From Prasinococcaceae sp. CCMP 1430 (Eukaryota; Plantae; Prasinodermophyta), in the NCBI GenBank assembly GCA_013416795.1, contig RQSC01000017.1, positions 80,650 through 144,649 on the forward strand: a stretch of 64,000 bases of DNA, written 5' to 3'. Below the pieces are notes generated by a model, which was not told the origin of the DNA, made no database searches, and saw only the letters and a list, made by a program, of their open reading frames with translations. Positions 1 through 64,000 of this stretch are shown one piece after another. Positions within the stretch are counted from its first letter, which is position 1; each line of letters begins with the position of its first letter. The translations under genes and the position numbers were made by a program.

Positions 1-220
1 CGCGCGCGACGCTGCCCGCGCGCATGCGTATGCCGTGCACGCGCGCGCGGGAGTGCGTGCGTGCGTGCCTGCGCGTCGGGGTAGAGGGGAAAGGGGGGGG
101 AGGACGCGTGCGTCGGGCGCCACAAGACGCGTCAGACAGGCATCGGGCCGGCTGGCCGAGCGGACAGCGCCAGGGGCAGCGGGCGCGCGCGCGCGCGTGT
201 GTGCGGGGAGGCGCACAGCG

Positions 221-910
221 ATGGCCGAGGAGGCGAAGCCCGTCGAGGTGGCCGAGGAGGCGAAGCCCATCGAGGTGGCGGAGGAGGCGAAGCCCGTCGA
301 GGCGGCGGAGGAGGCGAAGCCCGTTGAGGCGGCGGAGGAGGCGAAGCCCGTCGAGGTGGCGGAGGCTCAGGCAAATGAGGAGGCAGAGGCGGCGGTGGAG
401 GCGGAGCCCGCAGCGGCCGAGGGGGTGGAGGGCGAGAGGAAGGAGGAGGAGGTGAAGGACTTCGACGAGCCGGTGGCGCTCGGCTTCAAGACGTTCAAGA
501 ACGTGGTCGAGATGTATGAGTACTTCAACGACATCCTCAACGCCTCGACGCTCGACCAGGACCTCAACGAGTACGAGTACAAGGCTGTGGTCGACCTGCT
601 GGAAAAGGGCCATGCGAGCGCCAAGGAAAAGATCGGCGGCGGCATTGAGAGCATCGCGGTCGTGTCGCACCCGGAGTGGGGCAGCCGTTGCTTCACGCTG
701 ACGCGCACTGATGGCTCCACGGAGGACTTCTCCTACCGCAAGTCCATCGAGGGCTTCGGCAAGCTGCCCGAGGCGTTCAGCCTGAGCGCCAGTAGCAAGC
801 GCAGGGCAGACGGCGGCGGGCACGGCGGTGGGCGGGGGCGCGGCAGGGGCCGCGGCGGCGGCCGCGGTGGACGAGGCGGCTTCAAAAAGCAGAAGGTCAT
901 GGAGCTCTAG
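221..910 (+). CDS. DUF3223/DeCL-domain protein, DOMINO1/DCL-like, with C-terminal RGG tail
   Basis: ATG 221 to TAG 910. Motif YKAVVDLLEKGH..KEKIGGGI..I.V..HPEWGSRCF.L.R.DGS.EDFSYRK is typical of DUF3223. RGG tail and no transit peptide fit the nucleolar DOMINO1 type. Confidence 0.85.
   Translation: MAEEAKPVEVAEEAKPIEVAEEAKPVEAAEEAKPVEAAEEAKPVEVAEAQANEEAEAAVEAEPAAAEGVEGERKEEEVKDFDEPVALGFKTFKNVVEMYEYFNDILNASTLDQDLNEYEYKAVVDLLEKGHASAKEKIGGGIESIAVVSHPEWGSRCFTLTRTDGSTEDFSYRKSIEGFGKLPEAFSLSASSKRRADGGGHGGGRGRGRGRGGGRGGRGGFKKQKVMEL
224..365 (+). repeat. Coding tandem repeat, about 5 x 27 nt (AEEAKPVEV/A)
   Basis: Repeated GC(C/G)GAGGAGGCGAAGCCCGTCGAGG(T/C)G units. Confidence 0.9.
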
Positions 911-1205
911 GCTCCGAGCTCGAGCTCAATGCAGCTGCCGCTGCTGCTGGAAACGCCGTAGATGCAGCTGCTGGCGACGCGTCCCTTCTGACCCTGGTCT
1001 CGAGCGGTGCGGGACTGAAGGTGGTGGTGGGCTGCTGCAAGGCGCGCTGCGCTTCGCGAGACGGGAAACACGCATGTATACGGCCACCCCAGCTATAAAG
1101 CGTACTCGCAGTGCCACAAGACGCGCACGGTGGCGATCGCGGCGGCACCCACGCGCGCCGTTCGCAATCGCCACGAGTCAGTTTGAGTGCAACTGCAAGG
1201 CAGTC

Positions 1206-3473
1206 TTACTGCGCGGTACGAGCCTCGTATTCGGCCTTGCGCTGCTTCAAAAAGTCCTTGACCGCAACCTTGCACTCTTGGCTGAGGATGTCACCTCCGT
1301 TGGCAGCAACCACGCCGTCCAGTTCCGCCTCGGCGCGTGCGACTATTGCAGCGTCCGACGCGTTGTCACCGCCAGCGTACTTGCACACGATTTGGATGGC
1401 CTTCGCGCGCATTTTCGCGGCCTTGTCCACCTCGGAGGACGCCACACCGTCGGCCGCTCGGTCCCCCGCCGCGCCCGTGGCGGCGGTGCTGGTCGGGGCG
1501 ACGCCCGCATCAGCATCCCCAGCGCCCCCAAGCGCCGCACCGGAGGTCACTTGCCCACCTGCTGCGGCAGCCTCGGGTGCGGGCTCAGCGTTTGCGGCAA
1601 CGATCGGCGCTGGCGCGGGTTGCGCATCGGTCATCTGTGCATCGCCTTCGCCCGCTCCGCCCTCAGCTGCGATAACCTCCATGCCCGCCTCGGCCATCTG
1701 CTCGTCCGCCTTGGGCGCGGGCACAGCCTCGGCGGAAAGTTGAGTGGCAACCGGCTCGGCCGCCGGCTCGGCCGCCGGCTCGGCCGCCGGCTCGGCCGCC
1801 GGCTCGGGAGGGAGCTCAGCCGAGCGCAGGAGCTGGATCCACTTGTTCTTGATCGATCCACACGCCGCAGCCACCTCAGCGAGCACCGGGACCTCCGATT
1901 TGGCCAACCTCGCAATAAACTTGGCCTTGACTCGTTTCAGGTCGTCAAGGCTCACCTCCGCACTCATTAAGCCGCCGACCTCCTCGGCCATGCCTTTGGC
2001 GATCTTGTCCTCGATCGAGTGCGCGTAGTTCAGCTTCGTGCGCGCCAATTCGCGCGCCTTGAGCGCCTTTTCGACGGCATCGTCGGCCTTAAGCAGCTTC
2101 GCCTGTGCCTGTGCGGTCTCCTCGAGTGCCTTGTCAAGGTTTTGCTGGTACTGGGCGAGTGTCTCCTTCGCTCGCACGAGAGCCTCCGCGTTCATTTTCC
2201 GCGGCTTGCCAGCGTCTACGCTTGCCACAGTCGTCGTGGGCTTCCAGTCGTCCTTGGCCACGATGAGCACCTCCTTCATCGGCCGCGGCGCCGCAGGCTT
2301 GCGTGCACGCTTCTCTTTCGGAGGCGCGCCGCCGCCGTCGTCATCGTCGTCCGCCGCGCGCTTCTTGCCGCGCTTGCGTTTGGGCTTGGCATCCACATCC
2401 ATGGCCTCCGCCTCCGCGGCGAGCGCAGCCTCGAACGCCTCCTCATCAGCACCATCTGCGGCAGTGCCAGCGGCGGCGTCTGCATCGTCGTCGTCTTCCG
2501 GGGCCGCTTCCACTCCAGCACCGGCCCGCCCGCGCGCACGCCGACTCCGGTTCTTTCGCATGGCCGCCAGCTCTGGATCCTCCTCCTCCTCTGCCTCCTC
2601 CTTGTAGACCGGGGCGGGCGCAGCGGGTGCCTCAGCAGCGGGCTCCAGCTTCTGCTTGCCCAGTTTGAGCTTGAGCTTGGTACCACCGCCCTCTTTTTTC
2701 GGCTCGGGCGCGGCTGGGCTCGCGGTGGCGGCGGCGCCGGCGCCCTCACCCTCGTCCTCTTCCGCGTCCGGTCCAAGCGCCCAAGGTTCGTAGGCAAGTC
2801 TGGCGTCCGCCACCTTCTGCTTGGCCTCATTCAGTGCGGCAAACCAGTCGTTCCATCTACCACCTTGCTTACCGCTGTACTTTGCCTCCATCGCCGCTTC
2901 GTTCGAGACGTACTTGAGGAGTTTGTCCTGGGTGTACCAGCCGTAGTAGTAGCTGTGCCCCTTCGGGTAGCCAAGGTGGACGACGAGCTTCTTTGTCTTT
3001 TGTTGTTTCATGTGAGGATGGTCGTCGGGATCCTCGACGATCGAAGGGTGCGGTGGCGCGCCTGTGCACGCGGTGCGATGTGCGGCGGGGACGATCGCGG
3101 CCACGCGAGCGAGCGGAGCGCACGTGGTGTCTTTACGTCAGCGCGCGCACGGCGGCGTGCAGCGAGCACGTCGCTTCAGCGCGTACCCGTAAGCGCGATC
3201 GCGATCGCAGGCGCTCTCTCTCACGGCACACGCGCCAGCCACGCGACATCGAACCACCCCTCTCCCTTTCAATCCCCCCCGCATCCTTCTGCGCGCGAGC
3301 GGGTGCGCCCAGCACTCTGCACCGTGCCCCCCTTCCCCGCTTCCCCCAGCGTTCGCTCGCGGCCGCGCGGCGGCCGCCGCACCTGGAAACTTGGCCCACA
3401 CGACCTCGCCGACGCTCGCGTCGTACTTGGGCGCCCCGCCCTTCTTCTTCATCTTTCCCTTCTTGGGAGGCAT
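1206..3473 (-). CDS. PWWP-domain chromatin protein, 2 exons (3473-3383, 3061-1206)
   Basis: Spliced N-terminus VGEVVWAKFPG/APPHPSIVEDP..LVVHLGYP matches a PWWP fold. Phase-1 GT-AG intron 3382-3062. Acidic and basic low-complexity region plus coiled coil follow. Confidence 0.75.
1753..1806 (-). repeat. Coding 12-nt tandem repeat (EPAA)x4
   Basis: GGCTCGGCCGCC repeated on + strand. Confidence 0.85.
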
Positions 3474-4083
3474 GGCGCCCGCGACCCCTGCCCAGTCCTC
3501 CGCCGCCCTCCCGACGCGCGCCCTGCGCACCCCTTCGGCTGCGGCGCCCGGCCCGCCCGCGCCGCCCGCGCCGCCCGGGCAGTAGGGCGCGCACGCCGCG
3601 CGCGCCGTGTGCCGCCCCGATCGTGCCGCACGCAAACAACGCCGACAACGAACCAGGTTGAGGTTTACCCTTGGTACAATGTTAAGTCGAGATTTTAGGT
3701 CTGTCATCGATGGTGTACGTACCAGCATGATGGTAGATTATGTACGATGGTACAGCACTGTAAACCCTCTCTAGAATCGGGGGCGGAGCGGCGATTTGGG
3801 GTACGCCCCCCGGCGCGGCCGTGCCAGCATTCGGATCGGCGTGTGATGCGAACCCTGATGGGTGTATGCCATGCCAGTATGGGTGCGCTGTGTGTGAGGT
3901 GCGGTTCGCGCTGCGCCGCATTGGGGCGCGCGCCGCGAGCGCGCCTGGGGGAGGAGGCGCGCGGGCTGGTGGGCGGCGGCGGGCGAGGGCGGAGGGGGGG
4001 CAGCAGGTAGGGGACGCGCGCGCTGCAGCCGACACACTCAGCTGATCACACCGTGCGGCGCGCAGCACGCGCGATTGGGCGGG

Positions 4084-7000
4084 ATGGGGCGAGGTACAGG
4101 GCCGAACGCGACGGCGGGCGCGCCACCGCCGCTGGGCGCGTCGATGACGATGGCCTCCACCGCAGCATCGGCCCCCAGCGTCAGCATTGGCGAGCGCGCG
4201 GCTGCCGCCGGCGCGCGTACCGCCGGCATGCTGTCCGTCTTCCCCGCGCAGCTCGTCTTCCGCGCCGAGGAGGGCGTGGGCGTGCAGCGTGCGACACTCA
4301 TTGTGAAGAATCATGACCGGCGTTCGCACATGGTGCGTATCCGCAAGCCCACGCACAAGGTCTTCAACATGGTGGCGCACGGCGGCACGAGCCTCAAGCT
4401 TGCGCCCGGTCTTGAGACGGCGGTCGAGGTGAGCTACCTGGGCGGAAGCGAGGAGTGCTACTCTGAGGTGTGCGTGCTCGCCGAGGGCGGCGTGCGGCTC
4501 GCGGTTCCCGTGGTCGCCGAGGCGCCGCGGACGCGGCTGGAGCTTCAGGGCAGCGGTGCTGCGGGCGTGGTGCGCCTGGGCAGGGTCGCCTCGGTGTCGA
4601 CCTTGCGCGTCGCCAACGCCGGCTCACTGCCGGGCACCTTCACGGTCAACCTCCCAGAGCACTCGTTGCTGCGTGTCGAGCCTATGGATGGCGCCGTGCC
4701 CGCCGGTGGGTCCGTGGCGCTCGCGGTGACCTTCACGCCACCAGAAGCGGGCGTCTTTGAGGAGTCGCTCAGCGTCGACTTTGGCGACGATGATGCCGAC
4801 GCTGCGCAGGAGCGCGCTGGGGACGTTGGAATGTCGTCGGGAATTCAGACAATGACGGTCTCGGCACAAGTCGTTACACAGGGCTTTGAGCTGCTCCGTG
4901 GGTCTCTAGTTGTGGGAGAGAAGCCCACGGGTGGCGCGCTTCAGCTCACAGAGACCGACTTCGGTTCTGTGTACTTCGGCGAGGCCACCGAGAGCAGCGC
5001 GACGGTGCTCAACAACGGCCCGGAGCCGGTCGTGTTCAGCGTCGCCCTATCTGACGGCGAACATGCCCCGGACAGCGATGACGCCCAGATGGCTGCTCAA
5101 GCCGCCGCGTTGGCGCGTGTGGACCCCGAGTCGTTCATCCCCTCGTCCGCGCCCGCCAAGTCTGCCAACGGCGTGCTCACGATCTTTCCACAAGACGGTG
5201 TCATTCCTCCGTACGGCAGCACGACGCTCACCCTCACGTTCGCGCCTACCAAGAAGGCACCGACGCGCGGCTTTGCGTCGCAGGGACGCGAAGGTCGGTC
5301 GGAGGAGTACAGTTTCACGGCCTTTGTGAGCTTTGGGGGCGAAGAGCGCAAGCTCAGGCTGCCTGTGCGCGGTTCGGGGCACTCAGCGGCGCTTCGAATT
5401 GCACCAGAAGGCTTGGTTCGCTTCGGCGACGTGGCTGTTCACGACGCGGTGGACCGCATCGTGACGGTAGTCAACACCAACGCCACTCTACCCGCGCGCT
5501 TCTCAGTGGGGCGCTCGGCGACCTTTAAGGCTTCACCGCAGCAGGGCGACCTCGAGCCCGGAGCGTCGGCTGAGGTGACGCTGTCGTACTCGCCGAGGAC
5601 GCTCGGCACGCACCGCGAGGCCCTCAGCGTGCGTGTGCTTAGTGCCACCTCAGGGCGCACCGTTGGAACCAGCAAGATATCTGTGACTGGGGCGTGCACT
5701 GCTATAGGCGAGAAGCGCACAATGGTAGGCGGCCTAGGGTCCGTGCCTGCTGACTTTGAGCACTCGCGCACATTCGTTGGAGAGGAGGGCGCCGCCAGCC
5801 TCCAACGCCCGTATGCGCGCCGAAACCCGTGGGTGGGTCATGAGACGAGCGCCATCTTCCAGTCGCCCGCCGAGATGCAGCTGAGCGCGGAGGAGAAGCG
5901 CGCGCGTGACGCGCACGACCAGCTTTACACAACGTTCATCCGGCGTCGCCAGACAGCGCGGCGCGAGCGCGCGAGCGGCAAGCGTGGCAACGGAGGCTTC
6001 GACACAGATCCCGTGCACATGGGCATGCGCTCCGCGAGCGGGCTACGGGCCCCAGAGCCGGGGATGCCCAAGGCGGATGATCCGATGTGGCAGAAGGAGG
6101 ACGCCGCCGCGGCCGCAGACATCGCTAAGGCCACGTTGTCGGGAGCCGTGGTTAAGCCGCGCAATCGCCCCGCGTACATGGATGACGAGGAACTGCACAC
6201 GAAGTCGAAGTTCAAGAGCAGGCCAGGCACACTTGCGGAGCAGCGCGAGTGCCAGCTGATGCTCGCGCCGCAAGACATCATGCGCATCGCGACGGGCCCC
6301 AGCGCGATGAACTTTGGGCGCGTCACCTGTCTATCAGCGCCGGTCCAGACGTTCGCGGTGACCAATACGCTCTCGAAGGCGCTGATGGTCGAGGTGTGCA
6401 CGCAGGAGATCGGGGAGCTTGCGTCGAGCTCGCCGACGGCGCAAGTTGTGCCCCCGGGTATGACTGCTGGCTTCGACATATCGCTGGTGTGCTCCACCCT
6501 GGGCTCGCTTCAGCGCACCGTCGAGTACATCATAAACACAAAGCACCGCTTCGCCTTCGAGGTTAGCGCCGAAGTCGTGCCCGTGAGCGTCAATCTGAGC
6601 GCTGATAGGCTCGACTTCGGCTTCGACGCGGACAATTATGAGTCATTTGTCACCGAGCAGGTCAAGATTGCCAACCCCAACTCGCACCCTGTCGAGTTTT
6701 CTGTGGCGAGTTCGAGCGCTGCGTACGTGCCAATGCCCAGCGGCGGCATGATCAACGCGGGAAAGTCTGTGGACCTTGCGGTGACGTGGACGCCGACGAG
6801 CGGACCGACAGCAGCAGCCTCGTCTGAGGCCGAGCTCTCGTTGCGCATCGTGGGTGGTAGTGCCCGCCGCATTGCATGCAGGGGTTTCAACCCCGAAGGC
6901 CGTCTCGCCTTCCGTGAGACCAGCATCGACTTTCAGTCTGTGTGCGTTGGCGGAGGGGCCACTCGCACTGCCACTGTCCGCAACGTGGGCAGCACTGACG

Positions 7001-10000
7001 CCGTATTTATGCTCGACTCGCTTCCGCCTTGGCTCAGCTGCACGCCGCAGCGCTCGCGCATTTCTCCGGATTCCACCACGGACCTGCAGATCACCTTCAT
7101 TGGACGAGCGCCCCAACTCTACTCAGGGACGCTCGTGTTGGCCGTGCGCGGTTCGAAGCCCATCAAACTCAATGTAGCTGGTGAGGCTATTGTGCCGCAG
7201 ATGAAGGCCTCGCCCGAGGCGTTCGATTTCGGCGATGTCTACCTCGGCGGCACCGCAAGGCGCACGCTCACGTTCTCAAACTCGAGCACCATCCCCGCGA
7301 GCCTCGAGCTCGACCTCGTGGACTACCCGAGCTTCTACATCGAGTCACCCAAGGAGATGTGGGCCAACCGTGGATACGAGGAGAATCCCGTCCGAGTACT
7401 TCGCCCCAAGCCCGACACTGCTGGCGCGGCCTCTCAGAGCGGCGGTGGTGCGCCTATGACCCTGGAGCGCAGCGTGTCAACCGCGTCGTCGATTGGCGGA
7501 GCGAGCGTGAGCAGTGGTGGCGCGCCCGCTGGGGGCAAGTACCGCATCGCGGTCAATCCAGAGAGCGCACTTGACGTGCACTTGGTCTTCCGCCCGAGCA
7601 TCGTTTTCCCGTTCGACTTCCGACTGCCATTGCGACTGAGAAATGTGGCCGACGAATGGACTGCCGAGCTCACGAGCCTGACGCCGCAGGTGCGCGCGCA
7701 TGGGCTGCGGCCGAGACTTTTGCTGTCGACAGCGGTTGTCGACTTCGGCAGCCGCATTGTGCGCTCGGAGCGCGTCAAGAAGATTCCTTACACGATGGAC
7801 GTTGAGATTACCAACAACGACGACAAGGACCTCGGCTTTGAGTTCGGCCAGCCAGTGACGGCCGAAGGCGTACGCTGCAGCGCATACACGCTCGAGCCGC
7901 AGTCGGGTCATCTGGCGCGGGGCGCGTCGTGTGTGTTGCGCGTGGCGTACATGCCCCATGCCAAGCGCGACGACCTGGCGAGCGTGCCCATCTTCCTCGA
8001 TGGGGATACATCGCGCGCGTACGTTTCGCTAGAACTCGTGGGTAGCGGGAGGTACCCAAAGCTGCTCTTCGACCGGCGTGAGGTCACGCTGCACCCTGTT
8101 CCGCTGGGCTTCACCGCGCGAGCGCGCTTTACGATACGCAACGACGGTTACGACAACCTCGAAATCAAGTACAAGCTGCCTGCGGACACCGCGCGCGCCC
8201 CTCTTGAGATCAGCTTTCCCAACGGCCGCATGATCGGCATCGCTAAGGACGCGGTCGAGGTGGAGGTGTCGTTCTCGTGCCGCAAGCCGCTTGGCTTCAC
8301 TGCAAACGTGGACTTCCTGGACGATGATGGCGGCAGGTTTTCCCTCCCTGTCACTGGCGCGACCGACAGCTGCCTACTCTCACTGTACCCGTTCCTGTCC
8401 GTCAACGCTGGCCGTTACGACTTGCGCGAGCCAGCCGATGGGAAACCTGTGGCGCTCGTCGACACGAGCGGCTGCGTGTTCGACAGCGCAATCATCGAGA
8501 GCGCGTGCGCGGCTGAGAGCAGCGCGCTCGCACGGCTACTGAACGCGTCCACCATGAAGGGGCCCTTCACCAAGGATCTCTCGCGGGACATGCTGGCTTC
8601 ACGCGGGCGGCTGATGATCGAGGTGATTGAATTTCTGAGCGCCAAGTCCGTGTACAAGGTGGGAAAGCTCAGCGCAAACAAGCGCGAGCAGGTCGACCAG
8701 CTCATGGAGCAGCACTCGAAGATGCTCAACTTCCTCAAAGCGCACGGCGCGCTCCTGACTGCTGTCAAGCCTGAGTTCCTGCTCGACCTCGAGGACTTCC
8801 GCAGCTGGGTTGACGCGCGCACGCAACGCGTGGCTGACGGCATCGTCGATGACGGCGAAACGCTTGAGACGCTGGCATTGCTGCAACAGACCGAGATGCG
8901 CTTCGGGCTGGTGTCGAAGACGAGCTGGACGGCGGTCGTTCTGCAGACGATCAAAGTGTTCCTGCTGAGCCGTGTGACACCGCGCAGCTTCAAGTCGCTG
9001 CCGGGCACGGATTGGAATGCCGAGGGCCTGCCCGATACCGTGCTGGTAGGCTCAAATGTCTACTCAGTGGCCGAGTCAATCATGCTGCGCTGGCTGACGC
9101 TGCACTTCAAGAATATTCTGCCGAGCGTAGCCACGACGATTTCCAATTTCGACAGCGACCTTCGCGATGGGATGGCACTGTACGCGGTGATGGTGTCGCA
9201 CTGGCCCAGCCTCGAGTCGTTCTACACACAGCTGCGCAAGCCCTGTCGAACGGACGCGCACTTTCAAAACAACGCGCGCGTTGTCTGCGCCATGGTGTGC
9301 GAACTCGCGCTGCCTTTTGCGCTGCAGGCAGACGACATCCTCAAACCTCGCCAGCACGAGATGGTGCTCTTCATACTTCACCTGTACCACTCGCTGCCTC
9401 AACTCATCCCACGCAGCGCGCTCGACTTCTCTGGCCGTCTGGGGGAGCCCGTGACGAAGACCATTGAGCTCACCAACCCGGCCGACAAGGCGATCTCATA
9501 CTCAGTCAAGGTGGACGGCCATGCAGACTTCTCCATCGAGCAGACCGCAGTGCGCATCGAGCCTCGCGCTACGGTGGCGTTCCCAGTGACGTGCACGCCC
9601 AAGATCTCTAAGCCTACCGAGGCGCGCCTGGTCTTCAATTCGAGGCGCGACGGCAACGTGCACGCTGCCACGCTCGTGTTTGGGCTGCAGTCCAGCGTGC
9701 AGTCGCGATGCCCCGTGCGCACGATGCGAGTGTCATCCAAGCTCTACGACTTTCAGTCGTTCGAGCTCAACGTGACAAACCCTTTCCCTCACGACGGCGA
9801 ATTCACCGTCACGCTGTTGCAGACAACAGAGCCCAGTCCACAACAGGTCGCCGCTGCCATGGGCAAGCGCAAGACTAAGGCCGGCCGCGCTCGCGCGCAA
9901 GAGGGCGCGCTCGAGGCGACCAAGCAATTCCCGCAGCCCTTCGGCACTACGTGCTCCAAGGTGCGCATCAAGAATGGCGAGAGCGCGCGGTTGGTTGTTG

Positions 10001-13000
10001 CCTACCTTCCTTTCACGCTGGGCACGCACACTGCGACCGTGCTCTTCGAAGAGGCCAGCTTTGGCGAGTTCGCGTACGAGGTCATCGGTGTGTCGGACCT
10101 TCCCACGCCGATTGGCGCGCCACTCAAGCTGACGTGCGATGTCAAGGGGCCGTACACTAAGGACATCCCCGTGCTGCCGACCAACCCGGCGCTCGAGGCC
10201 GCCAAGAAGCTGTGGGTTGAGAAGCATCCTAGTGCGGCCTCGAAGAGCGAGCTCGCGCTCGTCCTGGCTGTTGGCAGCTACCACTCGGCGGGACCTGTGT
10301 CGTACCGGGCGACGACAAATTCGCCGCACGTACACGCGCCTGCAGAAATGACCGTCACGCCCGTGTCCGCGTCGCGCGCTCCATCGTCGTCTACGAAGGG
10401 CGGGCCGGCTGCGCCCGCTGCGGCAGCGGGCGGCCGGGGAGCGAGAGCCGGTGCTTTGGCTGGCACGGGCGCGGGCGGAAGCACGGAGTCCGCTAGCAGC
10501 AACGTGTTGCCGCTCACGCTGCACCCGAAGATGCCTGGCACGTATCCCACGCGCGTGACGCTCGTGTCGATGTACGACGTGCGTGTCTTCGACGTCGAGT
10601 TCGCTGCGCAGTCGAGCGGCACGCGCGCAAAGCTCGAGTTCACGGCGCCGGCCAGGCAGCGCATCGTGCAGGAAATTCCGCTCATTAACTCGGGCGATGA
10701 GCCCCTGCAAGTGAGCGCCACGTTGCATTCCAGCGGTGGCGTGTTCTCCGGCCCGCGAGACTTGACTGTGGCATCTGGTGGCCACGCAGTGTACCCGCTG
10801 GCCTTCCGTGGCCCTTGGATTGGTGAGTACACAGGCGAGCTCAAGCTGGATATCAAGGGCACTTCAGAAACCAATGTTTACACGCTGAGCGCGCTTGCCG
10901 AGGAGCCGCTCGCGCAGGGGCACATCGTGGTGGAGTGCGCCGCTCGCCAGCGCGCATCGGCCACCGTCCAGGTGCCATGCGTCACCGAGAACAAAGACGT
11001 GACGTACCGCGTACACTCGGACCTGCGTGACGCCGTGGGCCCTTCGACGCACGTAGTGCGCTCTGCTGCAGGCGAGCGCGGCACAGCATTTACTTTCGAG
11101 GTGATCCCGCAGGCCAGTGGGGAGGAGCACGGCTCGCTGACCTTTACCGGGCCCAATGGAATGTATGTGTGGTACACGGTCGAGTTGCGCATTGCGCCGC
11201 CACCGCCCGAGACCGAAGTGCACGTCGAGGCCGGGGTCCGCAAGGCTGCTGAAGTAGTCATCGGCGTGACCAATCCGCTCGATACGCCGGTCGTCTTCGA
11301 TGTGATGCTTGAGGGAGACTGCCTGCTTGGCGAACGCGAGCTGTCTCTAGCGCCGAGAGAGAGCAGCACATACGGGCTGGTGTACTCGCCGCTCAAAGTT
11401 GGCAAACACACAGGGTCGGTACGCTTCGTCGCGCCCGACGTTGGCGAATTCTGGTACAAGTTGCATCTCGAGGCCACTGCTGACGAGCCCGTCATTGTGC
11501 CTATGCTCGTCGCTGTGGTCGGCCGCAGCACGACGCACGTGCTGCGCGTTGAGAATCCCATGGGAAAGCCCACTGCTCTCACTGCGTCGTCGTCCAATGC
11601 GCGTAACTTTAACGTGCCAGCGCTCGCCGGCGGCAGCTCGCTCGATCTGCCCCCCTTCGGCTCGCTGGACGTTGAGCTCGTCTATACGCCGAGCTCCGTT
11701 GGCAAAGTCGAGACCGCCGACGTTACGTTGTCTGCCAAGGGCGCGGGCGAGTGGGTCTTCAATTGCTCGGGCAAGGGCCAGCCTCCAGGTCGCATGCCCG
11801 TCGTGAAGGTGCACTCATCCATCGGCGAGCGTGCCTCCACTGTCGTGCCGTTCAAAAACCCGTTTGCGGAGCCGATCACTGTATCTGCGGAATTGCGCCT
11901 GACAGGCGGCCCGCTCGAGGCAGCGGACTCCGCAACGGCTCAGGACGCCGTGGGCGGCGAGGCACTCGATGACAGCAACATTTTTGGCATGATGCTCACG
12001 AAGACCTCTGGCGTGGTCGTGCGGGCCTTCGAGACGCTCCAGGTGCCTGTGTCGTTCACGCCCAGCCGTATGCAGACACACGAGGGCGAGGTATTGGTCA
12101 CCATCGAGCCCCTCGACACGCGCGCGGGGGTAGATGGCGCGGACCGGGGACCAGGGGGGTACGCCTTTGCGCGCGCTGGCGACGCGTGGACCTTCCCGCT
12201 GGAGGGTGTTGCGGAGGCGCCTGGAGGATCAGTCTTCCACCTGCGCGGCCGCGCGCGGCAGACGTGCGTCGAAATGATCGAGGTGAACCTGTCCGGCCTC
12301 CCGCCGACCGTGCAAGGCGAGGAATTCACGCACGAGCTTGTATTCCCCGAAGACAGCGGCCTGACCAAGCACATGCTTCGCATAGAGGCGCTTGACGAGC
12401 GTCTGTCGCGTGACAAACCGCTGCGGTTTAAGGCGATCTTCTCGCCGCAGCGCGTGCTGAGCGGTACCGTGGACTTTGTGATCGGCAAGGCGAGCGGGGG
12501 GCGCTGGCGCTTTGAGATGCAATTGGAGGCATCGGAACCTGATCTCGACGGCATCATCTCGATCGAGGCGCTCGTGGGGCACACAGAGACGGCCTACTTC
12601 AAGCTGGCAAGCCCCATGGCTAACCCCGCCAAATTCACCGCAGCCTTTACCGCCGACTCCCCGCTCGAATTCTCGGTCACACCTGCCACGGGCTACCTGC
12701 CCGCTGCAGGCGTCCACGAGGGCACCGGCGAGCCGACGAGCACCGCTTTTGCTGTGAGCTTCACGCCCAAGGAATACGGCGCAATGGCGGTCGGCAGGCT
12801 GGTCGTCCAGACGGCTGAGGTTGAGTGGGTCTTTGAGGTGCGCGGAGCGAGGCCGCAGTACGTGCCGCCTCTAAGACCCGCGAAGGTGGACACCACGCTC
12901 AGCCTCGACCTACGGGAGCACATGCGCGAGAGGCACTCCTTGTCCACCAAGAGGAATTTCCTCAAGGAGAACGCGAATGCGGCGAGGGCGGCGCGCAAGC

Positions 13001-13008
13001 GCGTGTGA
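4084..13008 (+). CDS. CFAP47: Cilia/flagella-associated protein 47-like (ASH/Ig-like repeats plus calponin-homology domain), apparently intronless, about 2970 aa
   Basis: Uninterrupted 8.9-kb ORF with repeated beta-sandwich motifs (LDFG.V..G...T...T..N) and a CH domain (SVAESIMLRWLTLH..ISNFDSDLRDG). Size and architecture match CFAP47. Start could be 4084, 4144 or 4228. Confidence 0.8.
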   Translation: MGRGTGPNATAGAPPPLGASMTMASTAASAPSVSIGERAAAAGARTAGMLSVFPAQLVFRAEEGVGVQRATLIVKNHDRRSHMVRIRKPTHKVFNMVAHGGTSLKLAPGLETAVEVSYLGGSEECYSEVCVLAEGGVRLAVPVVAEAPRTRLELQGSGAAGVVRLGRVASVSTLRVANAGSLPGTFTVNLPEHSLLRVEPMDGAVPAGGSVALAVTFTPPEAGVFEESLSVDFGDDDADAAQERAGDVGMSSGIQTMTVSAQVVTQGFELLRGSLVVGEKPTGGALQLTETDFGSVYFGEATESSATVLNNGPEPVVFSVALSDGEHAPDSDDAQMAAQAAALARVDPESFIPSSAPAKSANGVLTIFPQDGVIPPYGSTTLTLTFAPTKKAPTRGFASQGREGRSEEYSFTAFVSFGGEERKLRLPVRGSGHSAALRIAPEGLVRFGDVAVHDAVDRIVTVVNTNATLPARFSVGRSATFKASPQQGDLEPGASAEVTLSYSPRTLGTHREALSVRVLSATSGRTVGTSKISVTGACTAIGEKRTMVGGLGSVPADFEHSRTFVGEEGAASLQRPYARRNPWVGHETSAIFQSPAEMQLSAEEKRARDAHDQLYTTFIRRRQTARRERASGKRGNGGFDTDPVHMGMRSASGLRAPEPGMPKADDPMWQKEDAAAAADIAKATLSGAVVKPRNRPAYMDDEELHTKSKFKSRPGTLAEQRECQLMLAPQDIMRIATGPSAMNFGRVTCLSAPVQTFAVTNTLSKALMVEVCTQEIGELASSSPTAQVVPPGMTAGFDISLVCSTLGSLQRTVEYIINTKHRFAFEVSAEVVPVSVNLSADRLDFGFDADNYESFVTEQVKIANPNSHPVEFSVASSSAAYVPMPSGGMINAGKSVDLAVTWTPTSGPTAAASSEAELSLRIVGGSARRIACRGFNPEGRLAFRETSIDFQSVCVGGGATRTATVRNVGSTDAVFMLDSLPPWLSCTPQRSRISPDSTTDLQITFIGRAPQLYSGTLVLAVRGSKPIKLNVAGEAIVPQMKASPEAFDFGDVYLGGTARRTLTFSNSSTIPASLELDLVDYPSFYIESPKEMWANRGYEENPVRVLRPKPDTAGAASQSGGGAPMTLERSVSTASSIGGASVSSGGAPAGGKYRIAVNPESALDVHLVFRPSIVFPFDFRLPLRLRNVADEWTAELTSLTPQVRAHGLRPRLLLSTAVVDFGSRIVRSERVKKIPYTMDVEITNNDDKDLGFEFGQPVTAEGVRCSAYTLEPQSGHLARGASCVLRVAYMPHAKRDDLASVPIFLDGDTSRAYVSLELVGSGRYPKLLFDRREVTLHPVPLGFTARARFTIRNDGYDNLEIKYKLPADTARAPLEISFPNGRMIGIAKDAVEVEVSFSCRKPLGFTANVDFLDDDGGRFSLPVTGATDSCLLSLYPFLSVNAGRYDLREPADGKPVALVDTSGCVFDSAIIESACAAESSALARLLNASTMKGPFTKDLSRDMLASRGRLMIEVIEFLSAKSVYKVGKLSANKREQVDQLMEQHSKMLNFLKAHGALLTAVKPEFLLDLEDFRSWVDARTQRVADGIVDDGETLETLALLQQTEMRFGLVSKTSWTAVVLQTIKVFLLSRVTPRSFKSLPGTDWNAEGLPDTVLVGSNVYSVAESIMLRWLTLHFKNILPSVATTISNFDSDLRDGMALYAVMVSHWPSLESFYTQLRKPCRTDAHFQNNARVVCAMVCELALPFALQADDILKPRQHEMVLFILHLYHSLPQLIPRSALDFSGRLGEPVTKTIELTNPADKAISYSVKVDGHADFSIEQTAVRIEPRATVAFPVTCTPKISKPTEARLVFNSRRDGNVHAATLVFGLQSSVQSRCPVRTMRVSSKLYDFQSFELNVTNPFPHDGEFTVTLLQTTEPSPQQVAAAMGKRKTKAGRARAQEGALEATKQFPQPFGTTCSKVRIKNGESARLVVAYLPFTLGTHTATVLFEEASFGEFAYEVIGVSDLPTPIGAPLKLTCDVKGPYTKDIPVLPTNPALEAAKKLWVEKHPSAASKSELALVLAVGSYHSAGPVSYRATTNSPHVHAPAEMTVTPVSASRAPSSSTKGGPAAPAAAAGGRGARAGALAGTGAGGSTESASSNVLPLTLHPKMPGTYPTRVTLVSMYDVRVFDVEFAAQSSGTRAKLEFTAPARQRIVQEIPLINSGDEPLQVSATLHSSGGVFSGPRDLTVASGGHAVYPLAFRGPWIGEYTGELKLDIKGTSETNVYTLSALAEEPLAQGHIVVECAARQRASATVQVPCVTENKDVTYRVHSDLRDAVGPSTHVVRSAAGERGTAFTFEVIPQASGEEHGSLTFTGPNGMYVWYTVELRIAPPPPETEVHVEAGVRKAAEVVIGVTNPLDTPVVFDVMLEGDCLLGERELSLAPRESSTYGLVYSPLKVGKHTGSVRFVAPDVGEFWYKLHLEATADEPVIVPMLVAVVGRSTTHVLRVENPMGKPTALTASSSNARNFNVPALAGGSSLDLPPFGSLDVELVYTPSSVGKVETADVTLSAKGAGEWVFNCSGKGQPPGRMPVVKVHSSIGERASTVVPFKNPFAEPITVSAELRLTGGPLEAADSATAQDAVGGEALDDSNIFGMMLTKTSGVVVRAFETLQVPVSFTPSRMQTHEGEVLVTIEPLDTRAGVDGADRGPGGYAFARAGDAWTFPLEGVAEAPGGSVFHLRGRARQTCVEMIEVNLSGLPPTVQGEEFTHELVFPEDSGLTKHMLRIEALDERLSRDKPLRFKAIFSPQRVLSGTVDFVIGKASGGRWRFEMQLEASEPDLDGIISIEALVGHTETAYFKLASPMANPAKFTAAFTADSPLEFSVTPATGYLPAAGVHEGTGEPTSTAFAVSFTPKEYGAMAVGRLVVQTAEVEWVFEVRGARPQYVPPLRPAKVDTTLSLDLREHMRERHSLSTKRNFLKENANAARAARKRV

Positions 13009-13078
13009 CATAGTAATACTTGAATCGTGATACACGGGGAAGAGTCGGCTTTTCTGCGAGTCGACGCCACCCCCACCT

Positions 13079-14758
13079 CTACTTGCCGATGCAGAAGTTG
13101 GCGAAGACCTTGTCGAGGACCTCCTCTTTCACTTCCTCGCCTGAAACCTCCCCCAGCGCCATGATGGCCTCTCGCAGGTCCACCGTCCAGCAATCGAGCG
13201 GCAGGTCGGACTCAATTGACTGCATGAGGCTATCGACCGCCGCGGCGGCGCGCAGCAGGGCCTCACCCTGGCGTGCGTTCACCGCCCACGCGGCGCCACC
13301 CTGCACGCCTGCCGCGCTCGCGCTGTCGAGGAGCGCGGCCTCGAGCAAGTCCATGCCACGGCTGGTGAGCGCGCTCGTGCCAACCACGGCGTCGAACCTC
13401 TCTGGCACGCCCGCGGGCAGCGAGGCCACCACCTCATCACGCGCACGGAGGTCGATCTTGTTGATCACGAGCACTTTCGCCGCGCCCGCCCCCCCCCCGC
13501 CAATGCTGTCGGCGTCAGCGGCGTAGCCGCCGCCATCGCCCGGCTGCGCGCCTTCGCTCGTGTCGGCACGGTCACCACCGACACCCGCCTCGACGCTCTC
13601 CCACACTTCCGCATCTGCGGCCGTCCAGCCGCGCTCAGCGTCGATGACCATGAGCACAGCGTCGGCACAAGCGGCCGCGCTACGTGATCTCTCCACGCCG
13701 AGCGCCTCAACCACGTCGGCGGTGTCACCCCGTATGCCCGCCGTGTCAAGGACGCGCACGGGCACGCCCGATCGCTCCATGACGAGCGGCGCCTCGACGA
13801 CATCACGCGTGGTGCCAGGGAGTTCGGTGACGATGGAGCGGTCCGAACCCGTCCAAGCGTTCAGTAGCGAGCTCTTGCCGGTGTTTGGGCGGCCGACGAG
13901 CGCCACGGCGATGCCGCTCTCAAGCGCTCTCCCCCGCGCGCACGTCGCTGCAGCGGCGCGTGCGCGTGCTCCGGCAGCTCGCGCGGCAGCGCTCACCATA
14001 GGGACGTCGAGCGGCGGCAGCTCCTCCTCAAAGTCTATGCGCGCCTCGACCTCCACGAGCACATCGATGAGTGCCTCGCGCAGCGCGCGCACCTCGTCAG
14101 CGATACCTCCGCGCGCCGCTGCGAGTGCCGCGTCCGCCGCGCGCGACGTCTTCGACGCGATGAGGCGTTGGACCGCCTCCGCCTGCGTAAGATCCAATCG
14201 GCCGTTGAGGTAGGCGCGCAGCGAAAACTCGCCTGGCCGCGCGAGGCGGGCCCCCGCGGAGATCGTTGCCGCCAGCACGCGGTCCGGGCACACCGCGCCA
14301 CCGTGGCCCTGAAGCTCGACCACATCCTCGGCCGTGAACGAGCGCGGTGCCAGCATCGGCGCTAGCAGCACCTCATCCACCACCGTGCCCTCGGCATCAA
14401 CCACGTATCCGTACTCCATCACATGGGTCACGGGCGACCACGCGTCCATGTGCTGCTGCGCAGCGTCGGCACCGTGCTCCGCGGCGACGCGCAACGCCGC
14501 GGGGGTGCGGAAGCACCGCCGCGCGGCATCCACAGCGCCCGAGCCTGACATGCGCACGACCGCCACGCCGCCCTGTGTTGGTGAGGTGGCCGTCACCACC
14601 GCCGTAATGGTATCCTCGGTCGCCGTCGCAGGCAAGGTCGAACCTCCAACGTCGGGCTCGGAGGCGAACGTCGGGGCTTGCTGAGGCTGGGAGCTCCAGG
14701 CCTTCCGGGCGGCCTCGCGGAGCTCGTCCAGGTCTGGAGCCTGCGAGTCGAGCGCCAT
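13079..14758 (-). CDS. mnmE: tRNA modification GTPase MnmE/TrmE, organellar; N-terminus uncertain (single N at 14830)
   Basis: DTITAVVT..GGVAVVRMSG, GRPNTGKSS P-loop, PGTTRD, DTAG, NKID and C-terminal FCIGK. Confidence 0.95.
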   Translation of the reverse strand: MALDSQAPDLDELREAARKAWSSQPQQAPTFASEPDVGGSTLPATATEDTITAVVTATSPTQGGVAVVRMSGSGAVDAARRCFRTPAALRVAAEHGADAAQQHMDAWSPVTHVMEYGYVVDAEGTVVDEVLLAPMLAPRSFTAEDVVELQGHGGAVCPDRVLAATISAGARLARPGEFSLRAYLNGRLDLTQAEAVQRLIASKTSRAADAALAAARGGIADEVRALREALIDVLVEVEARIDFEEELPPLDVPMVSAAARAAGARARAAAATCARGRALESGIAVALVGRPNTGKSSLLNAWTGSDRSIVTELPGTTRDVVEAPLVMERSGVPVRVLDTAGIRGDTADVVEALGVERSRSAAACADAVLMVIDAERGWTAADAEVWESVEAGVGGDRADTSEGAQPGDGGGYAADADSIGGGGAGAAKVLVINKIDLRARDEVVASLPAGVPERFDAVVGTSALTSRGMDLLEAALLDSASAAGVQGGAAWAVNARQGEALLRAAAAVDSLMQSIESDLPLDCWTVDLREAIMALGEVSGEEVKEEVLDKVFANFCIGK

Positions 14759-15268
14759 GCCACGCACGCCGGCGCGGCGCGGCCGACGCGCGGCCGCGGA
14801 CGATGGCGCGCGAGGACGCGCCCGCGGCCNGGCGCTCCCTTGCTGCAATTGAACGAGAACGACGAGAGGGGAAGAGGGAACTGGACCTGGACCTGCCTGG
14901 CTTTCCGCGCGGGCGTATCGGATACGGATCCGCGCGGGCTTCGCTTCAGGTTCGGCTTCGGGGCGTGCCGCGCATTTTCGCGTGTGCGATCCGACCTCGG
15001 GCCCCGCGCCGGAATTGAATTTCACGCGCGCACGCACGCAACGCGCGCACGCCGTCGAGGAGGCGCGAGGCGGCGCGCGCGGCCGCGCCGCGCCGCCGGA
15101 GGACGCGTGCGAGCGGACGGACCGCTCGTGATACAAGACCCTACTTTACATGCTCGCTCGCTCGCCGGGGCCCCTCGCGCTCGCCCTCGTCGCCGTCCGA
15201 CGCGCGCTCTCGCGCGGGACGTCCGCTCTCGAGCAGTCCAGCCGCAAGCGGCGAGTGGCGCCGGCGGA

Positions 15269-16264
15269 TCACACGAGCAACTCGAGGAAGACCGTCGCGT
15301 TCCAGAGCGAGTGGAGCAACACGCAGCTCGCGAGGTTGCGCGTGCGCACGAAGATGGCGCCCAGGCCGATGCCAAGGAATGTCAGCGGCAGCAAGCGCGC
15401 TGCCGAGAAGTGCGCGCCGGCAAACAGCACCCCAGCCACCAGCACGGCCGCCGAGGTCGGCATGAAGCCCGTGAGACTCGCCAGAAGGAAGCCACGGAAG
15501 AGGCACTCCTCCCACACGGGCGCGCAGACTGACACCACGCCCACGTAGAGCGCGTTCGCAAACGTGTCGCGCGATGCGAGCGGTGCCTCGAGACCGGCAG
15601 CCTGCGCGCCGGCAGCTGCGCCCCACGCCGCGTCGTACGGAAGCAGGTCCTGATTGAGCCGGCTGAGGAAGCTCACGAACGGGAAGAGCGCCACGCACAC
15701 GAGTGCCTCGGACGCCCACGCGCCGCGCAAGCGCCATGGAAACCACCCGCTCGGCAGCGGCCGGAACTGGCGCAGCTTCAGCGCCAGGATGCCCAAGCCT
15801 GCGAGCATCTCTGCCACGTCGGTCGCCAGCGAGTACAGCGCCTGCCCGCGCATGCCGAGGTCGGCGCGATTCGCACCGCACAATCCTGCGAGCCACGGCA
15901 TCAGCTGCGAGCCGACGAGCCAGAAGGTGATCTGCCACAGCACCATGATCTGGAAGACGGTCTTGGCGTCCCAGGTGACCTTCCACGGCGCCGTGTTGCC
16001 CCCGCACGCCCACGAGATGGCGCGGTCGTAGCATCGCCACGCCGGCCGCAGCGGCCTGAGCGGCGCGGGCCAATCGCTCGCGCTCGCTGCGGCCGCCGCC
16101 GCGCTGGCCGCGTCGCCAGCCTCGCCACCCACATCAGCCGCAGCGGGTTGTGTTTTCGGCCTTGCCCTCTCAGACCCCGCCCCGCCATCGCCCGCGTCGC
16201 TCTGACCCCGCCCGCGCGCCCCACCCTCACCGCCCGCGCCGCGCGCCGCCGCCGCCCGGCGCAA
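15269..16264 (-). CDS. CPBP/Abi (CAAX protease-like) intramembrane metalloprotease; 5' end lost in gap
   Basis: APVWEECLFRGFL, LFAGAHF and LLHSLWN motifs (EExxxR, FxxxH, HxxxN). Confidence 0.9.
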   Translation of the reverse strand: MRRAAAARGAGGEGGARGRGQSDAGDGGAGSERARPKTQPAAADVGGEAGDAASAAAAAASASDWPAPLRPLRPAWRCYDRAISWACGGNTAPWKVTWDAKTVFQIMVLWQITFWLVGSQLMPWLAGLCGANRADLGMRGQALYSLATDVAEMLAGLGILALKLRQFRPLPSGWFPWRLRGAWASEALVCVALFPFVSFLSRLNQDLLPYDAAWGAAAGAQAAGLEAPLASRDTFANALYVGVVSVCAPVWEECLFRGFLLASLTGFMPTSAAVLVAGVLFAGAHFSAARLLPLTFLGIGLGAIFVRTRNLASCVLLHSLWNATVFLELLV

Positions 16265-16820
16265 NNNNNNNNNNNNNNNNNNNNNNNNNNNNNNNNNNNN
16301 NNNNNNNNNNNNNNNNNNNNNNNNNNNNNNNNNNNNNNNNNNNNNNNNNNNNNNNNNNNNNNNNNNNNNNNNNNNNNNNNNNNNNNNNNNNNNNNNNNNN
16401 NNNNNNNNNNNNNNNNNNNNNNNNNNNNNNNNNNNNNNNNNNNNNNNNNNNNNNNNNNNNNNNNNNNNNNNNNNNNNNNNNNNNNNNNNNNNNNNNNNNN
16501 NNNNNNNNNNNNNNNNNNNNNNNNNNNNNNNNNNNNNNNNNNNNNNNNNNNNNNNNNNNNNNNNNNNNNNNNNNNNNNNNNNNNNNNNNNNNNNNNNNNN
16601 NNNNNNNNNNNNNNNNNNNNNNNNNNNNNNNNNNNNNNNNNNNNNNNNNNNNNNNNNNNNNNNNNNNNNNNNNNNNNNNNNNNNNNNNNNNNNNNNNNNN
16701 NNNNNNNNNNNNNNNNNNNNNNNNNNNNNNNNNNNNNNNNNNNNNNNNNNNNNNNNNNNNNNNNNNNNNNNNNNNNNNNNNNNNNNNNNNNNNNNNNNNN
16801 NNNNNNNNNNNNNNNNNNNN
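16265..16820. other. Assembly gap (N run)
   Basis: Run of N. Confidence 1.
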
Positions 16821-16898
16821 GGCCTGGCGGCGTGCGGGCCGCGTGGCGCGTGGCTGTTGGGAGCGGGCGGCGCGCGAGGCGGCCGCGGCGCGGCGGCC

Positions 16899-17914
16899 AT
16901 GGGACCGAAAGGGCTTCATGACTTCGAGGGCATGCTCACGTTCTACTACAGCTACCACATGGACCAGCTCAACCAAGTCATCCACATGGTCTTCATCCCA
17001 GCCATCCTGTGGACCGCGCTCATCTGGCTGTGCTACACCCCGCCGGTGTGTGCGCGTCGCGCGCGCGGTACCCCGCGCCCGAGGGTGCAACTGGGCAGAC
17101 GGCACGACGCACGCTCGCAGCCCTCTCCCATCCTCCCGCTCGCGCTGCCGCACGCTCGCGCGCCTGCGTGCTCACCTTCGCGTAGGGAGACAAGACCATA
17201 GAGCTGACGCTGGCGCGAATCTCACCGCACTCTCCGTCCTACCTTTTCTCATATGCACGTGCATGCGCGCCCACGCGCGGGGCGCTCGTCGCTCGAGTGC
17301 CCAGCTTCTCGAGTCGCCGGCCGACCTGGAGATTAACGGCCACCCGCTCGTGAGCCTCAATGGCGCCTTCGTTGTCATCGTATCGTACTGCATGTACTAC
17401 ATCTACCTCGATAGGCCATTCGGACTGGCGTGGACGGTCATCGCCGCTCCGACGCTGTACTTGTTCGCGAATGCGTTCTTCGCAGCGGTGGGGCGTGAGC
17501 TCGCTTGGAAGTACGCCGTCGCCATCCACATTTCCAGCTGGGCCGCGCAGGTGAGGCGGCGCGTTCGCCGCGGCGACCAGAACGCGTCGAGCTCCGGAAC
17601 TGTTCCTGCTATGGCCCGCCGCGCGCCTGCCGCGACAACGCGCGCTGACACCCACGCGTGCGCGCGGGCGCCCGCAGGGCATTGGGCAGGGCCTCTTCGA
17701 GAAGCGCGCGCCGGAGCTCCTTCAGAGCATCGTCCAGTCGTTCCTGGTTGCCCCGCTCTTCGCCTTCATGGAGATTGCTTTCGCCGGCGGATACCGCCGC
17801 TCGCTACAGAAGCGCGTGCACGCGCGCGCGATGCGAGAGAGGGGCATCCTAAATGGCAGGCTCTCGCCGAAAAGCTCGCCACCTGCGTCGCCCGCTCGGA
17901 CTCGAAGAAGATAG
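16899..17914 (+). CDS. Mpo1/DUF962-like 2-hydroxy fatty acid dioxygenase family, 3 exons (16899-17045, 17305-17550, 17678-17914)
   Basis: YYSYHMDQLNQVIHMVFIP..WTALIWL, HISSWAAQ/GIGQGLFEKRAP..SFLVAPLFAFME. Two phase-0 GT-AG introns. Confidence 0.85.
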
Positions 17915-18176
17915 GAGCACGGGAGGAGGCTGCCTGGAGGTTTGGAGCGGAGTAGGGTGGGAGAGAGCAGAGCGAAAGCAGTATGCGCGCGCCTCGAAGC
18001 AGGCGAAGGCACGAGAGCCTTTTTTGTTACTTTGCTGATTTCGCACAACAGCGCAGCCCGCTCTGGGGCGCGCGTGCAGCGGGGTGCTCAGCCCGGGTGG
18101 TGGCGCGGTGCATGGCGGTGGCGGTCCAGATCTGTACGGCGTCGCACGCATGGCTACGCACTCGTCCTTGCTCTTG

Positions 18177-19196
18177 TTAGACCTTGGCCGGGCCACCCGT
18201 GAGTAGCGCATGGGCCTCAACAAAGTCTGCGTTCGCCTCGAGCAGCGCTTGGACCGCGCCGCGCCTGCCCACACCTGTTGCGCGGCACAGCGTGTCAACC
18301 CATTCGCACACCTGCGAACGGCGTGCGTCTGACATGGGCGGGAGCTCTGGCGCCGGTGGGCTCGTGTCCGCGGCAAGTCTCGCGGCCGCGACGAGGGCAG
18401 CCGTCGGCACCTCGCTGCCGCCGGCGCCCGATTTGGCCTTCTTCGCAGGCGGCGGGTTGACAGGAGGCGCCTTGGTATCGGGCGGCGCCTCATTTGCACG
18501 CCGGGCGGAGGATTTCGTCTTCGTGCCTCGCGCCACGATCGCGCGCGCCGTTGCGGCGGGGAGGGGCTCCTCGGTGGCGTCGGCGTCTGCGGGCTGCCAG
18601 CCGTTCCGCACCTCCTCCGCGATGAACTTGTTGCGCAGCATGTTGCACCATCGCTGCCGAAGGCTGTTCGCAGAGCGCGGCGCGCACACGCCCTCGCTCT
18701 CCGCGGCCTTCCAGATGTGCATGGAAGACGCCATGTTGCGACCGGAGACGAGGTCGTCCTTTGACATCTTGGAAACCAGCCACGAGATGATGGTCGTGTC
18801 CTCGATCTCGGTGTAGAACTCCTTGGTCACCTTCTTCCCTTTGTTGCCCGATGCAGGTTTGTCCTTCTTGTCAAGCTCGCGCGCGAGCTGTTTGATCTCC
18901 TTGCGCTCCTTGGCAGCGAGCGCGGCCGCTGCCTGCTCGTCGGAAAACGCCTTTGGCGGTCGCACGTCGCGCCGCTTGCGCGCCGAGGCCGGCGAGGACG
19001 ACGCAGCGGGACGGGGCTTCCCCGACTTCTTCGGCGAGGGGGCTGTGTTCTGTGTGGGAGGATGCGCGGCGTTCTGCTGGGCGTCGTTCGCGGGCGCACC
19101 GCTGCCCGCCTGAAGCTGCGGCTGCGCGGAGCCGCCGGCGCCTGTACCCGCATCGCCGCCGCTGAGGGCTTCGACCTCCATCTGCTCGGTCGGCAT
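18177..19196 (-). CDS. Single Myb-domain protein with C-terminal three-helix RCT/UBA-like domain, RAP1(TERF2IP)-like
   Basis: YTEIEDTTIISWL..HIWKAAE..RSANSLRQRWCNMLR (about 18818-18627) and C-terminal VCEWVDTLCRATGVGRRGAVQALLEANADFVEAHALL. Confidence 0.6.
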   Translation of the reverse strand: MPTEQMEVEALSGGDAGTGAGGSAQPQLQAGSGAPANDAQQNAAHPPTQNTAPSPKKSGKPRPAASSSPASARKRRDVRPPKAFSDEQAAAALAAKERKEIKQLARELDKKDKPASGNKGKKVTKEFYTEIEDTTIISWLVSKMSKDDLVSGRNMASSMHIWKAAESEGVCAPRSANSLRQRWCNMLRNKFIAEEVRNGWQPADADATEEPLPAATARAIVARGTKTKSSARRANEAPPDTKAPPVNPPPAKKAKSGAGGSEVPTAALVAAARLAADTSPPAPELPPMSDARRSQVCEWVDTLCRATGVGRRGAVQALLEANADFVEAHALLTGGPAKV

Positions 19197-19614
19197 CGCA
19201 GACTGCCTAGCCTCGGCGCGGCACGTTGTCCGAGTGGCAGCGACGAATCGCCACCAAGTCTCACGAGTGGTCAAGTACGTTACGGGAAACCCTGAGCCCC
19301 GAATGGCCCCGATTCATACAGGAAAACAGTGCTGAGCGATCTGATCAACAGACTACCCTAACCCTAACAAGCCCGATTGACCCTCGCCCCACCGGCGGTG
19401 GACCGGTGCTCTGCGGTCTGCAACGTGCAAACTCTGCACTGCCCACACGCTCCGTCTCTCACTCCAGGGCGTCAGCAGCTTAGCGCTCTCATGCTGGCGG
19501 CGGTGCACCTAGCTAGGCATCGAGCGAGGGGACGAGGGAGCGCCTGCGCATGCACCACACGCAATTGCGCGCGGCGTGCGACCGCGTGCGGAGCTTGTCT
19601 CTGTTGGGTGTGGT

Positions 19615-19631
19615 GGTGTTTTTGAAACACC
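19615..19631 (-). other. Candidate histone mRNA 3' stem-loop
   Basis: Sense strand AAAAACT-GGTGTT-TCAAA-AACACC-ACCAC, about 70 nt downstream of the H2A stop. Confidence 0.6.
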
Positions 19632-19699
19632 AGTTTTTGTAGTGTGAGGTTGGTGGCTTGCGCCGACGTGCGACGCTTGAGGTGCACCCGATCGAGCAC

Positions 19700-20089
19700 T
19701 TAGAACTCCTGCGAGGCCGAGCCCGAGGACTTGCCGCCCTTCTTCTTGGGCAGGAGCACGGAGTGGATGTTGGGCAGCACGCCGCCGGACGCGATGGTCA
19801 CCGTGCCGAGCAGCTTGGAGAGCTCCTCGTCGTTGCGGATGGCGAGCTGGATGTGGCGCGGCACAATGCGCGACTTCTTGTTGTCGCGGCTGGCGTTGCC
19901 CGCAAGCTCGAGCACCTCCGCAGCGAGGTACTCAAGCACGGCCGCCAGGTACACGGGCGCGCCCGCGCCGAGGCGCGAGGCGTACTTGCCGTTCTTGAGG
20001 TAGCGCGCAATGCGGCCCACCGGGAACTGGAGGCCCGCCTTGGCGGAGCGGGACACCGCCTTGGACTTGGTCTTGCCACGGCCGGCCAT
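19700..20089 (-). CDS. H2AX: Histone H2A.X, intronless, 129 aa
   Basis: Canonical H2A core ([15 protein letters not shown]..) and C-terminal SASQEF. Confidence 0.97.
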
Positions 20090-20747
20090 GATGAGAGTAG
20101 GGTGGGTGCTGTGTCGGTGCTGGGAGTGCACGGTGTGGCACGGCCCCGCGCACTTCTCCCTTTTATATCGGCGCGCGCGGCCGCCCCGCTCCGCACGCGC
20201 ACGCGCCGGATCGCCTCCAAAAGGGGGAGCCCCCCGCGCGCAAGGTAAAATCCCTATCAAACCCTTGGCCATCGCGGCCGGCCGTTAGGACGCCGGTCGC
20301 CCGGGCGATCCGTATCAAAATCGGTGCGCGCGCGCGGGCCCTCCCCCTTTTCACCGCGATCCGGCGCTGCGCAAAGGCGATCTCAGGTCAAGCGTGGCCG
20401 GGATCGGTGAGTGCATTTTGTTATGGATCGCGCGCGCGCGCTCGGAGCGAGCACAGCGCACGGGCGCACGCGCGCGCTGCAGCGCGGGATTCTACGGTGC
20501 GTGGTTTCTCAAAATATCAACACTACGTATGTCTTATGAATATTTAGCGTACTAAATAGCGTTTCAAAATCTTTGCGCGTGTTCACTACGCGCGCGCTCG
20601 AAATGCGCGGGCGTGGAAATGCGGCCCACCTTTTCCCTCCCAGCTGTGGCGCGCAGCGCACAGTGGCGCGCTGCGGCCGCAGGCGGAGCGCGCGCTTCGC
20701 GTGCCACACCGTGCACACTCCGCACACACCCACACCCAACACTCACC
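20090..20747. promoter_or_regulatory. Bidirectional H2A.X/H2B promoter
   Basis: TATAAAAG upstream of H2A (about 20160-20167, minus). Identical 16-mer GTGCCACACCGTGCAC 32-37 nt before both ATGs (20126-20141 minus, 20701-20716 plus). CGGATCGC copies at 20207, 20305 and 20356. Confidence 0.75.
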
Positions 20748-21098
20748 ATGGCTCCCAAGAAGGCTGACAAGAAGCCCGCCAAGAAGACCGTCAAGGGCGG
20801 CGCCAAGAAGGCGAAGAAGCCGACGGAGTCGTACAAGATCTACATCTACAAGGTGCTCAAGCAGGTGCACCCCGACACCGGCATCTCGTCCAAGGCCATG
20901 TCGATCATGAACTCGTTCATCAACGACATCTTCGAGAAGATCGCCACCGAGGCGTCCAAGCTCGCGGTCTACAACAAGAAGCCCACCATCACCTCGCGCG
21001 AGATCCAGACCGCCGTGCGCCTCATCCTCCCGGGTGAGCTCGCCAAGCACGCCGTGTCGGAGGGCACCAAGGCCGTCACCAAGTTCACCTCGGCCTAA
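20748..21098 (+). CDS. H2B: Histone H2B, intronless, 116 aa
   Basis: [39 protein letters not shown]. Confidence 0.98.
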
Positions 21099-21103
21099 GC
21101 GCC

Positions 21104-21261
21104 NNNNNNNNNNNNNNNNNNNNNNNNNNNNNNNNNNNNNNNNNNNNNNNNNNNNNNNNNNNNNNNNNNNNNNNNNNNNNNNNNNNNNNNNNNNNNNNNN
21201 NNNNNNNNNNNNNNNNNNNNNNNNNNNNNNNNNNNNNNNNNNNNNNNNNNNNNNNNNNNNN
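21104..21261. other. Assembly gap (N run)
   Basis: Run of N. Confidence 1.
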
Positions 21262-21332
21262 GGCAGAGCTCAAAGCGGACCGACCAATACAACAGCACGC
21301 AGCGCCGCGCGCCCCTCCTCCTATCCGCCGCT

Positions 21333-22185
21333 CTAGCAGCCTGCCGGAGAGGCCGCACCGCGCACTGCACGTTCGGCCCCGCTCAGACGACGGCGGCGCC
21401 CAGGATTCGCGTAGACGACGAGATGGCACGGGGGGGGGCGAGCTGGAGGGGGGTGGTCGAAATGGCGTGGGATCACAGTAGCCGTCGCGGCGGTAGCAGC
21501 AGCCAACAGCAGCAGCGCACCTGTGAGCGCTTCCTCGAAGTCGCGTCGCCGGTCGTTCCTTGGACCGAAGAGCAACACGTCGCACGCGTAGCCTGCAGCG
21601 GGCGCCGCCGCTGCGCAGCCACGCACAGTCGCGCGGTCTGTGGACGCCCAGAGCGGCACGACGCTCACGTGCGGCAGCGCGCTGCCTGCCAAAGAGTGAT
21701 ATGGACATTGGCAAGGGCCACATCGAGGCCGTGCGCCGCAGTTGATGTCAGCGGCAGCCCGGACGCAGGCCCCGCGCGCGGGCGCGGAGGTGGGAGGCAA
21801 TGGGCTGGCACTCGCACGCACCGTGTGTCTCGCGCAGCGCAAGCGCGTTTGCTGCCGAGAAGTCCCATACAGCGGCGGCGCCCTGAAGCGCGTCGGGCTC
21901 TCGTCCCTCCCACGCGGGCGAGCCTGGCACCTCCATCTGTACCACCACGTACGGCGTCGGCGGCTCCGGCGGCCGCGCATCGCTGCCCGCGCCCATGAAG
22001 ACTATGTGGTGGCCACGGGCGGCGTCGCGGCTCGCGCACCGAGCGATCGAGCGCCGCAGCGCCGCGGCGTTGGCCGCGAAAACGCGCCGGCGCCGCGCAC
22101 GACCGGGGGCGCGCGGGCTGTGCCGCCGCCCTCCGCCTCCATCGCTCCGCCCCCGCCGCCAGTCCACGCCGCAACGCCCTCGCAC
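21333..22185 (-). CDS. Putative glycosyltransferase-like protein, spliced (intron 21821-21686); start and end uncertain
   Basis: Joining two ORF frames over a phase-1 GTGCGT..CAG intron gives YVVVQME..SPAW..L.GA.AVWDFSAANA..LRETH/GSALPHVSVVPLW..CDVLLFGPRNDRR, a pattern recalled from uncharacterised GT-B-like proteins. Confidence 0.45.
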
Positions 22186-22380
22186 ACCGCCCGCTCTGGC
22201 ACCCGTTTCGCGCCCTCCGCCCTCTCCCTGCGGCGCGGCTTGCTGCTATGAGTCGCTGAAAGACCGATTCACAAGCGGATGTGTGGTGGCGTTCACCGGT
22301 TCGACCGGATCGCGCGGGTGCCGCCCCCACCGGGGTCACAGGGCGCACGCGCCGCAGCCGGCGACCGCGTGCCCGCCAAG

Positions 22381-23415
22381 ATGGCGGCGCTCGGGCGAGG
22401 AGCGGCGCTATCGCCTTCCCTCTCAAGGGGTGCGGGTGCCGCACGGCGGGCTCGGCGGGCGCCTCGGGCAGCGCGCCGCTGCGCGATGGCGCTCCGCGGC
22501 GGTGGCGGCGATGGTGGGGTGCGCGAGCTTGTGGAGAAGGCAGCAGGCGAGGCCGTCGAGAGCGTGCAGCGTGTGGGATCGTCCGGCTGGTCCAGCCAGG
22601 CCACATACGCGCTCGAGTCGGGCCGTCGGCTCTTCGTGAAGACGAGTGGTGAGTCTGCGGACGGCATGTTCGCCGGCGAGGCCGCGTCGCTGCGGGCGAT
22701 GCGCCACGCCGCGCTGCAGGCGCCCGATGGGGCACCCGCGCTCGTCATCCCGGACGTGCTGCACTATGGCCCGACGCTGGACGCCGAGGGGATGCCCGCC
22801 CTGCGCGGCTCGTTGATCGTGATGGACCACCTCAACCTCGGCGCGCGCGGCTCGCAGGGCGAGCTCGGCGAGGCGCTCGCGCGCATGCACGCCGCAGAGC
22901 CGCTCGCGCCCGAGGCCGCCGCGGGGCAGTATGGCTTCCCCATGGACAACACCATCGGCGGCACGCCGCAGCCGAATGGCTGGATGGACGACTGGGTTGC
23001 TTTCTTTGCAGAGCGGCGCCTGCGTCACCAGTGCCGCCTCGCACGCGACCCGGAGCTCTCCAAGCTGGGCGACCTGGTTGCGAAACGCCTGCCGGAGCTC
23101 ATGGAGGGAGCCGAACTCCGACCGGCCACACTTCACGGGGACCTGTGGTCGGGCAACATCGGCGGCGTTGGCGGCAGCCCGAGCGTGTTTGACCCCGCCA
23201 CGTACTACGGCCACGCAGAGGCCGAGTTTGGCATGAGCTGGTGCGCCGGCTTCGGGCCGGACTTTTACGCGGGCTACTTCGGCGTGCTGCCAAAGCAGCC
23301 AGGGCACGACCAGCGGGCGACACTCTACGAAGCATACCACTACCTCAACCACTTCAACCTCTTTGGCGGCTCATACTACTCGGGCGCTGTCGACAGGCTG
23401 CGCCGCCTCGCCTAG
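22381..23415 (+). CDS. Fructosamine/ketosamine-3-kinase family protein with probable plastid transit peptide
   Basis: LFVKT..MFAGEAASL, GFPMDNTIGGTPQPN, LHGDLWSGN, FDPATYYGHAEAEF, YHYLNHFNLFG. Confidence 0.95.
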   Translation: MAALGRGAALSPSLSRGAGAARRARRAPRAARRCAMALRGGGGDGGVRELVEKAAGEAVESVQRVGSSGWSSQATYALESGRRLFVKTSGESADGMFAGEAASLRAMRHAALQAPDGAPALVIPDVLHYGPTLDAEGMPALRGSLIVMDHLNLGARGSQGELGEALARMHAAEPLAPEAAAGQYGFPMDNTIGGTPQPNGWMDDWVAFFAERRLRHQCRLARDPELSKLGDLVAKRLPELMEGAELRPATLHGDLWSGNIGGVGGSPSVFDPATYYGHAEAEFGMSWCAGFGPDFYAGYFGVLPKQPGHDQRATLYEAYHYLNHFNLFGGSYYSGAVDRLRRLA

Positions 23416-23465
23416 TATTGTACACTTTCTTACAGCGCACGCACGGCATTCACGCGCAGTGTCGC

Positions 23466-25221
23466 TCACGCGCCGCCGGCCTCGAGCGAGTCATGTCGCC
23501 TTGCCACGTACACGGCGATGGCCCCAGGCCGCTCGCGCTCAATGCCGAAGTGCGCGTTGAACACGCTCGCGCGACGTTCGTAGCCTGCGAGGCTCAGCCA
23601 CGGCCGCACATTGGCCTCGACGATGTCTGGCACCACAAACGCCGAGGGCAGGGGCTTCCTGGGGTGCCAAAGTACCCTCGCGAGCCAGCTCGCCGGCGCG
23701 GCACCGTACTGCCCGGGCACATGTGGGCGTCGTCGCGGGGTCAGCGCCAGGACGCGACAACAGCGCAGGCGCGACAAAGCAGTCGTCGCGCTCAAAGGGC
23801 GTCCACGTAGGATGCGCAGCTCGCGGACGCGCGCGGGTGGGCTCCTCCGTCCATCCCGTCTCTCGCACCTCGTTCTCCATGTAGCGCTCCGGCGCCTCGA
23901 AGAATCGGTCGTCCTCGTGCGGCCTTGCGCTCGTGGGCGCGCAGTCCAGCACCCTCCATGCCACGCCCTCTGCGTGCACGTGGGCCAGCCCGGGGGATGA
24001 GTAACATGCCGTCAGAAAGTGCACGCCCCCCGGTAGCTCGCCGGCGTGCGCCATAGGTGCGAGTACGTCGGTCACCACGCGCGTCTGTCCCGACTGGTGC
24101 ACGCTACCAAGGTACAGCGCCAGCGCGGCATTGGACAGCGCCACCGCTGCGACCATCGACGACAGCGCACGCCCACCCCGGGCGCGCGCCACCGACTCCA
24201 TGCCGACCCCTGCGAGCACGCAGAGCGCAGGCATGAGGGGCTGTACGAAGCGCACCTCCTTGTGCGCGCACAGCGAGAGCGCGGCGAGTGGGGCGAACAC
24301 CAGCGCAAGTAGCCGACGGCGCGCGCGCAGGGGGCACGCGCGCACGCCGGCCGCCGCGAGCGGCGCCAATGTGAAGAGGGCCTGCGGCAGCCCCGATGTG
24401 GCGTACCAGTGCCAGCCGTGCGTGCCGAAGGCGCTGGCGCCGCCCGAGAGCAGGTTGAAGCGCACGAAGGCCAGCGGCGCGAAGCACGGGAAGCGGCCGT
24501 ACAATGCGCTGTCGAGCGCGACCAGCACGCACGCAGTCACGAGCGCGGCCGCGCACGCGTCTTGCACCGCACGTGCGCGCTGGCCGCGTAAAGACGTCAA
24601 GTAGGCAACCCACGCCGGGAGCACCGCCACCGCAGCCGTCGGCCGCACCGCGCAGGCCACCGCTGCGAACGCGAGCCCCTGCGCGTGCCGGCGCGTGGCG
24701 AACGACGCAGCCGCGAGCGCGCACAGTGGCGCCTCGGCCGACCCGGCGAGCGAGCGCGAGCCTGCGTACGCCTGCATCCACGACAGGAGACTCGCAAGCG
24801 TTGCAAGGTCACCCGCGATGCACTTCGCACCGCCACCGAGGTGCGCATCCGCCAGCGCGCCTGCGGCGACGTCGCTGGCAGCTGCAGCCCCGGCGAACAG
24901 CAGCCGCGGTGCGAGGCGCACCACCAGCGGCGCGTCAAGGTGAAGCAGGCTCAGCGCGCGGTAGACGGCGGCGAGAGGCAGCACGAATGCGTGCGAGCGC
25001 AACGCGACGTCCGGGCGCCACTCCCACGTCGGCTCCGTGCCGTAGCCGAAGGCCAGCCTGTGCGCCGGCTCCGCCGCCTGCCAGTACTCATCCGGGGCGA
25101 ATGCCGCGGACGCGCACGCCCATGCGCACCCCGCGCGCAGCGTGTACAGCGCGAGGCACGCCGCAGGCGTAGGGGATCGCAGCCAACGCAGCCAGCGCAG
25201 GGCGTTGCGCCCATCGGCCAT
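23466..25221 (-). CDS. PIGB: GPI mannosyltransferase 3 (PIG-B/Gpi10), 2 exons (25221-23869, 23708-23466)
   Basis: FAPDEYWQAAEPAH, TWEW...LRS, HGWHWYATSGLP, HKEVRF, FLTACYSSPG, LDCAP. C-terminal exon LPSAFVV..YERRASVFNAHF joins by a phase-0 intron. Confidence 0.9.
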
Positions 25222-25338
25222 GCCGCCGCCGTGACACGCGTCGCCGCCGCGGCGCAGTGTGGCGCTAGAAGCGGCTCGCCAGGCAGAGACGTGCATTTTT
25301 TTTTTTTACTCCGTGCAAGTGTCGATCCCGCTACCCGG

Positions 25339-26350
25339 CTATGGGTCGCGCCCAAGCGCGGCTGCGGAGCACTCCCTCACGCGCGCGCAGAGCGCGGCGC
25401 GCGCGGCTAGGGCTGCGACTGCCTCATCGTCTGCATTGCTCGCTCCCGCAGTGCCCGCCTCCTCGAGCGCCGCGCCGCCCGCGCCCGCCCACGCGTCGAG
25501 CGCAGCAGCCTGCAGCGCGCGGCCGTACGAGAACGACAGCGACCACGGCTTGGGGCCAGGGAGGCGCGCGATCTCGCGCAGGTAGGACGTCGCGAGCTCG
25601 TCGCTCAGGCCACCCGACAGGAAGAGCACGGCGGGCACCGCGGGCGGCAGCGTGCGCTGCAGCGCGCGCAGCGTCAGCCGCGCGACCTCTTCTCGTTCTG
25701 CCAGCGTCGGCTGCTTGGCGTTGGGCGCCGACGTGCCCGGCGCGCAGAACGCGGGCTTCAGCACGATGCCCTCCATTGCCACGCCCTCAGCGTGCAGCGC
25801 GGCCACCACCTGGCTGAGCGTCGCTTCAAGCGCTGCAGCTGCCGTCTCGGCGTCGTGCTCGCCATCCATGAGAAGCTCCGGCTCGACGATCGGGCAGAGA
25901 CCCGCGGCCTGAGCGGCGGCTGCGTATCGCGCGAGCGCGCGCGCGTTGGCGCCGATGGCAGCGGCCGAGGGCGGTGTGCACAGCGCGGCTCGCCACTTGG
26001 CGAATCGGCATCCCGCCGCCGCGCCTGCGGCGCACCGAGCAGAGACGCTGTCGAGCCCCTTGGTGAGCGTCTCCTTGCTGCCGGCTGCGGCGAGCAGGTC
26101 GAGGGGGCCGAGGCCCACGTCGACCTTGATGCCTGGAAGGATGCCCGCGTCCGCGAGGCGCTTCACGAGCGGCACCCCCTCCCTGTCGTCCTGCGCCACG
26201 GTCTCCTCGTGAAGGATGACCCCGGCGACGCCAGCCTCCGCGAGCGCGGCGGCGTCCCCGAGGGCCGCGCGCCGCCACGCCGCGCGCCTCCGCGCAGGCC
26301 GCCGCCGCGAGCGCCGCCGCCCGCCGCGCTGCCGAATCCAGACCCTCCAT
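25339..26350 (-). pseudogene. FBA: Class I fructose-bisphosphate aldolase, divergent, with apparent frameshifting N-terminal deletion (pseudogene or assembly error)
   Basis: GVILHEET, GIKVD, FAKWR, PIVEPE, VLKP, FLSGG and SFSYGRALQ present. ATG 26350 opens a different frame, and the AADES..GKRL..NRR segment is absent. Confidence 0.6.
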
Positions 26351-27148
26351 CTCTCCACCCAAAGAGGAGCTGACTGAAGCGGAGAGGGGGGTGAAGGGGG
26401 GAAGCGACAGAGGTGTGGCGCCCGCGCCCGCGCGCGCCCCCCCCCCCCCCTCGTCCCCCCCGGTTGCGTCATCTTATCCAATCGCCGGCCTGCGCGCGCC
26501 CGCCACGCGCCGCCCGCCGCGCACGGATCCGAGGATTCCCATCCGATTACCGCTCACGCCCCCACGACAGGAATCGCGATCGCCCCGCGTGCCCACCGGC
26601 GTGACCGGGCCGGCGATCGAAAAGATGCCGTCGACGGGCGGACGAGAACGAAACGACGGCATGCGGCTGTGGCACGTGCCGTGTGACGTCCACCGACCAA
26701 GTTGCACCAACCAACCACCCGAAGCTCATTGAACGAGACATCGATGGGATGCATGGATGGACTTCGGTCGGGAAAAAGTCATGCTTCGCTTCGTCGGTGC
26801 GTTGCTAACCCTATCAAAACCCTAAACCCCAGCCCCGAATGCGAAGTCCCCCCTGCGTTCAGCAGGGGTGTTGCACCGCGGCTCTATCCGCCCCGAGCCC
26901 CGGCAGCGCGCGCGCGCGCCCACTGCCACAGCTTCTGCAACAAGCGCTGGCAACCACGTAGTACATTCATGAGGGCGGGCGGGGGCGGCTCGGGGGGGGC
27001 GCGCTCGCGTCGCTGGCGTGCGCGGCGGTCCGGCTGACCTAGGGAGTCCAACGCGCTCTCTCTCCTCCCCTCCTGGACCCACTCGCCCCGATGCACCTGC
27101 ACACCGCCCTTGCGCCCTCGCCTGCACCGCGACCGTCGCCCTTCGCAG

Positions 27149-28509
27149 CAAACACCCCGTGCTGCTCGCCGGCATGAACGTCGCTGCAGGCCCCAAGCTC
27201 GCCGCGGCGGTCACCAATGCGGGCGGCATGGGCGTCATCGGCGGCGTTGGCTACACGCCCGAGCAGCTCCAGCAGAACATCGACGACCTGAAGGCGCAGC
27301 TCGAGGACAAGAACGCGCCCTTTGGCGTCGACCTGTTGCTGCCCAAGGTCGGCGACGGCGCTCGTGCCACCAACTACGACTGTGCGTGTGCGAGCGCCGC
27401 GCGCCCGAAGCCGCGCGCTGCTTCGCGCCGCTCGAGACGCGCCCAGCCTCCCTTGGTCGCCTTTGCTGACGCAGCCCGCGTGATCTACGCCCGTCCCTGC
27501 TGGCGGTGGCCGCTACAGACACCAAGGGGTCGCTCAATGAGCTCATCGACGTCATCATCAAGTCCAAGGCGAGCCTCTTCGTGTGCGCCGTGGGCGTGCC
27601 CCCCAAGGCCGTCGTCGACAAGCTGCACGCCGCGGGCATCCCGGTCATGAACATGGTCGGCGCCGTCAAACACGTCAAGTATGCGCTCGACGTCGGTGCG
27701 GACATTATCTGCGCGCAGGTGAGCACGCTCGCGGCCGGCCGCTGCGCCTGCGCCCGCGCACGCGTCTTCACCATCGCCACGCTCTCTCTTCCTCTCTGTC
27801 TCCGCCCCCTGTGTCCGCATCGGGCGTTCGCGCCTCGCGATCGACGCCCGTACTGACCCGAGCCGCCCTGTCGTATTTTCACGCGCGTCTTCGGTGCGCC
27901 CAGGGTGGCGAGGGAGGCGGTCACACTGGCGCGACGCCGACCTCCATCCTCATCCCGAGGGTCCTCGACGCGGTCAAGGGCCGGACCAGCCCGCTCACCG
28001 GCGGCCCGGTCAGCGTGGTCGCCGCCGGTGGCATCTTTGACAGCCGCGGCCTCGCCATGTCGCTTGCGATGGGCGCGGAGGCGGTGTGGGTGGGGACCCG
28101 CTTCGTCGCGGCGGAGGAGGCAGGCGCCCCCCCGCGCCATAAGAAAGGCGTGGTCGCCGCTGGATACGACGACACGCATCGCACGCTCATCTACACAGGC
28201 CGTCCGCTGCGCATCATCAAGAACAAGTACTCGATGGACTGGGAGACGAACCGCTCCAAGGAGTGCGCGGAGGTGTGTGCACAAGGCAAGCTGCCTTTCG
28301 AGTACGACGCCGAGAAGCGTGAGAAGGACGGCAAGCCCTTCGGCGGCAAGGAGTACATCGAGGCGATGCCGCTGCTATGCGGTGCCGTCGCCGGCGCCAT
28401 TGATGAGGTGCTGCCCGCCAAGACCATCGTCGATGAGATGGTCGATGGCGCCGCAGCGCTGCTCAGCAAGACGCAGGCTGTGGTCGTGGCGCCGCGGGCG
28501 CGCATGTGA
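27149..28509 (+). CDS. Nitronate monooxygenase / 2-nitropropane dioxygenase family; exons 27149-27381, 27519-27718, 27904-28509; first exon not located
   Basis: KHPVLLAGMN..AVTNAGGMGVIGG, PFGVDLLLP, QGGEGGGHTG, VAAGGI.D.RGLA..LAMGA..VWVGTRF. Confidence 0.9.
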
Positions 28510-28658
28510 GAGGTGTACTGTGTGTACACGAGGAGAGAGCGCACTGCCCACGCGCGGATTGGAAGCTGTAACAGATCGATTGCACTCCTGGCGCCGTCGC
28601 GAGCGCCACGATGCGCGGCGGCGAGGCGTATTTATGTTATGTATTTGTTACGGGCAAA

Positions 28659-28961
28659 TTACTTCGACGCCTTCTTGGCCTGGCCAGTCTGGAAGCCGTT
28701 CTTGAAGCGCCTCGCCATGGTCTTGAGGTGACGCATCCGGCCGGTGCCGGTGGTCGTGCGGCGCTGCGCCTTGGCCTCGTGGCCGTAGAACAGCGAGCCA
28801 GCACCCGGACCCTGCGTCCTTTTGCGCGCCGACGGGTAGCCACACGCAGCGCACTTGCCCTTCTGGATGTGGAACGCGCGGCGGCCGCAGCGCACGCACA
28901 GGGTGTGCGACTTGTTGCGGCGCTTACCGAAGGAACCGGTACCCTTGCCGGCCTTGCCCAT
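28659..28961 (-). CDS. RPL37: 60S ribosomal protein eL37 with internal insertion
   Basis: [49 protein letters not shown]. Confidence 0.95.
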
Positions 28962-30206
28962 GACTGTGGTGGGCGGGAGCAGCACAGGAGGAGTGAAAGA
29001 TCGGTCAGCACAGCCACGCATGGGGCGGCGGCGGCATCCCTCGCGTCGCGCGCTCCGCGGCCTCAGCTGGTGGCCCAAAGCTCAGGCTGGCGCAGCAGCG
29101 CCCCGCTGCGCACTCCCAGGCGGCTCCAAGCGCACGAATGCAGTTGACACCGCCTGGCAAGTCGCGGGCGGGCGGGGCGCCTCACACAGCGCGCCTGCAG
29201 CACGGCACGTGCCGCCCCGTCGCGCGGGCCGAGATCGACCGCGCCACGTTCTGCCCTGCGCCCCCCCCCCGCCGGCGGCGGCTGCGCCACTGCAAGCAAA
29301 AGCGCAATGCCCTAAAGACACGCACAGGGCCACCGCCTGCGCGCGCTGCGCGGGCCGCGCAGCGAGGGGTGGGGGGGCAGGTCGGGAACACGCGGTCGCG
29401 GAGGACGCGATCCTCCTCGCGCGTCGCCCCGCCGCCCCCATCGTCCTCGCCGCCGCCCGCGAGCAGCGCGCAGCGTGCAGCGCGCAGCGCAGCCGCCACA
29501 GCGCCGCCCGAGATGGCTTTTCCCAATGCTTTTTTTTCGGCGGCGGCTCGCGCGCGCGCGCGGCACCAAGAGGGGCACCACCGCGCCGCGCGCCCGCACG
29601 ACGGCGCGCTCTGCTCTCCCCTTCCCCTCCGCGCCGCCCCGTACCTGCTGGTGGGGTGCGTCGCGCGCGCCAACTGTGGCGCCCCCGGCGCGCGCGCGCG
29701 CGACTGCGCGCGCGCCAACCCTCGCTCATCGCGCGGCCGCGCCGGCGCGCGATTCAATCCCGCCGTTTGATTCCACACATCAACAGGCATTCATAATTCA
29801 CGCCATGCCCTGCAGATCATACCGCGAAACGCACGTGCTCTTTGACGTGCGGGCGATCTCGACGTCACGGCGCTTTGGATTTTTTTTTTTTTATACACCG
29901 CTTGCAGCGCCTTGCACCGTCGTGTGCTCCTGTTTTTGATTGGAATGCTCTGGCAGCGAGTGCATGCATCGGGACGTCCAACATTTACATCCGGGCGCCA
30001 CGAGATGCTTTTTGATGGCGGCGCTGCCCAGGACGGGCGCGCTCGCGCTCGCACGCCGCGCGTCGCGAGCGGATTCCGCGCGCCGCGCGACGCGCTGGCG
30101 GGGCAGAACGCACTGCGTTTCGGGGGTCGAGGATTCCATGTGTGGTTGGTATATCCTTGTTGTCTGCGGTATCATTTGGAATCCACATCTTATCTTGCGT
30201 GTGCAG

Positions 30207-31021
30207 CGCGCGGGGGTCTCGGGCGCACGAGCGAGACGGCTTGGTGCGGCGCCACAGCGCGCCCCCGGTGGCGGCGCGCGGTGCGCCGGTCATGGCGCCC
30301 CGCGCGAGGCCGGGCGCGCCGCGCGCGCGTCGACGCGCTGCCGGGCAAGCCGCTGCGCGAGCAGGGCGACGACGAGGGGCTCGAGCTGCCCGAGGGCGTG
30401 GTGGAGGCGGAATTCAAGGACGGCGGCGAGGTTTCGGGCGAGTCGGGAAGCGATGTCGAGGACCCGACGGTCGCGGGCGCCGCCGGCCCGGCGCAGGCTG
30501 AGCCCGCGAGCGGGGTGCAAGCCAAGGTGCAGGCGGTGTTGGAAGAGGTTAAGCTCATCGAGTGGCCCTCGCCAGGGCAGGTGGCCTCCTCCACGGCTGT
30601 GGTCTTCGGCGTGCTCATCACAACGAGCTTGGCCATGCTCGGTGTCAACTATGGTCTGAGCTCCGTCGCGAACGCTCTATTCGAGGGCGGCAGGTGCGCT
30701 GCGCGCGCCCGCGCGTGCCGCGCGTCGCGATGCGCCGCGCCTGGGCACACACACGCGCTGCGCGCTCTCGAGCGCGAGCCCCGCGCCTGCGCGCGTAGGC
30801 GCTGACTCCCGAGTTCCGCGCTCACTAACCGACGACGCTCGCAGCCCCAGCGACAGCAGCGGCAACGAGGCGCCCGTTCGCGAGTCGCCGGCAGCCAAGG
30901 CAAAGCGTGTGGAGCAGGAGGCGGAGCGGCTGGGGCTTGCAGATGCTGCCGACGATGCTGCAGGTACCGCGGCGCCGCCCGTCGTGATTGACGCGGAGAG
31001 CGCCTTTCCCGACACCTTGTA
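30207..31021 (+). CDS. SECE1: Plastid preprotein translocase SecE; intron 30694-30844; 5' exon uncertain (candidate ATGs 30005 and 30015)
   Basis: VLEEVKLIEWPSPGQVASSTAVVFGV..VNYGL SecE motif followed by a TM helix. Terminal exon ends at TAA 31021. Confidence 0.75.
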
Positions 31022-31260
31022 ATGATAGCGCCGTCAGCCTGGAGCGGGTTAGCAACTAAGAGGATGTGAGACGGGCCATTTATAGGAATGCGTCCATGCA
31101 CTCGCGCGGCGTGTAGACGGAACGCGAGGTCGTGCTTACGGACGCTACGCGGGCGATCGTGCGCGCGCGGGCGCACGGCTGCTACTGCTGCTGCGGCGGG
31201 AGCGGCCTTTCGACGCCATCAGTCAATGCGTGCGTCTCTTTGAGTAGCTGAGCGCATCGC

Positions 31261-32142
31261 TCACTGCTTCACGCCGTAGAACTCGGCGAGGTAGGTGACG
31301 CATTCGGCATTCGTTCTGAAGACCTTGAGTTCCGATATCTCGTCGCGGTTGAGGGCACCGTGCCCCTCGGCATCCTTGATCCACGTCATGACGCCGTCAT
31401 AGTAGCCATCATAGTTCATGAGAATGACGGGCACCTGGTAGTTGGTGCCAAGCTTGCCGAGCTGGCCCAGCACGAGGATCTCCACGGCCTCGTCGAGGGT
31501 GCCGATGCCGCCAGGCAGCGCGATGAAGGCGGTTCTGTCGGAGGCTTTGACGCGCATGCCAGCGTCGGTGAGGCCGATCTTGCGGCTCGCCATGAATTGG
31601 CAGAACACCGTGGTGGCGTGCAGCGGGTTCTTGCCGGGCGGCGCCTTGCCTGGCACATCGGACGCCTCTCGGCTGATGCGGACCGCGCCAACCGGGAAGC
31701 CAGCCTCGCGCGTGCCGTGCGTGACAGCGCCCATCATGCCCTTGCCGCCGCCAGACCACGCGGGCACCTTCAACAGCGTGGCCACCTCCTTGGACAGCGC
31801 CTTGCCCTCCTCGTACAGCTTCGATCCCGGCTGGAAGCGCGCCGACCCGAAGTACACCACACCCCGGCCGACCTCGTTAATCGCCTCGAAGCACCCGCGC
31901 ACTTCGTTCGCGAGCGCTCGGCCTGAAGCAATCATGAGGTCGTCGGCGTTCTTCCGGTGCATGCGGGGCCCACCCTCGTAGTAGCTCTGAAGCGCCAGGT
32001 CATGCGCAGTCTCCTCCACCACTGCGTCGCGCGTCCTCTCGACGGCATCTCGCACGGCATTGCGCACCTCGCGCCGCAGCCACGCCGCGACCGCGCCGAA
32101 GGCGGCGGCGCCGGCGACGACCGCGCCCGCCGCGATCCCCAT
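31261..32142 (-). CDS. LOG / lysine-decarboxylase-like phosphoribohydrolase with N-terminal hydrophobic anchor
   Basis: VVYFGSAR, SGGGKGMMGA, RKIGL, ALPGGIGTLDE and PVILMNYDGYYD. Confidence 0.9.
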   Translation of the reverse strand: MGIAAGAVVAGAAAFGAVAAWLRREVRNAVRDAVERTRDAVVEETAHDLALQSYYEGGPRMHRKNADDLMIASGRALANEVRGCFEAINEVGRGVVYFGSARFQPGSKLYEEGKALSKEVATLLKVPAWSGGGKGMMGAVTHGTREAGFPVGAVRISREASDVPGKAPPGKNPLHATTVFCQFMASRKIGLTDAGMRVKASDRTAFIALPGGIGTLDEAVEILVLGQLGKLGTNYQVPVILMNYDGYYDGVMTWIKDAEGHGALNRDEISELKVFRTNAECVTYLAEFYGVKQ

Positions 32143-32434
32143 GGGCCTGTACGCACCGGCCGGCCGGCGTCGACGCCCCCTTCCCCTTCCCAGTTGCCAC
32201 GCCGCGGCGCCCCCTCCCCGCGCGCCGTGTGGCCCCGCGCCGAGGCCCGAGCCCGCGTCCGAGTCCCACCTCGGCACGCAGTCGAACGACCCCGCTGGTT
32301 TCGCAGTGGCGCGCCACCCCACACTTCGCGGGAATCGAATTGTGTTCGAATTTGGAAGGAAGGAATTGCGAAACGACGGATGGCCGTCCGAATACATAGA
32401 TGCCCGAAAATGCGACGCTCTGGTTTGGGTTAGA

Positions 32435-34297
32435 ATGAATGGGGTTTGGGTTTCTCAATTCGGGTTTATTTTGGAAGGGGGTTTGAGGTCGAGGTGGCCC
32501 CGCGCGCCGCCGCCTCCTCCGCCACACACGCGCGGCTCGCGGCGCCCAAGACAGCAGCGAAGATCGCCAGGCCCTCGCAGCGGCGGTGGGCGCGGCGGCG
32601 GACGGCGGGGCGGCGGGCGCGGCCCCCCGCTGAGCGCGGCAGAGCAGCGCCGGCGTGCGGACCGCAAGGCCGATGCCGAGGCGTCCTTTTTCTGGCAACA
32701 GGTGGAGTTCCGCCGGTCGGCACCCGACGCGGCTCGCAGCTCCCGCGTTGCACACCAGCGACGGGGGCACGAGGCGCGCCTCTTCGGCGAGCGCGGCAGC
32801 GGCGATGGCTCGAGTGCACCCGTTGCGCCCGTCGACGCATACGACGACATCCCGGTCGAGGTGCACGCCGGGTCGCGCGGCGACTACGTGCCACTGCAGG
32901 ACTTTGCAAAGCTGGACGTGGATGAGATGCTCATGGCCAACGTGCGGCGGTGCGGCTACGCGGCGCCCACGCCAGTGCAGCGGCACGCGCTGCCGCTGGC
33001 GCTCAGCGGGGCCGGCGAGCGCGACTTGCTCGCCAGCGCGCAAACTGGCTCCGGCAAGACGGCCGCCTTCATGGTGCCGATGGTGGCGCACGCCATGCGC
33101 CTGCAGCGCGAGGGCGAGCCTGTGCGGTCGCGCGCACCCCCTCCCGGCCCTAGGGACACGCCGGCGGTGCCGCCGTGCCTGGTGGTTGCCCCCACGCGTG
33201 AGCTCGCAATGCAAATCGCGGAGGAGGCCGAACGGCTCGCCTGGGACACCGGCATCCGCGTGGCGTGCGTATACGGCGGTGCGAAGGCGCGACCGCAACT
33301 GGCGTCGCTCGCGCGTGGCGTCGACGTGCTCGTGGCCACGCCTGGCCGCCTTCAGGACTTCTCCGATGCGGGCTTCATCTCGCTGACTGGCGTGCGGCAC
33401 ATCGTGCTCGACGAGGCAGACCGCATGCTGGACATGGGTTTCGAGCCACAGATCAGGCGTCTCGTCGACAGCGCAAGCTCGGGCATGCCCTCGCCCGCCG
33501 ACGGCCGTCAGACATCGCTCTTCAGCGCCACGTTCCCAGACGGCGTGTCACGCCTCGTGCGCGACTACACGCGCGGCGATGCGCTCGCCCGCGTGACCGT
33601 CGGCAGAATCGGCAGCACTGTCGGTGGCATCGAGCAGCGCATCGTGGAGGCGACCAGCGACAAGTGGCACAAGCTTGAAATGCTGCAAGAGGCCATCGCC
33701 GCCGTCGAGGGCCCGACGATCGTCTTCACTGCGCGCAAGCATATGGCTTCATGGTACCGCAAGCAGCTGCTGAAGGGCGGGCGTGGCGAGGGCCGCGGTA
33801 GCCTCAGCGTCGGCGTCGAGGAGATCCACGGCGACCGCACGCAGGGACAGCGCGAGGTAGCCCTTGCCAACTTCAAGTCAGGCAAGTCTGGCGTGCTTAT
33901 TGCCACAGACGTCGCCGCGAGAGGCCTTGACGTTGACGGTGTTGCGCACGTCATCAATGTCGAGCTCCCAACAACCAGCAAGGATATTGACAGCTACACC
34001 CATCGCATTGGGCGCACTGGGCGCCGTGGGCGCAAGGGCGTGGCCACATCGTTCTACGTACCTGGGAACGAGCCCAAACACGGCAACGCCGACATTCACG
34101 CTCCGTTGCTGCAGCTACTCGAGGAGAATGACCAGCAGACGCCATCGTGGTTCCTCGAGCTGCCAGAAGCAAAGAGGGCAGGGCAGAGGAGGGTGGGGCC
34201 GCGCGCTGGCGCTGGCGGCCGCAGGACAGGCCGCGGCGGCGGGCGCGGCAGGCGAGGTGGCCGAGGTGGCGGCGGGGGCCGTGGCCGCGGCCGCTAG
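32435..34297 (+). CDS. DEAD-box RNA helicase, DDX3/Ded1-like; start uncertain
   Basis: Q motif PTPVQ, AQTGSGKT, PTRELA, DEAD, SAT, IHGDRTQ, ARGLD, HRIGRTGR and an RGG tail. Confidence 0.95.
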   Translation: MNGVWVSQFGFILEGGLRSRWPRAPPPPPPHTRGSRRPRQQRRSPGPRSGGGRGGGRRGGGRGPPLSAAEQRRRADRKADAEASFFWQQVEFRRSAPDAARSSRVAHQRRGHEARLFGERGSGDGSSAPVAPVDAYDDIPVEVHAGSRGDYVPLQDFAKLDVDEMLMANVRRCGYAAPTPVQRHALPLALSGAGERDLLASAQTGSGKTAAFMVPMVAHAMRLQREGEPVRSRAPPPGPRDTPAVPPCLVVAPTRELAMQIAEEAERLAWDTGIRVACVYGGAKARPQLASLARGVDVLVATPGRLQDFSDAGFISLTGVRHIVLDEADRMLDMGFEPQIRRLVDSASSGMPSPADGRQTSLFSATFPDGVSRLVRDYTRGDALARVTVGRIGSTVGGIEQRIVEATSDKWHKLEMLQEAIAAVEGPTIVFTARKHMASWYRKQLLKGGRGEGRGSLSVGVEEIHGDRTQGQREVALANFKSGKSGVLIATDVAARGLDVDGVAHVINVELPTTSKDIDSYTHRIGRTGRRGRKGVATSFYVPGNEPKHGNADIHAPLLQLLEENDQQTPSWFLELPEAKRAGQRRVGPRAGAGGRRTGRGGGRGRRGGRGGGGGRGRGR

Positions 34298-34493
34298 CTC
34301 TGTCGTCGCTGGTTCGTGCCCTGCAGCCTTGTCACAGTACGGAGTAGACATTCATATTCATTGAGTAAACATGGCGTACATTCACGTGTACAGCAGCGGC
34401 AGACGCAGCCATGGGCCTTCCGTCTTCCCCTCGACCCACTCGCCTCCCTACAACTATCAATCGAGGCATCAGTCAACGCCCTTGACGCGACCT

Positions 34494-35847
34494 CTAACTA
34501 GATTCCTGAGCCTGGAAGAGCCGGCGTGGGCTCATACTTGCCGGCAGCGTCGCTGCCCAGTCCTGCGTGCGCGTGAGCGAGCTGCTTAATGGATTGGTGT
34601 GCGCGTACGGGCTGCCACAACCAGGACCAGCCCTCGTTCCGGATGAGGATGACGGCGCAACTGCACTGGCGGGAGGCGGGGGCACCGCATGGCTCCCTAC
34701 TGGTGTCGAAGGCCCTGCGAAGAGTGGCTGCGTGTACGCGCGCATGGGCGAGATGGGCATGGCCCCGCCAATGCCCATGCCAGGGTGCACAGATGGGGAG
34801 AAAGCGTGTGCACCGCCAATGCCGTCGTGTAACGCACCAAACGTGGGGCTTGGCACATTCGCGGGTGACACTCTGGCAAGCGACGGTGAACCTGTGTCGT
34901 ACGCGCTGCGGGTGTGTTGTGCCGAGCTTAAGAGAGGTCCGGGCCTAGCCAGCAGCTGTTGCTGGAGCAGGAGCGCAGTTGAGTGTGGTCGCGTGTACTG
35001 CTGCTGCTGCAGCTGTGCCAGCAGCTGCGACTGCACCGGCGGCACAAATGCGAACTGCGGCTGCGCCACCTGCGGCTGCACGAACTGCGGTTGCAGCACG
35101 CCGCTATGTTGTGTCCCACCTGCCAACAGCATCATCCGAGGACCGACCCTACCGCCAGCTCCTATCGCTGGCGTCATCGCCGCGATTACTGCCGCCTCGA
35201 CGGTGCTTTGAATGAATGCCTGCACTTGTGGCGAGAGCCCCACACCATCTGTGGCGTCTCCCGGCGCAATGCCGCGCGGGCAGCGCGCTCCCGCAGGAGG
35301 TGCGCTGGCGTCAAATGCAGCCGCAGTCGCGCCCTCGCCGCTCTTGCTGCGTGCTTTTAGCACGGGCGCTTGCGTCGGTGGCTGCAAAGGCGGCGGCGCA
35401 TTCGGCGGTACTGATGGTGCAGGGGGCGTAGGCGGTGTGGGCAAGGACGGTGCGCTCCTGCCACTTCCTTTTCCAACGCCGTCGCCGCTGAACTTGTCCT
35501 CTAGGCGAGCCTTGAGGTCGGAGACGGTGAAGGCGCGGGGCGACTGGCTGTCGAGATCGTGATGCACGATGTTGAGCTTGGGCTCGGTAGAGACCATATC
35601 ATTCTTCCTGGCGCCGAGGACCCTCAATCGCTTCTGTAATTCGCTCATCAGCCCGGCGCCTCCGTCACCGGTGGGCTTCTTCCCCGGCGTCAGAGATTTG
35701 CTCGGTGACTTGAGCGTGACTCCAGCGAGCGCGCTCTCTAAGCTAGTCGCGGGCTTGTTGGAGATGGGTTTGTCGCTACGCAGTTTTGGTGGTGGCGGTG
35801 GCGGTGGCCGTGGCGGCAGTGACCGTGGCGGCGGTGGTGGTGGTGGC

Positions 35848-35878
<31 letters not shown>

Positions 35879-36245
35879 CACTGCCTGCCCGGGGAGGCGG
35901 CGGTGGAGGCGGCTTTGGTGGCGCCGCGCGTCTCGGAGTTTGCGTTGTATGCGTGCGCAGGGCGTTGTCCATCTGTGTGACCTGTGCCGGGCTTCCAAGC
36001 TCAAGGCGCAGCTCACGCGGTGGCCCACCCCTGGTGGAGGCAATCTGTACGTCAATGCACTCCGAGGGCCCAGGCTTGGAGCGCTTCGCGGCCGACGTCC
36101 AACGCATGAGCCGCTTGTGCTCATATTGGTCGAGGACGCGCTCAGTCTGCGGTTCGAGCAGCTGCATGCCGCGCGCGACCACATCTACAACCACGGCCTT
36201 CTTTTGTCCCGTGGGGCCTATGAGCATTGCCTTGAAGGTCACCAT
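34494..36245 (-). CDS. PH-like domain + polyproline + WH2/GAB- and FAB-like motifs; putative actin regulator
   Basis: N-terminal 100 aa resembles the FREE1/FYVE1 PH-like region. Long Pro runs, then LESALAGVTLKSPSK and GGAGLMSELQKRL. Confidence 0.7.
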
Positions 36246-37041
36246 GGCGTCGGAGCGCGTTCACGGCGCGGTCCGCAGCGCGCAGGCGCCCGCGCGCCCC
36301 GCGGCGCGTGCCCGCTCGCGCCTCAACGACCGCGAGCGGCGCGCGAGGCGTGTGGCGCGCGCTCGCGCGCGCCCCATCGCTGCCCCTGCCCTGCCACCGC
36401 GCCTGACCTGGTGGCCACGCACATTCAGCCCCTCTTTCCCCCACCTTCCCCCCCCCCCCGCTCCCTCCCATGCCGCGTCCTGGGTGGGTGGCCGGGGTGG
36501 CCTGCCGCAGCGCGCGCGCGCGCCCCGCCACCCCCCAGGGGAGGGGCGTTTCACCCCGGGCCATCCGAACGGGGCCGTGCCCCTTCGCTTGCGCCGCGCG
36601 CGCGTCTGTTGAGCGCCATGCACCCTGCCCAAATACAGTATACAGACCCTTTAAATCTATCCCTAACATTCAACCCAAATTGATCGCGCCTGCAGAGGGA
36701 GCGCGGGCCCTCTTCGGAAGCCCCGGAAGTGCGTGTGTATGCGCCCGCCGGCCCGGGGGGGCGTACCTGCGCTCTGATCCAAATTGCCTCGCAGGTGCAC
36801 CGCGGGGCCGCCGCGCCAGTTCGGAACGCGGGTGCTTTTGGGGGGTTTCCAGAAGGGGAGGAGGGCCGGGTCGACGCGCGAGCGCGAGCGGCGCCACAGC
36901 GCGCGCGCGCGCGCGTGCGCGTGTGCGCAGATCCCCGGGGAGCGGGGCGCGCAGGCGCGACCCCTTGGCGCTTGCCTCCCGCCCACCTCCCACCTTGCCG
37001 CCACCTTGAGGCTCGGCCCTCCGAGGGGTCCGCCCGGCGGG

Positions 37042-38183
37042 ATGGAGGGGGGCGACGAGGCGCGGCACGAGGTGCTGCTCCACCTGTATGACCTCTCGAA
37101 CGGCATGGCGCGCACGATGAGCGCGGCGCTGCTCGGCAAGCAGATTGAGGGCATCTGGCACACCGGCGTCGTTGTACACGGCATCGAGTGGTACTTTGGA
37201 GGCGGAGTGCAGCGCAGCGCGCCTGGCCGCACTCCGTACGGCGCCCCCGTGAGGGTGATTCCACTGGGACGCACAGCGATAGATGCCGCCGTGGTGGAGG
37301 ACTTCATGCGAGACATGTCGGGCAAGTACACCGCCGAGACGTGCGTGCGCGCACACTCGCGCGCGCCTCGCGCCCAAATCCGCCTCGCGCGCCAGGCGCG
37401 CGCGCTGACCGCCCGCCCCGCCCGTGCGCACGTGGTCGCAGCTACTCTCTGCTGCGCAACAACTGCAACAACTATAGTGACGAGGTCGCAAGCTTCCTCG
37501 TCGGTCAAGGCATTCCGGAATTCATCACCGGCCTGCCCGCGGACGTGCTTTCGACGCCAATGGGGCAGATGTTCGCCCCCATGATCGAGCAGATGGAGGC
37601 GTCGATGCGCGCCCAAGGCGGTGGGGACGTCGGCCTCGGGCTCAGCAACGGGTTTGGCAACGGCGCATTCGGCGCCGCCGCTGCGCCGGCACCTTCCGCC
37701 ACGACCGCAACCGCCCCAGCAGCAGCGGCTGTGGTGGCCACAGCGCCCCCCGCAGCGCCGGCGCCCACCACAGCCTCGGGGTCTGGTCCTGCCGGAGGCA
37801 GCGACGCGGTGCAGGGCGATGCGCTGCACAAGGGCCAGGCGGTGTGGTACACGGATGGCAGCGGAAGGAAGCACGCCGCCACGATCGCGGGCGTTCACCG
37901 AGACGAGCTGCCGCCGTACTACACGGTGACGGGCGACGGCATCGGAGAGAGGCAGACCGTGCGCGACCGGCTTGCGCCGCGCGATAGCGCGGCGGACGCG
38001 CGCGCGGCGAGGGCCGAAGCGGCTGAGAAGCGCGCCAGGGCGTCGCAGCTGCAGCAGCAGAAAGACCAGAAGGCGGCCATCGAGGCCGAGTTCGCGCGCA
38101 TCATGGCCGGGGGGAAGCACACCGCCAACGAGGCCGCGGTGGAGGCGCTCAAGAGGGTGAAGCGGCGAGCGAAGGGCCAGTAG
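37042..38183 (+). CDS. PPPDE/DeSI-like deSUMOylating/deubiquitinating peptidase, intron 37341-37441
   Basis: LYDLSNGMAR..GKQIEGIWHTGVV (catalytic His) and YSLLRNNCNN (catalytic Cys). Plant-type C-terminal helix IEAEFARIMA..ANEAA. Confidence 0.92.
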
Positions 38184-38323
38184 GGCGAGGGCTGCGCCAG
38201 CCATTGGCGCCCGGCGCGCCGCGTTTGCATTCGCAGTAAAGGCCGAGCTTGAACACTTACGCGGCCGCCTGAAAGGCCATTTCCCAGACGAGCGTCTTGC
38301 CGGCGTGCTCCAGAGCTCGCGCG

Positions 38324-39127
38324 TCACATCGCGGCGGTGCTCTTCCAGTGGTTGTCGTCGACCGTACTGTAGAGCGCGCCATCGTTCATCATGGCGTCGA
38401 TTGCCTCCCTGATCTGTGTGCGGTTGTACTCCTTCAGCTGCGCCGCCACGGAGTCGACGGTGAGGCCGGTGTCGGACTGGTCCGCCTCGAAGAGGGCGGC
38501 CAGCTTCGCCTGGCAGTCGTTGTGGCCGCCGCCACCCCCGAGGTTGCCCCCCACCGGCGCCGCGGCCGCAGGCGCTCCATTCCACGCGCCGTTCGTCACC
38601 GGCTTCACATTCTCCGCGCCGCCGTTGCCATACTGTCCCGCCTCCTTCTTCTGGTACGTGTCCACCATGCACACATTCATGAGGTGGTACGTGACCTCGT
38701 TGAAGTCGGTGACGGGCTTCATCGAGTACGCGGTCATCTCGTTGTTGTTCCACTTGCCGTACGCGGTCGCGTACGTGCCGACCGGCATCATCGCATCGCC
38801 GGCGTCCTCGGAGTTCCAGTGCTTCACGGGGATCTTGCCAGTGCCGTCGTCGAGCACGTACTCGACGGCACTCTGCTTTGCTTCGGCGGACAGCACCTTG
38901 CCGTTCACAGAGATGTTCGTCACCTGCGCGCCTCCGATGACGAGGTCGTCGCCGCCGGCCTGAATGGCGTCGTTGAGCATCTTTGCGGTCACGGGAGTCA
39001 GCGTCTGGTTGCCCTTGCGCTGGCCCTTGCCCGGTGTGTCGCCGTTGCCCTGCGACATCACGAAACCGCCGCCGCCCTGGAACTGTGATGCGCCGCCGCC
39101 CCCGAAGCCGGCATCGCCACCAAACAT
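38324..39127 (-). CDS. RPA2: Replication protein A 32 kDa subunit
   Basis: Gly-rich N-terminus, OB fold (LTPVTAKML..YVLDDGTGKI..PVTDFNEVTYH), winged-helix C-terminus (GALYSTVDDNHWK). Confidence 0.93.
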   Translation of the reverse strand: MFGGDAGFGGGGASQFQGGGGFVMSQGNGDTPGKGQRKGNQTLTPVTAKMLNDAIQAGGDDLVIGGAQVTNISVNGKVLSAEAKQSAVEYVLDDGTGKIPVKHWNSEDAGDAMMPVGTYATAYGKWNNNEMTAYSMKPVTDFNEVTYHLMNVCMVDTYQKKEAGQYGNGGAENVKPVTNGAWNGAPAAAAPVGGNLGGGGGHNDCQAKLAALFEADQSDTGLTVDSVAAQLKEYNRTQIREAIDAMMNDGALYSTVDDNHWKSTAAM

Positions 39128-39377
39128 GGCGCGACTGTCGCGCCGGCGGGCGGTGCCGGCGGAGGTGGCGTCGAGCGAGGTCACGTGCGGGGTCAGCCAG
39201 TGCCATGTGGCGCACACTCCGCGGCGCAGCGGCGGCGGCAGCGGCAACCAGCAGCGAGCGCAGGCCGATCGCTTTCGAACACGCCGTGCGCTTTCAAAAA
39301 AAACGCGCCCCGATCGCGCGGGGCGCGTCGGCGCGCGTCGGCGCGCGTTGGCGCGCGGCGCGCTCCGCTGGCCCTCA

Positions 39378-39723
39378 CCTTCCTGGGCTCGAAGTTGCGC
39401 GTCGCGCCGTGCTCGACGGTGTAGTCGCTGTTCTTCGGGTCGGTCTTGATGGTGAGCTCCGCCGCGCACGCGGGGCAGCGGAAGTAGAAGCGGAAGATGC
39501 GTATGCCGAGGTAGTCTTCGCCCTTGACCGTCTCCTTGCGCGCGTTGAACTTGGTCCCCTTGTAGATGTACCCGCCGCACGTCTTGCAGCACACGGTGAT
39601 GGGCAACATCATGCGCGACTTGATGGCCTCGTCGCGCTTGCGCTTGTCCTTGCGCGGCCGCGTTATCTGCGACGGGTCGAAGTCGGGCGGGATGTACTTG
39701 TTGATCACCTTGCGGTCGCCCAT
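39378..39723 (-). CDS. YJU2: Splicing factor YJU2/CCDC94, N-terminal domain only; downstream exons not found
   Basis: [72 protein letters not shown], then donor-like GTGAGG. Confidence 0.85.
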
Positions 39724-39887
39724 GGCGCCCGCGCCCGGCTCGCCCCCCCCGCCCGCCCGCCCTCCCGCCGAGGCGGGCGACCGCGCGCCGCCCGCAGCAT
39801 CGGCTGGCGCCGCTGCGACGGGGCCGGCTGCGGGCCACTGGCGCAGGCGCGGGCGCCCGGGGAAGGTAGAGCCCTTTCCCCCCCGTC

Positions 39888-41243
39888 ATGTCCGTCGCCG
39901 CCCCGACGAGCCACATCGCCTCGGCGTCTGCGGCGAAATACGGATATGAGTTCGTCTCGACGAAGCTTGGCGAGCGCTTCGAGAGCTTCGCGCAACGCCT
40001 GGACGCGCTGCAAGTGTCCTCGGGGGAGACTTGCGCGCGCCGCCTCGCCACGCTCGCGCACGAGGCCGTGCACACCCTCGGCGGCGGGACACCGCCTGAG
40101 TTTGAAGCGCTGGTACCATGCACCAGTGATGTGCCGCGTAGCACTGCCGAGGGCTCGCTCGAGACCGGCCACACGGACACGATGCGCGTGCAGCAAGCCT
40201 TGCAGGAGGCACAACAGCAGATGAAGCACACGCTGAACATGCATGCGAAACAACGAGCCGCCCGCCAGCCGGAGCTGGATGCGGCGACAGCCTCACCCGT
40301 GTCGTCGACATCCGGCGCGGAACTCGTCGATTCCCTCTTCATGCAGCAGCAGCACACAAACGGGGCACCTCGCGGCCACCAGGTGCAGATCGACCACACG
40401 CCTTCGCTCGTGCAGGAAGAACAATCAACAGTATCTTCGCAGCAGGGCGCGACCGCCACCGCTGCTGCGCGAACCTCCTCACCCGTGTTCGTCGGCTCGA
40501 GCAACTCGGCAGCCTTGCCAGGAGAGGGAGCTTCTGCGCTTTACAGTCGCCTGGAGCGCGCCGCTGTGGAGCGCGGGAAGCTGGAGAGCTCGCTGGCGGC
40601 AGCAGAGGAGCGCGCTTCCGCTGCAGAGCGCCGCGCGCGCGCGGCGGAGGCGACTGCCAGCGCCACACACAAATCGCTCGGGTCACTGGCGTCAGAACTC
40701 GCCGACTGCAGGTCACAGCTCGAGCATCTGGCGTCCGAAGAGCGCGGTAGCATAGGCGTGCCCACCGCTTGGCCCGACGACGTGTCCGAGCTACGGCGCC
40801 GGCTGACCGAGGTCACGCGCGCCGCCAACGAAGCGGTTGCAGAGCGCAGCGAGCTGCAGGCGCGCGTGGGTGAGCTCGAGCGCGAGCCGCGCGCGCACTC
40901 AGCCAGAACATCCATTGTGCTCCAGACCCGGCATGACGAGCTTGCGAGCGAATACGAGGCGCTCCAGGCAGACTTCGCTGCGTTGTTTGCGCGTGCGGCG
41001 CGCGACCGCGATGCGCTGCGCTCGTTGCGCGCGGCGAACCGCGTCCTGGTTGAGCTCAAAGATGTGGGCGAGCGCCCCGCGCGGGACAGGGCGGCGCTTC
41101 GCAGCACCCACGCGCGCGTGGATAGGCACGCAGATGTGATGCACCGCAGGGCCGTGGAACTCGAGGCGGAGAACAGGGCCTGCCGGCGATTACTCTCGCC
41201 GCCGCTGTCACACCGCCGCAAGCGCACACCGCGCGCGTACTAG
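39888..41243 (+). CDS. Uncharacterised coiled-coil protein
   Basis: 451-aa ATG-to-stop ORF with extended heptad-rich helices. No family recognised. Confidence 0.65.
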   Translation: MSVAAPTSHIASASAAKYGYEFVSTKLGERFESFAQRLDALQVSSGETCARRLATLAHEAVHTLGGGTPPEFEALVPCTSDVPRSTAEGSLETGHTDTMRVQQALQEAQQQMKHTLNMHAKQRAARQPELDAATASPVSSTSGAELVDSLFMQQQHTNGAPRGHQVQIDHTPSLVQEEQSTVSSQQGATATAAARTSSPVFVGSSNSAALPGEGASALYSRLERAAVERGKLESSLAAAEERASAAERRARAAEATASATHKSLGSLASELADCRSQLEHLASEERGSIGVPTAWPDDVSELRRRLTEVTRAANEAVAERSELQARVGELEREPRAHSARTSIVLQTRHDELASEYEALQADFAALFARAARDRDALRSLRAANRVLVELKDVGERPARDRAALRSTHARVDRHADVMHRRAVELEAENRACRRLLSPPLSHRRKRTPRAY

Positions 41244-41368
41244 GCGTACTCCGTGCCGTACAAGTAATGGCCTCGCCGGTCGCGCGCACAGCACCCTCGG
41301 GCTGTTCGCGGCATCGCTTGCAAGTCTTGTACCACCTTGGCATCCGCGCAGCAGCAAAGCAACGCGCA

Positions 41369-41755
41369 TCACGCGGCGGCCATCCCCTCGTCTATGCCAT
41401 GCTCCTTCTCGAGCAGCCTAATTTCAGCCTCGGTGCGCTGGATGCAGGCCTCGAGCTCGCCAATGTCGCCATCTACGAGCGCTTGCATGCACTCCTCAAA
41501 GACTGCCTCCGCCTCAGCCTCCTCGGCGACCTTGTGCCAGTCTCCCTTGCGTTCGCGAGCGTCGGGCTCTGACGAGCCCTCTTCTGGGCCCTCTTCAGGC
41601 GCCGACGCGCGCAGCGGAGGCGCCCGCACGCGGCTCGCCACCGCGATGCCTCCTCGCCGTGCGGACTCAACGTGGCGCGCACCCGCGCGCCTGGGCGCTC
41701 GCGCGCCACGGAGCGCTACGGGCACGCGCGCGCACAGGGTCACTCCTGCGACCAT
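41369..41755 (-). CDS. Small uncharacterised protein with probable plastid transit peptide
   Basis: R/A-rich leader, then acidic helical domain DWHKVAEEAEAEAVFEECMQALVDGDIGELEACI. Confidence 0.55.
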   Translation of the reverse strand: MVAGVTLCARVPVALRGARAPRRAGARHVESARRGGIAVASRVRAPPLRASAPEEGPEEGSSEPDARERKGDWHKVAEEAEAEAVFEECMQALVDGDIGELEACIQRTEAEIRLLEKEHGIDEGMAAA

Positions 41756-42336
41756 GGCGGCAAGTAGGCGGGCAGTCGCCGCTCGCACCTCCGCAATTCG
41801 CGGCGGCGCACGCCGCAGACGGCGCTGCCCACAGCGGCGGTCGCGAAAGCGTGCGCCGTGCGCGCTCGCCGGGTGGATGGGCGGAAGAAAGGCTGGGTGG
41901 CGCTCGGTGTGCGCTGTGGCGCGCCTCTCGAGCCCTCTCGCCACGCGCACGACGCCCGTGCCGCCCCCGCCCCCCACCACCCTCCCTTCCCCCCCACCCC
42001 CCCACCACCCCCACCCACACACTCTTCCCCGTCGCCAGCCTTATCCGATCGCACCCGCTCGCAGCGCCTGCCTTTCCCGCCGCGGGCGCACCACCACAAA
42101 AAAAACACACACAGGTCAGCGCGCGCGCTGACGTGGCGCGCCGCCCGCACAACGGCCGGCCGGCCGCTGGTGTCGCCGCGAGGTGCGCGCGCCAGATATT
42201 TCAGGGGGAGAGCCGGCCTCGCCTCGGTCAGTCGGACACGCGGGCGTGCTTCGACGATCGATCCACGCGCCAGCCAGGCCTGCCTGGCCAGCTGCCTGCT
42301 GCTGCTGCTGCTGCGGCTACACCACCCAACGAACGG

Positions 42337-43709
42337 ATGTCCCTCAACATCCCCATGACGAGCGGCCTCGAGTAGGCGCGGCCCCGCGTGGCGCGGCGCG
42401 CGCGCTCGCTCGCGGCGACTGGGATTTGATTCGGGCGTGCATCCGACCGCACATCGATCGAATCGGCGCGACGATGGATGGATGGATGGTTGGATGGATT
42501 GAATTTGATGCGGATGGGTGGATGGTGGGTTTGTTCGTTTGGTTACGTTGGGTGAGGGAAGACGACGACGTTGCCGGCCGGCAGGCGAGGCCTTCGGTGC
42601 GGATCTCGGATCTGGTCCCAGGCAGATCGTGGGACGGGCGCCACATCAGCGCCGCGCGCGCGCGCGCGCGGGACAGACAGACAGATGGGGCAGAAGAACA
42701 AGGAGAAGGGGGGAAAAAGGGGCGCGCGCGCGGGCGCGCTGCGCTGCGCTGCGCCGCGCAACTTCCGCCGGCGGCGGCGGTTCGGCCGTTCCCCCGCGCG
42801 CGAGCGCATGCGTTCTGATGGCGCGCTTTTCGGCGCGTACGGGGCGCTTCCGCGGCGCGCGGACTACCAGTGCGGGGAAGCGCGCGCGGGGCGGGGCGGG
42901 CACTTCGTGTAGCGCGACGCGTCGGGTGCCGTGCTCAGCACGGCGGCCGAGCAGAGCTACACCCCGCGCGGCGCCACAGTGCTCACTTGCAGCGCGCGGA
43001 CGAGAGTGCGGGCGACAGGGCGCGCGTCGGGCGAGCGAGCTGCGAACGAGCGGACGAGCGGACGAGCGGGTGAGCGCCCGTGCGTTCGCCCACGCGGCTC
43101 GCCACGAGGGGTGCTGTGACGCTCGAGTTCGGCGCGCCCATCGAAGGGAGCGACGCGCGCGCGGACAGGATGGCGCAGCCGGACAAGAAGGGCGGCGAGA
43201 AGGAGTGGGGTTTGCTCAAGCGCATCCTGCTGTCGACCGAGCTGGAATACGCGAGCGGCAACGAGCACCGCGCCACCAAGCACCAGCCCGACGGCGAGCG
43301 CACGCTCCCCCACCTGGGCTCGTTCACCGACTTCGGAACTCTCGGCACATCGCCGCCCGGCGGCGACGCCACCCCAGTGCCCGACTCGGGCAACGGCTCG
43401 CCGAGCGCCGGCTCGCCGAGCAAGGCCGACAAGGCCTTCATGACCGGGCTCGGAGAGAGCCCCTACTCCGGCGCCAGCATCATACCCTTCCTCTACGACC
43501 GCATGTCCCCGCCCAAGGGCGGAGACAGCATCTCCAAGATGGACGACCCCCACCGCGGCAACGTCCACCACAAGGAGTGGGACCCGAACACCAATCAGAA
43601 CCTCAAGCTCAAGGGAGCGAGCCGCTTCGACAGGCCCGACGGCGGCAAGGAGAACGGAAAGGGGATTTGGGAGATGATCGACAACGCGTCGCGCCCCATC
43701 AACAAGTGA
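42337..43709 (+). CDS. Dormancy/auxin-repressed (DRM1/ARP)-like protein; proposed exons 42337-42371 and 43169-43709
   Basis: C-terminal WDPNTNQNLKLKGASRFDRP..GIWEMI resembles DRM1 FxPGSNxAT+xxGxxxFDKP..VYDW. Phase-2 GT-AG intron keeps frame. An alternative start is ATG 43170. Confidence 0.5.
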
Positions 43710-44100
43710 GGGAAGGAGGACGAGCACACGCCCGCGCGCGGCCGAAGGATGAGCCGGAGGGAGCCGCGCGACTCTCGAGCGACGCACGAGAGCAGCCAAG
43801 CCGCACAGCGAAGGCCTGATAGAGACGCGAGCGCACACGCGGTAACAGGACCCACGCACAACCCACCCACGTCCACCCTTACGCGCGCGTAGACGCACGG
43901 CAGCGGCTCTCACCAAGTGTGATACACAAAGTGTTGTTGCGCGGCCGACCCATCACGCCGCAGTGCCACACCCGTCGGATCCCTCACCCGCCGGCCTCGG
44001 CTCCGCCGCTGCCGATAGGAGGACCGGAGGAATCCGCATTGACTTCACTCACGCGCTCGCCGCTGCCACCACCGTTGCCGCCCTCCCCACCGGAGCCATC

Positions 44101-46272
44101 CTAAAGGTCCTGGCTCATCAGGCGCTGGTGCTCAGCATCGAAGAGCCCTGTGAAGGTGCTGCGCGTTGGGCCGTCAGGCAATATTCCGCTCGCCCCCGCC
44201 GCCCCGTCGATCTTGCCACTCTCCGCCTCGGGCCCCCTTGCGTCGTCCATCGCCTCGCTCTCAGCGACGGCGTTGCACTGTCCCGCTGAGCCGACGTGCG
44301 ACAGGAGCGCCTGCTGCGCGCCGGGGTCAGCCTTCGAGAGCTCCGAGAGCTTGCCAAGACCCAGCAGAGACGACACGGCGAAGCTCTTCCGGGTTTTGGA
44401 CAAGGCCGCCATCCAGCGTGCCTTCGGCTCGACTCTGACCGAGCCCCAGCCGCGGTGCGAGCGCCGCGCGGCGGCGCGCCGCCTCGTGCGCTCGTAGTTG
44501 GGTGAGTCCTGGTCGTCCTCGGCGGGAGCCAGCGAGATCACCGTGTCGTCGAGGAACTTGACGAGCGCGTCCTCAAGCTTCTCGATATCGCCACCGCGCG
44601 GGTAGCTGCCACCGGGGTAGCACTCCATGACCGCGAGGCGCACGATGGCCTCGAGGAATTCGGAAAAGACCAGGTCAGCGCCCGAATTGGGTACGAGGGG
44701 ATCGTGGGGGTCGTCGTCCGTGTAAAAGTCGTCGGCGCACTGAGCCTGCACGAAGATCTCGTTCGTCCGCTGGTGGTGGCGCGCGGCACCCAAGCCCATG
44801 TCGCGCACCAATTTGCGCCATTCAATGGCCTCGATGGTGCGCTCGGCGCCGCTGTCATCGAGTCCACCGTAGTGCCCGAAGATGTTGTCTAGCGTGCGCA
44901 TGTAGGGACGCAGCGCGTTCTGTATGGCGGGGTCAAGCATGTCCTTGCGCAGCCCCGACCGGTCGGCCATCAGCGCTTTGCCGAGATGCTCCTCCAAGAA
45001 GCTCTTGAGCTTGAGCGACAACGTCGGGGCGAGCACCATGGTCTCCTTGCACGCGCGCATGAGCACCGCGCAGAACTCGTGGAGCATGAGGGCGTTGTCC
45101 GGGTTCAACTGGTCGTGCACGAAGTTGCCCTGGTCGGTCTTCTCCCAGTTGGCGCGGACGAAGAGAAGATTGACCTGAGCCTTGGTGAGCAGCCCGGGCT
45201 TGACGGTCTTCTTGTTGGTGACCAGGCCCGTATTGATCATGAGGCTAACGAACTCCATCACGCCCAAGAAGTGGTCGTCTTCTGGCTCCTTGACGGCGCG
45301 TTCGCGCACCCGCTTGATGTTGGAAATACGCTCGTCGTACCCCTCGAGCTGCAGGCACAGCTCGTCGCTGGAATACATACGGAATGCAAGCTTGATCGCG
45401 TCCCAGTTGGCCCACAGGACTTCGCGCACCTCGCCCTCGATGTTCTTCATCTCGCGCCTGAAGAGGTCCTGGGTATCGCTCTTGACCATCGTCCAAGTCC
45501 GCTCGAAGTGCGCTCGCCGCTGGCTATCGATGCTGTCGTCGTCCGCGCCATCAACCGGCTCGGGGATGGTTGGCGCGGCACGGTTCGTCGGCAGCCTATC
45601 GTAGCGTTGCCGTCGGCCGGCGCGCCTGCGGCACGCTTCGTTGGCGAGGTTGCCGAACGTGCGTGAGTTGGAACGCAGGAGCGTCACGCTGCGGCGAAAG
45701 TCGCTTGACATCGTAACGTCGGCCGGCGCGTGCTCGAGCCCCTCGAGGTACGCACGACTCGACGCTACGAAGTAGCCGCGCTCGCCGCTCTGCCGGCCCT
45801 GCCGCACGCAGTACTGGCGCGGCGTGAGCGACTCCATGAGCGAGCTCAGCGCGCCACTGACTTCGGCGTCGCGGAGACGCGCCTCCAGCAGTGCTTCGCC
45901 CGCACCCCACTCGCTGTCACTCCCGCGCTCCTCTCTCCTCATCTTGGCCGCTGCGACCGACTCAGCGTTCGGGAGCTTTTGCTGCCACCGCCGATCCCGG
46001 GGCGAGCCCAGCGACTCTGGCTGCGAGCGCTGCGCATCCTCCCGGTCCAGGACCTCGTCGGCGAGGCGGTCATTCACGTCTTTATCGCCCGCCGGTGCCG
46101 AGGGCGACCCGCCGTTCTGGCCGGGCGTGGACGTGAGGCCATCTCGCCACGTACGTCGCCTGGCGCTCTCACGGTGAATCGTCCTGCTCGCCTCGCGGAC
46201 GCCCGGTAGCGCGGAGACGTGGCCCAGCTGCTCGGCGAGCGCCGGCGCGTGCGCTCGTGCGACTTTCAGCAT
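44101..46272 (-). CDS. Uncharacterised protein with EF-hand-like helical repeats
   Basis: Repeated L.x.EF...L.R pattern (LGVMEFVSLM, LMLHEFCAVLMR, LVFSEFLEAIVRLA) in a 723-aa ORF. Confidence 0.65.
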   Translation of the reverse strand: MLKVARAHAPALAEQLGHVSALPGVREASRTIHRESARRRTWRDGLTSTPGQNGGSPSAPAGDKDVNDRLADEVLDREDAQRSQPESLGSPRDRRWQQKLPNAESVAAAKMRREERGSDSEWGAGEALLEARLRDAEVSGALSSLMESLTPRQYCVRQGRQSGERGYFVASSRAYLEGLEHAPADVTMSSDFRRSVTLLRSNSRTFGNLANEACRRRAGRRQRYDRLPTNRAAPTIPEPVDGADDDSIDSQRRAHFERTWTMVKSDTQDLFRREMKNIEGEVREVLWANWDAIKLAFRMYSSDELCLQLEGYDERISNIKRVRERAVKEPEDDHFLGVMEFVSLMINTGLVTNKKTVKPGLLTKAQVNLLFVRANWEKTDQGNFVHDQLNPDNALMLHEFCAVLMRACKETMVLAPTLSLKLKSFLEEHLGKALMADRSGLRKDMLDPAIQNALRPYMRTLDNIFGHYGGLDDSGAERTIEAIEWRKLVRDMGLGAARHHQRTNEIFVQAQCADDFYTDDDPHDPLVPNSGADLVFSEFLEAIVRLAVMECYPGGSYPRGGDIEKLEDALVKFLDDTVISLAPAEDDQDSPNYERTRRRAAARRSHRGWGSVRVEPKARWMAALSKTRKSFAVSSLLGLGKLSELSKADPGAQQALLSHVGSAGQCNAVAESEAMDDARGPEAESGKIDGAAGASGILPDGPTRSTFTGLFDAEHQRLMSQDL

Positions 46273-47277
46273 GCTGCCGTCGAAGCGGCGAGAGTCGAGG
46301 CGGGCGCCGTGGAGGCCGTGCGAAGCGCGCCGCGTCGTGCCAACGGATGTGTACACCTTCGGCGCCGGGGGGGGCTGGTGTGCTGCCCCGCCCCCCCCGC
46401 GCGCCGCTGTTCCGGCTGGGAGTCAGCGGGACCCTCGCTTTCGACGAACTCCTTAGCGGCTCAACCCCCCTCCCCTAGACCTCCAGGCGCCAGGCGGGCG
46501 GGCGCGCGCCGCCGCTTGCGCGTGCGTGCACCGCCTCTGGCATCGCCGCCGCGCCGTCCCCTTCATAACCACCTCCCGGGGGAACGCGACGGCTGCCCTG
46601 CGCTTGCAATGCGCATGTGCACAAGATGCAATTGATCGCCCGTGGTTACGTGTGCCCAGATTTGTACTAGGACACATGTTGTTGAAGGCGAGAGCGTCCG
46701 CCACGCGCCGCGCCATTATAGGAGGTCATCCAGAGGTGGCAGATGCTCGTCAAAATTTTGATTTTTTATTTTGATTTTTTTGCGCGCGCGCGGCACCCGG
46801 CCGCGCCTGCGCCTGCGCCTGCTCCGCCGCGCGCCGCGTCTGCGGGCGCGTAAGCAGTGCGAGACGCGCGGCGCGGAGGCGGCCTGCCCCCCTGCCTCCT
46901 CCGCCTCCCTCTCCCCCTCCCTGCCCCCTCCCCCTCCTCGTGCATGGCCGGCGCGATCGCCCCCCTCCCGACCACCCCCGCGCGCGCCACGCCGCCGCGC
47001 GTGCCCAGCACGCGCGCGCGAATCTCGGGATCTGATGTCACTCCACATCAAATTGCATTGATGCGGGCGTCGCGCCGTGCCACTATTGGGGAGTGACTGC
47101 TGTTTCATTGCATTCGCCCCGGCGGCGGTGGCTCCCCGCGCGCGCGCGCGCGCGCGCGCGCGCGGCCGCGTTTTTCGCGCGTCGCCCCGTCGTTTCCCGC
47201 GGGCCGTTCGGGGTGCGTTTGGCGTTTCGCGGGGGCGATTTGGCCGCGACGGCGGGCGGCAGGGTTTCGGGGGCGCG

Positions 47278-47906
47278 NNNNNNNNNNNNNNNNNNNNNNN
47301 NNNNNNNNNNNNNNNNNNNNNNNNNNNNNNNNNNNNNNNNNNNNNNNNNNNNNNNNNNNNNNNNNNNNNNNNNNNNNNNNNNNNNNNNNNNNNNNNNNNN
47401 NNNNNNNNNNNNNNNNNNNNNNNNNNNNNNNNNNNNNNNNNNNNNNNNNNNNNNNNNNNNNNNNNNNNNNNNNNNNNNNNNNNNNNNNNNNNNNNNNNNN
47501 NNNNNNNNNNNNNNNNNNNNNNNNNNNNNNNNNNNNNNNNNNNNNNNNNNNNNNNNNNNNNNNNNNNNNNNNNNNNNNNNNNNNNNNNNNNNNNNNNNNN
47601 NNNNNNNNNNNNNNNNNNNNNNNNNNNNNNNNNNNNNNNNNNNNNNNNNNNNNNNNNNNNNNNNNNNNNNNNNNNNNNNNNNNNNNNNNNNNNNNNNNNN
47701 NNNNNNNNNNNNNNNNNNNNNNNNNNNNNNNNNNNNNNNNNNNNNNNNNNNNNNNNNNNNNNNNNNNNNNNNNNNNNNNNNNNNNNNNNNNNNNNNNNNN
47801 NNNNNNNNNNNNNNNNNNNNNNNNNNNNNNNNNNNNNNNNNNNNNNNNNNNNNNNNNNNNNNNNNNNNNNNNNNNNNNNNNNNNNNNNNNNNNNNNNNNN
47901 NNNNNN
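47278..47906. other. Assembly gap (N run)
   Basis: Run of N. Confidence 1.
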
Positions 47907-49274
47907 GACGACGCGACGGCCGCGGCGCCGGCAGCAGCTACGACGCCGGCGGCGGTCGCTGCGGCGCCGGCGGAGGCGGCAGTGCCGGCCGCGGCGGTGG
48001 CAACGGACAAGCCAGAGGGGATGGCCCCGGAAGCTGGCGCAGCCCCAACTCAAACGGTGCCCCCTGCATCCTTGGCGGCGCCTGCCAAACCCGCAGCGGC
48101 GCCAAAAGTCGCAGCGCCGACCAAGGGCCCGGCGTCAAGGCCGCCGGCGAAGGCGAAGGCGGGCCCGGCGTCCAAGCCGCCCGCGGGTGGCAAGTCGGCT
48201 GCCGCGATGAAGCCGAGCGGGGGCGTGGCCAAGGCCGCGCCGAAAAAGCGCCCGACGACCAGCGGCGCGAGGAAGCGCACGGTCAAGCCGGCCTCCGGGG
48301 GATCCAAGGGGCGAAGCGGCAGCAAGGGCGACAGGTCGGCGCTCGCGTCCGGCGCGGGTGGCAGCGGCACCACGAGTGAGGTTGACGTGAACGGTGACGT
48401 TGGTGTCAACGGCGGTGGCACACGACAGGGCGACGGCGCGGGTACGGGCAGGGGCAGTGGCATGCACCGCAACGGTGAGCCGCCCGCCCTGCAGACGATC
48501 GACTGGACTCGCAAGGAGCAGCAGCTGCTCGAGGACGGCCTCAACAAGTGCCCGGAGGACAAGCACATGCCCCTCGACAGATACATCCGCATCGCGTCGA
48601 TGCTCCCCGGCAAGGGCGTGCGCGACGTCGCTCTGCGCGTGCGATGGATGAGCAGGAAAGAGCAGGGGAAGCGGCGCAAGGCAGACACAGACACAGGCGG
48701 CTCGAAGAAGAGCGGCTCGCGCAGCCGCGAGGGCGGGCGGGTAGAGAAGACCTCCATCTTCGCAATGCGCCCGCCGGCCATGCCCGCTGCGGGCGCGCAG
48801 CGTGCGATGCCCCAGGGGGCAGGCGCTAGCATGGGCGACTTGGACACGCGCATCCTCGGAGGCGAGGGCATTGGAGGGACGACAGGACGGCTCCTCGGCG
48901 AGAACATGCAGGTGATCAACCAAATCAGGCACAACCTCGCGCAGTGCAAGGTGCAGGAGAATCTCGACCTCTTCAGGCACGTGCGCGACAACGTGATGGG
49001 CATCAACAACAGCATGACCACCATGCGTGGCATGATGAGCCACATGCCGCCTTTGCCGGTGCAGCTCAACGAGCAGCTTGCGAACGTGGTGCTCGGCGCG
49101 CTGGCCAATGGGCTGAGCGGGCCACCCAACGGCTTGGGCGGTGGAAATCCTCCCGGCATGATGGGTCCCGGAGGGGGCAACCCGAACGTCATGGCCCCGC
49201 CCGGCGGAGGCGGCGTCCAGCACTTGAGCGGCGGGGGTGGACAGCTGCCGGCCGCCCGGCAAATGTCCCGATAG
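47907..49274 (+). CDS. Myb/SANT + DUF3755 protein; 5' end in gap
   Basis: IDWTRKEQQLLEDGL..YIRIASMLPGKGVRDVALRVRWM and LLGEN..INQIRHNL..QENLDLF..VRDN..M..MPPLPVQLNEQLAN. Confidence 0.85.
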   Translation, partial: DDATAAAPAAATTPAAVAAAPAEAAVPAAAVATDKPEGMAPEAGAAPTQTVPPASLAAPAKPAAAPKVAAPTKGPASRPPAKAKAGPASKPPAGGKSAAAMKPSGGVAKAAPKKRPTTSGARKRTVKPASGGSKGRSGSKGDRSALASGAGGSGTTSEVDVNGDVGVNGGGTRQGDGAGTGRGSGMHRNGEPPALQTIDWTRKEQQLLEDGLNKCPEDKHMPLDRYIRIASMLPGKGVRDVALRVRWMSRKEQGKRRKADTDTGGSKKSGSRSREGGRVEKTSIFAMRPPAMPAAGAQRAMPQGAGASMGDLDTRILGGEGIGGTTGRLLGENMQVINQIRHNLAQCKVQENLDLFRHVRDNVMGINNSMTTMRGMMSHMPPLPVQLNEQLANVVLGALANGLSGPPNGLGGGNPPGMMGPGGGNPNVMAPPGGGGVQHLSGGGGQLPAARQMSR

Positions 49275-49933
49275 AGCGAGCAGTGAACCCGAGGACACCC
49301 CACACCCTTTGTACACAACCTTTCGACACTGGCACCTCCTCGTGGCGTGGGGCGTAATATGTTCGCGCCACATTTTACCACCCAAGAACCTATGGCCGCA
49401 GTGCAGCACGACCACACGTCCGCCCTCGGACACCGAGTGGAGGCAGATGGTGCAGCGCTCGCCGCTGTCCTCTGCGTCCTCCTCGTTGCCGCTTTCCCCA
49501 CCCCGCCCCCCTGCCACGTCTCCAGCCACTCCTGCCTCCGCGGCGCCGGCGCCATCACCATCGCCCCACACAGCGGTCAACTCTCCCGGCCATTCTATCG
49601 CCTCTTGCTGTTGTGTTGTACGCTCGCTGGCCCGCGCCGCTCGGCAGGTCGGGGCGGCCGGGGAACCGCCGGCGGCCTCGCTTGGCGCGCGCCCGGCCGC
49701 CGACTGGCGCGGCGCAGCCCTCGCTGTCGCTCTTTCTCTCTCGCTCGCTCTCTCGCACGGGCGGGGAAACGCTTGCCATCCGGCCCAGGGGGAGCACCGT
49801 CCGTCACAACCAACAACTCCTTGGCAACAGGCCAGAGCGGCACGGCCCGCTGCCGCCGCCGGCGGCGCACGCGGCGCAAGTGCATGCCGAATCGGGCGCG
49901 CAGGGCGCCGCTCGTGGTGCCCACGGGAGACAC
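49275..49933 (-). CDS. Possible RING-H2-like gene with degenerate second half; structure unresolved
   Basis: CTICLHSVSEGGRVVVLHCGHRF after an acidic stretch; later ligands missing. Confidence 0.3.
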
Positions 49934-50807
49934 ATGTCGTAGTCAAAATGCATCCATTCTAGACCCAGATCCCCAGCGTGGGACGAACCCCCGCGCCGCC
50001 CCGATCGTCCCCGGGACTGGTGCAGCCACATTGCGGGTGTGTCACCCTGGCATACTGGTCTGGCTAGCTAGCAAGGCGTCGCGCGCCGAGCGCTCAACGC
50101 CGCGCGATGGAGCCTTGCTTCGATTTGTTGGACCCGGCCGCGGCGCGGTATGCGCCCTTTGGGGAACAGGCGTGCGCGTTCAAAAACGGCGCGCCCGCGG
50201 CCGCGCGCTCGGGACGCCATCAAAGCGCACGCGACGCGCGGCTGAAGACAAACCCTTATGAGCTTACAACCTTAAATATGGGGCGGGCGCGGCGACCGAT
50301 GGGGCGAGGGGCGGAGGCGCCCCGCCGCCCTGGGTGCCGCCCAGGTCGGTGCAGCGCCGCGCCGCGCTGGCGTCCGCACCAGGGAGAGGCAGCCTGACGG
50401 GGGGAAGGGGCGGCGTGAAGGAGGCGCGCGCGCATCTACCGACGTGGGTCGCCAGTCCGCACGCGCCTGCCGGCGCGGGGCGCGGCACGCGGCGCTGACC
50501 TGCGGGGCGCGGCGCTAACCTGCGGGGCGCAGCGCAGCGCCCACGCACGGAAAGCTGCGGGGGGGGGGGGAGAAGGAAGGCGTCGGCTCTCTGAGCATAC
50601 CAGGCGACAGCTTGCCCTTGCCGGCCAACGTCGCTCGCTCGCGCCAGTGAGGCTGTGCGCAGCCTCAGTCGCGCGGTCCGACACGCAGCTGCGGCTCGTT
50701 CGCACACGCGCGCGGGCGCTGCGGGGAGACAGACAGACGCGGAGGGCGCTCGCCCCCTTGGGGGCGTCGCTCACGCCCGCCTTTGCCCTCCCTCCGTCGC
50801 CGAGAGC

Positions 50808-53093
50808 ATGAACAAGTACGAGGTCGTGGGCGTGGTCGGCGAGGGCGCGTACGGCGTCGTGCTCAAATGCCGAAACAAGGAGACTGACGAGATCGTTGCC
50901 GTCAAGAAGTTCAAGGAGAGTGATGACGACGAAATTGTGCGGAAGACCACGCTGCGTGAGGTCAAGGTGCTCAGGATGCTCAGGCAGGAGAACATAGTCC
51001 ATCTTCGTGAGGCCTTTCGACGCAAGAACAAGTTGTACCTTGTTTTCCAGTACGTGGAGAAGAACATGCTCGAGGTCCTCGAAGAGAAACCCGCGGGTCT
51101 TAGCGTGGAACAGGTGCGCAGGTACATCTACCAGCTCGTCCAGGCCATCTACTGGTGCCACGCGCACGCCGTAGTGCATCGAGACATCAAGCCGGAGAAC
51201 CTCCTCGTGAACCCCAAGGACGGCAAGCTGAGCCTGTGCGATTTCGGCTTCGCGCGCATCCTCCCGACCAAGTCGACCGTGGAGCTCACCGAGTACGTTG
51301 CCACGCGCTGGTACCGCGCGCCTGAGCTGCTCTTGGGCTCGACCAACTACTCGCTAGCGGTCGACCAGTGGGCCATCGGTTGCATCATGGGGGAGCTCAT
51401 AGATGGGCAGCCGCTCTTTCCGGGGGAGAGCGACATTGACCAGCTCTACATCATACAGAGGGTGCTGGGCAGTCTGACGCCCGAGCAGACGGAAACGTTC
51501 TTGCGCAACCAGCGCTTCGCGGGGCTCAAGTTTCCGGACATGAGCTCCCCCGAGGGCATCGACAGACGGTACGCCAAGAAGCTCGCCGGGACCCCACACG
51601 CGATCGCCTTTATGAAGGCCATGCTGCACATGTCCCCCAAGCGCCGCATGCCGATGTCGCAGGCCATCGAGCATCCTTTCTTCGACGGGCTTGAGCCTGC
51701 GCCCTCAATCAAGCGGCACTTGGAGGAATGGAAGAGCAAAGCAGCGGCCAAGGCCGCGGCCGCCGAGGCCAACGGTGCGAAAGGCCACAGCACTGGCGGC
51801 GCTGCGGAGGCGCTGCGGGCGAGCAACCATGGCGGTGTGAACGGCGCGTCAAGCGCGCTGGCTGAGATCCAGCTGCGCACCAACAAGCTCAAGGAGGTTG
51901 AGGCGAGGAGGCGCGCGCGCAAGAGGCAGCAGCGGGCTGCGGAGGAAGCAGCTGCGCGCGCCGCGCAGGCGGCGGCCGCCGCGGCAGCTGCCACCGCCGC
52001 GGCAGCGGAGGCGCAGCACGCGCAGTACGTGCAGCCCCGCGGATCGCACCTGATTCCCGCGTGGCCGACGGGGCAGACCGGCGCGGGCTCCGGTGGCGGC
52101 GGGCAGTCTGCCGCGGCCGAGCCGCAGCCACGCGCAAGGAAGAATCTACGAGGCGGCGGGCGGCGCGGATTGGACGACCTGCGGCAGCACGGGATCGAGC
52201 TTGCCAACGGAGGCGGCAGCGGGGGAAGCGCAGGCGGCAGCAGCGTCGGCGGCGATATCGGCAGCATGCAGGGCGGCAGCGACCGCGACCGCGGCGGTGA
52301 GGAGCGCGGCGGCGATCGCAGCAGAAACAGCGAGCGAGGTGGCGAGCGAGGCGTGCCACCGCTACCACGCAAGGCACGCGCGGGGCGACGCGCGCCGCCG
52401 CCCGGGCACATTGGCGGCGAGCGTGAGCGGGGCGGCCTAGGCACGGGCGCTGGCGACGACCCGTACGGGCGGCCTGCGCTGGGCTCGTCGCACACCGGCA
52501 AGCGGCGTCCCTCGCCGTCCAACTTGCACGTGCCCTCGCATGGAGGCAGCCGCGGTCTGCTGGTCGGCGGGCCCGCCGGCGCAGCCGGTCGCCTATCGCC
52601 CTACATGCGCTCGGGCACCAGCCACAGCACGCGCGGTGGCCTGGCACGGCTAGGCGACCGCGTAAGTGGGCGCGCCAGCTTGCACGAGCGTGGCCACACC
52701 CGCCCGCGCGCGTCCGTGGCACTACCAGTGCCGTCGGTGGGCTTCGGTGCGGGGTTTCTCGGTGTCGGTGGTGGACGCGCACACATCGGCGGCGGTGGCG
52801 GTGGTGGTCGCCACGGACAACATGCGCACTCCTTCAACAGGCCTAGCGATGGCGGCGGCGTGGGTGTGTTCGAGACCTTCTGGAAGCACACCAGCTCGCG
52901 AGGCACGCCCGAAGGCGACGATGCGGGCGAGGAACGCACAAGCATGGGCTTTGACCGTTCGCAGTACTACGTGGCACCCATCCCGTCGTATGGGAGCCTG
53001 GTATCGCCCCGCGACTCTCACTCGCGCGAAGGCAGCTCGCGCGGCAACTCTCGTGCCGGCTACCGCCTGGCGAGTCTCGGGACGAAGCGCTGA
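50808..53093 (+). CDS. CDKL5: Cyclin-dependent kinase-like 5 (LF5-like) Ser/Thr kinase
   Basis: MNKYEVVGVVGEGAYGVVLKCRNKET.EIVAVKKFKESDDDE.V.KTTLREVK, HRDIKPEN, DFGFAR, TEYVATRWYRAPE, then a long disordered tail. Confidence 0.9.
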   Translation: MNKYEVVGVVGEGAYGVVLKCRNKETDEIVAVKKFKESDDDEIVRKTTLREVKVLRMLRQENIVHLREAFRRKNKLYLVFQYVEKNMLEVLEEKPAGLSVEQVRRYIYQLVQAIYWCHAHAVVHRDIKPENLLVNPKDGKLSLCDFGFARILPTKSTVELTEYVATRWYRAPELLLGSTNYSLAVDQWAIGCIMGELIDGQPLFPGESDIDQLYIIQRVLGSLTPEQTETFLRNQRFAGLKFPDMSSPEGIDRRYAKKLAGTPHAIAFMKAMLHMSPKRRMPMSQAIEHPFFDGLEPAPSIKRHLEEWKSKAAAKAAAAEANGAKGHSTGGAAEALRASNHGGVNGASSALAEIQLRTNKLKEVEARRRARKRQQRAAEEAAARAAQAAAAAAAATAAAAEAQHAQYVQPRGSHLIPAWPTGQTGAGSGGGGQSAAAEPQPRARKNLRGGGRRGLDDLRQHGIELANGGGSGGSAGGSSVGGDIGSMQGGSDRDRGGEERGGDRSRNSERGGERGVPPLPRKARAGRRAPPPGHIGGERERGGLGTGAGDDPYGRPALGSSHTGKRRPSPSNLHVPSHGGSRGLLVGGPAGAAGRLSPYMRSGTSHSTRGGLARLGDRVSGRASLHERGHTRPRASVALPVPSVGFGAGFLGVGGGRAHIGGGGGGGRHGQHAHSFNRPSDGGGVGVFETFWKHTSSRGTPEGDDAGEERTSMGFDRSQYYVAPIPSYGSLVSPRDSHSREGSSRGNSRAGYRLASLGTKR

Positions 53094-53413
53094 CGCGCGC
53101 AACCGAATCGAGGGCCCAGATGACGTGCGCGCTCTTCAGCAGTCGATCAGAGCGCGCCCGGCGTCTGCAGCCACCCTCGAGCTACGAGGCGCTAAGCGGG
53201 CAACCGCTGCTGCGGGCTGTAATACTGCGGACTCGTGCCGGTCTGTGCACTGCACTCATGAGCTCGCTCAAGGCGACCTGCAGCTTCCACCCGCCCCCCG
53301 CACGCTCGCGCGCCGAGCATCTAGTTGCAGCAGACGCGGTGGGTTTCCTACGCTAGCTAGAGAGAGAGGACAAAATTGCGGTTAGTGCTTGGCGCGTGAC
53401 GGATGCTGCGGGC

Positions 53414-53986
53414 TCAGGCGACGCTTGTCCGCATGTCCTTTATCTCCTGTGGCTCCGGGACCTTCCCGTGCTTGCTATCCCAATGTACGAGCATTGTCTT
53501 GACCTGCGGCATTTGAACCTTGCATACTTCGTGTGCCCGCGGCGGCGAGCGCGTTCGCAGTGGCCGGGAGTGGTGGGGCATATGAGCGTGTGCAGCACGC
53601 GCGCGAGGTGGGGTGGGGTGGAGGGGGATAGCACATCGAACGCGGAGCGGTGTGGGGATTGTTGGGGCCAGGTTGGGGAAGAGTCCGCGTGACGTTGCAG
53701 GCGGGAGGGTGGAGGGCAAGCGGGAGTCAACACGTGCACTCTGGTGGCTACGGGGTAGCTGTGGCGCTCACCCCTGAGAACGCATCTGTGCGATGCGCCC
53801 GCGTGGGTGCGCGCACGCGCGCGCGTCTGCCCGCAAGGGCGCGCGAGCACCCACTGGCGCCGCACCTGGGCAGACAAACTTGAGCGCCTTCTTCTGGTCA
53901 TTGAGCTGCGAGCCCGACCTCTGCTTGGCCGCCTGCTTCTTGGCGTTCTTCTCCTGCGACTTGGCCTTGGCGTTGCCGCGCACCAT
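53414..53986 (-). CDS. ZNF706/SERF-like small C2H2 zinc-finger protein, 2 exons (53986-53866, 53526-53414)
   Basis: Spliced MVRGNAKAKSQEKNAKK..SQL..KKALKFVCP/VCKVQMP..HWDSKH. Confidence 0.85.
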
Positions 53987-54329
53987 CGCCGCACCCGCCC
54001 ACACACACGCGCGCCGACGCGCCGACGCCGACGCGCGCGCGCGCACGCGGTGTGGCGGCCGTCGGCACGCGTGAATTCACCGCCAGAGGATAAGGCGCTC
54101 TCAACGCTTATCAACGCTCATCATCGAAGTTTTTCTCGTCCTTCTTTTTTCCCCTGGTTTTTCGGCAGCACGCAGCAGCTGTCGGGTGATGGTGAGTGCA
54201 TGCCGACGGGCCAGAGCACGCGCGCGCGGGCGGGGCGTGGGCGCCGAGCAGCCTGGTTGGTGCTGTCCTGTGTCCCCACCACGCGCACCTTCCTCTGGCG
54301 CCGGCTGACGCCTCCCCCGAGGTCGCGCC

Positions 54330-54974
54330 ATGCTGCGCGCGGCGGCGGCGCGCGCGCTCGGCGCGCTGGGCGACGGGGCGGCCGTGGCCGCGCAGGGCAG
54401 CGCGGCGCCCGCCGCGCGAGGCGCTCTCGAGCGCGCGCTCGGAGGCGTGCGCACGGCGACCAAGAAGGCCGGTGGCACGTCTAAGAATGGACGTGACTCC
54501 AACCCGAAGTACCTGGGCCTCAAGAAGGCCGGCGGGCAGCCGGTCGCACCGGGGAACATCATCGTGCGCCAGCGCGGGCGCAAGTACCACCCGGGGGACA
54601 CCCACTCCGTGGGCATGGGCAAGGTGCGTGCAAGGGGCAGGGGGTGCGCTGTGTCACGAGTGTGGTGCTGGCTCTCGCTGGACCCTCCGCACGCGTGCCT
54701 CGCCCTCCGCCCCTGAATGGGCGAGGCGGGGCTGCCTCTCGTCGGCGCCCTCTTGCCAACCCTAAATATCGCCATGCCCTGCCTGCCGTGTTCGCCGTGC
54801 TGACTGCCCCACGCGCACCGCTGGCGCTCCTCGCGCGGCGCGCAGGACCACACCATCTATGCGCTGATTGAGGGCAGGGTGAAGTTTACCAAGGTGCCGC
54901 ATCGCCTCGGCCGCAAGGGCTATCGATCGTTCGTATACGTGCAACCGTTCGCCGCCTCGGCGGCAGCGCAATAG
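54330..54974 (+). CDS. MRPL27: Organellar (probably mitochondrial) ribosomal protein bL27, 2 exons (54330-54623, 54846-54974)
   Basis: [56 protein letters not shown], preceded by a targeting peptide. Confidence 0.9.
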
Positions 54975-55252
54975 TGAAATCGCGGCTGCACTGGGCCGCC
55001 ACCGCGGGTGCAGCGCAGCGGGCGGAGCCTGCAGCGGGCGGCCGCCGCACGTGCCGCTCGAGCAGCAGCGGCAGTAGCATTGGGTGTAATACTTCGATAG
55101 ATAGTAGGGAGACAAAAGGCCGGCCGGAGTACTTACATGCCAACGTCGCAGCGACTACGTCGGCGTGCGACGCGTTGGTGGCGATCTGCTGAGGGCGCGT
55201 GCGGCTCATTCTACTACAGCCTAGCCTTGTACGGCACGGGCGCCGGTGCTAG

Positions 55253-56532
<1,280 letters not shown>

Positions 56533-57311
56533 GCGCCCCGGCCACCCGGTCGCCCTCGCGCTCGCCGCCGCGCGCGCGCGGGCGCTCGGGGAACCGCCCC
56601 CCCGACCGGCGGAGGTCAAAACCAAAACCGCACCGCGGAACCGGGCTGCCGCTGGCTGGCTGGTGGGCGGCGATGAAGCGCGCTCCAGCCAGGTGCGCAC
56701 CCCGGATCGAATCGAACAATCGATTGGACGACGCCCCGGTCAACGACCCCCACACAGCCCAACTAGAACCGAAACGAACCGGGTGCGGCCCGACCAAACT
56801 CAGGAATGGGTCCGGGGCGTTCGCCGTTCGGAAAAAAAAAAAAAATGCCGCCGCCCGCCAGCCCGGCCCGCCTCCCCGAAACCAACCCATCCGGCCCGGC
56901 CCGTCGGCGTGGCGCCGCGCCGCGCCGCGCCGCTCGAGGCCAGGAAATGACCCGTCGCGCTCGCGCTGCGCGGTCTCCTTCCGACCGCCCGAGCGATGGG
57001 TCCCTGGCGGTGCGGATCCGGATCCGGATCCGCATCCGCATCCGAACGCCCGCGTTTGCTTGTGCGTTTTTTTTACTCTTTTCGTTGGGTTCGTTTGGGC
57101 AGACGAGCCGCTGCGGTGCGGGCGACGCCGGCCGGCGGCCCGGCGGCCGCCGGTCGATCCACAGGCGGGCAGGCAGGCAGCAGGGCGTTGATTGATGTGA
57201 TGTACGGATGGATTGGCGCGCGGCGGCCACACAGCGCCTCCCCCCCCTCCCCCCTCCCCCTTTTTTTCCCTGCACGCGCGAATTCCATCGCGAAACCCCC
57301 CACAAATTCCC

Positions 57312-57351
57312 AAATCTAAATCTAAATCTAAATCTAAATCTAAATCTAAAT
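57312..57351 (+). repeat. Hexamer microsatellite (AAATCT)x6.7
   Basis: Direct inspection. Lies in an SSR-rich region that also has (CGGATC/CGCATC)x5 at 57013-57042 and ACCG/ACCA and GGGA runs. Confidence 0.9.
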
Positions 57352-58399
57352 ACGTACTGTAAATGCACACAAATAGTCCCCTGAATAAAAAGCTCCGTCC
57401 AACCACGCTGCATGCATCACGCACCCCTACCACGACGAAAAGGCACACCCACGCGATGACCGAAGGGGCATGCGGCACTCGCACCCTCCGACGGATCCCC
57501 GCCAACCACCCACCCAACCAACCAACCAACGACCCGCCAACCGACCGACCGACCGACCGGGGGATGAAACTGGCACTGAATACGCGCCGCGGAGGGAGGG
57601 AGGGAGGGAGACAGAGAGAGCGCGGCAGGGCGCAGGCGGACGGAGGGGGATGGGAGCTCCCTCCCTCCCTCCCTCCCTCCCTCGGGAGGAACAGACACAG
57701 AGAGCAGAGCGCCCTCCCCTCCCCTCCCCTTCCCTCGGGAGGAACAGGGACAGCGCCCGAACCCCGAACCTCCCGCGGGCGCACCCGCGTCCGAACGCGT
57801 CGAAATGAGTGCGGCGCATCGATGTGTACAAACCCTCCAATTGACCCTAAACTTGGGCTGCCTTGGGGGCAGAGGAGGGTGCTGCACAGAGGGTGGGTGG
57901 GTGGGGGTGGGTGGGGGGCACGCCGAGCGGCGCAGCAGGGGTCGACGCGGGCCGTGCGTCGCGACAGGGTGGAGGGGGCCGTGTGCGCCCATCGGCTCCC
58001 CCGCGGCGTCGTTGGGTGCGCGCGTTCGGAGGGGCAGGCAAGGCGCGGGGGGGGGGGGGACGTCTCTGCTGCTTGGGCACCGGCCGGGGCGCGCACCGTC
58101 CGCGGCGTGGGCTGTCGGTCGGCGAGAGCGCGAGCGCGCCGCATCCGGATACCGCGAGTGGTGTGCGACAGCGGGGTGGAACCCATCGCCCGCCGGGGCG
58201 AGGCGCACCTGCGGCCTCGCAGTGGCGCGGCGAGAGCGGCGGCGGCGCACCCGGCGGCGNGTGCGACGCGGCCGGAGCAGGGGCGCTGCACGCTGCATAG
58301 GCGTTCAGGCGGGTTGTCGACGGGGCGCGGGCGGGGCACGACGGTGACGATCGTGCGAAGTCATGAGCCATAGCCACGATTCGCGGGCCACAAGCCAGA

Positions 58400-59809
58400 A
58401 TGTCGGCAACCTGCTCGGCTCCCGGCCGTGCGTTCGACAGTCAGATCTGTACAAGAGGTGCGGTCACTCGTCAGCTGGCGCGACGACACGCTGCTGGAAG
58501 TTGCGCCGGCTCACAGCCCCCCCTCCCCCCCCCCCCGCGCGCGCGCTCTGCGTTCGATCGCGCGCGTGCGTTCGCTCGCGGCGCCTGCTGCTAGCTGGAG
58601 GGCCCGCCGGTGGTGGCGACTGGCTGGCGCGGCCCGCGCCGGAACGCCACCAGCGGCCTCTGCTCCGTCTGCCTGCGCATGGCGCCGCGCGGGACCTCGG
58701 TTGGGTCGCGGCGGGACGGAACGGGCACGGAGAGCAAGCAAGAGGACGCGACGGATGGCTGGCTGGATGGATGCATGGGCGGCGGCCGCAGCAGCCCCGA
58801 TCCCGATCCCGGTCGGGGCGCGCCGCGCCACCCCACCCGCCGCGCGCCGCCGCGGCGGCGAACCAAGAGAACGATTCAGGACCTCGACGTCGTCGGCGGA
58901 CGCGCTGCGCTGCGGCGCTCGCACCCCGCCAACCATACCCACAGACAGACAGGCAGACGCACCGACCGACCGACGACACAAACAAACGCGGGAGGCCATC
59001 AACTCAATCAAACCGCTGTGGTGTTTGGATTGGAGAGTGCAACACACACTCTGTCTGTCAGGGAGGCGAGTCGACGAGTCCGACCCGTAGATTGATGCAC
59101 CGACCGGCAGAGCCCTGCTGGTTGGCTGGCTGCGCTTTTGTTGTTGGTTGCGAATTCCCAGGAAAAGATCTTGGGACCGCGATCGCGTCGCGCGGCCGTC
59201 GCGCGACGGCGGCGCGGATTTCTCGGGCGCGGCGCGCCGCCGTCGCGGCGGCGCCCGTGAGCTCCGGGCGCCGCGCGGCGATCTTCGAGGCAGCCAAGCT
59301 GGCGGGTGTGGCGCTCACTGCGTCGACCGCGGCGCCGCTCGCAGCGCGCGCCGAGGACGATGGCGGGCTCTTCAACGAGTTCGGCTCCACCAACCCGCTG
59401 AAGAACCCCTTCACGCCTGTGGCAGCGATTGGGCTGTCGCTTCTGACTGCCATGTCGCTGCTGGGTGACAAGAAGGCCGACAAGGTCAAGGAGGAGCTGA
59501 TGGAGCAGTACGGCATCGAGACGTGAGTTGCGCGCGCCTCCGGCCTGTGCGCGCGCCCGCGGACGCCCGGCGCACCTCGCACGCGCGAGCAGGCGACTGA
59601 CCGCAGTGAGCGCGCGCGCGTGTTGCGGCGCGCCACCCGCGCTCCGCAGGGAGGGCGTGAGGGAGGTCAAGTTCTGCCGCGGCCAGCAGATCATGCTCGA
59701 GAAGGGCCAACTGACCCCGGAGGAGGTGCAGGCGAACTTCGCTGCCGAGGCGCGCAAGATCGCGCAGTGGCTCGACAAGCCCGTGCCCGCCTACGCCCAG
59801 GAGAAGTAG
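58400..59809 (+). CDS. Uncharacterised thylakoid protein with bipartite twin-arginine signal and one TM helix; proposed exons 58400-58427, 59162-59522, 59650-59809
   Basis: Transit-like leader, SGRRAAIFEAAKLAGVALTASTAAPLAARA/EDDG (RR..AxA), then hydrophobic PVAAIGLSLLTAMSLL. GT-AG introns with matching phases. Confidence 0.65.
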
Positions 59810-59996
59810 GACCTGCCTGCCGGGGGTGCGCCGCCTCGACCGAGCCGCAGCGCGCGCGCACACTCACACCTAGGCCCTTGCGCGACGTAGCCTGCGCGCG
59901 ACAGTGAGTGAAGAGTGGGCGGGTCTCGCTCGTTTTGACATGGTTGGCGCCATGCGCCCCCCTGGGCTCTCGCAGTGAGCTGAGGTCCAGCGGTCG

Positions 59997-60218
59997 TCAT
60001 GTCGCCTTGGCCGCGTCTGTTTCCATGGCGTCCGTGTCGACGGGAGCCTCGGCGCGGTCGGCATCCTCGGGCGCGCTGTCCTCCTCGCCTCCGGCGTTCC
60101 CGTTCGTGGTCGCCGCGGGCGCCTCCTCGGCGTGCCCGTTGCCGTTCGCGACCGCCTCCTCCATGTCGGCCGCCGGCTCCTCCCCTTGCGACGGGCTCAG
60201 CGTGCCCCATGCCTCGTC
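59997..60218 (-). CDS. Orphan terminal exon (acidic, low complexity) of a gene whose 5' part is missing
   Basis: CCGCAG acceptor, then 73 codons DEAWGTLSPSQGEEP..ETDAAKAT and TGA. The upstream intron runs into the gap. Confidence 0.5.
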   Translation of the reverse strand, partial: DEAWGTLSPSQGEEPAADMEEAVANGNGHAEEAPAATTNGNAGGEEDSAPEDADRAEAPVDTDAMETDAAKAT

Positions 60219-60587
60219 CTGCGGACGCGGCGCAGCAGTCAGTGCGCGGTCCTGCTGGCGGCGGGCGGACGTCGGCGGGCCGCACCCGCTGCAGTCGCCC
60301 CCCCCCCCACGCCACCACCATCACACACACACACACACACAACCCCCCCCTCCTCTTCCTCCCGCTACCCGCCGCTCTCACGAGGTGACATGTGGGGTTC
60401 CAATCCTGCTCCGTTTCTGCACAGCTGCGCAAAATCGCATTCCCGCCCTTGCGCATTCCCCCGGCCGGGCGCGATCCGATCGCGCGCGCCGTTTCCCGGA
60501 TCCGTTTTCCCCCGCGGCCGCGCGCGCGCGCGCGCGACTCGGCGGCGCGTGCGCGGATGGAACCTATCCGCGCGGGGGCCCGCGGCG

Positions 60588-60722
60588 NNNNNNNNNNNNN
60601 NNNNNNNNNNNNNNNNNNNNNNNNNNNNNNNNNNNNNNNNNNNNNNNNNNNNNNNNNNNNNNNNNNNNNNNNNNNNNNNNNNNNNNNNNNNNNNNNNNNN
60701 NNNNNNNNNNNNNNNNNNNNNN
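60588..60722. other. Assembly gap (N run)
   Basis: Run of N. Confidence 1.
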
Positions 60723-61045
60723 GCGTTTCGAGCGAGGGCGCGGCGCGCGGAACCCTCGCTGCTCGCCGCCACCGGCGATGGATCGATCCGGGGCCGCGCG
60801 GCGCTCGGAAACGCCCCGCCGCGCTGCGCGCGCGCACCCCGTTTCCGATACGGATCCGCGCGTCGCCCGAGCCCGATGCCGATCCCGATCCCGACGCCGC
60901 AGTCGAAATCTGCCGATCTTTGCGCGCGGCCGCACTTCCGCGCTCCGGGGCGCTTTTCCCCTTTGCTTTTCCCTTTTCCCTTTCGCCGGGGCGCTTTTTC
61001 CCTCGCGCGGGCGCGGGAGCGGGCGCCCGCCGGCGCGACGGCGGG

Positions 61046-62215
61046 CACTTCATGCGCTGGGTCGAGGCCGATGCCGGCGGCGGCCCACAGTGGGTCAGTC
61101 GGCACGTGCATGCGCTTGCGAGCATTGGGGGTGTCGGCCTTGGATTGCCGAAGGCATTGACCAGCGTCCTCAGCGGAGAGATGTCGGATACCGCCGCCCT
61201 GGGCGAGGTTGTGGGCGTCCTGGTCGACCGCGTGGTGCAGCCCTTGGCTCGGCGAGCCGTCTTCCGCTCGTGGCACTCGCCGCGCATCATGCTCCCCATC
61301 GGCGGCGACAAGGTGTGGGGAGACGCCAGCCACGCGCCCGACGACATCGTGGCGCGCGATGACTCGGGCGTCCCACACAACGTGACGCTCGGGCGGCTGA
61401 TCACCGTCGTGCGCGCGGACGCGCACGTCGATGCCCTCACAACTGAAGAGGCGATCGACGCGCTCATGTCTGACTGGCACCCGCGCGAGGGGGGTGGCGC
61501 GGAGGAGCCACGCCGCGCGGTGGACGACCTCGGCTTCACCAACCCGCTGACGAATCCGCTGCCCAACGCGCCGAACCTCACCATATACGCGCTCTACGGC
61601 GTCGGATTGCCGACCGAGCGCGCTTACGTGTACTCGGCGCAGGCGAGCGGAGCAGGCGGCGGCGGCGGAAGCGCGCAGGGCGCTGACCCTGGGGGCGGCG
61701 ATGGCGCAGCGCGTGGCGGGTCCTCCTCCTCGTCTGAGGAAGCTGAGATCTCGGACGGCGGGAGGCTAGGCGATGCCGCCGGCGAGGGTGGCCGCGGGGC
61801 ATCGCGCACGGCCTCGTCGTCCGCGGGCGCTGGTAGCCCTGCCGGTGCCTCTGCCCCTGTGCCTGGGCGTATCGCCAGGCACATGCCTGGCAAGGGTGTG
61901 GTGTTTGCCGACGGCGACGGGACCGTCCCTCTACTCAGTCTGGGCTTCATGCCAATCGAGGGATGGAAGCGCCCCGAGCACAATCCGCACGGCGTGAAGA
62001 CCGTCGTGCGTGAGTACCGCCACATGAACGACCTCGTGATCTCATCGCGCCACCTGCACGCGGGGCCGCGCTCGGGCGACCACGTGGGGATCATGTCCAA
62101 TGCCGAGGTCATCGCTGACGTGGTGCGCATAGCTGGAGGGCGCGAGCCCGAGGAGAGGGTCGTCTCACAAATCAGGGAGATCGCGGCGAGGGTGCCCAAG
62201 ACGGGCCTCGCGTAG
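61046..62215 (+). CDS. PDAT: Phospholipid:diacylglycerol acyltransferase (LCAT/PDAT family), C-terminal half only
   Basis: HFMRWVE..GGGPQWVSRHV..LGLPKA..SGEM.DT, TNPL..PLPNAP.L.IY.LYGVG.PTERAY.Y, DGDGTVP.LSLG.M, GDHVGIM. Confidence 0.85.
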   Translation, partial: HFMRWVEADAGGGPQWVSRHVHALASIGGVGLGLPKALTSVLSGEMSDTAALGEVVGVLVDRVVQPLARRAVFRSWHSPRIMLPIGGDKVWGDASHAPDDIVARDDSGVPHNVTLGRLITVVRADAHVDALTTEEAIDALMSDWHPREGGGAEEPRRAVDDLGFTNPLTNPLPNAPNLTIYALYGVGLPTERAYVYSAQASGAGGGGGSAQGADPGGGDGAARGGSSSSSEEAEISDGGRLGDAAGEGGRGASRTASSSAGAGSPAGASAPVPGRIARHMPGKGVVFADGDGTVPLLSLGFMPIEGWKRPEHNPHGVKTVVREYRHMNDLVISSRHLHAGPRSGDHVGIMSNAEVIADVVRIAGGREPEERVVSQIREIAARVPKTGLA

Positions 62216-62593
62216 GCGCGCGCCTCGCGACCGCGTCGTCTCCCCCCCGTCCTTGCGTGCGCTCCGCTTTTTGGGAGCGGCGCTCTGTATGTACACTTTT
62301 GTTTGTGTCAACACCTTCATCATTCTTTACCACCGGCACGCGCTCAAGTTAGCTGCTCCGCTATAGCCACTGGCAGCCAGGCCCTCCTCGGGCGCATGAC
62401 CGAAGCGCCCATCGGCAACACGCGTGTTCTTGCCTTGCCCGCCCCGCACCCGGTCGGTCGGTCGCGCGTCCCGCCCCGTTCGTCCGACGCCGCGCGACCG
62501 CCTCGAGCCAACGCGCGCGACTCGTCTAATACTTCGCTGGTGCGACGCTCACTCACACACGACGTGATCGGTAGCGCTGGAGACACGCCTTCC

Positions 62594-63838
62594 TCAGAAC
62601 TTCGCCCACTCCGCCGGCGCCGCATCGGACGCCGACGGTGCTGCCGGCGCCTGCGGGGCGTCAGCTGACCCCGACGCTTCCGCCGGCGCCGCCGCCTCGC
62701 TCTCAGGCTCAGCAGCAGGAGCGGGGGCGTCAGCATCCCGTGGCACGGCCTCGAGCGGCACGTCGCCGGAAGCGGCGGCCGCGGCGGGGGCGGCCGCCGC
62801 CGCAGTCGCCTCGTCCGCCTCTGCTGCGTCGGCCGCAGGGGGCTCCTGGGGCCCGCCCTGCGCGGCGGCGGTGCCGCCGCCGCTCGAAATGCCCGCGTCG
62901 CGCGCCTTCTTGGCCTTGTAGGACTCCCAATATTTGGACATGGTGAGCTCGAGAGCATCGTACAGCTCCGTCATCGATTCGGGAGGCGGCACCTCGCCTT
63001 GCAGGATGGACTCGGGCTTCATGTGGCCCTTGTCGTCCACCAGCGGCCCTTCTTCGCTCGTCCCGTAGAGGGCGTCCACGAGCTTGTGCGACACGCTGAC
63101 GCCGTCGCCGGAGAAGGACATGTCGACGAGCGCACCCTTGGCGATCGTGTACGAGAAGCTATCCCAGGTGGTTCCCATGTCGCGGAACTTGGCGAGGTCG
63201 ATGTGCCCCCCGCCGTCGCCGCCTAGGGGCACGCGCTTTTCCTTGCCGACGCGCACTGCGAGGCGCATGCAGCGCCGGCCGGGGTCGGTGGGATGGCGGC
63301 AGCGTCAGGACGGCTCTTAAAGGCTCGAGGGACGAACCGCGCGCGCGCGTGGCCCGCGCGGCTCACCTGTGAAGTCGTTTCCGAGCGACACCTGGGTGTG
63401 CTTGAATGCGTCGACGGCCTTTTCGGTGTCGAGCACGAGGACCGAGTCCATGCTGCCCACGCCGAGCGTGAGGCCGATGGCGCCCGACGTGAGCTCGATG
63501 GGGAGCGGCGCTGACCAGCGCGCCATGGTCGGGCCGCCGTAGCCGCGGCCTTCGCCGCGCACGCGCTTGATGACGAAGCCGTGGCCGTGCATGGCGCTGA
63601 CGACGGCGCCCGCCTTCCACGCGGAGACGAACACCAGCGCCTGGCAGTTGAAGAGCTCCACGACGTTCATCGGCGTGGTCGCATCGGCGTAGCCCGCGGG
63701 CGCGTCGCCCTCGGCGGCGCCCCCCTCGGGCGTCGTGAGCACCCGGAGCGTGTCCTTGGCCTGCGCGACGTGCTTGGCGAAGCGCTCGCGCAGCTCCTCG
63801 GGCGTCGCGCCGTGGAAGATGCCCTTGATGGCCTCCAT
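62594..63838 (-). CDS. SYLF/Ysc84 (DUF500) domain protein, 2 exons (63838-63367, 63255-62594)
   Basis: LVF...KAG..VSA..G.GFVI..WSAP..I......GL..G....D.VLVL.T..AV..F, SYT.AKG...D.SF.G. Phase-1 GT-AG intron. Confidence 0.85.
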
Positions 63839-64000
63839 CGCGCCTCTCTTTCTTTCTCCGAGCCGCTCCGGCGGCGCCGCCGCGCCGCGCGTCCGCGCTC
63901 GCCTGCTGTTCGCGGCGCGATCCTCCTGCTCCGCCCCTACGCGGCGCCGCCGCCGTCGGCCCGCCGAGCTCCGAGAGCCCTCCGCTGCTCGCCCGTCTCG

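Follow-up and report, generated by a model that had tools for sequence, protein, structure and literature searches.

A promising but unproven RAP1-like gene in a prasinodermophyte alga

Does the green lineage retain a relative of the shelterin protein RAP1 (TERF2IP)? RAP1 is distributed across opisthokonts and trypanosomes (PMC10813129), which makes an ancestral gene in the green lineage plausible. Two telomere reviews name no RAP1 counterpart for plants (PMC6356271, PMC4924339), most shelterin genes were not found in BLAST searches of Chlamydomonas (PMC6549138), and a recent preprint makes the case for tracing TRF2-like TRFL7 to the base of the green lineage (bioRxiv 10.64898/2026.01.29.702503). 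The question is raised here by an open reading frame (ORF) in a 64,000-nucleotide stretch of the GC-rich genome of the marine green picoalga Prasinococcaceae sp. CCMP 1430 (contig RQSC01000017.1, positions 80,650 to 144,649; hereafter the window). An earlier note, made from the letters alone, had read the ORF as a candidate RAP1 homologue with one Myb domain and a C-terminal helical unit. Both peptides that it quoted are in the ORF, as the two conserved blocks of the protein (Table 1). We find this algal protein promising, though unproven, as the first relative of RAP1 from the green lineage; it lacks two of the three parts that typify RAP1.

Table 1. Features of the candidate RAP1-like gene, in window coordinates
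Feature	Position	Strand	Details
CDS, single exon, complete	18177..19196	(-)	339 codons + stop; stop codon 18177-18179, ATG at 19196
N-terminal 124 residues, low-complexity, disordered	18825..19196	(-)	no Pfam domain; AF2 pLDDT <50
Myb domain, probable Rap1 type, aa 125-195	18612..18824	(-)	Pfam PF08914, Atlas neighbours, hhalign
Linker, aa 196-287, A/P-rich, poorly conserved	18336..18611	(-)	several indels vs orthologue; AF2 pLDDT <50
UBA-like three-helix bundle, aa 288-336	18189..18335	(-)	AF2 pLDDT 81, Foldseek, VIA-align
Tandem telomere-like motif TTAGGGTTAGGGT, candidate telo-box promoter element	19355..19367	(-), gene sense strand	~160 bp upstream of ATG

The gene and its constrained blocks

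The ORF is a genuine gene in which constraint is confined to the Myb and C-terminal blocks. According to the ORF list and the sequence, its 339-residue product is encoded without introns. GC3 is 0.815 across the whole coding sequence and 0.90 in the Myb part, exceeding GC1 and GC2, and the adjacent histone genes show the same ordering. TARA ocean metagenome contigs carry a protein 98% identical to it. An exhaustive phmmer search of 1.84 billion protein representatives recovered an orthologue from a sister species as two halves; once two GT..AG introns are removed, it reads in frame for 332 residues. Together, the GC3 ordering, the metagenome copy and the spliced orthologue indicate a real gene rather than an ORF that arose by chance in GC-rich DNA.

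The two proteins are conserved only in the Myb block, at 55% identity, and in the C-terminal block, at 64-69%. The N-terminal 124 residues are unconserved in the orthologue, whose own N-terminus has only ~80 residues and is Q/A-rich; a convergent gene begins 42 bp downstream of the orthologue locus. Between two near-identical strains of the alga, six of eight codon differences are non-synonymous, too small a sample (n=8) for dN/dS to be informative. Five of these six replacements fall in disordered parts, and the sixth (N189D) is in the Myb block, at its C-terminal end. Evidence of transcription is thin: two short contigs from one seawater RNA library lie on the coding sequence (18703-19034), and contigs from two culture-derived runs, possibly RNA, leave it uncovered.

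The protein appears to be of nuclear type. The N-terminal region holds a basic patch, RKRR (aa 73-76; 18969-18980), and one predicted helix (aa 86-111), and the linker holds a nuclear localization signal (NLS)-like patch, AKKAK (aa 251-255; 18432-18446). A BRCT domain is present in all known RAP1 homologues, according to reviews (PMC10813129). The earlier note saw none in the algal protein, and Pfam agrees, with no match to PF16589 at E <= 10. The upstream H2A gene ends approximately 500 bp from the ATG, leaving no space for a hidden upstream BRCT exon; a hidden downstream RAP1 C-terminal (RCT) exon was likewise rejected, as the adjoining genes leave no space. We discarded a full-length AF2 model built from a five-sequence alignment (pLDDT 42), whose Foldseek matches to polymerases and haemoglobins are meaningless, and ESM-Atlas features were uninformative both for the complete protein and for the C-terminus.

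Relatives of the gene are scarce. The phmmer search returned nothing beyond the near-identical copy and that one orthologue in its two halves. A word-index search, with the whole protein or the Myb region alone, gave only the near-identical metagenome copy, and no relatives were found in two scans of JGI metagenomes with degenerate patterns of the C-terminal and Myb blocks. From these searches, the gene is known from only two closely related species, with no bridging sequences.

Telomere-like motifs occur upstream of both genes. In the orthologue promoter, AAAACCCTAA lies ~210 bp upstream of the ATG. Within the window, TAGGGTTAGGG occurs once, and TTAGGGT occurs 5 times versus 0.95 expected.

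The Myb domain

The Myb block belongs to the Myb/SANT homeodomain-like superfamily, judged by its three helices (predicted at aa 130-143, 155-167 and 177-197), an aromatic core and the third-helix motif R-x-x-x-[LI]-[KR]-x-R-W, with Pfam matches to PF08914, PF00249 and PF13921. In the third helix it can be aligned with c-Myb R3 and MYB3. The Rap1 Myb family, PF08914, is the top Pfam family in both orthologues, at model positions 1-55 of 59. The algal protein scores 19.0 bits (E 0.0019) against a cut-off of 27.1, with a lead of 2.1 bits over the next Myb family. The sister-species orthologue reaches 26.7 bits (E 7.4e-6), 0.4 bit short of that cut-off; its next family scores 17.9 bits, so that PF08914 is ahead of generic Myb by 8.8 bits. 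The profile search proposed in the earlier note put the Rap1 Myb family first, at scores below the cut-off, and returned no Rap1_C.

Other methods point the same way. In ESM-Atlas, the nearest named clusters to aa 122-198 are both Myb_Rap1 (0.88, with 178 shared features, and 0.84). By hhalign, the algal Myb profile matches the human RAP1 Myb, whose sequence was checked against 1fex, at a score of 26.3 (E 6.9e-5) over all 54 residues; in 200 shuffles the score was 9.3 +/- 2.2 and never exceeded 18.6. Other Mybs scored 22.3 (c-Myb R3, 26 columns), 17.7 (TRF2, 27 columns) and 17.3 (c-Myb R2). Only the RAP1 Myb gives a whole-domain alignment that takes in both helix 1 and the V-[ST]-G loop. For the orthologue Myb alone, the local alignment to c-Myb R3 scored 24.5 versus 21.4 for RAP1. 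A profile run against PDB sequences matched c-Myb R3 weakly and left human RAP1 unmatched at E <= 10; across PDB sequence searches with the protein and the domain profiles, RAP1 was absent and the matches were chance ones or c-Myb third-helix ones only. We conclude that the Myb is best matched by the Rap1 Myb family and that its RAP1 reading has moderate support, with all sequence scores below the curated threshold.

Like human TERF2IP/RAP1 (1fex, 3k6g, 8rd4), the algal protein has one central, probably Rap1-type Myb, at 28% identity over 54 residues, and the two share the motifs F/Y-T-x-x-D/E-D, V-[ST]-G, W-K-A-x-E and S-L-[KR]-x-R. Unlike in the human protein, the loop between helices 1 and 2 is longer by 6 residues in the alga. 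The human RAP1 Myb does not bind DNA (PMC10813129). The algal domain differs in having a conserved basic arm on its N-terminal side (GxKGxKxxKE, aa 117-126) and an all-basic third helix (five basic and no acidic residues), features which suggest that it may contact DNA directly.

The C-terminal unit

The C-terminus is predicted to fold as a UBA-like bundle, with the RAP1 RCT among its best structural matches. The model is a compact bundle of the size of the UBA-like superfamily (about 40-50 residues), with helices at aa 290-307, 311-321 and 325-332; the polypeptide stops 3 residues further on. A Foldseek search of 350,542 PDB chains gave ranks 1 and 4 to the human RAP1 RCT and rank 9 to that of S. 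pombe Rap1 (2l3n), the first-ranked chain being 3k6g_A (TMq 0.78, rmsd 1.6 A, 52 columns). In an unbiased, Foldseek-independent VIA-align scan of 48,161 chains, 3k6g_A tied for first with EF-Ts and UBA domains at Z 6.2, a value within the range expected of common small helical folds. It also gave the longest low-rmsd alignment in that scan: 52 residues superpose without gaps at 1.6 A (model 7-58 on RCT 306-357). The register that the earlier note had drawn by eye with human RAP1 317-350 is the same as in this alignment. Its proposed structural check gave a divided result, with the human RCT at rank 1 in Foldseek and UBA-like matches level with it on Z. Nearly all of the top 50 structural matches are UBA, CUE, NAC, EF-Ts or RCT domains (Z 4.2-6.6).

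By sequence, the C-terminus is nearer to UBA-like domains of the EF-Ts, NAC and HYPK type than to the RCT. The nearest Pfam family is UBA_HYPK (E 0.19), and the PF00627 UBA and CUE models have no significant match there. Against the N-terminal UBA-like domain of E. coli EF-Ts, hhalign scores 19.0, with 34% identity over 35 columns (EF-Ts 7-41) and a shuffle maximum of 14.5. Against the human RCT, its probability is 0.9-1.4% and its score 12.6-13.0, within the shuffle range. In the structural alignments, identity is 27-37% to NAC and EF-Ts versus 15-17% to RAP1, and PF11626 (Rap1_C) matches neither orthologue. EF-Ts, NAC-alpha and HYPK domains (e.g., PF19026) have the same fold as the algal bundle (Z 4.9-6.2), are its Atlas shape neighbours and bear the closest sequence resemblance to it, all of it sub-threshold. 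They differ from it in never being joined to a Myb and in the length of helix 1, which at 18 residues is approximately twice theirs in the alga, as in the RAP1 RCT.

The RCT has six helices. In the algal unit three are predicted, superposing on RCT helices 1-3, and the RCT half that is recognizable in both human and yeast Rap1 (human 361-396) is missing. The algal protein resembles human RAP1 in carrying a helical module at its C-terminal end, and differs in having no BRCT, no RCT helices 4-6 and no detectable RCT sequence similarity. The earlier reading as a candidate RAP1 is moderately supported for the Myb (best Pfam family, Atlas neighbours and the alignment to 1fex) and not demonstrated for the RCT (no Rap1_C, hhalign below 1.5%, three helices). 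Among the findings named beforehand as counting against it, a UBA-like C-terminus was seen and a Myb of another family was not, the best-scoring family being that of the Rap1 Myb.

Competing explanations and significance

We tentatively favor the view that the gene is a reduced, divergent relative of RAP1/TERF2IP encoding a small nuclear adaptor, a reading that we place just short of an even chance. The domain order is that of RAP1, with a Myb followed by a helical module at the extreme C-terminus. The runner-up, only slightly less probable, is that the gene encodes a nuclear Myb/SANT factor peculiar to this lineage, with a generic UBA-like C-terminus and no RAP1 ancestry, acting in transcription or chromatin regulation rather than at telomeres. 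Its score against the Rap1 model would be owed to the long helix 1-helix 2 loop, and its C-terminus would be a protein-binding or ubiquitin-binding module of the EF-Ts/NAC/HYPK type. This account gains from the resemblance of the C-terminus to UBA_HYPK and EF-Ts, from structural lists made up almost wholly of UBA, CUE, NAC and EF-Ts domains, and from the absence of BRCT and Rap1_C with three helices only. It also gains from the slim lead of PF08914 in the algal Myb, from the slightly better alignment of the orthologue Myb to c-Myb R3 than to RAP1, and from an all-basic third helix that is like those of DNA-binding Myb repeats and unlike that of human RAP1. However, the orthologue clearly prefers PF08914, RAP1 alone aligns across the whole Myb domain, and the independent language-model neighbours are Rap1-Myb clusters. 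The account further needs coincidence to explain why, among the UBA-like folds of the PDB, the RAP1 RCT comes first with S. pombe in the top ten.

Domain shuffling is improbable in our estimation. It would have joined a genuine Rap1-type Myb secondarily to an unrelated UBA-like module, giving a protein that is not a RAP1 orthologue and need not be telomeric. The evidence for the Myb is clearly stronger than that for the RCT, and the Atlas holds clusters of short proteins with a Rap1 Myb only, which indicates that the domain occurs outside the canonical architecture. Against this, the C-terminal module finds its closest structural match in the RAP1 RCT, which has the same C-terminal position in RAP1. 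Far less probable again is a chance ORF or decaying pseudogene in a GC-rich genome. Many long ORFs lie on both strands of the GC-rich window, the culture-derived runs have no contig over the coding sequence, and most codon differences between the strains are non-synonymous. Yet the sister species keeps the frame through two introns, conservation follows the domains, GC3 is like that of the histone neighbours, a pair of contigs from an RNA library lies on the gene, nearly all replacements are in disordered parts and the C-terminus folds confidently.

If the gene is a reduced RAP1 relative, its layout of disordered basic N-terminus, Rap1-type Myb, disordered linker with an NLS-like patch and C-terminal three-helix bundle would be what is left after loss of the BRCT and of RCT helices 4-6. 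RCT helices 1 and 2 of human and fission yeast RAP1 bind TRF2 and Taz1. Partner binding by the RCT is mainly via these helices (PMC8653790), and the RCT parts kept in the alga would be helices 1 and 2, the main partner-binding parts. The bundle may dock on a helical motif of a partner, for which a telobox/TRF-like protein is a candidate, and the Myb may touch DNA directly, which would put the protein at telomeric or telo-box chromatin. Fission-yeast Rap1 and Trypanosoma brucei RAP1 are also of the adaptor type, recruited via protein contacts, and the S. pombe RCT is close in fold to the algal model, as noted above. They differ in having BRCT, Myb, Myb-like and full RCT domains (PMC10813129, PMC3487762), where the alga has one Myb and a half-size module. 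The plant TRB and TRFL proteins, including TRFL7, are green-lineage nuclear Myb proteins tied to telomere-like repeats (PMC4924339; bioRxiv 10.64898/2026.01.29.702503). Their telobox Myb is C-terminal in TRFL and N-terminal with an H1/5 domain in TRB, and the algal Myb aligns poorly to the telobox Myb of TRF2.

A more specific proposal, which we consider rather unlikely, is that a miniature RAP1, reduced to its Myb and to the first half of the RCT, which binds partners, has been kept in the deepest-branching green phylum and works alongside a TRF-like telobox protein at telomeres or on telo-box chromatin. In that case, RAP1 would be at least as old as the ancestor shared by Archaeplastida and opisthokonts, and Chlorophyta and Streptophyta would either have lost it or retained it only in an unrecognizably eroded form. 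The minimal functional core of RAP1 would then be the Myb together with RCT helices 1-3. Should the protein be an unrelated Myb-UBA factor, it would be merely an orphan nuclear protein of one small lineage. If the RAP1 reading is true, the picture of an ancestral shelterin core would gain a RAP1-like partner from the green phylum that diverged earliest, and the question could be tested in an alga that grows in culture and has a small genome.

Relatives and reality of the gene

When 1.84 billion representative proteins were searched exhaustively with phmmer, the 339-residue product of the intronless Myb gene had three matches. One (P0001) is a metagenome copy, 98% identical to the window protein, and near-identical copies were also found on TARA ocean metagenome contigs. 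The other two, P0016 and P0017, are adjacent gene calls on one sister-species contig (L007). Reading the L007 DNA, we found two GT..AG introns, one after the low-complexity N-terminus and the other inside the Myb domain, where it separates HLWHE from AETKG; their removal leaves an uninterrupted frame of 999 nt (332 amino acids). Automatic gene callers had broken this orthologue into two proteins. With two introns in the orthologue and none in the window gene, intron gain or loss has occurred between close relatives.

Conservation between the two species is confined to two blocks. The Myb block with its preceding basic arm (GxKGxKxxKE) is 55% identical and the last ~50 residues are 64 to 69% identical; the N-terminus and linker differ in both length and sequence. 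A chance ORF was rejected because the frame is conserved through introns and conservation is restricted to the domains, and it is very improbable that this is not a gene. Evidence for transcription is scant: a seawater RNA library yielded two contigs that map to the ORF, and two culture-derived runs, possibly RNA, cover the neighbouring gene only. The exact protein is absent from a collection of 15 billion proteins, and none of the 21 members of its 90% cluster (all from ENA or Logan metagenome assemblies) is named. Public records thus seem to hold the gene unannotated or without a name.

Features of the Myb gene, its surroundings and its sister-species orthologue (contig L007 where stated; otherwise window positions)
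Feature	Position	Strand	Remark
Myb-gene ORF	18177-19196	minus	ATG 19196, stop codon 18177-18179; 339 residues
Two seawater RNA contigs	18703-19034		
TTAGGGTTAGGGT	19355-19367	minus (sense strand of the Myb gene)	~160 bp upstream of ATG; TTAGGGT doubled
Histone H2A gene	19700-20089	minus	Myb gene ~500 bp downstream
Histone H2B gene	about 20748-21098	plus	divergent pair with H2A
Other TTAGGGT copies	26819-26825, 54759-54765, 57844-57850		
N runs (assembly gaps)	16265-16820, 21104-21261, 47278-47906, 60588-60722		first breaks genes downstream of the Myb gene; second just past H2B
Gene calls P0016, P0017	L007 6001-6645, 6664-7476		
Orthologue introns	L007 6241-6453, 6580-6843		GT..AG
AAAACCCTAA in orthologue promoter	L007 5783-5792	opposite orientation	~210 bp upstream of ATG

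Immediately upstream of the Myb gene, H2A and H2B have a common intergenic region of ~650 bp. Outside the N gaps, the GC content of the window is 62 to 73%. GC3 reaches 0.815 over the whole Myb-gene ORF (0.90 in the Myb part), in both cases exceeding GC at codon positions 1 and 2, as it also does in H2A and H2B (GC3 0.95 to 0.96). The Myb gene is flanked by H2A and a membrane-protein-like ORF, and its orthologue by an unnamed 173-aa gene and a convergent IF-2B/APH fusion gene (766 aa) 42 bp away, with no synteny between the two sets of flanks. TTAGGGT occurs five times in the window (0.95 expected). Given that plant promoters often carry telo-box-like motifs (PMC4924339), we treat it by default as a general promoter element, which may be of telo-box type in this alga.

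The Myb domain

There is no doubt that the domain is Myb/SANT-like, and it is probably a Rap1-type Myb. PF08914 (Myb_Rap1; curated cut-off 27.1 bits) was the best Pfam family for the whole window protein (14.9 bits, E 0.037; next PF13921, Myb_DNA-bind_6, 13.5 bits), for its residues 120 to 200 (19.0 bits, E 0.0019, model 1-55 of 59; next PF13921, 16.9 bits) and for the spliced orthologue domain (26.7 bits, E 7.4e-6, 0.4 bit under the cut-off; next PF00249, Myb_DNA-binding, 17.9 bits). Myb_Rap1 clusters were also the top two in an ESM-Atlas feature search with residues 122 to 198 (0.88, with 178 shared features, and 0.84). For hhalign, target sequences were checked against the PDB (human RAP1, 1fex and 8rd4; c-Myb R2R3, 1gv2 and 1h88; TRF2, 1w0u). 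The algal profile scored 26.3 with the human RAP1 Myb (all 54 columns, 28% identity, E 6.9e-5, probability 63%), 22.3 with c-Myb R3 (26 columns, helices 2-3 only), 17.7 with TRF2 (27 columns) and 17.3 with c-Myb R2 (49 columns); 200 shuffles of the RAP1 sequence gave 9.3 ± 2.2 and never exceeded 18.6. Motifs common to the algal and human RAP1 domains are F/Y-T-x-x-[DE]-D, W-K-A-x-E, S-L-[KR]-x-R...L-R and, in the long helix 1-helix 2 loop, V-[ST]-G.

Counting against the Rap1 type, the orthologue alone matches c-Myb R3 slightly better than RAP1 locally (24.5 versus 21.4, hhalign), and RAP1 was not reached at E ≤ 10 in a profile search of PDB sequences. The by-eye likeness to the TERF2IP (human RAP1) Myb claimed in the earlier note is supported by the best family and a full-length alignment, but at sub-cut-off scores and with a modest margin over c-Myb R3. 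Acidic residues are absent from the third helix, which carries five to six basic ones, and helix 1 follows a conserved basic arm, so that direct DNA contact is conceivable.

The C-terminal unit

In Pfam, only UBA_HYPK (E 0.19) matched the C-terminal unit of the window protein and no family matched that of the orthologue; the Rap1_C profile (PF11626), which the earlier note had proposed to search, was unmatched in both. The human RCT sequence was checked against 3k6g and 8rd4, and that of the E. coli EF-Ts N-terminal domain was likewise verified. Aligned by hhalign to the human RCT (full or helices 1-3), the algal C-terminal profile scored 12.6 to 13.0 (probability 0.9 to 1.4%), within shuffles reaching 18.3; with the UBA-like EF-Ts domain it scored 19.0 (34% identity over 35 columns; shuffle maximum 14.5). 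By sequence, the unit is nearer EF-Ts/NAC-type domains. The recognisably yeast-Rap1-like portion of the human RCT is its second half (query 45-80, human 361-396), which has no algal counterpart.

AlphaFold2, run on the 58-residue unit with a two-species alignment, predicted three helices (residues 290-307, 311-321 and 325-332; pLDDT 81). Among 350,542 PDB chains, Foldseek ranked the human RAP1 RCT with TRF2 (3k6g_A) first (TMq 0.78, rmsd 1.6 Å, 52 columns, probability 0.99, but E 0.49), 3k6g_B fourth and the S. pombe Rap1 RCT (2l3n) ninth, the others being NAC, HYPK, EF-Ts and UBA domains. On this list, VIA-align gave the RAP1 RCT a Z of 6.2, tied with the HHR23A UBA (6.6) and EF-Ts (6.2); values near 6 do not discriminate between small helical bundles. 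A Foldseek-independent VIA-align scan of 48,161 representative chains again placed it at the EF-Ts level (6.2), with the longest low-rmsd alignment (52 gapless residues, model 7-58 to RAP1 306-357), and an ESM-Atlas shape search returned NAC/HYPK and EF-Ts clusters. These searches indicate that the modelled fold is UBA-like, as are RCT helices 1-3, which match the model as well as any other structure, partly because the first helix is unusually long. The proposed resemblance to the first half of the RCT is seen in structure, as a match that ranks first in Foldseek but ties with EF-Ts by Z, and fails at the level of sequence.

The RCT is a six-helix bundle with its main partner contacts from helices 1 and 2 (PMC8653790), whereas the algal C-terminus has at most the first three. 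GGP closes helix 3 in both species, three residues before the protein ends, and the convergent gene 42 bp beyond the orthologue leaves no hidden exon.

RAP1 ancestry and possible function

All known RAP1 homologues are stated to carry BRCT, Myb and RCT domains (PMC10813129), with BRCT and Myb named as the most conserved (Myler et al., PMC8653790). The earlier note saw no BRCT; correctly so, as Pfam matched none in the window protein and the upstream space is insufficient for one. By strict RAP1 membership, the BRCT and a full RCT are lacking and the Myb is borderline.

Our leading reading, held tentatively, is a reduced RAP1-family relative, because independent, individually weak signals coincide: a Rap1-type Myb by Pfam, language-model neighbours and hhalign, and a RAP1 RCT as first structural match. 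The domain order is also RAP1-like, and the lineage could plausibly be an heir of the eukaryotic ancestor's RAP1. What speaks against it is that an RCT signal is missing in the sequence, that an EF-Ts-type domain matches better and that two hallmark parts are absent; almost as probable is an unrelated factor that pairs a Myb with a UBA-like domain. An unlikely variant is a genuine Rap1-type Myb secondarily fused to an unrelated UBA-like module.

The anatomy would fit a nuclear adaptor protein, with a predicted order of disordered basic N-terminus (RKRR patch), Myb domain with basic arm, disordered linker (AKKAK patch) and terminal three-helix protein-binding bundle. One end would contact DNA or chromatin and the other, judging from what UBA-like and RCT modules generally do, would dock to a partner.

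The plant telomere reviews cited here list no RAP1 counterpart for plants (PMC6356271, PMC4924339), and BLAST found almost no shelterin genes in Chlamydomonas (PMC6549138). The alga's phylum diverged before the Chlorophyta-Streptophyta split (PMC7455551). The gene is a good, testable candidate for a RAP1 relative, short of a demonstrated case. If it is one, it would represent a new and reduced form from a phylum older than that split.
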